Source: Alphaproteobacteria bacterium
GTDB taxonomy: Bacteria > Pseudomonadota > Alphaproteobacteria > UBA7887
Assembly (NCBI GenBank): GCA_965216755.1
Contig: CBDCGL010000011.1
Location: forward strand, 256,001-320,000
Length of the DNA: 64,000 nucleotides
Reading direction: 5' to 3'
Shown here: in pieces, positions 1-64,000 of the stretch
Position numbering within the stretch: the stretch's first letter is position 1
Layout of the letters: each line of letters opens with the position of its first letter
The notes under the pieces: generated by a model
Seen by the model: only the letters and a program-made list of their open reading frames with translations
What the model was told of the DNA's origin: nothing
The model's database searches: none
Program-made: the position numbers and the translations under genes

Positions 1-1
1 C

Positions 2-145
2 GGCAATCGCAACGAAGTGTTCGCTGGCGGCTATTTCTACTATCCGGACAACCCGACCCGGACTTGGACCGCCGACAAACTCGGCAAGGGCATTTTCTAT
101 TATGAGCGTGAGCTCAACGACCGATTTCTGGGCGTCGTAACATAG
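2..145 (+). CDS. xylE: catechol 2,3-dioxygenase, 3' end (partial)
   Basis: Frame 2 reads [47 protein letters not shown], the typical XylE/DmpB C-terminus; lies upstream of dmpC. Confidence 0.9.
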
Positions 146-163
146 CTTGCTCAACGGTTTTTC

Positions 164-202
164 GGGGGCGGTGAACCTGCAAAGCAGGGCAACCGCCCCT
201 TT
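164..202 (+). terminator. intercistronic hairpin
   Basis: GGGGCGGT..CCTGC-AAA-GCAGG..ACCGCCCC followed by TTT. Confidence 0.5.
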
Positions 203-257
203 ATAGACGCAATGTTCGGTGGCCGACTCGCCTAGCGATCGCCGAAGAGGATGATGT

Positions 258-1757
258 GTGATGTCTGAATTAGCGACGGCTGATTTGGCCGAGGAATCGC
301 TTGGCCGTGTCTCAAATTTCATAAACGGCGCGTATTCATCAGCGCCGGGTCGTTCGTTCAAAAATGTGAGTCCGGTAGACGGACGCACGGTTTCCTTGGT
401 CGAAGAAGCGTCGGCGGCCGACGTTGATCGTGCGGTCGAAGCGGCGCGCGCGGCATTGTCGGGGGACTGGGCACATCTGTCGGTTGCGAATAGATCGCAG
501 CTTCTGCATCGTGTCGCAGAAGAAATCGAACGACGCTTTGACGCGTTTCTGGAAGCCGAGATTGCGGATACAGGAAAACCGCGCAGCTTGGCCGCGACGA
601 TCGACATTCCGCGCGGTGCCGCCAACTTCAAAGTGTTTGCCGACATGGTCAAGAACGTGCCGTCGGAAACGTTCGAGATGGCAACCCCAGATGGCCGTGG
701 CGCGTTGAACTACGCCGTCCGGGTTCCCAAAGGTGTCATCGGCGTCATATGCCCATGGAACCTGCCGCTACTGCTCATGACGTGGAAGGTGGGGCCGGCG
801 CTGGCTTGCGGCAATACCGTTGTTGTTAAGCCGTCAGAGGAGACGCCGTCCACGGCAACATTGCTCGGTGAAGTCATGAACAGCGTCGGCGTTCCGCGCG
901 GCGTCTACAATGTCATCCATGGATTTGGGCCGAATTCGGCCGGTGAGTTCCTGACCCGACATCCTGGCGTTGACGCAATAACGTTCACAGGTGAGACGCG
1001 GACCGGCGAGGCAATTATGGCCGCGGCGGCAAAAGGGGTCCGCGACGTGTCGTTTGAGCTGGGTGGCAAGAACGCGGCGATCGCTTTTGCGGACTGCGAT
1101 CTCGACGCGGCGTTGGAGGGGACGGCCCGATCGGCGTTCGCCAATTGCGGGCAGGTTTGCCTCGGCACGGAGCGCGTCTATGTTGAACGACCGCTCTTTG
1201 AGAAGTTTGTCGCCGGCTTAGCCGATCGGGCACGCGCGTTGAAGCCCGGTGCGCCATTCGACTCGGATACGAACCTTGGTCCCCTCATCAGCCGAGAGCA
1301 TAGAGACAAAGTTCTGTGCTATTACGAAAGAGCGGTACGCGATGGCGCGACCGTCGTAACCGGTGGCGGCACCCCGCAAATGCCTCCCAATTTGGTGCAT
1401 GGGGCCTGGGTCGAACCGACCATTTGGACCGGCCTGCCAGACGATTCACCGGTCATTCGAGAAGAGATATTTGGGCCTTGCTGCCATATCCGGCCATTCG
1501 ATACCGAACAAGAAGCGATCGATTTGGCGAACGATACGCCGTATGGTTTGGCATCGGCAATTTGGACTGGCAATCTTGGCCGTGGGCACCGTGTGGCGCG
1601 TCAGGTCCATGTTGGGATCACGTGGGTGAACAGTTGGTTCTTGCGTGACTTGCGTACGCCGTTTGGTGGCGCCAAGCAGTCGGGCATCGGCCGAGAGGGC
1701 GGCGTTCACTCTTTGGAGTTCTATACCGAATTGCGCAATGTCTGCGTGAAGCTTTGA
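258..1757 (+). CDS. dmpC: 2-hydroxymuconic semialdehyde dehydrogenase
   Basis: ALDH motifs (PWNLP, FTGETRTG, ELGGKN, GQVCLG, EEIFGP) and WVNSWFLRDLRTPFGG; operon context. Confidence 0.93.
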   Translation: MMSELATADLAEESLGRVSNFINGAYSSAPGRSFKNVSPVDGRTVSLVEEASAADVDRAVEAARAALSGDWAHLSVANRSQLLHRVAEEIERRFDAFLEAEIADTGKPRSLAATIDIPRGAANFKVFADMVKNVPSETFEMATPDGRGALNYAVRVPKGVIGVICPWNLPLLLMTWKVGPALACGNTVVVKPSEETPSTATLLGEVMNSVGVPRGVYNVIHGFGPNSAGEFLTRHPGVDAITFTGETRTGEAIMAAAAKGVRDVSFELGGKNAAIAFADCDLDAALEGTARSAFANCGQVCLGTERVYVERPLFEKFVAGLADRARALKPGAPFDSDTNLGPLISREHRDKVLCYYERAVRDGATVVTGGGTPQMPPNLVHGAWVEPTIWTGLPDDSPVIREEIFGPCCHIRPFDTEQEAIDLANDTPYGLASAIWTGNLGRGHRVARQVHVGITWVNSWFLRDLRTPFGGAKQSGIGREGGVHSLEFYTELRNVCVKL

Positions 1758-1767
1758 GGCAAACCGA

Positions 1768-2562
1768 ATGGCAATTGATTCGTCAAAAGTTGAAATAGCT
1801 GCGCGCCAGCTGCGCGTCGCCGCGGAACAGGGCGAGCCCTGCGATCCGGTTCGGGCGTTGATCGGCGATGACAATCTTGGCGCCGCGTACGCCGTTCAAG
1901 ATTTGAACACGGCCGCCGCGATCGAGAACGGGCGGCGCCTGGTCGGGCGCAAGATCGGGCTGACGGCCAAGGTCGTGCAGGCACAGTTCAACGTCGACAG
2001 CCCCGACTACGGCATGTTGTTTGCCGATATGGATGTGCCGGAGGGCGAGGAAATTCCGTGGCGAGGATTGATGCAACCCAAGGCGGAAGCAGAGATCGCT
2101 TTTGTCCTCGGTGCCGACCTCGACCAGGAACAGCTCACAAGCGCGGATGCCATGAACGCAATTGCGTATGCGGTCGCCGCGATCGAAATCGTCGACAGTC
2201 GGATCAAGGATTGGCAGATCGGGATCACCGATACCGTTGCCGACAACGCGTCCGCCGGCCTCTTCGTACTGGGCAATCAGCCCCGGAAGCTGGGCGAGTT
2301 CGATCCCAGATTGTGCGGCATGGTTATGGAATGTCGCGGCGAACCGATTTCGGTCGGTGCAGGTGTTGCCTGTTTGGGGAGCCCGATTAGTTCCGCACTT
2401 TGGCTTGCCAAGATGATGGCCAAGGTGGGGCGCCCGCTAGCCGCGGGTGATATCATCTTGTCGGGCGCACTCGGACCGATGGCGCCGATCTCGCCTGGCG
2501 ATGTCATTGAGACGCGCATCTCCGGTCTTGGCTCGGTACGTGCCGCATTTTCCTGGGATTAA
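1768..2562 (+). CDS. dmpE: 2-keto-4-pentenoate hydratase
   Basis: FAH-family motifs GRKIGLT, PDYGMLF, EIVDSRI, ADNASAG. Confidence 0.88.
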
Positions 2563-2566
2563 GGCT

Positions 2567-3505
2567 ATGAAGACAAAAGTTGCTATCATCGGCTCCGGAA
2601 ATATCGGCACCGATCTGATGATCAAGATATTGCGCACGTCAAATACGCTAGACGTGGCCGCCATGGTCGGGATTGATCCGCAGTCCGATGGGTTGGCGCG
2701 CGCCGCCCGCATGGGTGTCGCCACCACTGACAAAGGCGTCGACGGCCTTCTCGCCATGCCGGTGTTTCACGACGTGCGCATCGTGTTCGACGCGACATCG
2801 GCGCGCGCCCACGCGCGACACAGTGAAGTTTGCCTTAACCATGGCAAGCAGATGATCGATTTGACGCCGGCGGCGATCGGCCCCTATGTCGTACCCGTGG
2901 TCAATATGACCGCACATTTCGACAAACCCAATCTCAATATGGTTACATGCGGTGGCCAAGCAACTATTCCTATGGTTGCGGCGGTGCGTCGGGTTGCCAC
3001 ACGCGTCCCCTATGCTGAGATCGTGGCGTCGATTTCATCACGCTCTGCCGGCCCAGGTACGCGGGCCAACATTGACGAATTCACGCAAACCACGGCCCGC
3101 GGCATCGAGACCGTGGGTGGCGCTGAACGCGGCAAGGCAATCATTGTTCTCAATCCGGCCGAGCCGCCGATGATTATGCGCGACAGCGTATTCGTTTTGA
3201 GTGAGGGCGCCGAACCGGAACAGATCGACGAGTCAATTGCCGCGATGGTCGAAGACGTCCAGGCCTATGTGCCAGGATACCGACTCAAACAGGATGTTCA
3301 GTTCGAGCGTATTGGCAACAACCAGCCGATCCGTATTCCAGACTTCGGCGAGTTTTCTGGCTTGAAAGCGTCAGTTTTTCTTGAGGTTGAAGGCGCGGGT
3401 CATTATCTGCCTAACTATGCTGGAAATCTCGATATCATGACGTCGGCGGCCCTGAAGACCGCTGAGAATTTCGTCGCCATGCATTTGGCTGGAGAAGCCG
3501 CATGA
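2567..3505 (+). CDS. dmpF: acetaldehyde dehydrogenase (acylating)
   Basis: [33 protein letters not shown]; start moved to ATG 2567. Confidence 0.95.
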
Positions 3506-4542
3506 CAAATTCCAATCGGCCCGGGCGAAAGCTCTATATCCAAGATGTCACCTTGCGCGATGGTATGCACGCGATCCGCCACCAATACGGCATTGATCAC
3601 GTCCGGGCGATCGCGCGTGCGCTAGACGATGCAAGAGTCGACAGCACGGAAGTTGCGCATGGCGATGGACTTTCCGGATCAAGTTTCAACTATGGGTTTG
3701 GCGCCCATACGGATTGGGAATGGATCGAGGCGGTTGCCGATGAATTGAGTTACACGAAGCTCGCGACATTGTTAATTCCGGGCATTGGGACCGTCGAGGA
3801 CTTGGACCGCGCTTATGGTCACGGCGTTCGCTCGGTTCGTGTGGCGACACATTGCACCGAAGCGGATATTTCGAAGCAGCATATCGAACACGCGCGTGAT
3901 CTCGGCATGGATGTCGCCGGGTTCTTGATGATGGCGCACATGATCCCCGGCAAAGAGCTCGCCAAGCAAGCCAAGCTCATGGAAACTTATGGCGCGCATT
4001 GCGTCTATGTCACCGATAGTGGCGGCGCTCTTTTGCTGGACGATGTTGCGGAACGTTTTGACGCCTACAACGATGTTCTCAAGCCCGAGACCGAACGGGG
4101 GATCCACGCCCACCACAATCTCAGTTTTGGTGTCGCAAACTCCGTGATCGCTGTTGAACATGGCGCCATTCGGGTTGACGCATCTTTGGCGGGAATGGGC
4201 GCTGGTGCGGGCAACGCGCCGTTAGAGGTCTTCATTGCAGTTGCTGAGCGCATGGGCTGGGATCACGGCTGCGATCTCTACAAGATCATGGATGCCGCCG
4301 ACGAACTGGTGCGACCGTTACAGGACCGCCCGGTCCGTGTAGATCGCGAGACCTTGGCGTTGGGCTATGCCGGCGTCTACTCCAGTTTCTTGCGCCACGC
4401 GGAACGGGCGTCTGAGATGTACGGCATCGATACGCGCGAAATTTTGGTGGAACTCGGCCGCCGGCGCATGGTCGGTGGGCAGGAGGATATGATCGTTGAC
4501 GTGGCGCTTGATCTCGTGAAGCAAAAAGAAGCCGTGGCATGA
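3502..4542 (+). CDS. dmpG: 4-hydroxy-2-oxovalerate aldolase
   Basis: [25 protein letters not shown]; ATGA overlap with dmpF. Confidence 0.95.
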
Positions 4543-5309
4543 CCGATCTGGCAAGACTAGCCGAACAAGTCGATGAGGCCGCCCGTGCGGCAACGGCGAT
4601 TCCGCAACTCACCCACAACACACCGCTTACGGGCGACGACGGCTACGCGATCCAGGCCTTGTCGATGGCGCGACGCTATGCCCGTGGCGAACGACGGATC
4701 GGTGTTAAGATGGGGTTGACCAGCCGCGCGAAGATGGTGCAAGTCGGCGTTGACGAAGCGGTGTGGGGGCGGCTGACCGATGCCATGCGCATTGACGATG
4801 GCGGACGTGTTTCGATGACAAGTTACGTCCACCCGCGCGTTGAACCAGAAGTCGCTTTTCTCATGAAACGGCCACTTGCCGGGAATGTGAGTGCGGCGGA
4901 AGCGATGGATGCGGTCGAGGCCATTGCGCCGGCAATGGAAATAATTGATTCCCGATACGAGAATTTCAAATTCACACTGGCGGATGTGGTTGCCGACAAT
5001 TCGTCGTCGTCGGGGTTTGTGGTCGGCAATTGGCGATCGCCCGATCTCGACATATCCAACCTGGGCATGGTCTTGGAATTCGATGGCCGACCGGTACAAA
5101 TTGGATCATCGGCGGCAATTTTGGGTCATCCTGTGCGATCTCTGGTGGCTGCCGCGCGGGCCGTGGCACGCTGGGGCGAGCAACTTGAAAAGGGATGGAT
5201 TGTTCTGGCGGGTGCCGCCACCGCGGCCCAGCCACTCGTGGCGGGCGTGTCGGTGCGCGCGGATGTGGAGAGCCTGGGTCGCGTCGCGTTTGATGTTTTG
5301 CCACAATGA
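4539..5309 (+). CDS. dmpH: 4-oxalocrotonate decarboxylase
   Basis: [38 protein letters not shown]. Confidence 0.88.
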
Positions 5310-6204
5310 CCCATGACGATCGAATCAAACGCGAATGAGCTGATATCCGGGTCAGCCGGTGCCTGTTTCTCGAGATGATTGCAGGAACGCAACCGCTTCC
5401 TCGACCAGGTCTTCTGACTGTTCTTTGACCTGAGCCATCGTGCCGCGCAGTGCCTCCGCCGACTCGCTGCTGGTTCTGGCGCCGGAGCTGACTTCCTGCA
5501 TGTTATCCGCAACTTCTTGAGACCCGCTCGCCGCGTTCTGAATGTTCGAGCTGATTTCGGCCGTTGTCGCTTCTTGCTCGGTAATCGCTGAGGCAATTGC
5601 GCCCGAAATCTCCTTGATCTGATGGACCGTCGTTTCCAACTTCTCGATCGTCGAGACTGTGTTGCCGGTTGCGTCTTGCATTGCTCGTACCTGGTGGGCG
5701 ATATCTTCCGTGGCTTTTGCGGTCTGGCCAGCGAGTGACTTAACCTCTGACGCGACGACGGAGAACCCTTTGCCGGCTTCGCCGGCGCGCGCGGCCTCTA
5801 TCGTGGCGTTCAGCGCCAACAAATTCGTTTGACCCGCGATTGTATTAATCAGGTCCAAGACCTCATTAATGCTGCCGGCGGCCTGCGATAACGTCAGGAC
5901 GACCTCTTTGGTATCGGTCATGCGATCTGCAGCATCGGACGTGATATCATTCGCATGCGTGATCTGACGATTGATCTCGGTAATTGACGCCAACATCTCT
6001 TCCGATGCTGCGGCAAGGGCTTGCATGCTTGCCGTTGTTTCCTCGACTGCCGCGGCGACTGTTGTACTGCGTTGGCTGGCGTCGTCGGCGTTGTCCGATA
6101 CGATTCCGATGGAACCGTTCATATCGAAGATTGCCGCGGCGATTTCTCGGATATTGTCGACAAGCCTTTCCGTTAGGGCCGTAAAGTCGTCCACCTTTTG
6201 ACCC

Positions 6205-7881
6205 TGGCTGTGTGAAAACGCGATGGGTGATACGATTCATCGGTTGGCTGCGCGGGGGATCGTATGAAGCGCTTTATCGAGGGTATCGATCGCGATCAAA
6301 CGACGCTTTTTCCTGAGCGGTTGGAAGATTGGGTGGGCGAGGACAATCCGGTTCGCGTAATCGATTTCTTTGTCAGCGAACTGGATCTTGGCGATCTGGG
6401 GTTCGATGGTGTCGAACCGAAGGTGACGGGTCGACCAGCGTATCACCCGTCGATGTTGCTGAAGCTCTATGTGTACGGCTATCTAAATTGGGTCCAGTCG
6501 AGTCGTCGGTTGGAGCGCGAGGCGGGCCGCAATGTCGAGGTGATGTGGTTAACCGGTCGTTTGGTACCGGATCACAAGACGATTGCCGACTTCCGCAAGG
6601 ACAATGGTTCGGCGATCCGCACGGTCTGCTCCGAGTTTGTCGAGTTGTGCCGCCGGATCGGATTGTTGGCGACGGCGAGCGTGGCCATTGATGGTTCCAA
6701 GTTCAAGGCGGTCAACAACCGGGACCGGAACTTCACCAAGGCAAAGATGGCGCGGCGAATGAAGCAGATCGAGGAAAGCGTCGCTCGTTATCTCGATCAA
6801 CTGGATAGCGCCGACCGCCAGGAACCGACAGATGAGATTGAGTCTCGGATCACGCGTCTTCACGAGAAGATCGACAAACTGCGCGAGGAGATGGATCGCC
6901 TTAACGCCTTGGATGTCCAGATGATGGACTCGCCCGACGAACAAATCTCGCTGACGGATCCCGATGCCCGTTCCATGGCAACCAGTGGCAGGGGCTCTGG
7001 TGTTGTCGGTTACAACGTTCAGGCCGCAGTGGAGACCGATCATCACTTGATCATCGCGCATGACGTGATCCAGAGCGGTAGTGACCGGGCCTCGTTAGCG
7101 CCGATGGCGGAACAGGCCAAGGCGGCGCTCGGGGTCGATGACCTCGATGTCGTTGCCGACAGAGGCTATTTCAGTTCCGAGCAGATCAAGGAGTGTGCCG
7201 ATGCCGGTATCACGCCAACGCTGCCGAAGCCGATGACAACGGGCATCAAGGCCAGTGGGCGGTTCGGTAAGCAAGACTTTCGCTATAGGGTCGACCAGGA
7301 CGTGTACATATGTCCCGCTGGCCAGACGCTGTCATTCGTTTCCCACAAGCGACAAAGGGGCGGTCCCGATCTAAGGCGATACGCGACCAAGGACTGCGGA
7401 GCCTGCCCGATGAAGGCACGGTGTACTACCAGCACCGGGCGGGTGATCACGCGCTGGGAGCATGAATATCTATTAGAGGACGTGCAGCGCCGCCTCGACG
7501 AGAACCCACAGGCCATGCGCATCCGCCGCGAGACCGTCGAGCACCCGTTCGGGACCATTAAAATGCGGATGGGCGCCACCCATTTCCTGATGAAGCGGCT
7601 GAAAAACGTCAAAACGGAAATCGCTCTGGCCGTCCTCGCCTACAATCTCACCCGCGTCATTAACATCATGGGCGTGGGACCACTGATGACCGCAATGAGG
7701 GCATAGGCAAAGCCCATTTGCGAGCCCTGTTCGGGGGCCCGGCTAACCAACCACTCCCAAACCCGTCAGTAGAGCTCGAGCGACCGCACAGACGGCAATC
7801 GGCGGATTGCTCGGATCCTGCTCTTGCCAATCCCCGCATGCCGTACGGCAAATATCATCGCGCGCGTTTTTACACGCCCAA
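6205..7881 (+). mobile_element. IS1182-family insertion sequence
   Basis: Imperfect terminal IRs TGGCTGTGTGAAAACGCG / TGGGCGTGTAAAAACGCG; flanking GACCC direct repeats at 6200-6204 and 7882-7886. Confidence 0.88.
6264..7706 (+). CDS. IS1182-family transposase
   Basis: GRPAYHP, PDHKTIADFR, AIDGSK, TDPDAR, VADRGY, TVEHPFGTIK. Confidence 0.93.
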   Translation: MKRFIEGIDRDQTTLFPERLEDWVGEDNPVRVIDFFVSELDLGDLGFDGVEPKVTGRPAYHPSMLLKLYVYGYLNWVQSSRRLEREAGRNVEVMWLTGRLVPDHKTIADFRKDNGSAIRTVCSEFVELCRRIGLLATASVAIDGSKFKAVNNRDRNFTKAKMARRMKQIEESVARYLDQLDSADRQEPTDEIESRITRLHEKIDKLREEMDRLNALDVQMMDSPDEQISLTDPDARSMATSGRGSGVVGYNVQAAVETDHHLIIAHDVIQSGSDRASLAPMAEQAKAALGVDDLDVVADRGYFSSEQIKECADAGITPTLPKPMTTGIKASGRFGKQDFRYRVDQDVYICPAGQTLSFVSHKRQRGGPDLRRYATKDCGACPMKARCTTSTGRVITRWEHEYLLEDVQRRLDENPQAMRIRRETVEHPFGTIKMRMGATHFLMKRLKNVKTEIALAVLAYNLTRVINIMGVGPLMTAMRA

Positions 7882-8438
7882 GACCCATATTGGCCGTAGC
7901 ATTGTTGATGTGTTCGGACGTGCGGAGGTACTCGCCTTGCAGGCCGGAATGAACGACTTTGCGGTAGTATATATTCTGGCTGACTGCATCCAAGCTTGCA
8001 CCGGCTTCTCGGACAAACGCATCCGACACATCGGCGAAGTCGTTGATGGCGTGTTTCAGCGTTGCCAGCGGGTCGGTTTCATCAATCCCGATCAACCTAG
8101 CTTCGAAGTTGCCTTTGCGGAGTTCGCGCAGGACATCGGTCATCGCCGCGACTTCTCGCTCTTGGCTGGCCAGCCGGTTTTCGACTTGGCTCAACGCCGC
8201 GTTAAGTGTGTCGGCCAGTTCGGCCGCCGCGCCTTCCAATGATGACGTGTCGACACGTGCCGCAAGATCGCCGGCGGCAAGTTGCCGGCAGCAATCCACA
8301 AGTGCCTCAAGTGACGGCAATAGTGCAGTATCAGAGCGTGAGAACAAATGCATCGTAAGTCGTTCCCTGGTCGGCAAGCATCGATTGTAAGAGTTTGGTC
8401 GATTTCTCGAGTCCGACCTTTCGGTCCGTATGTTTGTT

Positions 8439-9740
8439 GGTCCAGCCCGGAGACATAGGTAACAGTTTGTACCTAAGACATGGGTGACAACCACGCGCCG
8501 AACGGGTTGTCGAGGGGTTGCAGGGTTCTCTGTTCAAGATCGACGTAACCGAGATCATAGTGCATGAAGCTGACGAGCCAAATGGCGTCGTCAACTTCCT
8601 TGATGCCGAGCCTTTGCCCCGCGAGCACGGTTGAGACATTGATTTTTTTGCGGTGCAAGCAGATGCGGCCGCAATTGGTAACCAGGATGTCGCGATCGTG
8701 AAAGGGGTAGGCGAGCTCTGGGACGCCGGTATAGGGCCGGGTTGAGGGTTTGTAGACCTCGTCTGGTGGTTTCATGTCCAGGGCCTGGTGGGGTCGTTCC
8801 GTGTTGAATTCGTCAACGAAGGCATCGAAGCGTGCTTGCTGCTGCAGGCTGTTCATGCCGGGCGGCCGTGTGGCTTCCTTTTTCAAAGTAAGGTGGAGGC
8901 GCTCGTGTCGGCCATTTTCTTGGGGATGGCCTGGTTTGATGCGCTCGATCTGAATGCCGAGGCGTAGCCACCAGACGGAGAGCTTGGAGAGATTGAACAA
9001 ACCGTTGGGGCTGGCGAAGGGTACGCCATTGTCCGATCTGATGGCGGCGGGCAGGCCACGTTCAGCAAACAGGCGTTCGAAGGCGGTGAGAGTGAGATCT
9101 TGCTTTGTCGACTCGAGAGCTTCGCACATCAGGACGAAGCGCGAGGCATGGTCGGTAACGGTCAAGGGGTAACAATACCGCCGGTTGCCGAGTCTGAACT
9201 CGCCTTTGAAGTCGGTGCACCACAAATCATTGGGTGCGGTGCCAGCGGACACGGGTGTGCCTTTGGCTCTTCGGCGGGGCCGGCCTTTGCGTTTGACCAG
9301 GCCGTGCCGGTCGAGGACGGCATGAACGGTACTTTGGGCTGGGATGCGGACATCCCCGGCCAGGCGGCGGACGAGCAGCTCACGGATCTTGCGTGCGCCC
9401 CAATGGGGTTTCTCCTTTTTGAAGCGGATGATCAGGCTTTCGACCTGTGCCGGCAATTGGTTGGCATAGCGAACCGGCCGGCGGGAGCGGTCGCAGAGGG
9501 CTTCGAGCCCGTGCTCCTTGTAGCGATTGTAGATTTTGTAGCCTGTCTTGCGCGAGATACCGAACTGACGGCAGACATCGCTCATTGGCTCGCCCTCTAA
9601 CAGGCGGGCGACAAAACGTAGACGTTCTTCCATGACCGAACTCTCTTTCCACGGCATCAACACCTCCGGCCCCACGAATTCGGCCAAAAGTGTTACCCAT
9701 GTGTCCGGTACAAAACGTCACCTATCTCTCAGGTCGGTCA
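8439..9740 (-). mobile_element. IS481-family insertion sequence
   Basis: About 50-bp imperfect IRs (GAGACATAGGTAACAGTTTGTACC..CATGGGTGACA vs GAGAGATAGGTGACGTTTTGTACC..CATGGGTAACA); GTT duplicated at 8436-8438 and 9741-9743; ends ambiguous by 1 nt. Confidence 0.85.
8473..9657 (-). CDS. IS481-family transposase
   Basis: MPWKE start, N-terminal HTH, rve core WCTDFKG / RSDNGVPF / ENGRHERLH. Confidence 0.9.
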   Translation of the reverse strand: MPWKESSVMEERLRFVARLLEGEPMSDVCRQFGISRKTGYKIYNRYKEHGLEALCDRSRRPVRYANQLPAQVESLIIRFKKEKPHWGARKIRELLVRRLAGDVRIPAQSTVHAVLDRHGLVKRKGRPRRRAKGTPVSAGTAPNDLWCTDFKGEFRLGNRRYCYPLTVTDHASRFVLMCEALESTKQDLTLTAFERLFAERGLPAAIRSDNGVPFASPNGLFNLSKLSVWWLRLGIQIERIKPGHPQENGRHERLHLTLKKEATRPPGMNSLQQQARFDAFVDEFNTERPHQALDMKPPDEVYKPSTRPYTGVPELAYPFHDRDILVTNCGRICLHRKKINVSTVLAGQRLGIKEVDDAIWLVSFMHYDLGYVDLEQRTLQPLDNPFGAWLSPMS

Positions 9741-10277
9741 GTTCTCTTCGCCCAGAAGTTTCCTGTAGATGGGTTTTATCGTTTCGACCTTCTCAGGATC
9801 GGGTTTGCGCCGGTTTGAGTGGTAACCGATAATGTTTTCCTGGCTATCGAAGCTGGGCGTGACATGCGCAAAGACCCAGTAGAAATCACCGTTCCTGGCA
9901 GCGTTGATCACATACGCAAATATCTCTTTCTTCGCGGCGATTTGGTCCCACAACAGCTTAAGGACGCAGCGCGGCATGTCTGGATGGCGGACAACGCTGT
10001 GTGGGGCCCCAATTATTTCTTTTTCGTCGTAATCGGCGACGCGCAGAAAAACACCGTTGGCGTAGGTGATCTTACCGTTCATGTCGGTTTTGCTGACGAT
10101 GAATTCGTCGGGCGCAAAGGTGCGTTCGTGGCCTGTCAGGACGGCACGGTCGAGCTTTCTGGCCATGTCTAGGTCTCCTGGTCATTCTCTTTGGAAGGAG
10201 GATTCGGCGACCGCCAAACACAACGAACTCAAGTTGAGATGTTTCCTAACGCCGACATAACCATAGTTGGGTGGAGG

Positions 10278-10292
10278 TTAACATTGGATTTA
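10278..10292. promoter_or_regulatory. near-consensus CtrA box upstream of the chemoreceptor pair
   Basis: TTAA-cattgga-TTTA, one mismatch to TTAA-N7-TTAA. Confidence 0.35.
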
Positions 10293-10633
10293 TTCCTAAC
10301 GCATATAGACTATGCATAAATAATAGACGATGCTGCCTTTTGGCCAAGGCATGTAATGCTCTAAAGTAAACTTTCAGTATTAATTTCGTAATTACAATAT
10401 AGACTTTCTAAGCGGAAGAATAGTATCTAATCATCGTATTGTCTTGTGGTCTCATACTGTTTTTCGTATCCGCCTTAGGTTTTTGGGTGTCCGGGTTGTT
10501 GGTTCGGTCCCTGCGATCGTTCAAGACATTTTCTTGAGCCGCGCACGCCGAGAACTTATAGTCAAGACCTTACTCTGGGCGGGGGAATTATCAGAGTTCA
10601 GGGGCTTTTGCCCGGGACCGACGAGGAGGCGGC

Positions 10634-11440
10634 ATGAGCGACACCGGCGCGCGTGGGCCAACGGCGAGATCGGCATGGCCGGAAATTCGGACAGTATCGA
10701 TGGGCGACGTTGTCGCCATCCTGGCGGCGGGCTTACGGGATTTTCGCGCCGCGCCGCGCCATGGGATTTTGATTGCCGGCATTTATGCGGTGGGTGGATG
10801 GATCCTGGTGCTACTGCTGCTCTATTTGGACCTGCCGTTTATGGTCTATCCGTTGGCGGCCGGATTCGCACTGATCGCCCCATTCATCGCGACGGGATTC
10901 TATGCCATCAGCCGCGCGTTGGAGCGGGGCGATCCGGTCACAATGTCGGCTCTACTTGACGCGTTGCGTGCCGCGGTTCGTAGTGATCTTGGTTGGATGG
11001 CTTTGATCACGGGGTTTTCGTTGTTCATTTGGATGGATATTGCTGCGCTGTTGTTTTTTGGGTTTCTCGGTCTTGATGCACTGAATACCGACGCGTTGTT
11101 GGGGCGCATTTTCATGACGCCGTCTGGGCTCCTCTTTTTGGTGATAGGCAATGCGGCCGGCGCCGTGATTGCTCTGGGGGTGTTCTCAATTTCGGTGACT
11201 TCATTTCCCATGCTCTTCGACCGCGAGGTTGACTTCGTTACGGCGATGATCACGAGTGTGAAGGTCGTTACCGGCAGTCCGCTGCCCATGATCGCTTGGT
11301 GTGCGACCATTGCCGTTCTTGTCGGTTTGTCTCTGCTATCGGGATTTGTGGGATTGTTTATCGTCTTACCGGTACTCGGACATGCGTCATGGCATCTATA
11401 TCGGCGCGCGGTCGGGCCGGCCGCCACGGTGACTGAATAG
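10634..11440 (+). CDS. DUF2189-like integral membrane protein
   Basis: GLRDFRAAP, GFALIAPF.ATGFYAISR, LPVLGHASWHLYRR; RBS GAGGAGG. Confidence 0.8.
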   Translation: MSDTGARGPTARSAWPEIRTVSMGDVVAILAAGLRDFRAAPRHGILIAGIYAVGGWILVLLLLYLDLPFMVYPLAAGFALIAPFIATGFYAISRALERGDPVTMSALLDALRAAVRSDLGWMALITGFSLFIWMDIAALLFFGFLGLDALNTDALLGRIFMTPSGLLFLVIGNAAGAVIALGVFSISVTSFPMLFDREVDFVTAMITSVKVVTGSPLPMIAWCATIAVLVGLSLLSGFVGLFIVLPVLGHASWHLYRRAVGPAATVTE

Positions 11441-11627
11441 TACCGAGGCGATTGCCCACCTGTCGCGGGCTTACCTGGGCACCTCTTGTTCGACTATTAC
11501 CGTAACTTTTTGAAATTCCAGGGTGATCAAGGGCTTGTGCGGTGTTTGCGATCACAGCAGGCCGATATCGCGAGGCATAGACTTACGGTCGAACTCGAAT
11601 GACGATGGCGAACAAAGGACGTGCGCC

Positions 11628-11879
11628 ATGAACGATCTAAACGAAGCCATTCTTGCTTTGATTCTGGCGGCGATGACCGGGATCGGTGCAGATGCCGACA
11701 TATTGGTGAATAAGCCCGGCGAGCCGCCATATCTTGCCCCAAGGGCCGGATATTACGAAACCGATCGGCGCCCCCTGCGGCGCGCATCGAACGAATATGT
11801 TCAATACGAACCATGCCGGATCCAACGCGCGAACGGGCAGGGGTGTTTCGTGACGGGCGCCCAAGTACCTGCGATGTAG
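11628..11879 (+). CDS. small hypothetical protein
   Basis: RBS AAGGA upstream and a hydrophobic N-terminal stretch. Confidence 0.4.
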   Translation: MNDLNEAILALILAAMTGIGADADILVNKPGEPPYLAPRAGYYETDRRPLRRASNEYVQYEPCRIQRANGQGCFVTGAQVPAM

Positions 11880-11978
11880 TCCCGAGCCTCTTGCCCAAAG
11901 TGCCTTAGATAGGGGGACATCTGTCTGCGCCGTTATGCCCCGGGTGCCCCCTATCCAAGCCGCGTCATGATTTTATCG

Positions 11979-12860
11979 TTAGGCTGCTAATTCTCTAATC
12001 GGTTGGCCGGTTCGTTTCGCAACAGACGCGCGCAGCTTTTGCAGTGCTTTGTGCTCGATCTGCCGCACGCGTTCCTTGCTAATGCCAAGTTCTTTGCCAA
12101 GTTCTTCAAGTGTCACCGCGTTCTCGCGCAAGCGCCGCTCGCTAATGATCGTGCGCTCGCGCGGTGTCAATTCCTCCAAAGCCTTGGCAAGCCATTGGGA
12201 ACGAGTGGCATTGTCACGTATTTCGATGACGACGTCTTCCGGGTTTTGCGAATCGTCTTGCAGAAAATCCTGCCACTCGTCATCGCTCGATTCGCTGACA
12301 TTGGCGTTGAGCGACTGTTCACTTGCCGCCAAACGCATCTCCATTTCCTCGACGTCGTTCACTTTGACGCGAAGCTCCTTGGCAATTTTTGCCTTGCTCT
12401 CTTCGCTCAACCAGCCGTCGACATCATCCGAGTATTTGGCGCGCATTCGACGCAAATTGAAGAATAGGGCTTTTTGGGCTGCAGTCGTGCCGGTTCGCAC
12501 GATTGACCAATTTCGCAAAACGTAATCCTGCATGGAAGAACGTATCCACCACGACGCATACGTGGAGAACCGGATCTCGCGTTCGGGTTCAAATCGAGCG
12601 GCGGCTTGCAGAATGCCGATATTGCCTTCTTGGACGAGATCGCTCATGGGCAAGCCATAATTGCGAAAGCGGGCGGCGATTTTGATCACCAGCCGCGAGT
12701 AAGCGTTGATGAGTTCGTGCAGCGCTTCCTCGTCGTTGTTATTACGCCACCGGCGGGCCAGCTCGAATTCACGCTCGCGGGTCAGCAGCGCGGCCTTCAT
12801 TGACCGGTTGATGTAGCGCCGGTTGGCCTTCTGCGTTTCGGGACTATCAATGTGTGCCAT
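11979..12860 (-). CDS. rpoH2: RNA polymerase sigma-32-type factor RpoH2
   Basis: DLVQEGNIG, RFSTYASWWI, RpoH box TTAAQKALFFNLRR, ISKERVRQIE. Confidence 0.85.
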   Translation of the reverse strand: MAHIDSPETQKANRRYINRSMKAALLTREREFELARRWRNNNDEEALHELINAYSRLVIKIAARFRNYGLPMSDLVQEGNIGILQAAARFEPEREIRFSTYASWWIRSSMQDYVLRNWSIVRTGTTAAQKALFFNLRRMRAKYSDDVDGWLSEESKAKIAKELRVKVNDVEEMEMRLAASEQSLNANVSESSDDEWQDFLQDDSQNPEDVVIEIRDNATRSQWLAKALEELTPRERTIISERRLRENAVTLEELGKELGISKERVRQIEHKALQKLRASVAKRTGQPIRELAA

Positions 12861-13485
12861 GTGGAGTCGCACCTAGGTTTCTTTATTGAGCGGAACCGCT
12901 TCCCTTGTGCCGCAGATTGCCTATGCCAACCCGGATGTCGGCCATTGCCCCATGGGGCGTGGTGACCGAGATGCAAGACGTGTTGACCCCCTTGGCGGCC
13001 CGGCGCGTCAATTGGTTGGTTTGTCTTTTAGTGCGCTGACCTGACATTGTGCTGCCGCGAATGTTTGTTTTGTGATGATGGAGATTACACTCGAATATAT
13101 TTTCCAATCAATAATAAAAACAAATGAAAACAAGTAAATAAACTTTCTTTGTTTAGGTTTTATTATAATATTCGCAAAAAATTTGACGCGAATTGGCTGG
13201 GCGTTCATGAAAACCGCAGAATTCCGGGATAGCTGGGCGTCATTTTGTCCAGCTGCGCAGCCATGGTTCGCCAGCGAACCAGCGGCTATCTTGATTGCCC
13301 GCAGGTGTGTCTGCGGCAGAAGTCAAGGGGCCATGGTGCGTTTGCACTAGCTGATAGGGTGACATTTCGTGATTGCGGTGACCAATATTGGCCTGTTTGC
13401 CGTCACAGGGTCTCGTCGCGGACATACCGGACAAGCGGTTTACCTTGTCGGCACCAAATGTAAGGTCTTCCGACGATCGGATGAT

Positions 13486-13592
13486 CTACAGTATTTCACG
13501 CTCACATGCGTTCGCAGGACATGCTCTATGCAACTGATATCGATCAATTTGATTTCGTTCAAACACCTCTGTTTGAATGAAGATTGATCTAG
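13486..13592 (+). repeat. palindromic miniature repeat family B, copy 1
   Basis: Matches the reverse complement of 30730-30833; ends in CTAG that carries the mtgA stop. Confidence 0.75.
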
Positions 13593-14314
13593 CGCGACGA
13601 CTGCACGCAAGCCAGAATGGGCCCCAGCTGGCGCACTCTTCCGAGAACAATGTCGGCCTGGCGAACCGCATCGGTGGCATGCGGTGACCGTAGCCGCGGG
13701 TTCGGCAGAATTGTTGCCAATTGGGCCGCCTGGCGGCGGCTGAGTTGGTCCGCCGAAACGCCGAAATGAGTCGTGGCGGCCCGTTCAATTCCGTATATGC
13801 CCGGGCCCCATTCGGCGATGTTCAAATAGATCTCAAGAATCCTGGATTTCGGCCAAAATGCCTCGATCAGGACCGTGAAATAGGCCTCGAGGCCTTTGCG
13901 GAAGAAACTTCGACCTGGCCACAGGAACAGGTTTTTGGCCGTTTGCATGGTGATTGTGCTCGCGCCTCTGAGCCGCTCACCGCGCCGATAGCCTTGATAG
14001 GCCTCGCGAATTGCCGACCAATCAAATCCCCAATGCTGGCAAAAAAGATTATCTTCGCGCGCAATAACCGATTCCGCGACCGACGGTGTAATCTCCGCTA
14101 ATCGTACCCACTTTTTGTCAATGGTATGTCCCTCTGTCGCGCGAATGAGCATAAGAGGTGTCAGCGGAGGCGGAACAAATCGATATGCGGTGACCGCCAG
14201 GGCGGGCCCGAGCACGGCGATAGCGATACATATGGCGATCACTCGGCGCCAAGGCCGCCGTGCGGAGTTGCGACCCGGTCGCTGTTTGTGGTTGTCAACT
14301 TGATTGGCCCGCAT
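13589..14314 (-). CDS. mtgA: monofunctional peptidoglycan transglycosylase
   Basis: EDNLFCQHWGFD, RGASTITMQTAKNLFLW, RKGLE, RILEIYLNIAEWG; start uncertain. Confidence 0.9.
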   Translation of the reverse strand: MRANQVDNHKQRPGRNSARRPWRRVIAICIAIAVLGPALAVTAYRFVPPPLTPLMLIRATEGHTIDKKWVRLAEITPSVAESVIAREDNLFCQHWGFDWSAIREAYQGYRRGERLRGASTITMQTAKNLFLWPGRSFFRKGLEAYFTVLIEAFWPKSRILEIYLNIAEWGPGIYGIERAATTHFGVSADQLSRRQAAQLATILPNPRLRSPHATDAVRQADIVLGRVRQLGPILACVQSSR

Positions 14315-14488
14315 TGATGACTCTATACGCCACGAGGGTCCGGTGCTAAGAAGCAAATCTTTGGTGTCACGTTGTGTGTCTGGCATTCAGTCGGCTCGAT
14401 GAAAGCGCAAAGGAAACGAAACCAATCCACTGTTGGTCAGTTTCGTAAGGGAGCTCGCGAGGGTGCGGCCCGGTTTGGGAGCTTGACA

Positions 14489-15364
14489 ATGCATCTAGGT
14501 CTTTCGTCGCGAATTCGTGCGCATCTCGTTCGCGCGGCATTGGGTCAGGTTCAGAGGCTGATAGGCGCGCGACTTGTTGGCCCTTTCATTGCCATCCAGG
14601 TGGCGCTCTCTATAGCTTCGAAAACGTTGGGTGCAGCCAGTTTTCCGCTGGATATCGACGTCTATGCCGGTGGTTTGCATGTGGTGTCCGGGCGCGCCCA
14701 AGTCGAGCTTGAGCATGAGACCTACGCGATCGACGTAGACCTTGAGTTGGTCGGCCTTATCAGTATCTTCGTGCCATGGGAATCGCGTGTCCACGCTGAT
14801 GGCAAGAGATCCCAGTCATTGATCGAGCCACGCAATTACATCGCTAGATCTGGTGAATCCGATGACCTCGACTACCGTCACATGACGCGCGAGAACGGCA
14901 TTTGGCGCGTTGTTGAGGCGAACCCGCCAGCCATTCACTCCGGCGGTTGGTTGGGCCATTCCTTGACCGAAGGTGCGGTCGATCCGCTCAGCGCATTGAT
15001 CGCATTAATCGCCGCGTTCGACATTGGTCGTGATTGTGTCGACGTCGTACCGGTTTACGATGGCAAGAGGCGGTTTGACCTGGCGGCAAGAATGGTCGGA
15101 AAGGCCGTCTTGAAACCCGGTCGGCTATCCCGATTTTCAGGCAGCGCCTTGGTGTGTGACGTGGAAGTGAGACGCATCGCCGGCTTTGATTCAGAACGGG
15201 GAGCAGGGTCCTGGTTTTGGCGCGGGGATGGACGCGGCACGGAGCCATTGCGCGTCTGGATCGCGCGGTTACGAGCCGACCTTCCGCCCCTGCCGGTAAA
15301 AGCCAAAGTCAGCAGCCGGTTTGGGACTGTCGTTGCGCATTTTAAGCATGCTGATGGGCGCTAG
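14489..15364 (+). CDS. DUF3108-like exported protein
   Basis: YAGGL, DPLSAL, PVYDGKRRFDL, PVK motifs; start uncertain. Confidence 0.6.
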   Translation: MHLGLSSRIRAHLVRAALGQVQRLIGARLVGPFIAIQVALSIASKTLGAASFPLDIDVYAGGLHVVSGRAQVELEHETYAIDVDLELVGLISIFVPWESRVHADGKRSQSLIEPRNYIARSGESDDLDYRHMTRENGIWRVVEANPPAIHSGGWLGHSLTEGAVDPLSALIALIAAFDIGRDCVDVVPVYDGKRRFDLAARMVGKAVLKPGRLSRFSGSALVCDVEVRRIAGFDSERGAGSWFWRGDGRGTEPLRVWIARLRADLPPLPVKAKVSSRFGTVVAHFKHADGR

Positions 15365-15634
15365 AACCTTGGCACCGAGCGCCGCTTGGTAGCTCTTAGA
15401 TTAGTTGAGAAACAGATTGTCAATATATTGATATCGAACTATTCTGGCAGATGTGGTATCATTTTTTTTGTTCGTAGATCCTATGGTTGGCGTTACAGTC
15501 CTGTCGCAGAGGGTAACCTGTGGCGTCGACCAAGTGGACGTGACGCTGGAATCGGTCCAAGCGCTGGACGGATTCATGGAGTGACAAGTGGGCCGCGCGA
15601 GCACAATATTGGCGTCGAATAGGCGGACGTAGAA

Positions 15635-16933
15635 GTGGTTTTGTTGCGCTATATCGGTGAAGACGGGCGCGAACACGAGCTCGATAGCGCACAGGCGTTG
15701 GTGCGCGCCATTGCCGATGGTGACATCGTGGATAGCACGCTGGTGCGTGTGCCGGAGCATGATCGCTGGATGCGGGCCGACGACCACCCCGAATTCGTCA
15801 GTCTTAAGCAGCAAAACAAACGCACAGTGAATAGACGCTTCGCTGGCGGCGGCGAAGACGCACCCGTGCCCGATTTCACCACGTTGCGAAAGCTCAATCG
15901 AACCGGTTCAAGTCGCCCAGCTGGGCCCGTAACGTCTGCCGGGCCCGTAACGTCGGGTGGACCGGGCCATCGCCGCGCGGCCGACCGGGCGGAAAGCTCG
16001 ACCAGTCCTCTTGTCGAAGACCGGATCGAACCGACCTTGGGCCGTCCCATGCCATCCGATATTTCAAAGGTCGTCGATAATGATATCGACCCGCCGCCGA
16101 CCGTTCGCGCAAAGGGGCGCGATGAGCGCATTTCACTGTTTGTGCCGAAATCACCGCCGCTCAAGCCGGTCGAAGATGTCGCGGACCTGGAAATCGAGGA
16201 AGAGCAACAGCAATCCATTTTTCTGCCGTCTGAGGCGCGCGATATCGAAACGAGCATCGACCGCTTTAACCGTTGGCTGATCGTTCAGGCGGTGCTGTCG
16301 GCTCTGCCGGTGCTGATGATCGCGTATATGGCGCTCATGTCTGAATCAATTTCGAATGCGCTCGCATATTACGGTTGGGGGCGATTACCGGCGGTCGGTT
16401 TGCCGCCATTTAACCGGCTCGAAGGTTGGGGGCCGTTGTTGGGTGTTTTGGTGCCGGTCCTAGCTGCGTGCGTATTCCTGATTGCGATGAGCCGGGCCCA
16501 AACCATAGCGTCGAAATTGCTTATTTACGGCTACAGATGGAGTTTTCGCTGGACTGTTCTGTCGCTGTTTGTGCCGATCGTTAATCTCTACCGGCCATGG
16601 TTGGGCCTTGGCGAGATCTACCGGTCGCTGGTTAACTCGGCGCGCGATCGAGAAATCGGCGTGTCGTGGCGCTATGGTTTCAGTGACTTGACCTGCTTGG
16701 TGGCGGTCATCTGGTTCGGCACGGTCATATCGATAATTGCCCTGTATCAAGCCTATGCCGTTGGCGTTGAGTTCAATAGCACGCTGTTCAGCCTTCTTAT
16801 GCTCGAGATGGTGGTACGACTTCTGTTTGCAGTGGTGCCCTTTGTGTATTTGTTGAAAGTGCGCGATGCCATGGTCGAAATGCGGGATACGATTGTCAGG
16901 CATCGAACTGCGGAGACGGACCATTTTTCCTAA
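15635..16933 (+). CDS. membrane protein with DUF4328-like C-terminal domain and Pro-rich linker
   Basis: W..LSLFVPIVNLYRPW motif and several TM helices; 18-bp tandem repeat encoding AGPVTS x2. Confidence 0.6.
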   Translation: MVLLRYIGEDGREHELDSAQALVRAIADGDIVDSTLVRVPEHDRWMRADDHPEFVSLKQQNKRTVNRRFAGGGEDAPVPDFTTLRKLNRTGSSRPAGPVTSAGPVTSGGPGHRRAADRAESSTSPLVEDRIEPTLGRPMPSDISKVVDNDIDPPPTVRAKGRDERISLFVPKSPPLKPVEDVADLEIEEEQQQSIFLPSEARDIETSIDRFNRWLIVQAVLSALPVLMIAYMALMSESISNALAYYGWGRLPAVGLPPFNRLEGWGPLLGVLVPVLAACVFLIAMSRAQTIASKLLIYGYRWSFRWTVLSLFVPIVNLYRPWLGLGEIYRSLVNSARDREIGVSWRYGFSDLTCLVAVIWFGTVISIIALYQAYAVGVEFNSTLFSLLMLEMVVRLLFAVVPFVYLLKVRDAMVEMRDTIVRHRTAETDHFS

Positions 16934-16994
16934 GGCGCCACTTATCCTAGGGCGAAAGGTCGGCGTTGGCGGGTGTCTTGACCCTCGCTCAACC

Positions 16995-17843
16995 TCAGTC
17001 CACGTCTAGATCAAGCAAAAAGTTTGGCCGAGCAAAAGCACCCGCGTGAATTGCCGGGTTGTAGTATCGCGTGTGTAGGTCCAAAGCCTGGTACCGATCG
17101 GTGAGGGCATCGAAATCAAGCAGTGCCAGGTCTCGTGAGTCGGACGCCCAGCCATATGCCATGTCTCCGCCGATATATGTCGGTACTGGCGACAAATAAA
17201 ACCCGCTGTAACGGTACAAAGTACGAAATGCCGTCAGCGAGTTCCTGTATTCGTCAAGTTGGTAAGCTGGCGTACCATTCTGAGTAGCCAAAATGCCGCT
17301 GTTTGTGAGACAGCGTTGACATTGCGCGTAGAAGCTTTGCTCGAATAGAACGGTGCCGGGGCCAATCGGATCGGTGGAATCTATGATAATGACATCGAAT
17401 TTCTGATCGGTTTTACGGACAAACTTCGCGCCATCACCAACAATCAATCGCGTCCGTGGATCGTCAAATGCGCCGTTCGACAGCGTCGGCAGGTGGCGCC
17501 GGCACAATGCCACGACTTCGCCATCAAGGTCGACAAGCGTGGCGCTCACCACCGGGTGTCGCAAAACCTCACGAAGACCGCCGCCATCGCCGCCGCCGAT
17601 AATCAAGATGTCGCGCGGGTTTCCATGGGCGACCAACGGAACATGGACGAGCATTTCGTGATAGTAGAACTCGTCGGCTTCCGTGGTTTGCAATACGTCG
17701 TCGAGCACCAATACGCCGCCGAGCACGTCACTTCGAAAAATCTCAATCTTCTGAAACGCAGTCTTGCCCAAATGGATCGGCTCATCGATCCGAACCCCTT
17801 GGCGCAAGCCGCTGTGTAGGCGCTCCGTATACCAAGATGTCAT
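16995..17843 (-). CDS. speE: spermidine synthase
   Basis: LVLDDVLQTTEADEFYYHEM, LIIGGGDGG, FDVIIIDSTDPIGPG. Confidence 0.92.
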   Translation of the reverse strand: MTSWYTERLHSGLRQGVRIDEPIHLGKTAFQKIEIFRSDVLGGVLVLDDVLQTTEADEFYYHEMLVHVPLVAHGNPRDILIIGGGDGGGLREVLRHPVVSATLVDLDGEVVALCRRHLPTLSNGAFDDPRTRLIVGDGAKFVRKTDQKFDVIIIDSTDPIGPGTVLFEQSFYAQCQRCLTNSGILATQNGTPAYQLDEYRNSLTAFRTLYRYSGFYLSPVPTYIGGDMAYGWASDSRDLALLDFDALTDRYQALDLHTRYYNPAIHAGAFARPNFLLDLDVD

Positions 17844-18265
17844 GCTAACTCTCCGCGCATAAATTCCTGTACTTCGATTCGCCCTGGGCGAAACACACTT
17901 TCCAAAACTGGTATGGCATTTCGCGGTGAGGCGCGCCCGCACATGAAAAGGTCGATGGCGACAAAATTGCATTCGGGCCAGGTATGCACGCTGATATGAG
18001 ATTCGGCCAATACAGCAATGCCGGTGACGCCATCGCCGTCAGGATAATGATGCAATTCGATCTGCAACAGTCGCGCGTTTGCTGCCATCGCGGCCCGCCG
18101 CAGCGCTGTCCTTACGATGTCGATGTCAGATAGGTTGTTAGCATCCCACATGTCCACCAATAGGTGAATGCCCGCAAATCTTCGTCCATTTCGCTCAATC
18201 AGATACTGAAGGGGCCGCGCCACCTCGCATTGTTCTATCGGCTCGCTTTCATCCGCTTGGGTCAA
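17840..18265 (-). CDS. speD: S-adenosylmethionine decarboxylase proenzyme
   Basis: Autocleavage motif LAESHISVHTWPE and DLFMCG; overlaps speE. Confidence 0.92.
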   Translation of the reverse strand: MTQADESEPIEQCEVARPLQYLIERNGRRFAGIHLLVDMWDANNLSDIDIVRTALRRAAMAANARLLQIELHHYPDGDGVTGIAVLAESHISVHTWPECNFVAIDLFMCGRASPRNAIPVLESVFRPGRIEVQEFMRGELA

Positions 18266-18511
18266 TCAACTCCTCCATGTGTCCCGAAGTCTCTGCTCAC
18301 ATGCTGCCGTGGTCGCCGCGACCAAATTCGACAGCACGTCGTTTGGCTTTCCGTCCAGCAGCGCCGGCCCCAAAATGCTTCGCAGTCGAACAAAATGCAA
18401 TGTGTTTGCGGCTGTCTCACGGAACCATGCGCGGATTTCGTTACGGCTCCTCAGCCGAAAGCCGAATGCGCGGCCGGGTAGACCTGCCCGTCCACGGCCG
18501 CTCGATGGACA

Positions 18512-18922
18512 TTATCCAAGGGCGCCCCTAAAAACATACCTCTTATCGAGTTGATATTTGATGACATAGCCGACACACAGTCCAAGAACAGCGCCAACTT
18601 CGCGCATAAAGTCGGTTTTCCAGATGAACCAGAATCCAGTTTCGGCGCCCCAGAAGATGGCTGTCGTGATGGCCCCCATCAATGTATACAAGCCGAATTT
18701 GCGCGTGTGCGCGAGTAGCCCGGACGAAAGATCGCCAAATATCCAGCGCTTATCCAGAAGATATTTGAGCAATAGGCCAACCGCGGTGCCCACCGCAATT
18801 GCCAACGCTAGCGCGTGCGACCCTTCGTACGTCCACAACGACACGCGTTGCGCGGCGAGATTCGCGAATGTTGCGACGGCGGCAAAAAGGGCATATCGAA
18901 GCGTGAGTTGCTTCAGGGTCAC
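18512..18922 (-). CDS. GtrA-family membrane protein
   Basis: KYLLDKRWIF and KYQLDKRYVF repeats, about 4 TM; GTGA overlap with the ubiA-like gene. Confidence 0.85.
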   Translation of the reverse strand: MTLKQLTLRYALFAAVATFANLAAQRVSLWTYEGSHALALAIAVGTAVGLLLKYLLDKRWIFGDLSSGLLAHTRKFGLYTLMGAITTAIFWGAETGFWFIWKTDFMREVGAVLGLCVGYVIKYQLDKRYVFRGALG

Positions 18923-20358
18923 AAAAAAGTTCCGGCGATCCCGCACAGTAGGACCGCAACGCCACACGCAATACTGATTTTGTCGCTGACCGCAAACACA
19001 ACCGGATCGTCATTCATGTTCCCGCGCTGTGCGATCAGGATAATCCGGCTGATCCAATACAAAAGGATCGGGCAGGCGAACCATAACAAGTAAGGCGACG
19101 CGTAAAGTACCAATACCTCGGGGCTACTGATATAGAGCGCCAGAACCAAGACGGAATTGTAACCGGCCGCCATGGCCATCATCGTGATGACCGGTAAATC
19201 CTCAACACCATAGTTTCGGCCCCATATGTTTGAACCCCCTGATTGTTTCTTGTCAACAAGCTCTATTTGCCGTTTCACAGCTGCGAGGGATAGAAACAGA
19301 AACCCGGAAAAAGCTAGCATCCATGGGGATAAAATTACGTCCGTTGCGGCGGCTCCAGCAACGACACGCAGTGTATAGAGGGCCGCGAGCACAAAGATAT
19401 CAATAATAAAATATCTCTTGAGTTCCAGAGAATATAGTAGTGTTAGGAAATAATAAATTCCCAATGTTAAGAATAAATCTGGTGTGGCAAAGAAAACACA
19501 AAGTATGACGGCGGAAAATAGCAAAATTATCGTCAGGCCGACGCCATGCGCGATGGGGATTAGTCCTGCGGCGAATGGTCGTTTGGATTTGCGCGGGTGC
19601 TTTCGATCGGCTGACAAGTCAAGGAGATCGTTCAGAATATACACGCTCGATGCGGTCAAACTAAAGATGATGAAAGCGAAGATCGCCATTGTGAGCGCAC
19701 CCTGCTCGAAACGGTGCGCCGCGATGACAGGCAGAAAAACCAGGATATTCTTTAGCCATTGGTGCGGCCTGAGAGCCGCCGCATAGTATCGGACCCTTTC
19801 GCGGATGCCCGTGGGCGGGCAAAGATTGCGGACGTCATCTGAGACACGCGCGACCGCGGCGCGCAGTGCGTGCGAAACGTTGAATGTTATCGCCTGATTG
19901 GCTCTCGCCCAGACCGCCAAATCCACCGGTGCGTCCGCCGCATAGTCAAACTTCTTCTCGCCAAATCGGTTGACCAGGAATTCTGCTTTTGTGGCCCCGC
20001 CCAAATTTCGATTGCCATCGGACCCATGGGCTTCATCGAAACAACCCAAATGTTGGGCCACGGCGTCAACGAGTTTCTGATCTGACGCCGACACCAAGAT
20101 CACTTTACGTCCATGCCGCCGTGCTTCTGAAATTAGCGCAAGCGCCTCGTCTCGATAGGGCAGGGTCGCGGCGTCAATATTGGTATGAGCGGCAATGCGT
20201 GATTTGAAAGCCGCCTTACCGCCAAGCAGGTATCTGGGTAGTCTTGCGATATTCAAGTAGTTGTTGGAAACAAACTGCAAGACGCTCTCATGCAAAAGGT
20301 CGGTTCGGATCAAAGTATTGTCCAAATCGACGACGAGAACGGTGTTGTTGCTGCTCAT
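18919..20358 (-). CDS. HAD-like/UbiA prenyltransferase fusion (polyprenyl-phosphate phosphoribosyltransferase type)
   Basis: VVDLDNTLIRTDLL, LRPHQWLKN, YILNDLLD..ADRKHP.K..RPFAAG, DDPVVFA. Confidence 0.85.
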   Translation of the reverse strand: MSSNNTVLVVDLDNTLIRTDLLHESVLQFVSNNYLNIARLPRYLLGGKAAFKSRIAAHTNIDAATLPYRDEALALISEARRHGRKVILVSASDQKLVDAVAQHLGCFDEAHGSDGNRNLGGATKAEFLVNRFGEKKFDYAADAPVDLAVWARANQAITFNVSHALRAAVARVSDDVRNLCPPTGIRERVRYYAAALRPHQWLKNILVFLPVIAAHRFEQGALTMAIFAFIIFSLTASSVYILNDLLDLSADRKHPRKSKRPFAAGLIPIAHGVGLTIILLFSAVILCVFFATPDLFLTLGIYYFLTLLYSLELKRYFIIDIFVLAALYTLRVVAGAAATDVILSPWMLAFSGFLFLSLAAVKRQIELVDKKQSGGSNIWGRNYGVEDLPVITMMAMAAGYNSVLVLALYISSPEVLVLYASPYLLWFACPILLYWISRIILIAQRGNMNDDPVVFAVSDKISIACGVAVLLCGIAGTFL

Positions 20359-20581
20359 GTCCGCGGAATATCTCATTTCCCTTGAGAACAAGTTAGAGCC
20401 GTTTCGGACAATAAGGAGCCGATTTTGCGGCGATGGGAACTGTAATTCTGATTCTGCCTCACGGCGAAATGCGCGGTAAGATATGGTCTCGCGGTGTGGC
20501 GGTATGGAAAGACCGTAGGTGGTGATCGCAACTATGCCCAAGTGACAAGAACGGCGAACGCAACATGCATCCCTGGGATCA

Positions 20582-21047
20582 GTTAGAGCGCTTTCCAACC
20601 ATACTGGACCATTCTGCCGGAGCGATTTTACGACAAGATCAAGTCGATGTCCGCATGGCGTATCGGGCATATGGCTAAGGACATCGCCGTCGAGATTGTC
20701 GCAAAAGAGCCCGGCCCTGCGGGTTTGCGACCGGCGGGCGTCCCCCAATGGGAATCCATGTGGACGACCACATTGGTCGGCGGACTTGCCCGATGCGCTC
20801 GTGCGGTGGATTGCACGTTCGCTTGATCTCGCAGCGAGCACCAGAGCGAACGTCCGATCCGTGAACCGCACGAGATCCAAATATTCGGCTCGTGTCCTGA
20901 CGAAATCGAAGTTCGTAAGGTGCCTGGGGTCAGACGTGACGAACTTCGGTTTCAGGACACGAGCATCGCGCTGCGTCGCCCTTCTTGTGGACCGCCGCGC
21001 CGGACCCCAAACAGAATTGATTCAATATGGTCGGAAAGCGCTCTAAC
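20582..21047. mobile_element. MITE-like element (repeat family A, full copy)
   Basis: About 35-bp terminal IRs GTTAGAGCGCTTTCC(A/G)ACCATA; internal hairpin; right half recurs at 29050-29233. Confidence 0.7.
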
Positions 21048-21634
21048 CACGAAATGACGCTGGCCAGGCATTACAGTCTGGCCAGCGTCAGTCGATGAGG
21101 TGAGGTGCGAATGGACGACGTCACTATGGTCGATTGCGGCGAAGGGCGAAGTGATCGCGATCACCGTCGGATGGGGTATTCGATCTCAGGGTACAATGGC
21201 ACGGAATTGTCGACCATCTGGCTTGCGGCTGTTTGAACTGGTCATGCGGCCCCACACTGGCGCGAATGAAACGCCCATATCCTCCGCTACTGCGAAGAAA
21301 AGCCTACATACAAGCCTGAAACATCCGGAAGGATTTCATAGGTTTAGTGGGGGCTGTACCGTCGGCGCGGTGGGAACCATGCGGGCGCCAACAATCGCGA
21401 GTTAGCGAGTCTTAAACATAAATCGCGTAGACCGAACCATTGGAAAGGGCGTCGAAACTGGCTTGCTCAAATCCGCCATGGTACAGCCGCCAAAAGCAGT
21501 CATTGTTTTTGGCAGATTCCGTGCAAAATGAAGAGATCGATTGGCATGCTGATCTACCTCCCACGCTCGGTTTAGTGGTGAAGTCGTCAAAAGCATCTAC
21601 GTTTCGATTTATTTGATTGAACTTGTAGCGGCCG

Positions 21635-23626
21635 ATGTCCCAACAAAAATTCGAACCTAGTATTGTCGAAGAACAGGTTACGGGTATTCCACAACAAATT
21701 TCGGACGCTGGGGCGTTTTGCCGTGCATTCCTGGACTGCAATCCTCTGCCGTCTGCGGTGTGCCACTGCGATGACGGCAGTGTCGTCTACGCCAATAAAC
21801 ACTTGCGCGATGTCTTCGCGCTCGAAACTGCCCAGATGACTTCGACTTCACTTGCGCAGTTCTTTAAAGCTCCGAACGGCTTTGAGTCGTTGATGAATGC
21901 CGTGGCGGGCCAGGAAGCCAGCGATGCACGCGAGACCGAGTTCGTGCGTGGCGACCAGACCGAATTTTGGGCGCTGGTGTCTGCCCAAAAACTTTCGTTT
22001 GGCGATCGACCGTGTTTGGTGATTGTCATCAACGACCTCAACGATATCAAGCGAAGTCAACGGGCCTTGAGGAATAGCGAGGCGCGTGCACGACGTGCGC
22101 ATGATCGCCTTATCGAAGCACTCGATTGCATCTCTGATGCTTTCGCCCTTTTTGGTAAGGACGATCGGATGGTACTCTGCAATGCGAACTACAAGCGTTT
22201 CCATCCAAATATTGCCGACATCTTGGTGCCAGGTGTTCAATTCGAAACATTATTGAACAGGCAACTCGATTCAGGCGCGCTTCGAATTGGCGACGGTACA
22301 CGTGCGGAGACGTATGATCGCCGCATGGCAATGCATCGCGGAGAACGCGGGCTCTACGAAATCGAGCTGGACGATGGCCGGTGGTTGCTTAGCAACGAGC
22401 GTTCGACCCAAGACGGCGGCACGGTACTTGTGCAAACCGATATTACGGAACTAAAGCACAACCAGCAGGCCGTCGAACTGGCGCATGAAAGGTTGGTGGG
22501 GGCTTTGGAAGCGCTGCCCGCCATGCTTTTCCTTTATGGCGCGGATAACCGGTTGGCTCTTACAAACAGCGCCGCAAGGTCGGAAGACAGTCCGTGGCGC
22601 GATTTCGCTGTCGTCGGAACGAAATTCGAGGACGTTGCGCGCGCGTTCCACGGCAGTTCGCAAAACCGTGCGCCGGTCGCGAGCGGCCACGGGAATATTG
22701 ACCAACCCCAAGGGGAGAACACGAACGCGCATCAAGAGTTTGAACACAGACTATCCGACGGACGCACGTTTCGCGTGCTCGCGCGGCCCCTGCCGGACGG
22801 CGGCGCAATCAAACTGCACATCGATGTAAGCAAACAAAAGCGGATCGAGGATGAACTGAGGCGCGCGAAAGAAGTCGCCGAATCAACGGATCGCGCGAAG
22901 TCCGTTTTTCTCGCGCAAATCAGCCATGAGCTCCGAACGCCACTCAACGCGATATTGGGATACGCAAACCTGATCGATCGCGCGACGAAGGCTGCGGCCC
23001 AAATGCCCGGCTCGCCGGGCGCGACAAGATGCGGCGAATATGCCCGACTGATAAGAGCGAGTGGCCAGCACCTTTTGCAGCTGATCAATGATGTTTTGGA
23101 CATGGCGCAATCGGAAAGCGGCAACCTCCATCTCCGCGACGAGATCGTGGACCTCTACGAAACCGCGCAAACATGTGTTGACATGCTGCACGAAAGGGCG
23201 CGCGCCACTGACATCAAACTGGATGCGGCTCTTGAAGCCAACTTGCCGCTGATCAGGGGTGACGCGCGGCGCATCAGGCAAATACTGATCAATTTGCTCG
23301 GCAACGCGATCAAGTTCACGCCAGCTGGCGGAGGTGTCTCCGTCAATATTTACCAACTGCCCAATCGCGATATTGCCATCAAAGTTTCGGACACAGGAAT
23401 TGGTATGCGAACCGAAGATATTCCGAAGGCGCTGACCCCATTCGTGCAGTTGGAGTCAGGACTTGATCGCCGCTATGAGGGGACCGGACTTGGGTTACCG
23501 CTGACCAAGAACTTGGTCGAACTCCATGACGGCAAAATGACGATCGTGTCGGCGTTGAATGAAGGGACAACGACGACGGTAACGCTACCCGCAGAGCGAA
23601 CGCTCTCGCCTAATGACCGCCGTTGA
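21635..23626 (+). CDS. cytoplasmic multi-PAS sensor histidine kinase
   Basis: Three PAS-like repeats, [39 protein letters not shown]. Confidence 0.9.
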   Translation: MSQQKFEPSIVEEQVTGIPQQISDAGAFCRAFLDCNPLPSAVCHCDDGSVVYANKHLRDVFALETAQMTSTSLAQFFKAPNGFESLMNAVAGQEASDARETEFVRGDQTEFWALVSAQKLSFGDRPCLVIVINDLNDIKRSQRALRNSEARARRAHDRLIEALDCISDAFALFGKDDRMVLCNANYKRFHPNIADILVPGVQFETLLNRQLDSGALRIGDGTRAETYDRRMAMHRGERGLYEIELDDGRWLLSNERSTQDGGTVLVQTDITELKHNQQAVELAHERLVGALEALPAMLFLYGADNRLALTNSAARSEDSPWRDFAVVGTKFEDVARAFHGSSQNRAPVASGHGNIDQPQGENTNAHQEFEHRLSDGRTFRVLARPLPDGGAIKLHIDVSKQKRIEDELRRAKEVAESTDRAKSVFLAQISHELRTPLNAILGYANLIDRATKAAAQMPGSPGATRCGEYARLIRASGQHLLQLINDVLDMAQSESGNLHLRDEIVDLYETAQTCVDMLHERARATDIKLDAALEANLPLIRGDARRIRQILINLLGNAIKFTPAGGGVSVNIYQLPNRDIAIKVSDTGIGMRTEDIPKALTPFVQLESGLDRRYEGTGLGLPLTKNLVELHDGKMTIVSALNEGTTTTVTLPAERTLSPNDRR

Positions 23627-23730
23627 AATATGTCACCCTGCCGGGCACGCGCTGTTCTTTCGAACCGGCAAGGCCTTGTACGGCACCACGGTCTTAATTG
23701 CTGTGCCGGCAACCAGCTCTTCCTATCGTG

Positions 23731-26361
23731 TTATCGAACGACAAGCCGGCAATTGCCCGAGCGCGATTTCAGAGCATCGCACAAGGCACGTGCATTGGCT
23801 TCCGTCATGGGCCCAGCTCGCAATCGATAGAACGTACCCTTCTCTGGTCCAAGGTCGGCACGTTGAATATCCAAGCGCTGGTCTTGAAGTAAATCCGGGA
23901 ACATTTGGGTCAATCTGTTCCATTCGCGCTCTTGCTCGGTGGGATCCGGGGAGCGGACGGACGCGATTTGAACCATGTGGGTCCCAATCTCGACCCCTGA
24001 GGCCACATTCGATGCGCCCCCTGCCGGAACAGATTGCGAAGGTGCGACTACCGTTGTTGCGGCCAGATCTGGCTGCGTCGGATCAGGCAGGACCGGAGCT
24101 GGCAGCGTCGCGTCTGGCAGTGTCGGTTCCGGCAGCGTTGGCTCAGGCAAAGCCCGATCCGGCACGTTGGTCGGCGTATCCGGAAGTGAGATCGCTGCCA
24201 CGGGTGGGTCCAGGGCCGCCATAGGTCTATCTGTCGCTGGTGGTGGCAATTCCGACTGCAGCGTATGATCGATCGGCGGCGACGTCGCCGATGTAGCGGA
24301 AACCGGCGGTGCAGGGGCTGGCGTCACAACAGCGGGCGCGGTTTGGGCCCCGGGATTGCTGTCCACTGGCGGCGCAGCTTGCATCGGTTGCGATGTGGAT
24401 TGCGGATCAGCGACCCCGGACTCTCTTTGCACTGGCGCACTCGGTGGTGGGATCACGGGCGTGGGTGGCCGCTCCACCACATCTGGTGCCGGAACTACGG
24501 GCGCTTGCGCGCCACTGACAGCCGGCTGTACTGCCGCTGTCGGCGCTGTGGCCACGGGTGGCGCAATTGCGGCAACTTCCACCGCGGTCGACGGCGTGGT
24601 TGACGGGATCGCCGACTCGCTTGGTATATCAATCGATTGCTCGGGACCAGCGGGGATCTGCGGCTGTCTGCTTGGCGGCACTGTTGCGGCCCCAGCGGCG
24701 ACGGGTTGCGGCGGTGCGGCCGGCGCTTCGGCGACCACAATTTGTCCGGTATCTCTGTCCGTCAACGATCCGGTTGGTGCGCGAGATCCAGCTGGGGGCG
24801 TGGCGACCGGACTTGGTGTCGTTGGTTGGGGCGCCGCGGCGACGACTTGTTGCGCATTTCCAAGGTCTCGGTCTCTAATCGTGCCGGTCGCGGACGGCAA
24901 CGCTTGATTGATTTGGGGGGCCGTTTGAGAAGTCGCGGGGGCCGCGGCGACAGTTGTTGGCGCCGCTGTCGCGGGTCCGACCGTTGCCGGGGTGACCGCC
25001 GTTGGTTGGTTTGTCGCGGTTGCTGGCGCGGCGCCCTGCGGCTGGGGCGACTGGGCCTGAGCTTGCGGCGGTTGCGCCACGGCGACGGACTGCGTGACCG
25101 CCGGGGGTTGGCTTGGTATCTCAGCCACGACCGTTTCCGACGGCGCCACGGTGGTCCTGGATGACGCCGTTGGTTCCGGCAGCGGTGGTTGGGGGCGGCC
25201 CGTAGCGGGGTTCGCCCCGCTTGCAGGTGGGATCGACGGCGCTGGCAAAGCAGCCGTATCCGCGACCGCGGTAGGCGCCGGCAAAGTTGGCTCGGGCAGG
25301 GGGGGTTGACTGCTTGCCTGCGGCACGCCCGTTTGCGCTCCGGCGACGGTGCCCGGTTCTGTCGGCGCGTTTGCGCGAGACGTTGTGGGTTGCGCCCCCA
25401 CCGGCGCCTGAGTCGGGACAGCATTTGCCGCAATATCGCCGGTGGGCGGGCTTTGGGGCGGAGCCTGCGCCACGACGGGTGCCGCCGCGGTCAGAGCATC
25501 CACGCGTCCGCGGGCGGCGATGACATTAGGATGTTCGTTGCCGACCATCGGCACCCAAATATCAATGGCCCGTTGATACAGGTTTCTTGCCTCGTCACCT
25601 TGGCCCAGCGATTCATAAACCGACGCAAGGTTGTACGCCGTCATAGCCAAACGCCGATCAGTCGGGCCAACTGACGTTTCGAGAATCCCAATCGAGCGCG
25701 TAAGCAATTGTTTTGCCTGCTCAAATTCTCCTTGTGCCGCATACACGGCGCTGAAATTGCTCAACACTTGGGCGACATTCGGATCCGCCGGACCCAGGGC
25801 CGATTCGAGAATGGTGAGAAGCCGTTGATAAAGCGGAATGGCCTCCGAATATCGGCCTTGGGCGCCGTATAGGGTACTGAGGTAACTGAGCGCGTTCGCA
25901 AGGCCAAGATCCGTCGGCCCCAGTGTCTTTTCCTGAATTTCCAGCAGTCGGACATAGAGCGGCTCGGCGTTTTCATAGCGTCCTTGTGCCCAATATAGTT
26001 CGGCCAAATTGAGCATATGCGCGGCGGTGTTGAGGCTGTCCGGGCCAAATTCGAGCTCACTTAGCCGCACCGCATTCAGAAGGTAAGGCAACGCTTCGTC
26101 ATATTTGCCTTGCTCGTACAAGGCCACACCTTGCTCGTTGTTGCTTTTCAGTTCGGGCGAAGACGCTGGCTCTTGCGCGGTTGCCCAGCCGATGCTGCCA
26201 AATAGCAACAGGCCGACGACGATCACCCTTGCTCCACAAGCACAAGCGTTTGCCGGCCGCCGCCAAAGCGCAATCCGGCGACAGTCACCAAGCTTTCGTG
26301 CTAAGATTTCAAACATCGTCAACGGACTTTCCAGCCTGAATCTGAGGCAGACGAGTGGCAC
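23731..26361 (-). CDS. exported TPR-repeat protein with long Pro/Ala linker and C-terminal SPOR domain
   Basis: Signal ending WATA|Q, kinesin-light-chain-type TPRs, VQIASVR..EW.RL..FPDLL..FYRLRAGP..ALC; start uncertain. Confidence 0.8.
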   Translation of the reverse strand: MPLVCLRFRLESPLTMFEILARKLGDCRRIALWRRPANACACGARVIVVGLLLFGSIGWATAQEPASSPELKSNNEQGVALYEQGKYDEALPYLLNAVRLSELEFGPDSLNTAAHMLNLAELYWAQGRYENAEPLYVRLLEIQEKTLGPTDLGLANALSYLSTLYGAQGRYSEAIPLYQRLLTILESALGPADPNVAQVLSNFSAVYAAQGEFEQAKQLLTRSIGILETSVGPTDRRLAMTAYNLASVYESLGQGDEARNLYQRAIDIWVPMVGNEHPNVIAARGRVDALTAAAPVVAQAPPQSPPTGDIAANAVPTQAPVGAQPTTSRANAPTEPGTVAGAQTGVPQASSQPPLPEPTLPAPTAVADTAALPAPSIPPASGANPATGRPQPPLPEPTASSRTTVAPSETVVAEIPSQPPAVTQSVAVAQPPQAQAQSPQPQGAAPATATNQPTAVTPATVGPATAAPTTVAAAPATSQTAPQINQALPSATGTIRDRDLGNAQQVVAAAPQPTTPSPVATPPAGSRAPTGSLTDRDTGQIVVAEAPAAPPQPVAAGAATVPPSRQPQIPAGPEQSIDIPSESAIPSTTPSTAVEVAAIAPPVATAPTAAVQPAVSGAQAPVVPAPDVVERPPTPVIPPPSAPVQRESGVADPQSTSQPMQAAPPVDSNPGAQTAPAVVTPAPAPPVSATSATSPPIDHTLQSELPPPATDRPMAALDPPVAAISLPDTPTNVPDRALPEPTLPEPTLPDATLPAPVLPDPTQPDLAATTVVAPSQSVPAGGASNVASGVEIGTHMVQIASVRSPDPTEQEREWNRLTQMFPDLLQDQRLDIQRADLGPEKGTFYRLRAGPMTEANARALCDALKSRSGNCRLVVR

Positions 26362-26706
26362 CCAGGCAAAATCGCGCGCATGACCGCTCGAATTGAATTC
26401 CGGTATCCAACTGCGGCGGCGGCCATCTTGCCATATCTCATCGGGCGGGTGTGTATAGCCTTACGAGAAACGTACAAAACCCAAGCATAGCGCGAAAATA
26501 TGCCAGAAATCATAAGAATAGTCACGATATCGGCGGACCAGATACGTGAATGCGTGGCTCGGGCAGCGCTGGTGTTGGGGTCGTACCGCGCGGCGTCAGT
26601 TCGTTTGGCGTCATTTTCACGTTCGTGCTCTTAGATTTCAGATCCGAGGCATTATTTAAAGAGACGACTTGGGGACAAGATATGAACAGGCGAAGGACGT
26701 CGTGGC

Positions 26707-27297
26707 ATGCAGTTTCGTCGTGAGTTAGTTGCGGCATATGTGACTTTCCAGGATTACCGCACTTTCGTCGCTCTTGTCTGGCTGGTGAGCCTGTACTTGG
26801 TGGTGGCCACAAACGCCGCGCCGGCACATGCGCAAGAGAGCGAATATACACTTGGCACCGGTGATTCGTTACGGGTAACCGTTTTTGGGCACACGGACCT
26901 TTCCGGCGACTTTCAAGTCGGGGCAAGCGGTTATGTGGCGATGCCGTTGATTGGCGAGATCGCCGCGCGCGGCCGAACCGCGCGCGAGCTTGAAGCGGCA
27001 ATCGTCGGCGCCCTAAAGCCAGACTATCTGAAGAACCCGCGGGTCGGCGTCGAGGTCACCAACTATCGGCCATTTTACATCATTGGCGAGGTCAAGGCGC
27101 CCGGCAGTTACGCTTACGTTAGCGGTATGCGGGTGGTCAACGCCGTCGCCCTGGCCGGTGGATTTACCTACAGGGCGCGCGAAAACAGTCTTTTCATCAC
27201 GCGCGCGACTACAGGCACCAACGAGAAAGAGCCGGCCGATCAAAATACGGTTGTCCTCCCCGGCGACATTATCGAAGTACCGGAGCGATTTTTCTGA
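26707..27297 (+). CDS. polysaccharide export (Poly_export/SLBB) family protein
   Basis: YTLGTGDSLRVTVFG, MPLIG, YRPFYIIGEVKAPG, AVALAGGFTYRA, PGDIIEVPERFF. Confidence 0.9.
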   Translation: MQFRRELVAAYVTFQDYRTFVALVWLVSLYLVVATNAAPAHAQESEYTLGTGDSLRVTVFGHTDLSGDFQVGASGYVAMPLIGEIAARGRTARELEAAIVGALKPDYLKNPRVGVEVTNYRPFYIIGEVKAPGSYAYVSGMRVVNAVALAGGFTYRARENSLFITRATTGTNEKEPADQNTVVLPGDIIEVPERFF

Positions 27298-27612
27298 CCG
27301 ACGACGCGCAAATACCTGCAGCGGACTAAGGGCGCAGTGTTGGTCTCGTAATTGCGTAGTTCGACCGCTTCCGAGAACCAAAAATTCATTTTTGCCCGCG
27401 ACAACTCTATCTCTGATCGCGATTCCGGTGTCCGGACACTGGCGCCCAAGCAACGTCCTTTTTTTTGCTTCAAGCGGGCAAGCAGTTGTTAAGGTAATTG
27501 GAGAATTGTCTCTGATGGAACATGAACTTCGACTGGCGGTCGATGGCCGAGCCGGTCGACAAGCAACAAACGCATTGGCTGTCTCATTCGTGAACAAGGG
27601 GACGTCTCACCC

Positions 27613-28959
27613 GTGAATAAAACACCTCACTCGTGCCAGTATCGCGCCGGGTGGCTGGCGGCTTTGGTCGGGGGGGGCCGTTGCCAGGTGAAGTCGTTCG
27701 AGCGTTCCCTGGTGAAACGACGCAAAGCAATTCTTCTGGGCCTTTTTCTCGCGTTTCTTTGGCCCATCGCGGCGACCGCCGCAGGAACGACCGTGCCGAA
27801 AAGCAAGGCCACGGGGATCGATCTGTTCGTCGCAGGCTCTTACGAACAGGCCCTGCCACATTTTCTTGCGGCTTTGCAGACAAGCGTCATAGAGACCGGT
27901 GCAGAGAGTGCGCAGACGACGTCCCTGTTGAGTGAACTCAGTGACTTGTACTGGTTTGAAGGCCGATATGACGAAGCTGAGTCCTTGTACACACAATATT
28001 TGGCGAGTCTGGAGGCGCGGCTCGGGCCGAATGACAGCGGTCTCGCGCAGGTTCTGAGTTATTTGAGTACCTTATACGGTGCTACCGGGCGCTATGACGA
28101 GGCCGAACGGAATTTTGAAAGGTCGCTCGGCATCTTGGCGTCAGCGGAACCCGAAGACGATCCTCGCACCGCGATGGCCGCGTACAACTTGGCGACCGTG
28201 TACGAATTCAGTGGACGCCAGGAAGACGCCGCGGATCTTTACAGCCAGGCTTTAGATATTTGGATCCCTGCTCTGGGGCCGAATCACCCCAATGTTGTCT
28301 CCGCTCGTACGCGATTGGCTAAGCTGCGCAAAACAACCGAGGGCCAAGCAAGGTCACCGTATGCGCCGAGCCAGGTGATACCTGCGGCAGTGAGTTCGGA
28401 CCTCTCCGAGGTGAAAGACACGGATACGGCATCAGATGCACCAGGAAAGCCGGCTGAAGTCCAGCACCGGGAAGAATTAGAGGTTTCAGCCGGTACTGAC
28501 GGGTCTGGGAAGCCGGACGGGCGGCCTGAACCGGCTGGGCAAGAAGCCCAGGCCGTTGAAGCGGCCGGGGCTGTGGCCGCCGGGCCTCAGGAACCCGGGG
28601 CGCACCAGCCCGCGCCGGCAACCGATTCGGCTCCCGCGGCGCTTGACGTCACAACCGACACTGCCGCCCTAGGTCAGAGCGCGGCGTATTCGAGCGGCGA
28701 TGAGGCCGGTTACCGAGTCCATTTGGCGTCTGTCTTCAATGCCGATCGTGTCGCGCAAGAGCGCGAGTGGTCAAGGCTCCGCGATATGTATCCGGATCTG
28801 CTTGCGGATCTGGACCTGACGATCGTCAAGGTCGATCTGGGTCCGGAAAAGGGTCTCTATCATCGCATCATGGCCGGGCCCCTGACCGACGAAACGGCGC
28901 CAGCGCTTTGCGCGGAGCTTGCCAAGCGTGGTGCCTGGTGCCAAGCCGTCGAAAAGTAG
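27613..28959 (+). CDS. exported TPR-SPOR protein, paralogue of 23731-26361
   Basis: LSYLSTLYGA.GRY.EA, DIW....G..HPNV and DLGPEKG shared with the paralogue; start uncertain. Confidence 0.8.
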   Translation: MNKTPHSCQYRAGWLAALVGGGRCQVKSFERSLVKRRKAILLGLFLAFLWPIAATAAGTTVPKSKATGIDLFVAGSYEQALPHFLAALQTSVIETGAESAQTTSLLSELSDLYWFEGRYDEAESLYTQYLASLEARLGPNDSGLAQVLSYLSTLYGATGRYDEAERNFERSLGILASAEPEDDPRTAMAAYNLATVYEFSGRQEDAADLYSQALDIWIPALGPNHPNVVSARTRLAKLRKTTEGQARSPYAPSQVIPAAVSSDLSEVKDTDTASDAPGKPAEVQHREELEVSAGTDGSGKPDGRPEPAGQEAQAVEAAGAVAAGPQEPGAHQPAPATDSAPAALDVTTDTAALGQSAAYSSGDEAGYRVHLASVFNADRVAQEREWSRLRDMYPDLLADLDLTIVKVDLGPEKGLYHRIMAGPLTDETAPALCAELAKRGAWCQAVEK

Positions 28960-29049
28960 GCTGATACGGGGGCTCCTTCCGCCCTCGTGAGCCGGTCCGG
29001 TCCAGCGTGCCATGATGAATCCGTCGGCGAGAGCGGATCACGGTCAATT

Positions 29050-29233
29050 GCGTTCACATGAGATCCAAAGATTCGGCTTGTGCCCCGACGAATCCGAAGT
29101 TCGTATGGTGCATGGGTCAGACGTGACGAATTTCGGATTCGGGACACGAGCATCGCGCTGCGTGGCGCTTCGTGAGGATCGCCGCGCGGGACCCCGAACA
29201 GAATTGATTCAATTTAGTCGAAAAGTGCTCTAG
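29050..29233. repeat. repeat family A, partial copy 2
   Basis: High similarity to 20870-21047; terminal CTAG supplies the stop of the adjacent gene. Confidence 0.75.
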
Positions 29234-30150
29234 CCGCCGGAGTCTGGCAGCGGCCCCAGGTGTCTGGCCCAGTGCCGCATGATTTCCAAGCCGAATGATG
29301 TCACCGGCGCGGACGGCCCGCGTACGGTACCCATCGGGATACCCAGACGCTGGGCAAGCAACCGCTTACCGTAGGCGATGAAGTTCTCGACCGATGACAT
29401 CATAAAGACGATCAAGGGGAGGAGCTCCTGGTGGAGCTTTTCGGCCTCCGCCCAATCCTCCGCTCGGCCTCGTTGAATAAGCTCATAGATGCGCACCTGG
29501 GGATCAAAAAGGTCCGGAGCAGGAATGCAGCCAACGCACCCCGCCCTCAAAGAATCCGGCAGCTGCAGGCCACCATAGCCATTGAAAATGTCGAAGGCGC
29601 CGTTGCAGTCTTCAATCAGCTGGTGGACGTAAGTGGCAGGACCCTCGGCCTTCAAAAGGCAGATATTCGGATGCTGACTGTTAAGTGATTTGAGCGCAGC
29701 GTTGGAAAGGCTTGTCGACAACAGCCCCGGAGCGTTCTGGATTGCCAACGGTATTTCCGCACGCTCGGCGACGCTGCCAAAGAAACGTACATATTCAATT
29801 TCAGCCACACCGGCGATCGATGGCGGCTGCAAAATGGCCCAGTCGGCTCCCGCCGCCTTGGCGGCCGCAACAAAAGAAATCTGACCTGGAACGCTCGGTT
29901 CCCCAACCGTCACGGCATAGGGCACGCGACCGGCGATATCCTCAGCAACCCAATCGACAAGCTGTCGCCTTTCGTTGACGTCCAACTTGCCGACTTCGGT
30001 CGCCAATCCCATCACGGCGATACCATGCGCGCCTGCGCCAATACAACCTTCGACTTGGCGGCGCATAGCGCTTCGATCCAGCTTGCCGGCTGAATCAAAG
30101 AAACTATACAAGATCGGATAAATGCCATGAAAACGCGTGTTCGTTGTCAT
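29230..30150 (-). CDS. dihydrodipicolinate synthase-family lyase
   Basis: GIYPIL, GLATE, IQNAP, Schiff-base Lys in LKAEG. Confidence 0.85.
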   Translation of the reverse strand: MTTNTRFHGIYPILYSFFDSAGKLDRSAMRRQVEGCIGAGAHGIAVMGLATEVGKLDVNERRQLVDWVAEDIAGRVPYAVTVGEPSVPGQISFVAAAKAAGADWAILQPPSIAGVAEIEYVRFFGSVAERAEIPLAIQNAPGLLSTSLSNAALKSLNSQHPNICLLKAEGPATYVHQLIEDCNGAFDIFNGYGGLQLPDSLRAGCVGCIPAPDLFDPQVRIYELIQRGRAEDWAEAEKLHQELLPLIVFMMSSVENFIAYGKRLLAQRLGIPMGTVRGPSAPVTSFGLEIMRHWARHLGPLPDSGG

Positions 30151-30729
30151 AGCGGTCACCTCGTCGTAAGCTACCGGGTCGCGGGCCTAGAACCAATGTT
30201 CGGCCCAAAATGGGCACTTGCAATGGCGGCCCGAGCGCAGCCTTTACCACATAACAGTGACTGGGGACACAAAGCCCGGATTATCCACTTCGGACAATCC
30301 GGGCCTCAAGAGTCGTGCGACACTCAGAACATGTGCGGGGGGCATGGCCGAATGTCGACTGTAGCCAAAGTAGCGCCAAACCATGTGCCGATCATGGGTC
30401 ATTTGGACCATCATCTGGTGCGCGTTGCGAACCGGTTTCCATTTTCGCTCCTCTCGATGCTTGTCGGAGAGGATATATCGTCTCGTTTGAAAGGCATCGA
30501 TAGAAATTGTGATCGCAATCACTGCAAAGATCTAAGTAATCGGCGATATTGGCCGCGTTCCATCTTGCTTCCCTGAACTCGCGCTGACGTGGAGACATCT
30601 GCACGTCAGCTTTTTTTTGTTCTCGTATTACGTTTTATTTACCTTTATTCAAATATTATTTTTCGGCGATCTATCTGGTTTTGTTCAATTGCGTGGCGAC
30701 GCCATCACAACATGGGTTTGCTCGTCGCA

Positions 30730-30833
30730 CTAGATCAATCTTCGTTCAAACGGAGGCGTCTGAACAAAGTTAAATTGATCGATATCAAATAGATAAAGCA
30801 TGACATGCCAACGCATGTGAGCGTGAAATGCTC
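30730..30833 (-). repeat. palindromic miniature repeat family B, copy 2
   Basis: Inverted copy of 13486-13592. Confidence 0.75.
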
Positions 30834-30890
30834 GTTCTTGCGTGGCCCGAGACGGGTCGCCGCAAAACTCATTCTGTGAGGTCTGAAAAT

Positions 30891-31115
30891 ATGGTTTGGG
30901 GTCGGGCGCGTGTGGGGCTGGGAGACCGGTTTACAAAGGTCTCATCCGATCCGTCGACGATCTGGGTCGTCGACCGATTGATTGATCAAGATGGAATGCC
31001 GCAACATGCCGAGCTAATCCGCGCCGACGACGGTAGTGGGTCTATGATTGTCTCTACCTGGACACTGAAGAATAACAAATACTTTCGGTCGGCCTCGGAC
31101 GCACAACAGTCGTGA
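30891..31115 (+). CDS. small hypothetical protein
   Basis: RBS GAGG; plausible 74-aa ORF converging on a hairpin. Confidence 0.5.
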   Translation: MVWGRARVGLGDRFTKVSSDPSTIWVVDRLIDQDGMPQHAELIRADDGSGSMIVSTWTLKNNKYFRSASDAQQS

Positions 31116-31149
31116 GTTTCGTTTCCATCGTAAAAGGCTGAAACGCAAC

Positions 31150-31176
31150 CGACCGAGGCGAGTTTCGCCTCGGTCG
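31150..31176. terminator. hairpin between convergent genes
   Basis: CGACCGAGGCGA-GTT-TCGCCTCGGTCG perfect stem. Confidence 0.6.
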
Positions 31177-31216
31177 GCCCGTTGTCGTTGAAAAACTGTT
31201 TGGCTGAAAACGCTGC

Positions 31217-31390
31217 CTATTGCGTCGCCGCGTCGAGCTTGTCGGAGACGGTGCCAAAAACGGCCGACAGGCTGCTGCCCATCGTCGTCAGCGCGCCGAT
31301 CGCGGCAACGGAAACGAGCGCAGCGATCAAGCCGTATTCGATCGCCGTGGCGCCGGCTTCGTCTTGGAGATACCGAGTAAAAGAAGTCAT
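31217..31390 (-). CDS. flp: Flp/Tad type IVb pilin (57 aa, absent from the ORF track)
   Basis: MTSFTRYLQDEAG|ATAIEYGLIAALVSVAAIGALTTMGSSLSAVFGTVSDKLDAATQ; RBS GGAG. Confidence 0.92.
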   Translation of the reverse strand: MTSFTRYLQDEAGATAIEYGLIAALVSVAAIGALTTMGSSLSAVFGTVSDKLDAATQ

Positions 31391-31710
31391 TGAACACGCT
31401 CCGTGGTAGGTCCGTCGTTAAGAAATCCTGACAGTTTTATCGCACCAACCACTTTGCTGGTCATGCATGCGATCTCTTTATATACTCACGGTTTCACCAA
31501 TTTCAGAGTGATCACTATCACACGTCTTACGTTTTTCTAAATGTATTTATCGTTTGTATATAATTTTCGATAAATTGCGAATTTATATTATGTAATATTA
31601 TTTTTGTATTAGAATAATGTTTGTGGCCTGGTCCTCTGGCGGAATCGCGCTCGCGCTGTCGTACGTGCGATTGCGATTCCGCCGGATCGATTCTCTTGGT
31701 CAGGCAAGCG

Positions 31711-32052
31711 CTAATAAAGCGTCGCGAGCGTCGCGCCGGTGGCGGGATTGTGAATATGGCGGTAGCGGCCGGTATCGCGGCCGAGTTGTCGATTGTTTTG
31801 ATTCTCAACAACGACGGTTGGCGTACCGGTCGTTGCGCCGACGGCCGTCACAGGGCCGGCGGTGCGGTTCGTGTCTCGACCGACCGTTGGTAGCGCCGCG
31901 ACGTTCACCGTTTCGACGATCGCGGCCGCGTAGGCCGGAGCAGCGTTCTCGAAGTGTACACGATTGCCATTGATGGGTTGGGCTTGCGCGGTCGTTGCGA
32001 CCGCCGCCACAGCGATTGTCGTCAAAAGTGCTCGCCTCAGTAAACTGGTCAT
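31711..32052 (-). CDS. small secreted hypothetical protein
   Basis: RBS AGGAG; signal MTSLLRRALLTTIAVAAVATTAQA|Q. Confidence 0.7.
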   Translation of the reverse strand: MTSLLRRALLTTIAVAAVATTAQAQPINGNRVHFENAAPAYAAAIVETVNVAALPTVGRDTNRTAGPVTAVGATTGTPTVVVENQNNRQLGRDTGRYRHIHNPATGATLATLY

Positions 32053-32417
32053 GTTTGTGCTCCTGCAATTCCCTGGCGCCGTGATTGCCAAATCCGCTTT
32101 CTGTCGGTCGCCGTCTGCGTTGAGCTGATTTCTACACACATGCCGAACCGAGTGCTGTGAAGCTGTTCACGGCGGCGCTCACGGTATGTGCACAATTACG
32201 TGATAAGGGCGTTGAGGCGATACACGGAAGCCGGTCCGCGTGCGGTCCGGCAAACGGTTTTGCAGGGCGTCTGACCCGGCAGGTTCGAGACCGCTGGGGC
32301 TCCCTATGGAGTTCTATGTGGCTGGCGGCAATGCAGGGGGGGGCGGTGTGATCGCGTCACAATGCGCCGTCTGCTGCGTGGAGCCCCCCGCCGGACCGCA
32401 AACAGCATTGATTCAAT

Positions 32418-33935
32418 AGTCGTCCGTGAAGTATCTGTAACGGTCTGAATTAGAGACGAAGTAAGCGCTGCGACAATAGTCAGACTTGCAGGATTTTGGG
32501 TGTATGAAGACCGATTTCTTGCAATTTGCGTTGGCGGTTGAGCTGTGATTCATTGTGCCAAATGGCGATGAGGGCACGATGAAACCAAGAGAGCCAGAGA
32601 CCACGGGGCAGAGCGATTTTTTTCGGGCGCGGCTGGATCAAATCTTGGACATGGGCCACGAGAAGGTGGTTTTGGCGGACACGATTGATTGGCAGTTTTT
32701 GGCCGATCAGTGCGGCGCGGTTTACATCGACGGTCCGGGTTACCCGCCGCTTTCAACGCGGTTGATGGCCGGTCTCCACATCTTGAAATATGCCGACAAC
32801 CTGTCGGATGAAGAGCTTTGCCGGCGCTGGGTGGAGAACCCGTATTATCAATATTTTTGTGGCGAAGAATTCTTCCGTCATGAACTACCGCTGGATCGCT
32901 CTTCGATGACACGTTGGCGGCAACGCATGGGTGAGGAGCGGCTTCAGGCTTTGTTGCAGGAAAGCCTTTCGGTGGCTGTGGACATCGGCGCAGCGACGCC
33001 TCGCGAATTTACGAAAGTGATTATCGATACAACAGTTGCCGAGAAGAACATCGCGTTTCCGACTGACGCCAAGCTGATCCATCGCGCCCGCGAACGGCTG
33101 GTCAAACAAGCCAAAGCGGAAGGCATTGCGTTACGCCAATCCTATCGGCGTGTTGGCAAGAAGGCGCTAATTGCCTATCAGCGTTATGCCCACGCCAAAC
33201 AACACAAGCGGGCGCGCAAGCAGCTGCGCCGCCTGAAGACCTATCTTGGCCGAACGGTGCGCGACATTGGGCGCAAGATCAAAGGCAACCCAGATCTGGA
33301 AGACGCCTTCCGACGACCCCTATGGTTGGCGACACGGGTGATGACCCAGAAGCAACGCGATCCGTTGCCCAAGGTTTATGCCCTGCACGCGCCGGAGGTG
33401 GAGTGCATTGGCAAAGGCAAAGCCCACAAACCTTATGAGTTCGGCGTCAAGGCTTCGGTCGCCACCACCCTCAAGCGGTCAAAGGGCGGCCAGTTTGTTG
33501 TCCACGTCCAAGCCCTGTCGGGCCGGCCCTATGATGGGCACACCCTTGGGACCGTCATTCCCCGGATCGAAGCGTTCACCGGCGTCACGCTCACGCGTAT
33601 CCTTACCGATGCCGGCTACAAGGGCCACAATGCGCCCAACAGCCACAGGTTCCGCGTCTTCACCGCCGGACAAAAACGCCGCGTCACAGCCGCCATCAAA
33701 CGTCAGATGAAACGACGTTCGGCCGTCGAACCCGTCATCGGTCATCTCAAGTCCGGCCACCCCATGAATACAAACTATCTCGCCCACAAACAGGGCGACG
33801 CAATCAATCCAGTTCTTGCTGCTGCCGGATACAACTTCCGCCTGATCTTGAATTGGATCAGGCTTCCTGTGCTCCAACTTTGGACACTCACCTGCGTCAG
33901 AAACGCACACCAATTCGCTTAGTTCACGGTCGACT
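32418..33935 (+). mobile_element. IS5-family insertion sequence
   Basis: IRs AGTCGTCCGTGAA / AGTCGACCGTGAA; CAAT duplicated at 32414-32417 and 33936-33939. Confidence 0.88.
32579..33922 (+). CDS. IS5-family transposase
   Basis: WVENPYYQYFCG, IDTTVAEKNIAFPTD, KGKAHKPYEFGVK, DAGYKG, RRSAVEPVIGHLK. Confidence 0.93.
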   Translation: MKPREPETTGQSDFFRARLDQILDMGHEKVVLADTIDWQFLADQCGAVYIDGPGYPPLSTRLMAGLHILKYADNLSDEELCRRWVENPYYQYFCGEEFFRHELPLDRSSMTRWRQRMGEERLQALLQESLSVAVDIGAATPREFTKVIIDTTVAEKNIAFPTDAKLIHRARERLVKQAKAEGIALRQSYRRVGKKALIAYQRYAHAKQHKRARKQLRRLKTYLGRTVRDIGRKIKGNPDLEDAFRRPLWLATRVMTQKQRDPLPKVYALHAPEVECIGKGKAHKPYEFGVKASVATTLKRSKGGQFVVHVQALSGRPYDGHTLGTVIPRIEAFTGVTLTRILTDAGYKGHNAPNSHRFRVFTAGQKRRVTAAIKRQMKRRSAVEPVIGHLKSGHPMNTNYLAHKQGDAINPVLAAAGYNFRLILNWIRLPVLQLWTLTCVRNAHQFA

Positions 33936-33955
33936 CAATAAGGTCCGAAAATTGT

Positions 33956-34357
33956 CTAGCTTTTATTCGCTACTCTATCCAGCTGGTCCCTAAATGAGTC
34001 ACGGCGAAATAACGCATAAGCCAGAATTAGCGTGAAACAGGCCAAGACAAACATTTTGTTTACGAACCAGTTAGTTAGCCAAATATTCCAGTTCGGCGCG
34101 GACAGGAACAACACCATTTTTGCGACTACTATAACAATCTCGGCTGTGGAGACCGCGACCGCCAGTGCAAATGTGTGGCGCGGGCGGTGCAGCAGCGCCC
34201 AACCCAACCAAATGTGAACCACCCACCAAAAATCCCAATAGACATGTTGGAGAGCTGGCAGATCGTGCGCAAAGGCGTAGGCGATCGGAAAGGCGAACTT
34301 GATGGTCAAGGTCCACGCCGCCAAAATGAACAAGAAATGTGCAAAAAAGGGTACCAA
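33956..34357 (-). CDS. hypothetical membrane protein (about 4 TM)
   Basis: Hydrophobic ORF with YWDFWWVVH and WFVNK; start uncertain. Confidence 0.65.
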   Translation of the reverse strand: MVPFFAHFLFILAAWTLTIKFAFPIAYAFAHDLPALQHVYWDFWWVVHIWLGWALLHRPRHTFALAVAVSTAEIVIVVAKMVLFLSAPNWNIWLTNWFVNKMFVLACFTLILAYALFRRDSFRDQLDRVANKS

Positions 34358-34724
34358 CGTCAAACCACGTGATGTGTGTAGTTGGGACGATGGGCCGACC
34401 CTAACGCAACATTCCACTTGTTTGAAACAAATCCGTCGCTGATTGCGAGGCACCGGAATTGGCGCCAACGATTATTGCCAGCGCGCCCTGGGACGGTCTG
34501 GCATGCCGAGATTCCGCCGCCTGCGCCCAATGGTCGGTCGTTCCGCGCTCGCCATGAAATGCAACAATGCCGATTGCACGCCGATATTTCCGGAGTTTGC
34601 ACCACGCATTCCGCGCGTGGTGACCAACATCAGCTTGGCGCCGCCATGTGTCGTCGTTGGTTTCGACGACGACCCCGAACGGGCCCCAAAACGAGCCAAA
34701 CCATCAAATTGCGCGTACAGCCCA

Positions 34725-35933
34725 TCAAGCCAGACGCGACACAGCTTCTCGCATAAAGTGTGGGATCGGAAGAGACCCTGGGCACGCGCCGCGACATGGT
34801 TGTGCTGTACATGTGAGGCACGGTGCCGCGTCGGTGTTCAGTTTGCCGTAATCCTCGCGCGCAAATCGCACATCCCCATAATCAACGGCGTACATCCGTG
34901 CGCGCAGAACTTCCGAAATCTGAACACCGGCCGGACAGGCGGACTCACAATCGCCGCAACCGTGCTGGCAATATTTTGATGTCTGCATTGCGGCATAGGT
35001 CGAGAGTAGCGCCAATTCTGATTGGCGAATCCGCCGTGAGCCAGATGCGCGCACATACTCGTCCATGTCTTCCCGCGACGTCATGGATACAATCAGTCCG
35101 TCCACATGGGGGCGGGACAAAGTCCAGCGAAAAGCTGCTTGGGCATAGGTGCCACCATCCTGTTCGAACGGACGCATGTCGTTCAGCCGGGCGCCCATCA
35201 GCGTCTTCATCGCAATTACACCCACGCCCTTGTCATGGGCTTTCGCCAGTACCGGCGGCAATTCGGGTTGTAAGGCAACAAAATGAAAGGTCTGCCGCAC
35301 GCGGTCAAAAAACGCCGGATCCAAACCAAAATTATAAGCGGCCAATACCACATCAACCAAGTCGTTATCCAATGCGAAATGCAGGCACTCGACCAAACGA
35401 CTGCCGTGGCCGGATACACCACGAAATCGAATTTTTCCTTGCCTCTTTGCGCGTTCGGTAAACTCCCACCACGCCGTGTTTTGTAGTCGGGCGACGTCGT
35501 TCACGGCGTGATTGAAATAGATATCGACATAGTCGGTTCCGAGCCGTTTGAGGCTTTTGTCCAACACGCTCATCATGGCGTCGGCAGAATCCGTCGCGCG
35601 GGATTTTGATTTGGTAGATATCACAACGCGATCGCGAACACCTTTGAGACCGCGTCGGATGGCGTTCTCCGAGTCGCCAAAGCGGTAGCTCTCTGCCGTA
35701 TCAAAGTATGTGATGCCGCGATCCACAGCATATCTTACGAGGCGTGGATCCGCCAGACGACTTGATCCAAACGAAATATCGGAAATCTTGAGCCCGGTGC
35801 GCCCAAGCGTGACGTGATCTCGAATTTGCGGCGACTCGGCTGTTGTCTCGTCGGGTCGAGCAAAACTCGTACTGCTATTGAGGCCGACACTCGCCGTGAG
35901 GCCGACGCCCAAGAATGATCGCCGATTGAGCAT
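34725..35933 (-). CDS. Tat-exported aldo/keto reductase with C-terminal Fe-S domain
   Basis: NRRSFLG Tat motif, LGRTGLKIS, YFDTAESY, CQHGCGDCESACP and CLTC..PCRGACP. Confidence 0.85.
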   Translation of the reverse strand: MLNRRSFLGVGLTASVGLNSSTSFARPDETTAESPQIRDHVTLGRTGLKISDISFGSSRLADPRLVRYAVDRGITYFDTAESYRFGDSENAIRRGLKGVRDRVVISTKSKSRATDSADAMMSVLDKSLKRLGTDYVDIYFNHAVNDVARLQNTAWWEFTERAKRQGKIRFRGVSGHGSRLVECLHFALDNDLVDVVLAAYNFGLDPAFFDRVRQTFHFVALQPELPPVLAKAHDKGVGVIAMKTLMGARLNDMRPFEQDGGTYAQAAFRWTLSRPHVDGLIVSMTSREDMDEYVRASGSRRIRQSELALLSTYAAMQTSKYCQHGCGDCESACPAGVQISEVLRARMYAVDYGDVRFAREDYGKLNTDAAPCLTCTAQPCRGACPGSLPIPHFMREAVSRLA

Positions 35934-36103
35934 AGTAGGCCACTGCCCCCGCAATTTTGTCGGTTACCTTAGCGGTCTGCGAGGGCGTGCGCAAATACCG
36001 GCGCGCAAGCGCGTGTCTATCCGACATGTAACCATTTTTGCGTGCGGTGGCGATCCGCGCGGACGGCGCTGGCACGGGGCCATACATTCGGGACGTACCC
36101 GAT

Positions 36104-39103
36104 TCAGCTGGCGCGGCGCGCGCGCGGTGCGTTAGCGATTTTGGCTGGGGTTGTGCGGTCGGCTTCCGCTTCAACGTCGGTCGGCGCGACCTTATTTCGC
36201 ATACACTGCAATATAGCTTGCTTCAACTTGTCTCGATCCAGTGGTTTGGAGACATAGTCGTTCATGCCCGCTTTGAGGCAGATACGACGATCGGTGGTCG
36301 TCGCATTTGCAGAGACACCGATGATTGGAATATGCGCAATTGGTCCCTCGGATTGTCTCAGGATCTGAGTTGCCGCGATGCCATCCATGGTTGGCATCTG
36401 CACGTCCATTAAGATGATATCAAAATCCGCTGATGTTGCGGTTTCGACAGCTTCCAAGCCGTTTGGAACGATGGTCGTTGAATGACCCCAGCTGTCTAGA
36501 AGCCTCTCCAACAGCATCTGGTTCACCTTGTTATCTTCGGCGACCAGGATGTTAAGCGCGACAATCGGGGGATCGTTACCGACGACTCCCGTTTGGTTGA
36601 CGTCTTGGTTCTGAATATCGACCGGCATCTGGCAAACCATCGTGCACCAAAATTTGCTGCCGACACCCTGTTCACTTTCTAGATCTATGGCGCCGCCCAT
36701 CATTTCGGCAAGTTGTCGACAGATCGCCAAACCAAGGCCGCTGCCACCGAAGCGACGATTGGTGGAGCTTTCAGCTTGCGTAAAACGCTCAAACAAGTCA
36801 GCTTGTACGTCTTTCGGAATGCCAATGCCCGTGTCTTCGACAACAATTCGTACCGCAACGTCATCTTGATCAAGTTGACGGCAGGAAACATCGATTTTTA
36901 CGCTGCCTGCGTCGGTAAACTTGATCGCATTGCCGACCAAATTAAACAATATTTGCCTTATGCGTGTCGGATCGCCAATAAGTCCTTGGTGTGGTTCGTC
37001 TGAGACGGATGCTATGAGCTCCAAGCCTTTTTCTTGTGCACGCGGCCTGAGCAGAGTCGCCACGCCTTGCACCACGGCTCCGAGGTCAAGGGGGATCAGC
37101 TCCAGTTTAACACGCCCAGCTTCCAGTTTCGAATAATCCAAAATATCGTCGATAATGCTCAACAAGCTTTCCGCCGACTCGCGCGCGACGTTCATAAAGT
37201 GTGTTTGTTCCTCATCGAGGCGCGTGTCAAACAGCAAATCGAGCATGCCGATAACGCCATTCATTGGTGTGCGAATTTCATGGCTCATTGTTGCCAGAAA
37301 CTCGGATTTTGCCTGATTTGCGGCGTCCGCGGCGTCACGCGCCTGGGCCAGTTCGGCCGCGTGCTCTGCCCTCTTGGTTGCCTCTGACTCGAGCTGCGCG
37401 CCCGTGACCCGCAGTTCGTGAACGTGGTCACGCAAATCGCCAAGTGTCTGTTGCAGAGCTGCTTCTTTCTTCTGCCGTTTGGTCAAGTTCCGGAAGGCGA
37501 CCACGAGCTCGCCGGTCTTACCGTCATTCAAGATCGGGGTCAGTGTGAGTTCCGCCGGTAGCGGTGAGCCGTTCTTGTGCCAAAATAGTTCATTGATTTC
37601 GGTGCCACTTCTTCCCTTGCGCTGGGCGTCGGCTATTGGGCATTCCTCGTGTGGGTACGGCGTCCCATCCGGCCGCGAGTGATGCAGCACGGTATGCGCG
37701 TGTTTGCCGATCAGTTCCCAAGAGCCGTAACCAAGTGCGTCGCAAGCAGCCGGATTAATGAATGTGATCAATCCGCTGCCGTCCACCGCAAAGACGCCGT
37801 CACCAACTGTTCGGAGCAAAAGGTCGCTTCGAGTCTCTGCGTCGCGCAGGGATTTTTGCGTCTTGGCGCGCCGCTGTTCGTTGTACAGGGCAGCGATCAA
37901 GCTGCCGCACGCCGCGCTAAGGGGGGCTAGGAACTCTACAATTTCTTGATTGTAGCCGCCCGGTCGATCGGCCACGACGACCATACCGACCAGATTGTCG
38001 CCGTGATGGAAAGGCAAGGCCAGATAGGCGTCGCTCGCGACCGGTTCGTCTGGCATGTGCCTTAGATCCTGGTTGTTCACGCTGTCGCCGCCAAACAACG
38101 TTTTGCGAGAAGCCATGACGGCGCCGGCCACCGTATCCGGTGCTCGAATCAAAAGCCCCCTCTCGTCGAGTGCGTGCGGTTGAGGCGACGCAAGGCGGTC
38201 GTCTGCATCGCGCATGGCATGTACGTGAAGGTAGGGGCCATGATCATCGGATAGCACGTTGCCGATATAACCATACCGGCTTTGGGTAAGGGCTACTGCG
38301 CTTTCCAATATTCGATCAAAGAATGTGTGCCAGTTTGTGTGTTCGATAAAATCTGACTGGATCTCTCTCAAATACGAGAGCATCTGATAGCTGTTCTCTA
38401 ATGATTTATTGGTAGATTCAAGGAGTAAAGATTCTTTAGATCGAGATTTTGCATTGTGTATGTATTGAATGGATAAAAGAACTAAAAAGAAAGATACGAT
38501 CAATATTATAGCCACTTCAAATATAAGTATATTGTTTGATATTCTATTATAATAATTCGTGTCATCCTTGTATATTGCAATCGCCCCTTTGAAGTCATTT
38601 ACGTGCATCAAAGGGATGATGACTTCGGAAAGTACAAAAATTTCATCGCGCGAGTTCGTCTCAGTTCGTGTGCTGAAGAACGGTTGGCCGCTTTTGAGTT
38701 GGGCGATGGTCTCGGCGGATAGGGGGCCGGATTCGGGCGCGGATGGGTTTGACATATAAGTGATGCCGCCCTTTGCGCCGACGAACTTGAACCGATAGAA
38801 CCCGCTTGCTTGGGCCAATAGCCCGATCGCTTGGCGCTCAGTACGGCTGATGTGGCCACTCTGCAGCAGGTTGCTGGGGTTGGGAATTTGCCGTAGGAAG
38901 GCGCTTTGCCAGCGCAGCGCGGTCCCCATTGCCTCCTCTCTGAGCAAATAGGATTTGGCCGCACCCGCCGCGTAGGACGTCGCAATGATCATCGCGCAAG
39001 CGCCGAAAAAAGTCGTCACCAGTAGGCGCCAGTCGCCGGCGCGAAGGGCCGCAAGCCTGCCAGGCTTCGCTTTTTGTGCGTCTGGTCCAACCTTGACGTT
39101 CAT
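36104..39103 (-). CDS. membrane hybrid histidine kinase (periplasmic domain, GAF, PAS, HisKA, HATPase, REC)
   Basis: [35 protein letters not shown]; start uncertain. Confidence 0.9.
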
Positions 39104-39247
39104 ATAGCCGAGCCGGGTTATCGGATGGTGAGGAGACGGAACAACACCTGCCCGTGCTACGTGGTCGCACGTGCGCCTTTCCTTTTGAGCATCTCGCAAA
39201 AGGGTTAATTCTGTCTGAGGACTCTCCGAGGCGACGCAGGGCTTTCG

Positions 39248-39262
39248 TTAAACGAATCTTAA
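39248..39262. promoter_or_regulatory. CtrA-type binding site
   Basis: Exact TTAA-acgaatc-TTAA upstream of the hybrid kinase. Confidence 0.5.
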
Positions 39263-39331
39263 TCCCGACACTGTGTCCGGGCATGTATTCTACCGCTGGA
39301 AAGGCACGTTTCGGGCCTGTCACCCGATCGA

Positions 39332-39727
39332 CTATTTGCGCTCCTTTTCTTCGATTGGCCCCCCGGCATCGCGCCAGGCAGCAAAGCCGCCGGCCATATG
39401 CGCGACAGGCTTCAACCCCATCCGTTGCACCGATTGCGTTGCCAGGGCCGACCGCATGCCGCCGGCGCAAAAAAACACGAACCTCTTGCCGCTGGCAAAT
39501 ATTTCTCTGTGATAAGGACTGGCTGGGTCGACCCAGAACTCGAGCATGCCACGCGGGGCGTGCACGGCACCTGGTATGGCACCATCCCGCCACAGCTCGC
39601 GAATATCCCGGATATCGATAAAAAGAACATCTGAGTCGTTGCGCAAGTCCAAGGCTTCGGCCGCCGTAAGTGTAACAACTTCTGCCTCTGCCTCGGCGCA
39701 CAATTCAGCAATTCCTTTTGTGATCAT
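39332..39727 (-). CDS. single-domain rhodanese
   Basis: IDIRDIRE, G.IPGAVHAPRGMLEFW, active-site loop CAGGMRS. Confidence 0.9.
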   Translation of the reverse strand: MITKGIAELCAEAEAEVVTLTAAEALDLRNDSDVLFIDIRDIRELWRDGAIPGAVHAPRGMLEFWVDPASPYHREIFASGKRFVFFCAGGMRSALATQSVQRMGLKPVAHMAGGFAAWRDAGGPIEEKERK

Positions 39728-40281
39728 GACCAGTTCTCCCACTTACACGGGTTGATCGATGCGACGGTGTAGGGGCAGGGGGGTGAAAACGCGGGCACCG
39801 ACGGTTGGTCAAAGAGTGCCGTTTCGTCGCCAGACGCGCAATGCCGCTATTGCTTTGCAATGCAGCCCGCAAAATGCCGCCAATACGCCCGCCTTGGGTT
39901 TCCCCAGACCCTTTGGTCGGCGCCGAAATGGGCGCGCTTGGACCGCGGGAACGCCGGATTATCAGATTCAACAAGGCGCATTCGTTCCCTCTTTGAACCT
40001 GTCGTGTACTTGGCGCACACGGATGACTTTCTTTGAGAGCGGAGCGAGCCGCCTCGTTCTCTTGCAGCGGATAGGACGGTTGATTTCGGCAATCGTGTTC
40101 TTGCGTCGTCCGGCATGGCAGAATGCCGCCGCATTGATTTTTTCCGTGCGAGTTTGCGGTAGCTTACGATATCGTTGTGTCAAATTACATAGCTGCGGGA
40201 ACGAAACGCGGCACCATACGTGATTGAGGTTCGTGGCTGTGGATTTATGTCCGCTCTTCGGACAGCCGCTAAAACGAAACG

Positions 40282-40704
40282 TTGGAAATGATGATTGAAT
40301 CGAAGCCAGATATGCCAGGCCACGGCCCACTTAGCACTCTTCTCGGCCTATGCGCCGGCGTCCTGATGGTCCTCTTGCTCACTGTTCCCGAATCATCGCT
40401 CGCGCGCAGTGAATTCGTTGTGCCCGTAGACAGCCCAGATGAATGCGAAGTCATCCACAATGTCTCGATTTTGTATTATTTCGAGCCGGGCGACGTGACA
40501 ATAAACGCTGGCGATTGTGTGCGCTGGATCAATGACCACTACATCGAGCACAGCGCAGTTGGTATGGATCGAGAGTTCAACACTGGGATTCTGATGCCTG
40601 GGGGAACAGCACTGCTACGCTTTGATGAGCCCGGCGGCGTTCCCTATACCTGCGGTGTACATCCGCTCATGGTGGCCGTTGTGGCGATCGAGGAACGCGC
40701 TTAA
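40282..40704 (+). CDS. exported cupredoxin (amicyanin/plastocyanin-like)
   Basis: FEPGDVTINAGDCVRWIN, H ligand (EHSAV), YTCGVHPLM type-1 copper loop; start uncertain. Confidence 0.82.
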   Translation: MEMMIESKPDMPGHGPLSTLLGLCAGVLMVLLLTVPESSLARSEFVVPVDSPDECEVIHNVSILYYFEPGDVTINAGDCVRWINDHYIEHSAVGMDREFNTGILMPGGTALLRFDEPGGVPYTCGVHPLMVAVVAIEERA

Positions 40705-40719
40705 CACGGTTCACCGTAC

Positions 40720-40764
40720 TCAATCTTCAATCAAACGATTCCGTTTGATTGAAGATTGATCTAG
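40720..40764. repeat. repeat family B fragment forming a perfect hairpin
   Basis: TCAATCTTCAATCAAACG-ATTC-CGTTTGATTGAAGATTGA-TCTAG. Confidence 0.65.
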
Positions 40765-40868
40765 CGCCGCATTTAGGAAATTAAATAGGGCCGCTCACGC
40801 GTTGGTGGGCGGCCTCGCCATTACTGCCCCTGAGCTACACTCATTACAGCCATGAGACAGGACGCTTG

Positions 40869-41171
40869 TTAGTCCAGATCTTCGTTTTCTTTTTCGTTCC
40901 AGGGGTCGTCCATAACTCCGAACGGCAGGGATATGGTTCTGAAGCTCTTCTGTAATTCCTTCTCGCGCGCGATCTCTTCAGACGAACTCATTTTTGCGTA
41001 CTTCGCCTCGGTCGGTCCGCGATAGCCATGAATATTGAGATTCGGTGCCGAAATCTTGCGCTCGGTGTTGCCCTTGCATTCCACACACTGGACCTTGGGA
41101 GAATCCGCCATTCGGTGATGCACGCGATGTATCAGGCGGCAAGGCTCACATACATATTCGTAGATCGGCAT
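40869..41171 (-). CDS. FmdB-family zinc-ribbon protein
   Basis: MPIYEYVCEPC...CVECKG..ERKISAP. Confidence 0.85.
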   Translation of the reverse strand: MPIYEYVCEPCRLIHRVHHRMADSPKVQCVECKGNTERKISAPNLNIHGYRGPTEAKYAKMSSSEEIAREKELQKSFRTISLPFGVMDDPWNEKENEDLD

Positions 41172-41234
41172 AGACTCTATCTCAGGTAACCGACGGTCAG
41201 GCCGAGGCCCGACCGTCTGTCACGAACGTTATGT

Positions 41235-42557
41235 TTAGGCCAGTTTGACCCGAGCGTACTCACGCCCCTGATCGTTCACAGCCGTTTCCAACTCCCACAA
41301 ACGGGCAGCGTTGCGGCCGAGAACCTTTTCTTTGATCTCGTCCGTCAAGCGCGGATAGCCGTGGCCATCGACAAGCTCGTCAGGGATCTGGAACCGACGG
41401 AACGCATCGATCTGCCACTGAGGATTGCCCCACAGCAGCGAGTCGGTGCCCCACATCACATAGTCCTCGCCAAGATCGCGAATCAGCGTGCCGAGTACGT
41501 GCGCGCACTCAACTGGTCGCGCCGTGACCGTGGCGGCGAACGTCGAGCCAAGTTCACAATACAGATTGGACCGCTGCGGCTTGAAGCCCTTCAGCGCGCC
41601 AAGTTCGGCATGATACGGCCACGCCGAATGGAAGGCGATAAAGTTCAAGTCCAGGAAGTCGTCGCACACGCGATCGAAGTCTTCGACATGAGCATACCGG
41701 GCCATGAATTGGCCAAACGGAATGCCTTTATGGCAGCCGATATTCTTGATGCCCAGCTCGCGACATTTTTCCCACATCGGGTAAGCGCGTTCTTGATCGT
41801 CGAACCACCAGCCTTTTTGCGGTGTTGAATCAAACGTGTAGAGCTTCAAACCAGTTGCCTGGAAGTCCTTCACGTACATGTCGAGCCGTTCGAGCGTCTC
41901 GCTGACACCTTGGTTGGGTGTTAAGCCGCCGGCCAACATAATCGACCGAGCTGGCCATCGATTGCGCACTTCGACCTGTTCGTCGATCGGCACCATGTCC
42001 TTGCCGCCATAGTCCTCGCGGAAGCCGAACGGGTTATAAATCGCGACGTCGGTGTCGCTGCCGTCCAAGAGCAGCTTTCCGAAGTTCTCGACGTTCATAT
42101 CTTCGGTGCCGTTTTCCAGGCCCATCGATTTGCCGAGGCCATCAAGCAAGTCGACAAACCACTTGCCGCGCTCGGTCATGTTGACGCCAAGCTTATAGCC
42201 GTCATCACGGCGGCAGATATGCGTGTGTTGATCGACGACAAACCCGGTCTTGCCTTTCAGGTTCTCACGCACTTCGTCGAGCGCCGCCAGCTCCTGCGCT
42301 TCGGCCTTGCTGACATTGAAGAAATTCATGCCGGTCACTTCGTTCACAGCCAACATGGCCCCGGCAAACCCCAGTGCTGACTTGAAGAACTCGCGACGCG
42401 GAAGTTCCGATTTTTCGGCCATATCTTCCATGCGCTGAGAGACAGCCCGGCCGTGGTCGCCTGTTCTTATGAATGCTGTGCCACCCTGATGCGGGCTGGC
42501 AAGATCGACGCCCTCATCGCCAAAACCTTTGAAGCGATTTAGAAAATTGAATTCCAT
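41235..42557 (-). CDS. amidohydrolase-superfamily (Amidohydro_2) protein
   Basis: DQHTH, GLKLY, CHKG, FHSA, WGTDS, KVLGRNAARL; RBS GGAGG. Confidence 0.88.
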   Translation of the reverse strand: MEFNFLNRFKGFGDEGVDLASPHQGGTAFIRTGDHGRAVSQRMEDMAEKSELPRREFFKSALGFAGAMLAVNEVTGMNFFNVSKAEAQELAALDEVRENLKGKTGFVVDQHTHICRRDDGYKLGVNMTERGKWFVDLLDGLGKSMGLENGTEDMNVENFGKLLLDGSDTDVAIYNPFGFREDYGGKDMVPIDEQVEVRNRWPARSIMLAGGLTPNQGVSETLERLDMYVKDFQATGLKLYTFDSTPQKGWWFDDQERAYPMWEKCRELGIKNIGCHKGIPFGQFMARYAHVEDFDRVCDDFLDLNFIAFHSAWPYHAELGALKGFKPQRSNLYCELGSTFAATVTARPVECAHVLGTLIRDLGEDYVMWGTDSLLWGNPQWQIDAFRRFQIPDELVDGHGYPRLTDEIKEKVLGRNAARLWELETAVNDQGREYARVKLA

Positions 42558-42852
42558 CACGTTTCCTCCCCAAGACCGGATAAGATGCAACCGCGTTGCG
42601 GCGCCCAATCGGATCCCATCTCTCCAGCCACATTACGTGATGACCAGATCGCCGAGCGCACGCCGTGCATAAACCGTCACTAAAAGCTTAAGGCTGTCTC
42701 GACGCCCATGTCAAAGCCTGGTTTGCTTTTTGGAAGCAAATACTTCGGCGCCGAACTTTGTGTGCGCTGCAGCACGAAAAAGTCACGTAGTTGACGCCGA
42801 TTGCCTTTGTCGGGCATACCGGATTTGTTCCAAATGGAAACGCGTCCGGTCG

Positions 42853-45060
42853 ATGAAATCACGTCATTTTGAAGTTGGGCAAGAGCGGGTCGCGCTATGC
42901 GTGCGATCGCATTTCATGATTGCCGCGCCCGTCCTGGCCGTACTAGCCGTCGCCTTGGCGCTTCTGCTCACGCCTTACGTGGCTGTCGCGGATATGAATG
43001 ATCCGTTGGAGACTCGGCTGACGCCTGACTTGGTTCAGTCTCTGTTCCCAAGTGCTGATGGCCTTGACGTTGTCACCGGCGATCCGCCGGTGGCGCCGGT
43101 CCGCAAGGATGGGGCGATCGTCGGCTATATGTTTTCCACTCATGAAACCGTCCACCCGGTCGGCTATAGCGGTAACTCCTTCGACATCATTGTTGGCCTG
43201 GGAACGGATGGTGTCATTACCGGACATGTGCTGCTGGAGGAGCACGAACCGCTGATCTCCGAAGATATGATTCCGCCGGAGAACATTGTGCGCCTTCTGA
43301 CACGCTTTCACGGCAGCAATATCAGAGATATGCGCCGCGTGACCCCGCAGCCGGCCGATTCGCTTTCCGGCGCGACGATCAGTGCCAAGGCCATGGCGCA
43401 CGCCGTCTCCAATTCGGCTTTGGTGGTTGGTTTCGCCCAGGGCGTGATTGATGATGGTGGCGGTGGTTTGTGGCTCGATCGGCATGCATTTGCCGAACGC
43501 AGCTGGGCCGAACTGGTCGCGGACGGATCGGTCATGGAATGGCGCGTGACCAATCGTGATGTGGCCGCGGCGTTTCAAACCGAACTCGGTCCCGATGCCG
43601 TACCGGAGGTGCCGCTCGGTGTTGGTGATGAAACATTTATGATGGTCTATCTCGGTCTTGCCACGCCGCCGACGGTCGGACGAAATCTGTTTGGTCCGCG
43701 CGCGTATCGCGCCGCCATGGAAACCGCCGAGGCGGGCGAACATCAGCTCTTGGTTGCTTCGACCGGTGCCTATGGTTGGCTGCCGTCAAACCCGTGGCTG
43801 GTGCCGGAGTTTGATCGTGCGCGGATTGTCCAAAAGGATCATGTGATCCCGCTGCTGCCCGAAAACTTCTACCAGGTCAGAAGACTGGCGGTTGGCGAAC
43901 ATCCAGAATTTAACGACGCGGCGCGGTTTCGAATTCCACCCAATCTGTCGCTGAGTCCGTTGGAGCCGATGGATCTTGAGCTGAAGATCTTTGAACAGGC
44001 AACATCCGACGCGGAACCGCGCGCCGTAACGGTCACGATGCCTTATCGTGTGCCGGGCCAATATGTGCTGGGCGATGACGCGGCGCTGGAGAATGCTGGT
44101 TTCAAGACACCGACCTATATCGGCGTCGGATCGTGGCGCGAAAGCACGTTGACCGAATGGCAACGAACGTGGATCGAAAAACAGTGGACGATCCTGGGGC
44201 TTATTGGCCTACTGATTATTGTAACAATGGTAATGTTGCTTCAGCATCGTATCGCGCGCTCTCGAACCGGCCATCGGGTCGTGCGCATATCGATTTTGGT
44301 ATTCACGCTGGTGTGGCTCGGATGGATTGCGGGCGCGCAATTGACCATCCTCACGGTTGTCAGTTATCTAAGCACGGCGATCAATAATCTGGATTGGGCG
44401 TCGGTTCTGTTCGATCCCTTGATGGTGATCTTAATGGTCTATGTTGGGGTCACATTGCTGCTGTGGGGTCGCGGCGTTTTTTGCGGGTGGCTTTGTCCCT
44501 TTGGTGCATTTCAAGAGCTTCTCAATACCATTGCGAAGACTTTGCGGGTGCCACAGATCGCCGTCTCCCAAACGCTGCAACAGCGCCTTTGGGGCGTGAA
44601 GTATGTGGCGGCCGTCATCGTGTTCGGGCTCGCCGCTTTTTCGTTGAGCGCGGCGACCACGGCCGCGGAGGTCGAACCGTTTAAGACGGCGATCACGCTG
44701 ACCTTTCAGCGCAGCGCGCCCTACGTGCTTTACGCGGTTGCATTGTTGGCGATCGGCCTGTTTATCGAGCGTTTCTTTTGCCGATTTCTGTGTCCGCTCG
44801 GGGCCGTATTGGCGGTCGCGGGCCAGTTCCATGTGCTCAATTGGCTGAAACGGCGATTGGAATGCGGCAATCCGTGTCACATCTGTGCCGTATCGTGCCC
44901 GATCGGCGCGGTCGAGGACGATGGCACGATCAATATGCGCGAATGTCTACAGTGCCTGGATTGCCAAGTCGAAGCGTTCGACGATCAGCGTTGTCCGCCA
45001 CTGGTCACCAGGCGCCGGCAGGCCGCGCGGCTTGGCCAGTCGGTGCCGGCGATGGGTTAG
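42853..45060 (+). CDS. NosR/NirI-like FMN-binding, polytopic Fe-S membrane protein
   Basis: GYSG, DSLSGATIS flavinylation motif, GRGVFCGWLCPFGAFQE, FFCRFLCPLGA, ECGNPCHICAVSCP, ECLQCLDC; start uncertain. Confidence 0.88.
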   Translation: MKSRHFEVGQERVALCVRSHFMIAAPVLAVLAVALALLLTPYVAVADMNDPLETRLTPDLVQSLFPSADGLDVVTGDPPVAPVRKDGAIVGYMFSTHETVHPVGYSGNSFDIIVGLGTDGVITGHVLLEEHEPLISEDMIPPENIVRLLTRFHGSNIRDMRRVTPQPADSLSGATISAKAMAHAVSNSALVVGFAQGVIDDGGGGLWLDRHAFAERSWAELVADGSVMEWRVTNRDVAAAFQTELGPDAVPEVPLGVGDETFMMVYLGLATPPTVGRNLFGPRAYRAAMETAEAGEHQLLVASTGAYGWLPSNPWLVPEFDRARIVQKDHVIPLLPENFYQVRRLAVGEHPEFNDAARFRIPPNLSLSPLEPMDLELKIFEQATSDAEPRAVTVTMPYRVPGQYVLGDDAALENAGFKTPTYIGVGSWRESTLTEWQRTWIEKQWTILGLIGLLIIVTMVMLLQHRIARSRTGHRVVRISILVFTLVWLGWIAGAQLTILTVVSYLSTAINNLDWASVLFDPLMVILMVYVGVTLLLWGRGVFCGWLCPFGAFQELLNTIAKTLRVPQIAVSQTLQQRLWGVKYVAAVIVFGLAAFSLSAATTAAEVEPFKTAITLTFQRSAPYVLYAVALLAIGLFIERFFCRFLCPLGAVLAVAGQFHVLNWLKRRLECGNPCHICAVSCPIGAVEDDGTINMRECLQCLDCQVEAFDDQRCPPLVTRRRQAARLGQSVPAMG

Positions 45061-45164
45061 GGAGCTTTGCAACGCGCCGCCGGTACGGGTGATGGAAAAA
45101 GCACGGAGATGAGACGATTGGGGCGCGTTCTTCTGGCGACACGCCCAACTGAGGGGAGCCCAAG

Positions 45165-45845
45165 ATGGCGATATGTTTGATCGTGGGCAGCGACAAGGGT
45201 ATTGGCCGCGCCATTTGCCAGCAACTCCGTGACCGCGGCGAACAGGTTCATGCGGCCTGTCTGAATGATGGCGTCGATTTGACTGACGCGGGGATCAACG
45301 TGATTCCGAGGATCGATGTTACCTCGGACGAAGCCACGTCACGATTGGCCCGTGTCCTGCGAGACGGGGACATCGCGCTTGACTTGGTCATTCACGTGGC
45401 CGGCGTTTTGGGTTTGGACCGGCTCGGCGAAATCGACTTTGATGATGTGCGCCGCCAAATAGAGATCAATACGATTGGTCCGCTGCGCACCGTTCAGGCG
45501 ATACGCGATCGTTTTGCCAATCCCGCGAAGCTCGGGATCATCACCAGTCGCGTCGGCTCTTTGGCCGACAATGGCAGCGGCGGCATGTATGCCTATCGGG
45601 TATCCAAATGTGCGGCAAATATGGTCGGCGTCAACTTGCATCACGATTTGTCACCCCAGGGTGTGGCCGTGCAGTTACTGCATCCGGGCATGGTCGCGAC
45701 CGATCTGACCAAGGATATCGCCGGCGACTTCGAATACATTCAACCGTCTGAAGCCGCAGCCGGCTTGATACGCATCATGGATGAATTGACGCCGGAGACC
45801 GCCGGCCGTTTTCGCCACGCCAACGGCGAATATTTGCCTTGGTGA
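45165..45845 (+). CDS. short-chain dehydrogenase (C-factor/CsgA-like)
   Basis: GSDKGIG, TSRVGS, YAYRVSK, LHPGMVATD. Confidence 0.88.
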   Translation: MAICLIVGSDKGIGRAICQQLRDRGEQVHAACLNDGVDLTDAGINVIPRIDVTSDEATSRLARVLRDGDIALDLVIHVAGVLGLDRLGEIDFDDVRRQIEINTIGPLRTVQAIRDRFANPAKLGIITSRVGSLADNGSGGMYAYRVSKCAANMVGVNLHHDLSPQGVAVQLLHPGMVATDLTKDIAGDFEYIQPSEAAAGLIRIMDELTPETAGRFRHANGEYLPW

Positions 45846-45923
45846 AATACAAGACTTCGGCGTGGTGTGCCGCCTTCACTTCGATATAGATCGTGGCCTC
45901 ATTGATAAGGGGAGGATCTAGAA

Positions 45924-46676
45924 ATGATGAGAGTTTACCGATACGTTCCGGGTTGGACGGTGGCGTGCATCAGCCCTTATGTTTCTAAGCTCGCGAATTA
46001 TTTGCGGATGGTTGATCATCCGTTCGAACTGGTGGACCAGGATCTGGCGTCACTTCAAGACGATGCTCCACGTGGAAAGTTGCCCTACATCATCGAGGAC
46101 GATGGAACCAAAGTCCCCGATTCCAATGAAATCATTGCCTATCATAAGCAAAAATACGGCGACAAACTCGACACCAACTTGAGCCGCGAGGAGAAGGCCG
46201 TCAGTGTCGCGTGGATGCGCCTGATTGACGAGCACCTCTATTGGTCGGGCGTTATTCAACCGCGCTGGCGGATGGACAGTGGTTGGGCGACCTATTGGCC
46301 CATCATTTGCGGGGGTGCGACCGAAATCCCGTTTGAAGTTCGCGAAGCCCTTGACGCATTTCGCGCCCACATCCGGGACGAATTCGTGCATCAGGGCATG
46401 GGGCTCAAATCCGACGCCGAGGTGCTGGATACATTTAAGGTAGATGTGGACGCCATGGAGGACTTCTTGAGCAGCAAGAGCTTCTTCATGGGGGCCCAGC
46501 CGACGTCCATCGATGCGGCTGTCTTTGCGATTTTGACCCACACGATCGAAAGTCCGTTTGATTGGCCGGGGCGTGACTATATCCGCGGCAAGTCATCGTT
46601 CATCGACTATATGGGGCGGATGCGTGAACGTTTTGATCTGGATTTCGGTATCGCGCCGGGCGCGGAAGCGGCTTAG
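45924..46676 (+). CDS. glutathione S-transferase-like (metaxin/FAX type) protein
   Basis: ISPYVSKLANYLRM, PRGKLPYI, DSNEII, FFMG.QPTSIDAAVF. Confidence 0.82.
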   Translation: MMRVYRYVPGWTVACISPYVSKLANYLRMVDHPFELVDQDLASLQDDAPRGKLPYIIEDDGTKVPDSNEIIAYHKQKYGDKLDTNLSREEKAVSVAWMRLIDEHLYWSGVIQPRWRMDSGWATYWPIICGGATEIPFEVREALDAFRAHIRDEFVHQGMGLKSDAEVLDTFKVDVDAMEDFLSSKSFFMGAQPTSIDAAVFAILTHTIESPFDWPGRDYIRGKSSFIDYMGRMRERFDLDFGIAPGAEAA

Positions 46677-46756
46677 CCTTCGCAATAGCGACTCTATCGA
46701 CGCATCTTCGCGTGGTACGCTCTTTCTTGAAGGGGCGCCTATCCGCGTGAGGTGGG

Positions 46757-49700
46757 ATGTCGATGGCGGATGTTCGCACATGGCTTGAGGAGCTGGGGCT
46801 CGGCGAGTACGCGGATGCGTTCGCGGCTGAGCGGATCACATTTGACGATCTGGCAAAGCTCGACGTCGACGATTTGAAAGAATTGGGCCTGCCCATCGGT
46901 CCGCGAAAACGCGTCCTGGCGGCGATTGACGCATTGGCATCGGCGGATGCGTCGGGCGCGTCATCGTCCGCGCCTCTTCGGGCCGAGCGACGCCAGATCA
47001 CGGTCATGTTCTGCGACCTGGTCGGCTCGACGGCGCTCTCGGAACAACTCGATCCCGAAGACCTGCGCGAGCTCATGCAGGCCTATCAAGAGGCCTGCGG
47101 GGCGGTGATCGAACGCTATGGCGGCCATGTCGCGCAATATTTGGGCGACGGTCTGATGACCTATTTCGGCTGGCCACGAGCCCACGAAGACGATGCCGAG
47201 CGGGCGATCCGCGCCGGGCTGGATATTGTCGGGGCAGTCAAAAAGGTCAAAGCGCCCGACTCGCTGCCCGGCCCGCTGCCCGATCCGCTGCAAGTCCGTG
47301 TCGGCATCGCCACGGGCCCGGTGGTGGTGGGCGAGACCGGCGGCGGCGATGCGTCGGTGCCCAAACTGGCTGTGGGCGAAACACCAAATCTGGCGGCGCG
47401 GGTACAAGGTCTCGCCGCGGCCGACCAGATTGTCATCGGTTCGACCACGCGGCGTTTAGTCGGCGATACGTTTGATCTCGACGATCTCGGCGCGCACAGC
47501 CTGAAAGGCATCGTCGAACCGGTGCAGACTTGGCGAGTGACTGGCGTTGCACAAACCGAAGGGCGTTTTGAAGCGCGCGGCGGCCACCTAACGCCGTTCG
47601 TCGGTCGCGATGCCGAAATCGCCATGATCGTAGAGCGTTGGGACCAAGCCAATGCGGGCGAAGGACAAGCCGTTTTTCTGTCCGGCGAGCCTGGTATCGG
47701 CAAGAGCCGCATCACCCAAGTGCTGCGTGAGCGTGTCGCCGACGAACCACATATTCGGCTGCGCTACCAATGCTCACCCTACTATACAAATTCGGCCTTG
47801 TATCCGGTGATCGAGCAATTGGAACGCGCCGCCGGGTTCGCCCGCGATGACAGTGCTGCCGCAAAGCTAGACAAACTGGAGCGCTTGTTGCGGCAGTCTA
47901 CCAGTGACGTCACGGCGACGGCGGCGCTGTTTGCGCCTCTTCTCAATGTTGACTCCGGCGACCGCTACCCGGCCCTCAATGTCAGCCCGCAGAAGCAAAA
48001 AGAGATGACCCTTCAGGCCCTCGCCGACCAAGTGATAGGCCTGGCGGCGAAACAACCGGTGCTGATGATCTTCGAAGACGCCCATTGGATTGACCCAACG
48101 ACGCATGAAACTTTGGATCTGATCGTACCGGCGATCGCCGGTCATCGCGTGTTGGTGGTGATCACCTATCGGCCCGAGTACGAGCCGCCGTGGGCGGGGC
48201 TTGCCCATGCGACACCTCTGACCCTGACCCGCCTGGGTAAGGCCAATGCGGCGGCGATGGTGGAGCGCGTGACCGGCGGCAAGCTGCTGCCGGATGATGT
48301 GCTGGATCAAATCGTCGCCAAGACCGACGGTGTACCGCTGTTTGTTGAAGAGTTGACCAAGACAGTGCTGGAAAGCGGCGCCGAGACAGCGCATACGATT
48401 CCGTCGACACTCCAAGACTCGTTGATGGCGCGCCTCGATCGGCTGTCGCCGGTCAAGGAAACGGCGCAAATCGGCGCCTGCATCGGCCGCGAGTTTTCAC
48501 ACGAACTCCTCGCTGCCGTCTCACCGCTCGGAGAGAATGAACTCAACGACGCGTTGCAGCAATTGATAAACAGCGAGCTAATTTATCGTTCTGGTTCAAG
48601 CTATGCTTTCAAACATGCATTAATTCAGGATGTCGCATACGTCAGCTTGCTCAAAATCCGTCGGCAGGATTTACACGGACAGATCGCATCGGTGTTGCGT
48701 ACCAGATTGGCGGAAACGGTGGCGTCTCGACCCGAGGTGCTCGCGCATCATTTGACCGAAGCGGGCGACGCAGAGAATGCCGTTGATTATTGGCATCGAG
48801 CGGGCAAATTGGCGTTTGTCGCGTCTGCGTTCGCCGAAGCTGACGCGCATTTGCGCCGCGGTCTGGAACTGATCCCGGAGGTTGGCGATGAACAACTGCG
48901 CGGACAGTTCGAACTCGGGATTAGGACGATTTTAGGCCTAACTTCACTCAACATGTACGGTTACGGCGCCGATGGCGTACTTGCATCATTTCGACGTGCG
49001 GAGGAACTGATCGGCCATGCCGAGAATGCCTCTGATTTGGTGCCAATCTTGTCCTCGCTCGGCGCCTACTATTGGGCGCGTGCGGACCTAAGAAAAACTG
49101 TCAAATACTATTCTAATCTAGTTTCGGAGGCCGAGAAATCAGCCGACCGGGATCTTCTGGTGCTCGGCCGCACCTGGCTAGGCAGCATTAAATTTCACGT
49201 TGGCGAAGGCGCGGAGGGACGTGCGTTGTTGGAAGCGGCGCTGGACGTTTACGACGTGGCTCGCCACGGTGATCTGTCGATCGCGCTGAGTGCCCACGAT
49301 GCTGGAATCATGGCATCGGCCTGGATTGCATTCACCGATATTTGGTTGGGTTTTCCACTTAAGGCGCGGCGTCAGATCGATAAAACCGCAGCAATGTCAC
49401 GGGAGATCAAGCATCCGGTGTCAGCGGCGGTCGGCCTTTCGATGTCGGCTTACGGCGCGGCGCATTTGAGAGACGGCCAAAGGGCCGCTGATCTTGCGAG
49501 TGAATGCATCGTCATTTGCGAGGATCAGAATATCCCCTACTGGATGGGGTGGGCCAAGGTGGCGCGGGGTGCGGCGCGCAACGAACTCGGTGATTATGTC
49601 GGTGCGTTGGAGGATTTGGCATGGGCAAAGGATCTGATGGACAGCAATGGCTCGTTCCAAACCAACGGTTGGATTAACCTGCACCGAGCCGAGATCGAAC

Positions 49701-50086
49701 TCAATCGCAGGCGCTTAGATGAGGCCGAAGATGCGGTGTGGCAAGTGCGTCAACATGTGGCATCCTCCGGCGAAGTCGTAATGTCGCCGCTTGGTGAGCG
49801 CCTCGCCGCCGAAGTCGAGCTTGCCCGAGACGGGATCGGCACCAGTCGCGCGGAGTCTTGGCTTATTGAAGCTCTTCGTGTTTCTCGCGAGCAGAAATAT
49901 CGACTAAACGAACTCAGACTCGCCAATTCTATTGCGCGCCTTTGGCAGTCCCAAGGTAAACATCAGCAGGCGCACGACCTTTTGGCGCCGATTTATGGCT
50001 GGTTCACTGAGGGCTTTGACACAAAGGATCTTCTGGAAGCCAGGGCGCTGTTGGATGAATTGGAAGCGCACTATAGGCAACGGTGA
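46757..50086 (+). CDS. SAM + class III nucleotide cyclase + AAA/STAND ATPase + TPR protein
   Basis: N-terminal SAM, FCDLVGST, LGDG, Walker A GEPGIGKS, Walker B FEDAHW, C-terminal YGWFTEGFDT.DL. Confidence 0.9.
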   Translation: MSMADVRTWLEELGLGEYADAFAAERITFDDLAKLDVDDLKELGLPIGPRKRVLAAIDALASADASGASSSAPLRAERRQITVMFCDLVGSTALSEQLDPEDLRELMQAYQEACGAVIERYGGHVAQYLGDGLMTYFGWPRAHEDDAERAIRAGLDIVGAVKKVKAPDSLPGPLPDPLQVRVGIATGPVVVGETGGGDASVPKLAVGETPNLAARVQGLAAADQIVIGSTTRRLVGDTFDLDDLGAHSLKGIVEPVQTWRVTGVAQTEGRFEARGGHLTPFVGRDAEIAMIVERWDQANAGEGQAVFLSGEPGIGKSRITQVLRERVADEPHIRLRYQCSPYYTNSALYPVIEQLERAAGFARDDSAAAKLDKLERLLRQSTSDVTATAALFAPLLNVDSGDRYPALNVSPQKQKEMTLQALADQVIGLAAKQPVLMIFEDAHWIDPTTHETLDLIVPAIAGHRVLVVITYRPEYEPPWAGLAHATPLTLTRLGKANAAAMVERVTGGKLLPDDVLDQIVAKTDGVPLFVEELTKTVLESGAETAHTIPSTLQDSLMARLDRLSPVKETAQIGACIGREFSHELLAAVSPLGENELNDALQQLINSELIYRSGSSYAFKHALIQDVAYVSLLKIRRQDLHGQIASVLRTRLAETVASRPEVLAHHLTEAGDAENAVDYWHRAGKLAFVASAFAEADAHLRRGLELIPEVGDEQLRGQFELGIRTILGLTSLNMYGYGADGVLASFRRAEELIGHAENASDLVPILSSLGAYYWARADLRKTVKYYSNLVSEAEKSADRDLLVLGRTWLGSIKFHVGEGAEGRALLEAALDVYDVARHGDLSIALSAHDAGIMASAWIAFTDIWLGFPLKARRQIDKTAAMSREIKHPVSAAVGLSMSAYGAAHLRDGQRAADLASECIVICEDQNIPYWMGWAKVARGAARNELGDYVGALEDLAWAKDLMDSNGSFQTNGWINLHRAEIELNRRRLDEAEDAVWQVRQHVASSGEVVMSPLGERLAAEVELARDGIGTSRAESWLIEALRVSREQKYRLNELRLANSIARLWQSQGKHQQAHDLLAPIYGWFTEGFDTKDLLEARALLDELEAHYRQR

Positions 50087-50112
50087 ACGCGCCAGTACCA
50101 CAAACAAGTCTG

Positions 50113-50336
50113 GTCATGGCCGGGCTTGACCCGGCCATAAGTAAGCACAACCCCCAGCGATGCGTGCGCCCCCAGGCCGTTGGTGTTTACTTGCCCACGG
50201 GTCAAGCCCGTGGGCGACGGGTGAGCTAAATGCGTTCTCGCCACAACAAAGCTGCTCATGACCGGACTTCTATCCGGCCACAAGTAACACTGCCGCGCGC
50301 AAGGCATGCTGCGCCGCGGATCAAGCCTCCGGGTGA
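50113..50336. repeat. REP/RIME-like palindromes (two units)
   Basis: GTCATGGCCGGGCTTGACCCGGCCAT and CCCACGGGTCAAGCCCGTGGG; degenerate second unit at 50257-50336. Confidence 0.65.
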
Positions 50337-50564
50337 ACATTGTGACGTGTTGGCCAAAAAAATTAGTTGACAGACAACACAACTTGAGGTGGAGTGTATA
50401 GCAAGCTTGGGGAAATGGCGCCGAGCGAATATTTTCGAGAGCAATAATAAGCCCATAAGACAAACAGTCGGCGACTGTGACCGTTCCCATATTGGCGTGG
50501 CGGGGGTCGTGGTTATCGTTTTGGTCGCGTAATTTTTGACCCATGCTTGCATAAAAAAGTGAAC

Positions 50565-50960
50565 TCACCAATAGTCGAGCATCATATGAGGGATGCTATA
50601 AAACATACATCGAAAAAGACTCGGCTCGCATTTCAACAAATGTGGGAGAACAGCCGGTAATTCGGCACATACATAGATCACCAAAAATACGATGTTGACG
50701 CTGGGGAACATGATCGCGCCAAAATTCAGGACAATCGTCACTACAAATGCCTTTTTCGCGGTGGTTGTCTGCAAAATCATGAGCATGTTGGCCAAAAATA
50801 TTAAGGCCGCCAATACAAAAGTAAACTGAATATACAGGGTGCGACTGGACGGTTCAAATACCTCTACAAACACGCCCAGCAATATGTACGCAAATTTCGG
50901 CAAGACATAGTTGATCATCATCCATGCGGCGGAATCCTGGTTTATTAATAGTCGCACCAC
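50565..50960 (-). CDS. hydrophobic hypothetical protein, paralogue 1 (candidate immunity protein)
   Basis: Aligns end to end with 51851-52249; extended -10 upstream. Confidence 0.65.
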   Translation of the reverse strand: MVRLLINQDSAAWMMINYVLPKFAYILLGVFVEVFEPSSRTLYIQFTFVLAALIFLANMLMILQTTTAKKAFVVTIVLNFGAIMFPSVNIVFLVIYVCAELPAVLPHLLKCEPSLFRCMFYSIPHMMLDYW

Positions 50961-50996
50961 TTATTCTTTCGAGTACGAGTAGATAGTGTAGTGAAT

Positions 50997-51005
50997 ATCA
51001 TACCA
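50997..51005 (-). promoter_or_regulatory. extended -10 element TGgTATGAT
   Basis: About 37 nt upstream of paralogue 1; mirrored at paralogue 2. Confidence 0.45.
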
Positions 51006-51241
51006 CAATGTATCCCGATGCCATATTCGCAATTTCGAGTGAACATCCAAGTTGGTCTTGACCACTCAGCGACATCTACCACCAAACAATGCGACGGCAG
51101 CATATGGCATCATCAATCATGATAATCAAGTAATAGTCCAATAAACAACCCGTTAAGCAATACCGAAGAACGTCGCACGTCTTCGATGGACGTGCAATTC
51201 ACGCTCTGTGCAGTAATTAAGTAAGCAAGGGAAAGTTCACA

Positions 51242-51694
51242 GTGAGTCTGGATAGTCGTGAGATCCAACGTGCGATAGAAGAAGCACTTGAGGAGCAGAA
51301 TAGACGCTTCAGTGGGTTAGATGAAATTCCTGCGGTCCATGAGCCAGGGATTAGATTTGGTGGACGCGGTTCACTTTTGCGTGTCAATAGTTTCGACGCC
51401 TACGTAGGACTAGGGTTTTGGGGGCCTTGGGTCGCCATATGGTCGCAGGTTGGAGTAATTGGACCGGACCGTGATCGAAGTCGGTACACGATTGATGTCT
51501 CGTACAGATCCGTGAGTGGCGGACGATCAAGTTTTGACGTTGAGATTAAGGGCGGCGACGAGTTTGTTAGATCGGTTGCGAATGGGTCCGGTTCTGAACG
51601 TGTGACGATTTCCGGTAACGTTGCGACGACGGTGTCGATTCGATTCAGAAGCCATAGCTTTGGGCAAGACATTCGAGTGAAAGTGATTGGCTGA
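51242..51694 (+). CDS. hypothetical protein resembling the colicin Z C-terminal domain
   Basis: WGPWV, SSFDVEI, GNVATT..IRFRSHSFGQDIRV motifs recalled from that family; not verified by search. Confidence 0.55.
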   Translation: MSLDSREIQRAIEEALEEQNRRFSGLDEIPAVHEPGIRFGGRGSLLRVNSFDAYVGLGFWGPWVAIWSQVGVIGPDRDRSRYTIDVSYRSVSGGRSSFDVEIKGGDEFVRSVANGSGSERVTISGNVATTVSIRFRSHSFGQDIRVKVIG

Positions 51695-51850
51695 TAGCGG
51701 ATACCGAAGCATCGGGTTAAGCATGCGTATGGTGATGCATGGCCGTGCTGGATTGACGATGGTCGGCTTTGGGCGCGATGTGGCGGACCAAGGCAGGACG
51801 AAAATGATTATGGTCAACAGTGAAAGCGTCGGAATGCGGTCGCAGGTGCG

Positions 51851-52249
51851 TCAATAATCGAACATGAAGAAAAAGGGTAAGCTCGGAAATAAGCAATTGA
51901 AAGGGTGATATGGACATATCGACAAATGTTCGATGCTCATTGGCAAAGTCAGCATCATATGAATTGTCATAAATACAATATTTACGTGTAAGAAAAAATT
52001 GGCGGCAAAATTGAGCCATATTGTTACTATGAAAGCCTTTCTAGCGGCCTCGGTTTGCAGGAGGACAACCATATTCAAGAAAAAGATCACGGCCGCCTCG
52101 AAGAAAGTAAATTGTGTCGACAAGCCCGGTGCGACAATCTCAAAGGCCCGCATAACTGTCGAAAATGCCGTCGAGGACAGTTCCGGCAAGACGAAATTGA
52201 TCATCATCCATGCGGCAGAGTCTCTGTTGGACAGCATGAGTATAGGCAA
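51851..52249 (-). CDS. hydrophobic hypothetical protein, paralogue 2 (candidate immunity protein)
   Basis: Shares DSAAWMMIN.VLP, QFTF, KAF.VTI.LNF, VNIVF and two C-terminal Cys with paralogue 1. Confidence 0.65.
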   Translation of the reverse strand: MPILMLSNRDSAAWMMINFVLPELSSTAFSTVMRAFEIVAPGLSTQFTFFEAAVIFFLNMVVLLQTEAARKAFIVTIWLNFAANFFLHVNIVFMTIHMMLTLPMSIEHLSICPYHPFNCLFPSLPFFFMFDY

Positions 52250-52288
52250 TCCATTAGTGAACCAATAAGATATAGGTGAAGTGTAAGC

Positions 52289-52297
52289 ATTGTACCA
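52289..52297 (-). promoter_or_regulatory. extended -10 element TGgTACAAT
   Basis: About 40 nt upstream of paralogue 2. Confidence 0.45.
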
Positions 52298-52502
52298 TAG
52301 GTTGTTTCGGCAAGTGATCGGTCGTTTCAGGGCACAATGCGCAGTTTGGGCTACGTGTGAGGGTGGCGGAACGAGTTGTTGGGGGTTACGCGGTTAACCA
52401 CGGTCGAAGCAACAGCGCATTGATACAGGTGCAGGGGGGGGCGGGAAGGTTGGCATTGCGCGGCCGCCGTGGCGGTCGGACAGTGGTGGCACCGATGGCC
52501 AA

Positions 52503-52538
52503 TAAAAAGGGGCCGCGTGGCGGTTCACGCAGCCCCTT
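52503..52538 (-). terminator. terminator downstream of tRNA-Asn
   Basis: AAGGGGCTGCGTG..CACGCGGCCCC followed by TTTT on the minus strand. Confidence 0.7.
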
Positions 52539-52546
52539 GATGAAAC

Positions 52547-52622
52547 TGGCTCCCCGGGCCGGACTCGAACCAGCGACAAGTCGGTTAACAGCCGACTGCT
52601 CTACCAACTGAGCTACCGGGGA
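52547..52622 (-). tRNA. tRNA-Asn (GTT)
   Basis: TCCCCGGTAGCTCAGTTGGTAGAGCAGTCGGCT-GTT-AACCGACTTGTCGCTGGTTCGAGTCCGGCCCGGGGAGCCA, 76 nt with CCA. Confidence 0.97.
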
Positions 52623-52683
52623 TCAGAGATCAATCTAGCGTAGTCCTGCCTCCAAATCCAGTATGCTGTGCGGCATTTCGGTG

Positions 52684-54051
52684 TCACTCGGCGGCGAGCG
52701 ACGGCAGGCCCGCAAGCGCCATCGCCAGCTCGGATTCGTCGTACGACTGGTCGGTCAGTTTGCCTGCGAAATAGTCGGTGTAGGCCTGCATGTCGAAATG
52801 GCCATGACCGCACAGATTGAACAAGATGGTCCGGCCTACGCCGGCTTCCTTGCACTTCAGTGCCTCGTCGATGGCGCCCTTGACCGCGTGATTGGCCTCC
52901 GGCGCGGGCAAAATGCCCTCGGTGCGGGCGAACTGCACGCCGGCGGCGAAACATTCCAGCTGATGGTAGGCCCGGGCCTCGATCAGGTCGAGCTGATGCA
53001 GATGACTGATCAGCGGCGCCATTCCGTGATAGCGGAGCCCACCGGCATGGAACGGCGGCGGCACAAACGTTGACCCGAGCGTATGCATCTTGACCAACGG
53101 CGTCAGATGCGACGTGTCACCAAAGTCGTAGGCGTATTTGCCCCGGGTGAGCGACGGGCATGCGGCCGGCTCCACGGCGACCACGCGTGTTGAATGGCCT
53201 TCGCGCAGGTTCTTGCCGATAAATGGAAATGTGAGGCCGGCAAAGTTGCTGCCGCCGCCGGTGCAACCGACCAAAATGTCAGGCCAATTGCCGGCCATCT
53301 CCATTTGAATCATGGCTTCGAGCCCGACCACGGTTTGATGCATCAGCACATGGTTCAAAACGCTGCCCAAGGCGTATTTGGTGTCGTCGTTCTTGGCCGC
53401 GATTTCGACCGCCTCGGAAATGGCGATGCCGAGACTGCCGGACGAGTCCGGATGTTCGGCGAGGATTGCACGGCCGGCTTCAGTCTCGTCTGATGGGCTG
53501 GCGACACAGCGCGCGCCATAGGTCTCCATCAGCGCGCGCCGATAGGGCTTCTGCTGGAAGCTCACCTTGACCATGTAGACGTCGATCTCGAGGCCGAACA
53601 GGGCGCCGGCAAATGCCAGCGATGAGCCCCATTGGCCGGCGCCGGTTTCCGTGCTGATTTTTTTGACGCCGGTTTCCTTATTGTAGAACGCCTGCGCCAC
53701 CGCGGTGTTGGGCTTGTGGCTCCCGGCCGGGCTAACACCTTCATATTTATAATAAATTTTGGCCGGCGTATCGAGCGCCGCTTCCAGCCGCCGGGCGCGG
53801 TATAGGGGCGTTGGGCGCCACTCTCGATAGACATCGCGGACCGGTCCGGGAATCTCGATCTCACGCTCGGTCGAGACTTCCTGGCCGATCAAAGGCATGG
53901 GGAAAAGCGGCGCCAAATCGTCCGGGCCGATCGGCTGTTGTGTGCCCGGATGAATGACCGGGGGTAACGGTTGCGGCAGATCCGCTTGAATATTGTACCA
54001 GGCGGTCGGGATCTGATCTTCTTGCAGTAGATATTTGATGGTTTCCGACAT
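52684..54051 (-). CDS. trpB2: TrpB2-type tryptophan synthase beta-like PLP enzyme
   Basis: [51 protein letters not shown]. Confidence 0.9.
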
Positions 54052-54201
54052 CGGACCTCCCTCGGTGGCATCCGGACCAGTCATTGTTGTGTGTCCGGTG
54101 GCCGCTGCGGCCAAGACATTGATATTGCCTCGCTCACGACGCGTCACACGACCTTAACATTCTGGCGACCGGCGGCAAGTTTGATGGCCGTCCGGCAATG
54201 A

Positions 54202-55218
54202 TCATCGGTTTTCGCTGGTGGAGCCCGGGGATCGGCCCGCGCCGGTAGCGGTGCGAAACACACGCCGCAGGGCGTGCCGATGGACAACCATCACGGCGCC
54301 GACGACACAAGCCAACGCCGTGGCTTCCAAGGCGCCGAACGGTTCGCCAAGGCCAATTGCGCCCGCCGCGACACCAACAACCGGTAGCATGAGCGTCGAC
54401 AGTGCGGCAACGCCCGCGGTGTAGAGGTCGAGGATCCGGAACCACAGCCAATAGCCAATGATACTGGCAGCAACCATGTTGTAGATCAAAGCGGCCGTGG
54501 CGTTTGGGTTCCAGGATACGGGGCGTGGGTTCTCAAGGGCCATGGCAAGCGCGACCGTCGGCAGGGTCGCCATCACCAGTTGCCAGCCGACAAAGGCAGC
54601 CACCGTCAGGTTCACGGGCCGGTACTTCGTCAGGACGCTGCCAAGCGCCCATGACACGGCGGCGCCGACCATCAACAATGCGCCAAGGGGAGATCGGCGG
54701 GCGCCGCCCAGATCATCTCCCAACAACAACAGAATTCCGGCGGCGCCCAGCGTTAGTGCCAGCACATGGTCGCCACGCAAGCGATCTCTGAGAATGATCG
54801 CACCGAATAGGACACTCCAAGCCGGCATTGTATAGGCCAGCACGGCCGCCCGCCCGGATTCGAGCAGTGGCACACCAAACGCCGTCAGCACTTGCCAAAG
54901 AAATACGTTAAATAGGGCAAGCACACAGATCCAGACGACTTCATCGCGGCGCGGCAACACGCGCTTGCCGGCCAGACGTGCCGCGAGCAACAAACCGATG
55001 GCGCCGGCCAAACCGGTCAATGCACGGAAGGTGAACGGGGGGATCTGCGTCAATCCCACCTTCATGATGGGCCAGTTGATTCCCCACAGAATTGTTAGGC
55101 CGATGACCAAAAGTAGGCCAACCGGCATCAGGCCAGGGGCCGTCGCACGGATGCTGCTGAACGCGCTTTGACCGCTATCGCTGGGCCGGTGTTCACGCCC
55201 CGGCCGCGGGTCGGTCAT
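54202..55218 (-). CDS. EamA/DMT-family transporter
   Basis: About 10 TM, WGINWP..K.GL, duplicated EamA pattern. Confidence 0.88.
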   Translation of the reverse strand: MTDPRPGREHRPSDSGQSAFSSIRATAPGLMPVGLLLVIGLTILWGINWPIMKVGLTQIPPFTFRALTGLAGAIGLLLAARLAGKRVLPRRDEVVWICVLALFNVFLWQVLTAFGVPLLESGRAAVLAYTMPAWSVLFGAIILRDRLRGDHVLALTLGAAGILLLLGDDLGGARRSPLGALLMVGAAVSWALGSVLTKYRPVNLTVAAFVGWQLVMATLPTVALAMALENPRPVSWNPNATAALIYNMVAASIIGYWLWFRILDLYTAGVAALSTLMLPVVGVAAGAIGLGEPFGALEATALACVVGAVMVVHRHALRRVFRTATGAGRSPGSTSENR

Positions 55219-55558
55219 GCCAGCACTCTAATTTGTCCGCCATGGTCGCCATCCGGCGGTGGCGGGACGCGGTTTGGATCGCTAATACGTAGCGAGAACC
55301 TGCCCGATGGCAAGAATTGCCGACAGCGCCTGGCACACGCAAAGTAGAACAATTGCCCTATCTATCAACGTCTTAGCAAGATCGATCTTGATCATTTCGT
55401 GACCCCCTATATGGCAACAGGTCGGGTCACGCAACATTTGTGCCACAGTGTCGGCCGCGACTTACCACCGGAATCGCGCGGACCCATGACGCATCGACCA
55501 TCCCGCTCCGAACTCAGGGCTGGAGGAATCCAATAGCACAACCTTTGGCTGTGGCGGC

Positions 55559-55852
55559 CTAGGCCGCTTCTTCTGGGAGAGAATCAGCGGCGGCGGCGGT
55601 TTCCAATCGGTTCATTCCCAGAGCATGGCAATAAAGGTCGAGCAGGGCCTCTTGCTCTTGCCGCTGATGGTCCTCCATCTTGCGCAGACGTACGATTTGG
55701 CGCATGACGCGGACATCGAACCCGACACTTTTGGCTTCCGAGTAGACGTCGCGAATATCGTCCGAAAGTGACTTCTTTTCCTCCTCAAGTCTTTCGATTC
55801 GCTCAATGAACGATGTGAGACGATCACCGGAAATGCCACCAACTCTTATCAT
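55559..55852 (-). CDS. gapR: DUF2312/GapR nucleoid-associated protein
   Basis: [42 protein letters not shown]. Confidence 0.88.
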
Positions 55853-56069
55853 GCCAATTGTCACTCCCGCCTTCTATTGGAATGCCGCGCGAAATTTGAG
55901 TCTTTTGCCGCCGCGATCATACGGCCTTGCCCTCTTCGATGCGACCGTTTTTCGGACGAGATCATTGTGATATCGTTATGTTCGGGTGCGTTTGAAGACC
56001 ACGTCCGTCCGGCGTTTCGGAATAAGAGGCGGGCCGTCGAGACAAAAGACACGTTTCAGGAGAGGTAAT

Positions 56070-56666
56070 TTGGTTTTGCGGGGATTCTTATTGTTGTTAC
56101 TCGCGTTGTGCTTTGGACCAGCGGCGCACGGTGATCCGCAAGCCATCGGCCTTTCCGGAAAATTGCTGGTTGCCGCGCCGTCGATGCCAGACGGCCGTTT
56201 CAAAAACACGGTGATATTCATTTGTCGGCATTCACGCGCCGGCGCCCTGGGCTTGGTTTTGAACAAAGAGTTGGGGACTGTTCCGGCGACGGTCGTGGCG
56301 GAGCAATATTCCGTCGATGACGTTGAGACCGACACCGCGTTCCGCTTGGTGTGGGGGGGGCCGGTCGATTGGCGGCGCAGCTTCATTCTGCATTCGCGCG
56401 ATTACGTGGCGGAGAGCTCTTTGGTTGTCGATGAGGAGGTCGCGCTCACTTCGGACGGACGCATTGTTGAGGATATCTTGAGCGGCCAGGGACCGAGCCA
56501 ATTTGTGTTTGCCTTGGGCTATGCTGGCTGGGGGCCTGGGCAACTTGAATGGGAGCTGGAGCGCGACGACTGGATTACAGTTCCAGCGGATTCGGATTTT
56601 GTGTTTGGTGGTGATTTGGCGGAGATGTGGGAGGCTGCGCGGCAATTGCAGAGCCTAGATCTTTAG
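56070..56666 (+). CDS. YqgE/AlgH-family protein with N-terminal hydrophobic extension
   Basis: LLVAAPSMPDGRF, GALGLVLN, GGPV, LGYAGWGPGQLE. Confidence 0.88.
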   Translation: MVLRGFLLLLLALCFGPAAHGDPQAIGLSGKLLVAAPSMPDGRFKNTVIFICRHSRAGALGLVLNKELGTVPATVVAEQYSVDDVETDTAFRLVWGGPVDWRRSFILHSRDYVAESSLVVDEEVALTSDGRIVEDILSGQGPSQFVFALGYAGWGPGQLEWELERDDWITVPADSDFVFGGDLAEMWEAARQLQSLDL

Positions 56667-56672
56667 GTCGTT

Positions 56673-57521
56673 GTGATCGACGCTCAAGCGACCGGCGGAC
56701 TCAGAGTGCGGCGTGCTATGTGCTGCTGGTCAAGAATGATCGCTGGATTCCTTCTGCTGCTGATTATGGGATCTGGCGGCTTGGTCGCGACGGTTCGTGC
56801 CGAAACAGTCGAGATTGTGGGCAGTTACGCCCACGACCCCGCGGCCTTCACGCAAGGGCTTATCTTCGAGAACGGCGTGATGTTCGAAAGCACGGGGCTT
56901 TATGGCCAGTCGACAGTGCGTCGTGTCGCGTTATCCAGTGGCCAGGTCGAGCAAATGGCGGCGCTGCCCGAGGGGTTATTTGGTGAGGGTCTCACGCTGT
57001 GGCGCGACAAGCTGGTTCAGTTGACCTGGCGTTCAGGGATCGGCATCGCCTACGACGTTGACACATTCCGCCCGGTTCACAGTTTTCGGTATCCAGGCGA
57101 GGGGTGGGGACTGACCCACGATGGCCATCAGCTGATCATGAGCGACGGCACGGCTCAGCTCCGTTTTCTGGATCCGGAAACCTACCAAGAGAAACGCCGT
57201 GTCGAGGTTGTTGATGGCGCACAACCCATCGACAATCTCAACGAGTTGGAGTTCGTATCCAACCAGGTGTGGGCCAACATCTGGCAGCAAGACAGGATCG
57301 CACGCATATCACCGGTGGATGGCCGTGTCCTGGGCTGGCTGGATTTTTCCAGCTTGGCGGCCGAAGTGCGTGCGCAGGCGCCGTCTGCGGGTGTGCTCAA
57401 TGGGATCGCGTTTGACGCCGAAAGCGGACGAACGTTCATCACCGGGAAGAATTGGCCTCGGATCTATGAGATCTCGGTTCCCAGTCTCACGCCAGGCGCG
57501 AAATCGCCGCAAGTTCATTGA
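56673..57521 (+). CDS. glutaminyl-peptide cyclotransferase (plant/bacterial type QC)
   Basis: HDPAAFTQGL, ESTGLYG, FGEGLT, EGWGLT, LNELE, VLNGIA, TGKNWP; real start may be 56718 or 56736. Confidence 0.92.
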   Translation: MIDAQATGGLRVRRAMCCWSRMIAGFLLLLIMGSGGLVATVRAETVEIVGSYAHDPAAFTQGLIFENGVMFESTGLYGQSTVRRVALSSGQVEQMAALPEGLFGEGLTLWRDKLVQLTWRSGIGIAYDVDTFRPVHSFRYPGEGWGLTHDGHQLIMSDGTAQLRFLDPETYQEKRRVEVVDGAQPIDNLNELEFVSNQVWANIWQQDRIARISPVDGRVLGWLDFSSLAAEVRAQAPSAGVLNGIAFDAESGRTFITGKNWPRIYEISVPSLTPGAKSPQVH

Positions 57522-57585
57522 GGCACGGCCAAAATATATGGGCGATGGGCGGCGAGGCGCCTAATCTCGGAGCGTTTCCGAACGA

Positions 57586-57612
57586 AAAAGGCAGCCCCGA
57601 ATGGGGCTGCTA
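57586..57612 (-). terminator. intrinsic terminator oriented on the minus strand
   Basis: GCAGCCCCATTCGGGGCTGC-CTTTTT on the minus strand. Confidence 0.65.
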
Positions 57613-58185
57613 GGTACCTTGCTATCCGCGTCGAACGGAAACGCATCGAGCGTACGGTGCGCACCCTACGGGCGCGAAACCGTGTTCGAACAGTGGGAGC
57701 CTATCAGTGGTCATGTCGCGCGGGAAATACCGTGTGCGGATTACAACAATCCATTCCTTGACTGTGTTTCGATGAACACAGTTGTTTCAGTTGTGAAACA
57801 TCGCAGGTCGGTTTGGACCATCCAGGCGCCGCGTAAGTCTCTGTGATACAATATATAATCTGGTTGCGTGTTATGCGCGGCGGCCATGGCAATTGTGTTG
57901 ATTTCATAAAGTTTACAGTCGATGCCGAGCGCGGACATGGATGTCGGGCATCAAGGGAAAACCCGAAGGTCGCCAAGCTCCCAATTGTTATTGTGATAAA
58001 TCAGTATGTTGTGACCTAAAGGGGACATTCATCCGCCCAACTTGGTTGTGGCATATGTGATTTCACGCGTGACGCTTTTTGTAAAGGTTGCGTCGTTGAA
58101 ACAAGCCGCGAGTCCACATTTGTCAATCTCCACCCGCGGATTGAAAAAAGTAAAAATATCAGTCTGTTAAGAGCTTATCAGAAAT

Positions 58186-58201
58186 TGGCGCGGTGATTGC
58201 A
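58186..58201 (+). promoter_or_regulatory. sigma54 -24/-12 promoter
   Basis: TGGCGC-GGTGA-TTGCA with GG-N10-GC spacing, preceded by an AT-rich upstream region. Confidence 0.65.
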
Positions 58202-58369
58202 TGTTAAGGCGCAGTCGGTGTCCTTTTGGGCGGTGGGATCTTTCCATAAGGACTACGGTGCGCACTTTCCTGTGGCGGTGCCGTTGCTGGCTCGCCCCGA
58301 GGACGGTGGGACAAGTCCCCAGGTTTCGGGACGCCGAGACTAAGGATCGAACGAGGAGGTAAATAAGGA

Positions 58370-59539
58370 ATGCGTACTAGGGCCCTATTGGTAGCAGCGT
58401 CTGCGACGGCTTTGGCTGTCGGTTTCGCCGCTGGCGCCAACGCGCAAGAGGATTCGCAGGCCAACCTTGGCATCGCTGGCATCGTGGCGGGTAATGCCAA
58501 CGCTGAGAGCACAGCGGACAACGATTTCATTGATGCCGATGGCAATCTTTCCGGCAACAACGCTGGTTTGGGTAATGCCAGCAACGGTGCCACTGCGGAT
58601 AATGATTTTGCCGACAACAAGGAAGGCACGGTCGACAACGATGTCGTCGATCTCGACGCCGGAACGGCGAAAATCACGGACACCGCCGTTCTCGGTAGCA
58701 ACAACAAAGCCGAATACGGATTCTGGTACGGATCGAACAATGTGTTCCTGTATGACGCCAGCATTCACAACAACATCGCGATGCTGAGTTCGGCGTATCT
58801 GCAAGCGCAAATCAGCGAAGTGAGCATGTTCAATATCGCTGCTCACGGCGCGGCGACAGGCGGCGCGGGCCTTGCTTATGCTGGCGGTGCGGCCGTCAGC
58901 GGGGCGGCTGGTGCGGCGGACGCCTATGCCGATGGTAACTCCGCGGCGGGTAACTACAACGACGCGAGCGCCGGCGCCTTTGCTGACTCGATTGGGCTGT
59001 CCGGTGGCAACACTGGCGGCGACACCACCAATACTGGTGGGCATTCCACCGCAGCTGGCGGCGCCGCGGCCAATAACGGCACCGGCGTTGCAATCGGCGG
59101 CGGCGGGGCAGAGAACACAACGACGGTCGGCGACGGTGAGGGCGATGCGGCTGGATCGGCGGCGGCTGGCGGCGGTGCCGAAGGCAGCGGCGGCGAAGTC
59201 GGTGGCAGCACGGCATCATCCGGTTCAGAAGCCGGCGCGACGGCGGGCGACGCCACCGCGTCAGCAGGTGCTGGATCGGTGGGTAACCCGGCCAGTGCGG
59301 CGAATACGACATCGTCAGCCGCTATGAACGACACGGCCGCGCTTGTCGGTGGTGGCGTTCAGACCACGACTCTCAGCTTTGCTTTCAAGACTGGTGACAT
59401 CACCACCCGGATCTCGGAACTCAGTGGTGTTAACCCGATCATGCAAAACACCGGTTTTGCGTCCAACCAGAACGCGTCAATTAGCGTCAACGCCATGGTT
59501 GGTAGCGTGAACGGCAGTGGCACGATTGGGAACCGCTAG
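58370..59539 (+). CDS. secreted Asn/Gly/Ala-rich protein A (amyloid-like)
   Basis: RBS GAGGAGG, signal ..GANA|Q, ADND repeats, C-terminal GVNPIMQNTGFASNQNASISVNA. Confidence 0.8.
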   Translation: MRTRALLVAASATALAVGFAAGANAQEDSQANLGIAGIVAGNANAESTADNDFIDADGNLSGNNAGLGNASNGATADNDFADNKEGTVDNDVVDLDAGTAKITDTAVLGSNNKAEYGFWYGSNNVFLYDASIHNNIAMLSSAYLQAQISEVSMFNIAAHGAATGGAGLAYAGGAAVSGAAGAADAYADGNSAAGNYNDASAGAFADSIGLSGGNTGGDTTNTGGHSTAAGGAAANNGTGVAIGGGGAENTTTVGDGEGDAAGSAAAGGGAEGSGGEVGGSTASSGSEAGATAGDATASAGAGSVGNPASAANTTSSAAMNDTAALVGGGVQTTTLSFAFKTGDITTRISELSGVNPIMQNTGFASNQNASISVNAMVGSVNGSGTIGNR

Positions 59540-59586
59540 GCTTCATGTTTCGCGGACGAGACAAAAGAGATCCGATGGAGGTTTTG

Positions 59587-60843
59587 GTGAATAAGATTGT
59601 TCTAATGACGGCGGTTTCCGCGATGGCTCTGGGCTTGGCCCAGACGGCCGCGGCGCAGCCGAATGAAAGTCCAGTCAGCGACTCCCAGTTGAATGTGGGT
59701 GTCGAAGAGGGGGCGAGCCTGGGGAACGCAAATACCGGAAGCACGGCGGACAATGACGTTCTCGACATCGATCTGATGGCCGATAACAACAATATTGGCG
59801 CCGGCAATGCAGCCGGTGAAGGGTCGCAGGCTGACAACGACGTGATCGATAACAAGGGCGGCACGATCGATAATGACGGCCTCGATGTGAATGCTGAGGA
59901 CCTCGATTACGCAAAAAGCCTGACCGTGAACAGCGGCAATACCGCGATCTGGAAAGAGATGTGGTATTCAGGCAACAGCGCGGTGTTTGATCACAGCATT
60001 CACAGCAATATCGCCATGTTGAGCCAAGCTCAGTTGGGCGCCGCGGTGACTGGCATCAATATGTTCCAGATTATCGCGACCGGTCAGGCATCCGGAGGCG
60101 CCGGCGCGGCGATTGCGGACGGCGTGGCCGCGTCTGAAGCCATCGGTGTCTCAGGCGCCAAGGCGGATGGCAATTCGCTCTCTGGCAACCTGAACCACTC
60201 CGGTTCGCGTTCGGGCGCCGGTAGTGCAGCGCTTTCCGGTGGCAATACCGGTGGCACGGCAAACAACAGCGGCGGCAATGCCGATGCGACCGGTGGTCCA
60301 GCGGCCAACAATGCAGCTACGGGTATCGCAATTGGTGGTGCCAATGCGAGCGGTCCTATTCCGGTTACCGGAGGCGGGTTCTCGACCGTGGCGGCGGAGA
60401 AAGAGCCGGGTGGTGCCGCGAACAAGACCAACATCGAAGACGGTGGCGGAGACGCCGCAGCCAATGCGGACCGGGGCGGTACGGCGGCTGGCGACGGCGG
60501 TTCGGTCGGTGAAACTGGTGCCGAATCGAATGCGGCGGCCAATGCCGAGTCGGGTAAGGCCGAAGCCACGGCTGAATCCAGTGAAGTGGCGAATAAGGCA
60601 GATGCCAAGAACGACACCGATTCGAGTGCGACCAACAAGAACCTGGCCGCTATCGAAGGGGCGACGCAACACACGAAGCTCAGCTTCGATCTTGCGACCG
60701 GCAACTTGGGCGGTGCGATCTCGGGTCTGAACGGCGTCAATCCGGTCATGCAGAACGCTGGTTTCGCGCATAACCAGAACACGTCGTTGAGCGTCAATGC
60801 GATGGTCGGCAGCGTGAACGGCGCGGGCGGTATCGGGAACTAG
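59587..60843 (+). CDS. secreted Asn/Gly/Ala-rich protein B, paralogue of A
   Basis: RBS GGAGG with GTG start, signal ..TAAA|Q, C-terminal GVNPVMQNAGFAHNQNTSLSVNAMVGSVNG. Confidence 0.8.
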   Translation: MNKIVLMTAVSAMALGLAQTAAAQPNESPVSDSQLNVGVEEGASLGNANTGSTADNDVLDIDLMADNNNIGAGNAAGEGSQADNDVIDNKGGTIDNDGLDVNAEDLDYAKSLTVNSGNTAIWKEMWYSGNSAVFDHSIHSNIAMLSQAQLGAAVTGINMFQIIATGQASGGAGAAIADGVAASEAIGVSGAKADGNSLSGNLNHSGSRSGAGSAALSGGNTGGTANNSGGNADATGGPAANNAATGIAIGGANASGPIPVTGGGFSTVAAEKEPGGAANKTNIEDGGGDAAANADRGGTAAGDGGSVGETGAESNAAANAESGKAEATAESSEVANKADAKNDTDSSATNKNLAAIEGATQHTKLSFDLATGNLGGAISGLNGVNPVMQNAGFAHNQNTSLSVNAMVGSVNGAGGIGN

Positions 60844-60864
60844 TCCCGAAACCGAGGGATGATC

Positions 60865-60898
60865 GCAGCGAACATCCGCGTAGAGCGATGTTCGCTGC
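60865..60898 (+). other. intercistronic stem-loop
   Basis: GCAGCGAACATC..GATGTTCGCTGC without a U-tract. Confidence 0.5.
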
Positions 60899-61033
60899 CC
60901 ATTCCAAAAAGGACATCAGAGGCGCTGGACCGTGGTTTCGTGGTTCGGCGCTTCGGGTGCATCTGCGGGGTGACTATTGGACAGTGCGTGATCCGCAGGG
61001 ATGCGGGCGCGCCAACCGAGTAAGGAGAAAACT

Positions 61034-61444
61034 GTGCGGTATATAACCCTGCTTGCCATAACTGCCATCACAGGTCTCGGGTTCGGCGCGATCGATGGCG
61101 CTGTTGCTCAAGAGACGACGCCCGCTTCTATCGCCGCGCTTGGACCTCAAATCGGGGACGGCGATCTTGGCGTGGTCACTGGCCAGGAGATCCCGGCATA
61201 CGATCCGAACACGGGCATTCCGTTGGATACAGGTGACCAAGAACAAGAGCCCATGCCACAGGACATCCAAATCATGACGGATGGCCTGAAGACCTACGGG
61301 GCGGATTTGGGAACCGGTTTAAGCCAATTGGGCCAAATGAATCAGCTGGGCCAAATTGGTTCAATCTCCCAAATCGGGAATGCGACACAAGCCATGGCGG
61401 CTGGGTTGCAGGACTCCGTGGGTTGGATGCGACCGACAAATTAG
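61034..61444 (+). CDS. secreted Gln/Gly-rich small protein C
   Basis: RBS TAAGGAG, signal ..GAVA|Q, repeats SQLGQMNQLGQIGSISQIG. Confidence 0.75.
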   Translation: MRYITLLAITAITGLGFGAIDGAVAQETTPASIAALGPQIGDGDLGVVTGQEIPAYDPNTGIPLDTGDQEQEPMPQDIQIMTDGLKTYGADLGTGLSQLGQMNQLGQIGSISQIGNATQAMAAGLQDSVGWMRPTN

Positions 61445-61479
61445 TCGGCGCGATATAACAAATATTGATGTTCGATCCG

Positions 61480-61510
61480 AAAGGGCTGCGTTCCGCGCAG
61501 CCCTTTTTTC
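61480..61510 (+). terminator. intrinsic terminator
   Basis: AAGGGCTGCG-TTCCG-CGCAGCCC followed by TTTTTT. Confidence 0.8.
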
Positions 61511-61721
61511 TTTGCCGTCACTGAATTACATCGTCATTCAGAGTTTGAATGCACAAAACTGCGGATACAGCACTGGTTTCCAAGTCTTTTGACGTGACAT
61601 GTAAATAACAGGATCATTTGTTCTTCGCGCAAGTTAATCTAGGAAATGTCACAAGACATTCAAGAAATACGAAGTGTAAGGTATTGGGGTCCTGCAATAT
61701 TCGGAAATAAGGAAGTCGAAA

Positions 61722-61979
61722 TTGGCAATAAAATTCAATGCCTTCGATCTCATTTTCGGAACTTTACGCAAGTCTTATTCGAATCATACAAGAAATCCCT
61801 TGCTGCACCGTGCAATAAGTACAGACGCGCGTTGGAGCGTTGCGGGCACGGAACCAGCCGCCGACGATGTTCTTTCCGATCCCATCGTGCATTGCTTGAT
61901 GAACCGCGATGGAGTCTCGCGCGCCGAGCTTTCGGCGTTATTCGGCCAGACCCGGCGCAGCAATCATCGCGTTCGCTAA
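61722..61979 (+). CDS. small hypothetical protein
   Basis: EP..DDVLSDPIVHCLMNRDGVSR motif, recalled from small alphaproteobacterial proteins; start uncertain. Confidence 0.45.
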   Translation: MAIKFNAFDLIFGTLRKSYSNHTRNPLLHRAISTDARWSVAGTEPAADDVLSDPIVHCLMNRDGVSRAELSALFGQTRRSNHRVR

Positions 61980-62021
61980 TACCACACGCTTTACGAGCAA
62001 TGCGCCGCGCGCATGTGGACG

Positions 62022-62843
62022 TCACGTCGCGTGAAAGAAATCGCTGATTGCAGCAATTTGACCTTGCACCATATGGCGCCCCGTATGGGTGGCGCAGCCT
62101 CGACCTGCGGCCGCCTCAAGAAGCGGGGTCATTTCGGGTTTTGTGATTACATCTGCGACCAAGGTGCCGGGGCGCAACGCGTTTGGGTCAATTGATGGAG
62201 CATCACCCGCTGTCATCCCCAGAGGCGTCGCATTGACCACGATGTCGTGGTCGCCGGGTATGGGCGCGCCAACCGAACATGCGACGTCAGGGTAGGCCGA
62301 ACCGATCACGGCTGCGACGCGTTGCGCCTTGGTTGAATCGATGTCAAAGAGTGTCAATCGACTGACCTTCGCTTCGGCCAGCGCGACGGCAATGGCGCTG
62401 CCCGCGCCACCCGCTCCGACCACCAAAACAGCACGCCCTTTGGGTTCACGTCCCTGACTGCGCAACCCGTGCACAAATCCGAGACCATCAAAGCTGTCTG
62501 CAATCCAGCGGCTGTCAGTCTGGCACCGGACCGCGTTCACGCCGCCGGATCGGTCACCTTTCGGCAATACTTCGTCGACCAGCGCAAGCATCGTCGTTTT
62601 GTGCGGGATCGTAATGACGATCCCGCGCAGATTGGTGATCGCGCGAAGCCCAGCCACGGCTGCCTTTAGGCCAGCGGCTGGAATGCGAACCGGGACCATG
62701 ACCGCGTCGACGCCATGGGCGGCAAAATGTGCGTTGAACAAGTCGGGCGAACGCACTTGCGCGATCGGATCGCCGATGACCACATAGAGGTCGGTGGCGC
62801 CGGTAATCAGATATGGCGAATTTTGTTGCGGTCCTGGCGACAT
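62022..62843 (-). CDS. shikimate dehydrogenase-family protein
   Basis: IGDPIAQVRSP, ITIPHK, FDGLGF, GAGGAG, VNATPLGM. Confidence 0.88.
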   Translation of the reverse strand: MSPGPQQNSPYLITGATDLYVVIGDPIAQVRSPDLFNAHFAAHGVDAVMVPVRIPAAGLKAAVAGLRAITNLRGIVITIPHKTTMLALVDEVLPKGDRSGGVNAVRCQTDSRWIADSFDGLGFVHGLRSQGREPKGRAVLVVGAGGAGSAIAVALAEAKVSRLTLFDIDSTKAQRVAAVIGSAYPDVACSVGAPIPGDHDIVVNATPLGMTAGDAPSIDPNALRPGTLVADVITKPEMTPLLEAAAGRGCATHTGRHMVQGQIAAISDFFHAT

Positions 62844-63027
62844 CGGTGCGCTCCTCTATGGCGTCGTTGCATGCCTATTCTCACCGACCGAAGAGTCGAC
62901 CGATGACCGCATCCTGGTCAAGGGACCAATGCGCAGTTCACGCGTTGCATGAAAATCGGTTCGTGTATATTTGTCCCGATCAAAATTGTCATTTACGGCA
63001 CAAAACTTACAGGTTTGAGATCGCGCG

Positions 63028-63975
63028 ATGACACTCGATTCCCAATGCCAAGCCGTTCTGGATGCGGCCGCCAAATCCGGTTCTGTGTTCGACAGCCGCG
63101 ACCCCCGAGAGGCTCGAGCGCGTTATAGCGATAGTACGGCCGTATTCGCCGGCCCAACACCTGAGATTGGTGGGGTCGAAGAGCGCGCGATCAAGGGACT
63201 CGGTGGCGATATACCGGTTCGGCTCTACTATCCCCAAGGCGGTCGGAACGGCGGGCCGGTGGCGACCGTGGCATTTTTCCACGGCGGCGGTTGGGTGTTT
63301 GGCGATCTGGACAGCCACGACCATGTCTGTCGCCACCTGGCCGCGCAAACGCCGGCACTGGTTGTCGCGGTCGACTACAGGCGCGCGCCGGAAAGCAAGT
63401 TTCCGCAGCCGCTCGAGGACTGCCTGGCGGGTGTACGTTGGCTGATGGCGAACGCGGCCGACGTCAACGCCGACGCCGCGCGGATCGCGGTGGCGGGTGA
63501 CAGCGCCGGCGGCAACATGGCGGCGGCGGTCTGCCAAGTCCTTCGCGACAGTGGCGAACAGGTCCCGAAGTTCCAGCTCTTGATCTATCCGGCGACCGAT
63601 TTGGGTGCGCGAACAGGATCGATCGAGAAATTTGGTCAGGGTTATTTGCTGACCCGTGATGGGATGACCTGGTGCATGGACAGCTATCTACGGTCGGCCG
63701 ACGACATCGACGATCCACGCGCATCGCCGCTGCGCGCGCCCGATCTTAGCAACTTGCCGCCGGCACACGTAATTACCGCAGGGTTTGACCCGCTTCGCGA
63801 TGAAGGCATCGCCTATGCCAATCGTTTGACCGCCGCAGGCGTTCCGGTCAGCTACCAATGCTATGATGGCATGATTCATGGTTTCATGCGCATGACTGCG
63901 GTGGTCGATGTCGCGGTTCAGGCATTGGGGGATTGCGCCGATATCTTGGCGACGGCGTTGGCGGCCCGATCGTAA
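63028..63975 (+). CDS. HSL-family (family IV) esterase/lipase
   Basis: HGGGW, VDYRRAPE, GDSAGG, DPLRDEG, HGF. Confidence 0.92.
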   Translation: MTLDSQCQAVLDAAAKSGSVFDSRDPREARARYSDSTAVFAGPTPEIGGVEERAIKGLGGDIPVRLYYPQGGRNGGPVATVAFFHGGGWVFGDLDSHDHVCRHLAAQTPALVVAVDYRRAPESKFPQPLEDCLAGVRWLMANAADVNADAARIAVAGDSAGGNMAAAVCQVLRDSGEQVPKFQLLIYPATDLGARTGSIEKFGQGYLLTRDGMTWCMDSYLRSADDIDDPRASPLRAPDLSNLPPAHVITAGFDPLRDEGIAYANRLTAAGVPVSYQCYDGMIHGFMRMTAVVDVAVQALGDCADILATALAARS

Positions 63976-64000
63976 GCCCGAGAGAGGATAGATGAATGCC

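Follow-up and report, generated by a model that had tools for sequence, protein, structure and literature searches.

A candidate colicin Js/Z-type toxin and two paralogous membrane proteins in a low-GC islet beside tRNA-Asn of an alphaproteobacterium

Results

The islet and its surroundings

The window, i.e. the whole stretch of 64,000 nucleotides of DNA from a marine-type alphaproteobacterium that was analyzed, carries a three-ORF islet of about 2 kb on the 3' side of a tRNA-Asn gene (Table 1). GC content of the islet is 0.462 compared with 0.567 for the window and 0.59 and 0.61 for the flanking genes; in windows of 400 nt it lies at 0.43-0.46 between 50400 and 52200 and at 0.57-0.62 on either side. 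An earlier note, made from the letters of the DNA, had described three ORFs in an AT-rich islet 3' of tRNA-Asn, and both the ORFs and the drop in GC were recovered here. The toxin candidate is separated from the convergent paralogue 2 by 156 nt. Assignment of the host to Alphaproteobacteria is in accordance with a genome of the same class (G397) which holds a protein labeled Alphaproteobacteria by NCBI.

Table 1. Coordinates of the islet, its genes and adjoining features in the window.
Feature	Position	Strand	Remarks
Membrane paralogue 1	50565..50960	-	131 aa; divergent from toxin gene; candidate second/extra immunity protein
Colicin Js/Z-type toxin candidate	51242..51694	+	150 aa
NF041262 colicin_Z_Cterm-matched part of toxin ORF	51401..51682	+	residues 54-147
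Membrane paralogue 2	51851..52249	-	132 aa, TTG start; candidate cognate immunity protein
Low-GC islet	50350..52330	.	between SAM/cyclase/AAA_16 gene and tRNA-Asn
Extended -10-like word TGGTATGAT	50995..51003	-	35 nt upstream of paralogue 1 start; consensus match only
Extended -10-like word TGGTACAAT	52289..52297	-	40 nt upstream of paralogue 2 TTG start; consensus match only
Terminator-like hairpin	52507..52538	-	13 pairs, 9 G-C; directly after tRNA-Asn; tRNA-side limit of islet
tRNA-Asn (GTT)	52547..52622	-	Rfam tRNA 67 bits

A trpB-like gene and tRNA-Asn are kept as a pair in five of nine relatives' loci, and the DNA past the tRNA is different in each. No integrase was found in the islet. 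Since there is also no repeat of the tRNA-Asn 3' end within the window and no Rfam element in the islet besides the tRNA, insertion of the integrase type is unsupported. Neither a release or lysis gene nor an exporter or SOS box was identified around the islet, in neighboring proteins covering 41-61 kb and in a scan of the sequence. The two extended -10 words reported earlier are indeed present on the minus strand, 35-40 nt before the starts, and the one upstream of paralogue 1 is also listed by the sequence scan. The region holds three promoter-like sites where shuffled sequences hold 3.2, a count not above chance, which leaves the words without statistical weight.

The toxin was found in none of 40 relatives of the host, in two of 400 other genomes of the class, in two of 400 genomes of the phylum sample and in two of 251 genomes of the order of G793 (centre included), the order-level census bringing no new loci. 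This patchy distribution, together with the GC content of 0.46 versus 0.57, points to a foreign origin of the islet.

Family, conserved residues and fold of the toxin candidate

The 150-aa ORF matched the NCBIfam model NF041262, "colicin Z C-terminal domain-related protein", with 72.2 bits (cut-off 50, E 3.3e-20), over positions 2-87 of the 87-position model. [quoted passage not shown] A six-frame search of the genome with the same model gave 73 bits and a single copy of the toxin. The ORF does not belong to the full-length equivalog NF041263 (colicin Z family toxin), whose 300-bit cut-off needs the N-terminal colicin A/D-like translocation part: it scored 26 bits, the match being limited to model positions 142-224 of 229 (toxin residues 58-145). 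None of the three proteins could be assigned to a family by Pfam, PADLOC (0 matches at E <= 1) or PHROGs, nor could the two membrane proteins by NCBIfam, and a PDB sequence search with the toxin gave nothing, the nearest chain having E 1.2.

By profile search 70 relatives were collected, including proteins named by their sources "colicin Z C-terminal domain-related protein" and "Colicin type 7 (Cja)". Across 67 sequences W60 and S96 are invariant, and A55, G61, W63, F98, D99, G115, R134, S137 and H138 are conserved in at least 90%. The window toxin keeps W60, W63, S96, F98, D99, G115, R134, S137 and H138, and the motifs WGPWV, SSFDVEI and IRFRSHSFGQ, already picked out in the earlier note, are present and fall within conserved columns of the family. 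Its first strand reads YVGLGFWGPWV compared with the clade consensus WAPPLFWGPWV, A55-P56 of "APP" being replaced by G-L, and its linker is unusually long for the clade. Against relatives, pN of the toxin is below pS.

The N-terminus of the ORF is charged and not hydrophobic (highest 19-residue hydropathy mean 1.26), which agrees with the proposed lack of a Sec signal. Reading of the clade alignment indicates that an N-terminal helix motif is conserved in about 28 of 33 sequences. The suggestion of a leader ending in FGG was abandoned: GG (residues 40-41) is not conserved in this 33-sequence alignment and no ABC/C39 exporter lies within about 9 kb. Identity as a class II microcin with a double-glycine leader was rejected likewise, as the GG is not conserved and none of the 11 neighboring proteins (41-61 kb) has an ABC/C39 domain.

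An AlphaFold model built on the family alignment has a pLDDT of 84.9, with blocks of the domain above 90. It predicts a helix at the N-terminus (residues 5-24), followed by a linker that is disordered (pLDDT below 50 at 33-42) and then by a beta-sandwich of eight strands (48-149). The sandwich is of a generic jelly-roll/GOLD-like type (best VIA Z 9.9, Foldseek TM-scores 0.4-0.58), matching GOLD domains, the SID1 ectodomain, collagen-binding domains, PirA and lectins. Such a fold is typical of binding modules, and no enzyme site was recognisable in it.

The flanking membrane proteins and their relatives

The two minus-strand ORFs align end to end with 48% identity (E 5e-36), and the motifs quoted for them earlier are among the invariant columns, so they are paralogues, as had been proposed. 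Synonymous sites of the pair are saturated (pS 0.81) while pN is 0.38, from which it follows that the duplication is old and that each copy has remained coding since then; both are under purifying selection. They are polytopic, with three to four hydrophobic helices (in paralogue 1 the hydrophobic stretches lie at about residues 14-34, 41-68 and 70-111) and without a lipobox. A sub-threshold match of the 131-aa ORF to Nairovirus_NSm was dismissed as a chance match of hydrophobic sequence.

A word-based search with the membrane protein returned only itself, and HMMER with the two paralogues alone returned only themselves among 1.84 billion representatives; scores for the 132-aa protein in the ESM Atlas did not exceed 0.83 and are uninformative, and the viral_contigs scan gave no relatives. 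With the A7 profile none of 400 other genomes of the class was matched at E <= 0.001, and two extra genes were found in the host's own genome (E 5e-6 and 2e-5). These two (L026) adjoin the end of a prophage lysis cassette without a toxin, so that the genome holds four genes of the membrane family and one toxin. The idea of extra or orphan immunity genes raised by the earlier note fits with these further toxin-less members.

In other genomes a three-helix ORF of 94-105 aa lies convergent and just downstream of the toxin homologue at three of three loci (L004-L006), each source genome having one toxin and one membrane gene, adjacent to each other. Co-occurrence of the two families, suggested earlier as a check, is thus observed. 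A fourth locus, on a 1-kb metagenome contig (L007), has at the same position a stop-interrupted ORF which resembles the C-terminal half of the three-helix ORF. At L006 the toxin is frameshifted and the membrane gene is intact. The more distant toxin homologues of G061 and G397 do not have this membrane family alongside, and the flanking exported paralogues of L008 gave an hhalign probability of 4% against Cji-like lipoproteins.

The window paralogues are only weakly similar in sequence to the partners at other loci (15-23% identity). In hhalign the window pair nevertheless aligned with the three partners of L004-L006 at E 1.3e-4 and a probability of 54%, with 75 columns in register, and the two extra members from the host's own genome bridge the two groups (probability 75%, E 2.6e-5). 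N18, P22, N59 and N80 are invariant in seven of seven aligned sequences, which amounts to one Asn per helix. The paralogue pair, the L026 pair and the partners in L004-L006 are therefore grouped here as one family, characterized by a basic loop and by three helices, of which the first carries N-x3-P, the second an Asn and the third L/M-N. It is a third, previously undescribed partner family of proteins with the colicin Z C-terminal domain.

Comparison with colicins Js and Z and with environmental relatives

At five of five annotated plasmid loci (pColZ, ColJs, Klebsiella, Serratia and Yersinia) a gene of 129-151 aa lies convergent after the toxin, at a gap which the annotated coordinates put at 40-63 nt. 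These loci were reached solely via relative P0058, as tblastn of the window toxin against plasmids gave no match. The layout of the window, with a convergent partner gene downstream of the toxin, corresponds to that of pColZ and ColJs, much as the earlier note had supposed for bacteriocin immunity genes. Plasmid partners are envelope proteins, either the four-TM Czi or Cji-like lipoproteins, the latter being present in ColJs and the Klebsiella, Serratia and Yersinia plasmids and also in G595. The toxin gene of G595 encodes 92 aa, that is a stand-alone domain, and has a convergent envelope partner. A full-length "colicin Z family toxin" of Serratia is also paired with a Cji-like lipoprotein, which indicates that in Serratia the partner follows the shared C-terminal domain; a Cji-like partner can thus be common to full-length and short forms. 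Czi, the Cji-like lipoproteins and the membrane proteins of the window are mutually unrelated, so immunity does not track the domain in a simple way. Of the comparison with colicin Z and its immunity protein proposed earlier, the toxin half was borne out by the NF041262 match, whereas the membrane proteins did not resemble Czi, against which A1 and A3 each gave an hhalign probability of 0.1%.

Colicin Js (cja; ColJs, Shigella sonnei, NC_002809.1) has the same toxin domain, its 94-aa product being named "colicin Z C-terminal domain-related protein" by PGAP. Like the window toxin it is small, consists of a single domain and carries no signal peptide; a convergent gene of about 130 aa follows 63 nt downstream, and the module lies in low-GC mobile DNA. 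The window reproduces this layout of a stand-alone domain with a convergent partner (150 aa and 132 aa), but the partner in ColJs is a lipoprotein (P0074) whereas the partners in the window are polytopic membrane proteins. Colicin Js is also without the N-terminal helix and linker, both of which the window toxin has, and is carried on a plasmid in Enterobacterales. Upstream of it, ColJs has an additional gene of 65 aa, which we take to be the release gene cjl; the receptor of colicin Js, CjrC, is specific to Shigella/EIEC. Colicin Z, for its part, has reportedly been shown to degrade peptidoglycan. To our knowledge colicins Js and Z are the least understood colicins, and we know of no solved structure for either. 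Literature searches on the colicin Z C-terminal domain, on colicin Z-family relatives and on colicin Js with cji returned nothing.

[quoted passage not shown] Its immunity gene, again convergent, codes for a polytopic inner-membrane protein of 151 aa, and the module has low GC relative to its replicon, as in the window; colicin Z has a single immunity gene while the window toxin has a membrane gene on either side.

Environmental "colicin Z C-terminal domain-related proteins" of about 125-135 aa (for instance P0007 and P0024, named by NCBI in MAGs, and the loci L004-L007) have the N-terminal helix motif and the domain in common with the window, and several are found in tiny islets beside tRNA genes. 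The window toxin differs from them in its longer linker and diverged first strand, and its membrane partners differ in having about 30 additional residues and a tail that contains Cys. These partners are duplicated around the toxin, while the genomes of L004-L006 have one copy each. Orphan immunity genes are a general phenomenon of bacteriocin and polymorphic-toxin loci. An excess of immunity-type genes over toxins (four versus one) is likewise seen here, where the immunity role is a presumed one.

Discussion

We consider it probable that the islet was acquired horizontally and constitutes a bacteriocin-type toxin-immunity module of the colicin Js/Z C-terminal-domain family, which would kill at the envelope and be countered by membrane immunity. 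The toxin would be made in the cytoplasm without a signal peptide, its clade-specific N-terminal helix and flexible linker perhaps serving as the uptake or release part, and the beta-sandwich of about 90 residues, which corresponds to nearly the whole of the 94-aa colicin Js, is taken as the putative lethal part. Analogy with colicin Z and the envelope location of every partner seen suggest that it may act from the periplasmic side on the envelope of related bacteria. The convergent 132-aa inner-membrane protein is the candidate for cognate immunity, since its position matches those of czi, the ColJs partner and the membrane ORFs of L004-L006, and in the producer and its kin it would stop the toxin at the inner membrane. 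The 131-aa paralogue, which is divergent from the toxin gene, could be an old extra copy that serves as a back-up or else gives immunity of a second specificity, directed at a related toxin made by competitors, and the two toxin-less members by the prophage lysis cassette may be orphan immunity genes.

The same domain could be read quite differently, as a module for binding of receptor or ligand and nothing else, the 150-aa protein then working with the membrane proteins, by binding or as an adaptor, in an envelope function of another kind. The fold matches are binding modules (GOLD, SID1 ectodomain, collagen-binding, PirA, lectins), no enzyme family was matched, and the colicin Z paper assigns receptor binding to the C-terminal part (PMC6668396). 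We regard this as unlikely because the ColJs gene with the domain encodes only 94 aa, so the domain is almost the whole protein, and because in G595 and the examined plasmids it stands alone (92-94 aa) with a convergent envelope partner. Specificity of the CjrC type, moreover, cannot explain why S96, D99, R134, S137 and H138 are conserved from enterobacteria to alphaproteobacteria, and small low-GC islets with a patchy spread are typical of conflict genes. Conflict could also take place inside the cell, through phage exclusion or abortive infection or as a toxin-antitoxin-like pair, with the membrane proteins as effectors or exclusion factors and the soluble protein as sensor or regulator. The end of a prophage lysis cassette, where two members of the family are found, is a common site for exclusion genes, and the soluble protein has neither a signal peptide nor an exporter nearby. 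Yet none of the three proteins matched PADLOC or PHROGs, the soluble protein scores as belonging to a bacteriocin domain family founded by exported colicins, and the convergent layout is that of pColZ, where the colicin Z paper reports that czi confers immunity (PMC6668396); an intracellular system is thus distinctly improbable.

It might further be argued that the locus is a decaying remnant, in which the toxin has been inactivated through its diverged first strand and the immunity genes are kept against the toxins of competitors. The near-invariant A55-P56 of the "APP" of the clade is absent and the linker unusually long, the genome holds four membrane genes and one toxin, and L006 offers an example of a frameshifted toxin beside an intact membrane gene. 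Against decay, the toxin ORF of the window is intact, exceeds the cut-off of the curated model and retains the conserved residues from W60 to H138 listed above, and its pN is lower than pS against relatives, which together make this explanation very unlikely.

Returning to a toxin-immunity module as the preferred reading, a broader and much more tentative proposal, rather doubtful at present, is that the beta-sandwich is the lethal module of a bacteriocin family spanning Pseudomonadota and not a CjrC-binding part. It would kill from the periplasm by a mechanism new for colicins. Means of neutralising it would have arisen independently on at least three occasions, in the form of a lipoprotein, of the four-helix Czi and of the three-helix family with one Asn per helix. 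In marine alphaproteobacteria it might move as integrase-less islets of 1-2 kb beside tRNA genes, and immunity genes might also be spread by prophages as orphans. If the sandwich were lethal in this way, the jelly-roll might, for example, bind or cleave an envelope precursor via the conserved S/D/R/S-H cluster.

If the reading as a toxin-immunity module is wrong, the locus is an ordinary horizontally acquired islet. How colicins Js and Z kill is defined only in part, and the domain assignment that has been published is uncertain. From enterobacterial plasmids to alphaproteobacterial chromosomes, the shared domain occurs by itself next to a convergent gene for an envelope protein. The window provides a compact pair of 150-aa and 132-aa proteins for structural and mechanistic work, and on the reading that we consider probable the finding extends colicin-type bacteriocins to free-living Alphaproteobacteria.

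The islet and its neighbors

The three ORFs were confirmed exactly where the earlier note had placed them, a toxin candidate of 150 aa bracketed by membrane ORFs of 131 and 132 aa, and because tRNA-Asn is encoded on the minus strand all three lie on its 3' side. The islet is also more AT-rich than its flanks, as had been claimed: its GC content is 0.462 over 50350-52330, with dips to 0.43-0.46, in comparison with 0.567 in the whole window, 0.57-0.62 in the flanks and 0.59 and 0.61 in the two flanking genes. The neighbors are ordinary genes, for a 1109-aa SAM/cyclase/AAA_16 protein, a TrpB-like enzyme dependent on PLP, an EamA transporter, a short-chain dehydrogenase and a GST. The 1109-aa protein, on the islet border, is a large signalling ATPase that was not seen beside tRNA-Asn in the relatives examined. 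Just past the stop of its gene lies an imperfect inverted repeat (50121-50210; 28 nt, 79% complementary, 34 nt between arms), probably a terminator of this gene or a REP-like element at the far edge of the islet. No integrase, exporter, secretion system or lysis gene was present among the 11 proteins scanned in the 41-61 kb part of the window, and no second copy of the tRNA-Asn 3' end was found anywhere in the window.

Features of the islet, of the 150-aa protein and of the second membrane-family locus in the same genome (G000, contig C11)
Feature	Position	Strand	Basis or remark
SAM / adenylate/guanylate cyclase / AAA_16 protein, 1109 aa	46757-50086		long C-terminal region without Pfam match
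Membrane ORF, 131 aa	50565-50960	-	ORF reading
Toxin-candidate ORF, 150 aa	51242-51694	+	ORF reading, NF041262 match
Membrane ORF, 132 aa	51851-52249	-	ORF reading
Strong hairpin directly 3' of tRNA-Asn	52538-52507	-	structure scan
tRNA-Asn(GTT)	52547-52622	-	sole tRNA in window
Predicted helix, 150-aa protein	residues 5-24		fold model
Disordered linker, 150-aa protein	includes residues 33-42		fold model, pLDDT <50
Predicted eight-strand beta-sandwich, 150-aa protein	residues 48-149		fold model
Two tandem, distant membrane-family members	G000:C11, about 4,765,243-4,765,960 (L026 7743-8960)	-	profile match

The toxin-candidate protein

No Pfam family was found for the 150-aa ORF. [quoted passage not shown] A full colicin Z is ruled out, as the full-length model NF041263 reaches 26 bits against a cut-off of 300 and aligns at its positions 142-224 only. 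A profile search returned 70 relatives in three groups: about 35 environmental-assembly clusters with lengths of roughly 125-135 aa, some of which, from MAGs of Pseudomonadota, Hyphomicrobiales and Alphaproteobacteria, NCBI labels "colicin Z C-terminal domain-related protein"; proteins of 92-94 aa from Xenorhabdus, Photorhabdus, Yersinia ("Colicin type 7 (Cja)"), Cedecea and Raoultella; and a few longer forms of 222-237 aa. Across 67 aligned domain sequences W60 and S96 are invariant, and A55, G61, W63, F98, D99, G115, R134, S137 and H138 are conserved at 90% or more.

Fold prediction gave a pLDDT of 60 from three sequences and 84.9 from the 67-sequence alignment, with domain blocks above 90. 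Foldseek matched the model to the Tk-SP C-terminal domain, PirA and p24 GOLD domains at TM-scores of 0.4-0.58, and VIA-align gave a best Z of 9.9 (SID1, GOLD domains), with 19 chains at Z of 8 or more. The predicted fold clearly falls in a generic jelly-roll/GOLD-type sandwich class, which reveals no mechanism.

An N-terminal leader ending in FGG, as suggested earlier, is unsupported, since the GG is not conserved in the 33-sequence alignment of the helix-bearing clade, the relatives with a helix ahead of the domain. About 28 of the 33 instead share a helix motif, roughly E-F-R-G-x-x-L-x-E-A when the alignment is read by eye, with which S-R-E-I-Q-R-A-I-E-E of the window toxin aligns; three proteins (P0032, P0033 and P0035) start glycine-rich (G-F-G-G) in its place. 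By analogy with unstructured colicin N-termini we infer that helix and linker may be an uptake or release part. Residues 28-32, E-I-P-A-V, presumably resemble the TonB box of colicin Ia, to which we gave no weight. A 192-aa metagenomic protein (P0067) joins a colicin-Z-C-terminal-like domain, with the helix of the clade, to a C-terminal Phage_Mu_F (PF04233) piece, which hints at a phage-borne form.

A family of membrane partners

The end-to-end alignment reported for the two diverged minus-strand ORFs was reproduced at 48% identity over the full length (E 5e-36, 62 invariant columns). Their pS of 0.81 is saturated and their pN of 0.38 is not, which indicates that the duplication is old and that both copies were kept under protein-level constraint. 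Hydropathy suggests three to four membrane helices (in the 131-aa protein hydrophobic stretches at about 14-34, 41-68 and a long one at 70-111), with the sole cluster of positive charge between helices 2 and 3 and two conserved cysteines in the C-terminal tail. The extended -10-like words TGGTATGAT and TGGTACAAT do occur 35-40 nt ahead of the starts, as had been noticed, and one was also returned by a promoter scan; promoter-like sites in the region are, however, no commoner than in shuffled sequence (3 versus 3.2), so both are leads only.

Four loci for the helix-bearing toxin form of 125-147 aa were found when genome and metagenome contigs were scanned. At three of them (L004, L005 and L006) a hydrophobic ORF of 94-105 aa follows the toxin gene directly and convergently, and at the fourth, the 1-kb contig L007, a stop-interrupted ORF in the same position resembles the C-terminal half of the partner. 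The co-occurrence in other genomes that the earlier note had proposed as a check is thus seen as an intact partner in all three informative loci and a fragment in the fourth, and each source genome of L004-L006 has exactly one toxin and one membrane match, adjoining. In L006 a frameshift within a run of T near 3240-3250 breaks the toxin reading frame (3021-3417), while the convergent membrane ORF is intact; this may reflect either a mistake in the assembly or a toxin that has decayed with its immunity kept.

Identity between the foreign partners and the 132-aa window paralogue is only 15-23%, and hhalign places these partners in register with the window paralogues over 75 columns (E 1.3e-4, probability 54%). 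N18, P22, N59 and N80 are invariant in the alignment of seven membrane sequences, in which a basic residue precedes helix 3. A five-member membrane profile had no match at E <= 0.001 in 400 other genomes of the class and recovered two further genes in the window's own genome (E 5e-6 and 2e-5). Helix 1 of these opens with W-x-x-x-N-x-x-x-P, as in the window paralogues, and they align with the foreign partners at E 2.6e-5 (probability 75%). On the strength of the profile matches, the coinciding polar residues and hhalign we treat all of these as one undescribed family, whose hallmark is a single asparagine per helix across three helices. It is absent from Pfam, NCBIfam, PADLOC and PHROGs. A HMMER search of 1.84 billion representatives with the two window paralogues alone matched only themselves, which indicates how far the window copies have diverged.

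The two further genes stand in a patch of GC 0.44-0.50 within surroundings of 0.61, convergent with a prophage-type lysis cassette of an endolysin (phrog_873, E 9e-54) and a Rz-like spanin, where an embedded ORF with a lipobox-like signal is read as the putative outer spanin. One member continues for 262 aa antisense into the spanin genes and its end is therefore uncertain. No colicin-Z-type domain was found at this locus, the genome having a single NF041262 match. The pair resemble orphan immunity genes that a prophage carries at its end, or else the membrane family may have a phage-related role.

Partners of colicins Z and Js

According to the colicin Z paper, the convergent genes cza and czi encode proteins of 237 and 151 aa, the latter with four predicted membrane helices; czi makes cells resistant, and the toxin breaks down peptidoglycan in vitro without forming typical pores (PMC6668396). 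Its authors propose that CjrC is the receptor bound by the colicin Js-like C-terminal part and that central residues 121-171 do the killing, a proposal which they call not fully verified (PMC6668396). In the NCBIfam alignment the conserved sandwich begins at about position 142 of the full-length model, so the "central" segment, as given there, overlaps the sandwich.

A tblastn search with one relative (P0058) found pColZ (NZ_MK599282.1) and ColJs (NC_002809.1). In these and in a Klebsiella, a Serratia and a Yersinia plasmid an opposite-strand gene for a protein of 129-151 aa follows the toxin gene (5/5 annotated loci; gap 40-63 nt by annotation). In pColZ the partner is the four-helix Czi; the other four plasmids encode a protein with a signal peptide or lipobox. 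The ColJs genes are taken here to be cja, cji and cjl, in part from the title of the colicin Js paper as cited. A chromosomal 92-aa homologue (in genome G595) likewise has a convergent lipoprotein, which shares 26% identity with the partner from ColJs (E 3e-12). Although the Serratia "colicin Z family toxin" is a full-length form, its partner is of the lipoprotein type, so partner type there tracks the shared C-terminal domain and not the N-terminal part. Together with colicin Js, which is little more than this domain, the pairing favors the domain as the lethal module, with the caveat that pColZ and its unrelated Czi are an exception.

In a locus of another alphaproteobacterium (L008, G397:C120, 733-2404) a shorter toxin homologue (1534-1773) lies between two exported paralogues 70% identical to each other, a bracketed layout similar to that in the window but with a different type of partner; their likeness to Cji-like lipoproteins is weak (hhalign probability 4%).

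Distribution and insertion site

The toxin domain is rare and patchy: it was found in none of 40 relatives, in two of 400 other genomes of the class (G061, G397), in two of 400 in a phylum sample (G061, G595) and in two of 251 of the order around G793 (G793 itself and G794). The TrpB-like gene is followed by tRNA-Asn in five of the nine relatives' loci scanned for tRNAs. At this point the tRNA alone matches the window, and the DNA past it varies between genomes (a TRAP transporter in one relative, an HTH protein and a Cys-rich ORF in another), which puts the islet at a synteny break point, without att repeat or integrase. As with tRNA-Asn in the window, a tRNA lies less than 400 nt from other family loci (Met in L006, Gly in L007, Pro in L010), and in L005 a tRNA-Tyr is 2.2 kb away; no integrase was seen in the window, L004-L007 or L010.

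Discussion

From these results we consider it probable that the islet carries a colicin Js-like toxin with a duplicated immunity gene. The beta-sandwich of the 150-aa protein would attack the envelope from the periplasmic side. Cognate immunity would come from the convergent 132-aa membrane protein, and the divergent 131-aa paralogue would count as an additional immunity gene of old origin. Against this reading argue the predicted fold class, which is that of a binding module, the mutually unrelated nature of the three partner classes, and the published view that the domain binds a receptor (PMC6668396). A non-toxic binding protein is unlikely to be what the 150-aa ORF encodes. The possible phage-related role suggested by the lysis-cassette locus is the reason for keeping an intracellular or phage-exclusion system among the explanations, a quite unlikely one beside the convergent toxin and partner genes of colicin plasmids. 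Decay of the toxin with retention of the immunity genes is very unlikely for the window, where the toxin-candidate ORF is intact and scores above the NF041262 cut-off.

The toxin domain as such is already known, a catalogued family that the NCBI pipeline would name automatically. In the literature searched, no paper was found that speaks of a colicin Z C-terminal domain, of a colicin Z family or of colicin Z-like proteins or homologues. Within that literature, four points are new: that the helix-bearing clade regularly has the three-helix asparagine membrane family as its partner; that this family is duplicated around the window toxin and has two orphan copies beside a prophage lysis cassette; the argument, from comparison, that partners answer to the shared domain and not to a central segment; and the occurrence of colicin Js-type modules in free-living Alphaproteobacteria.
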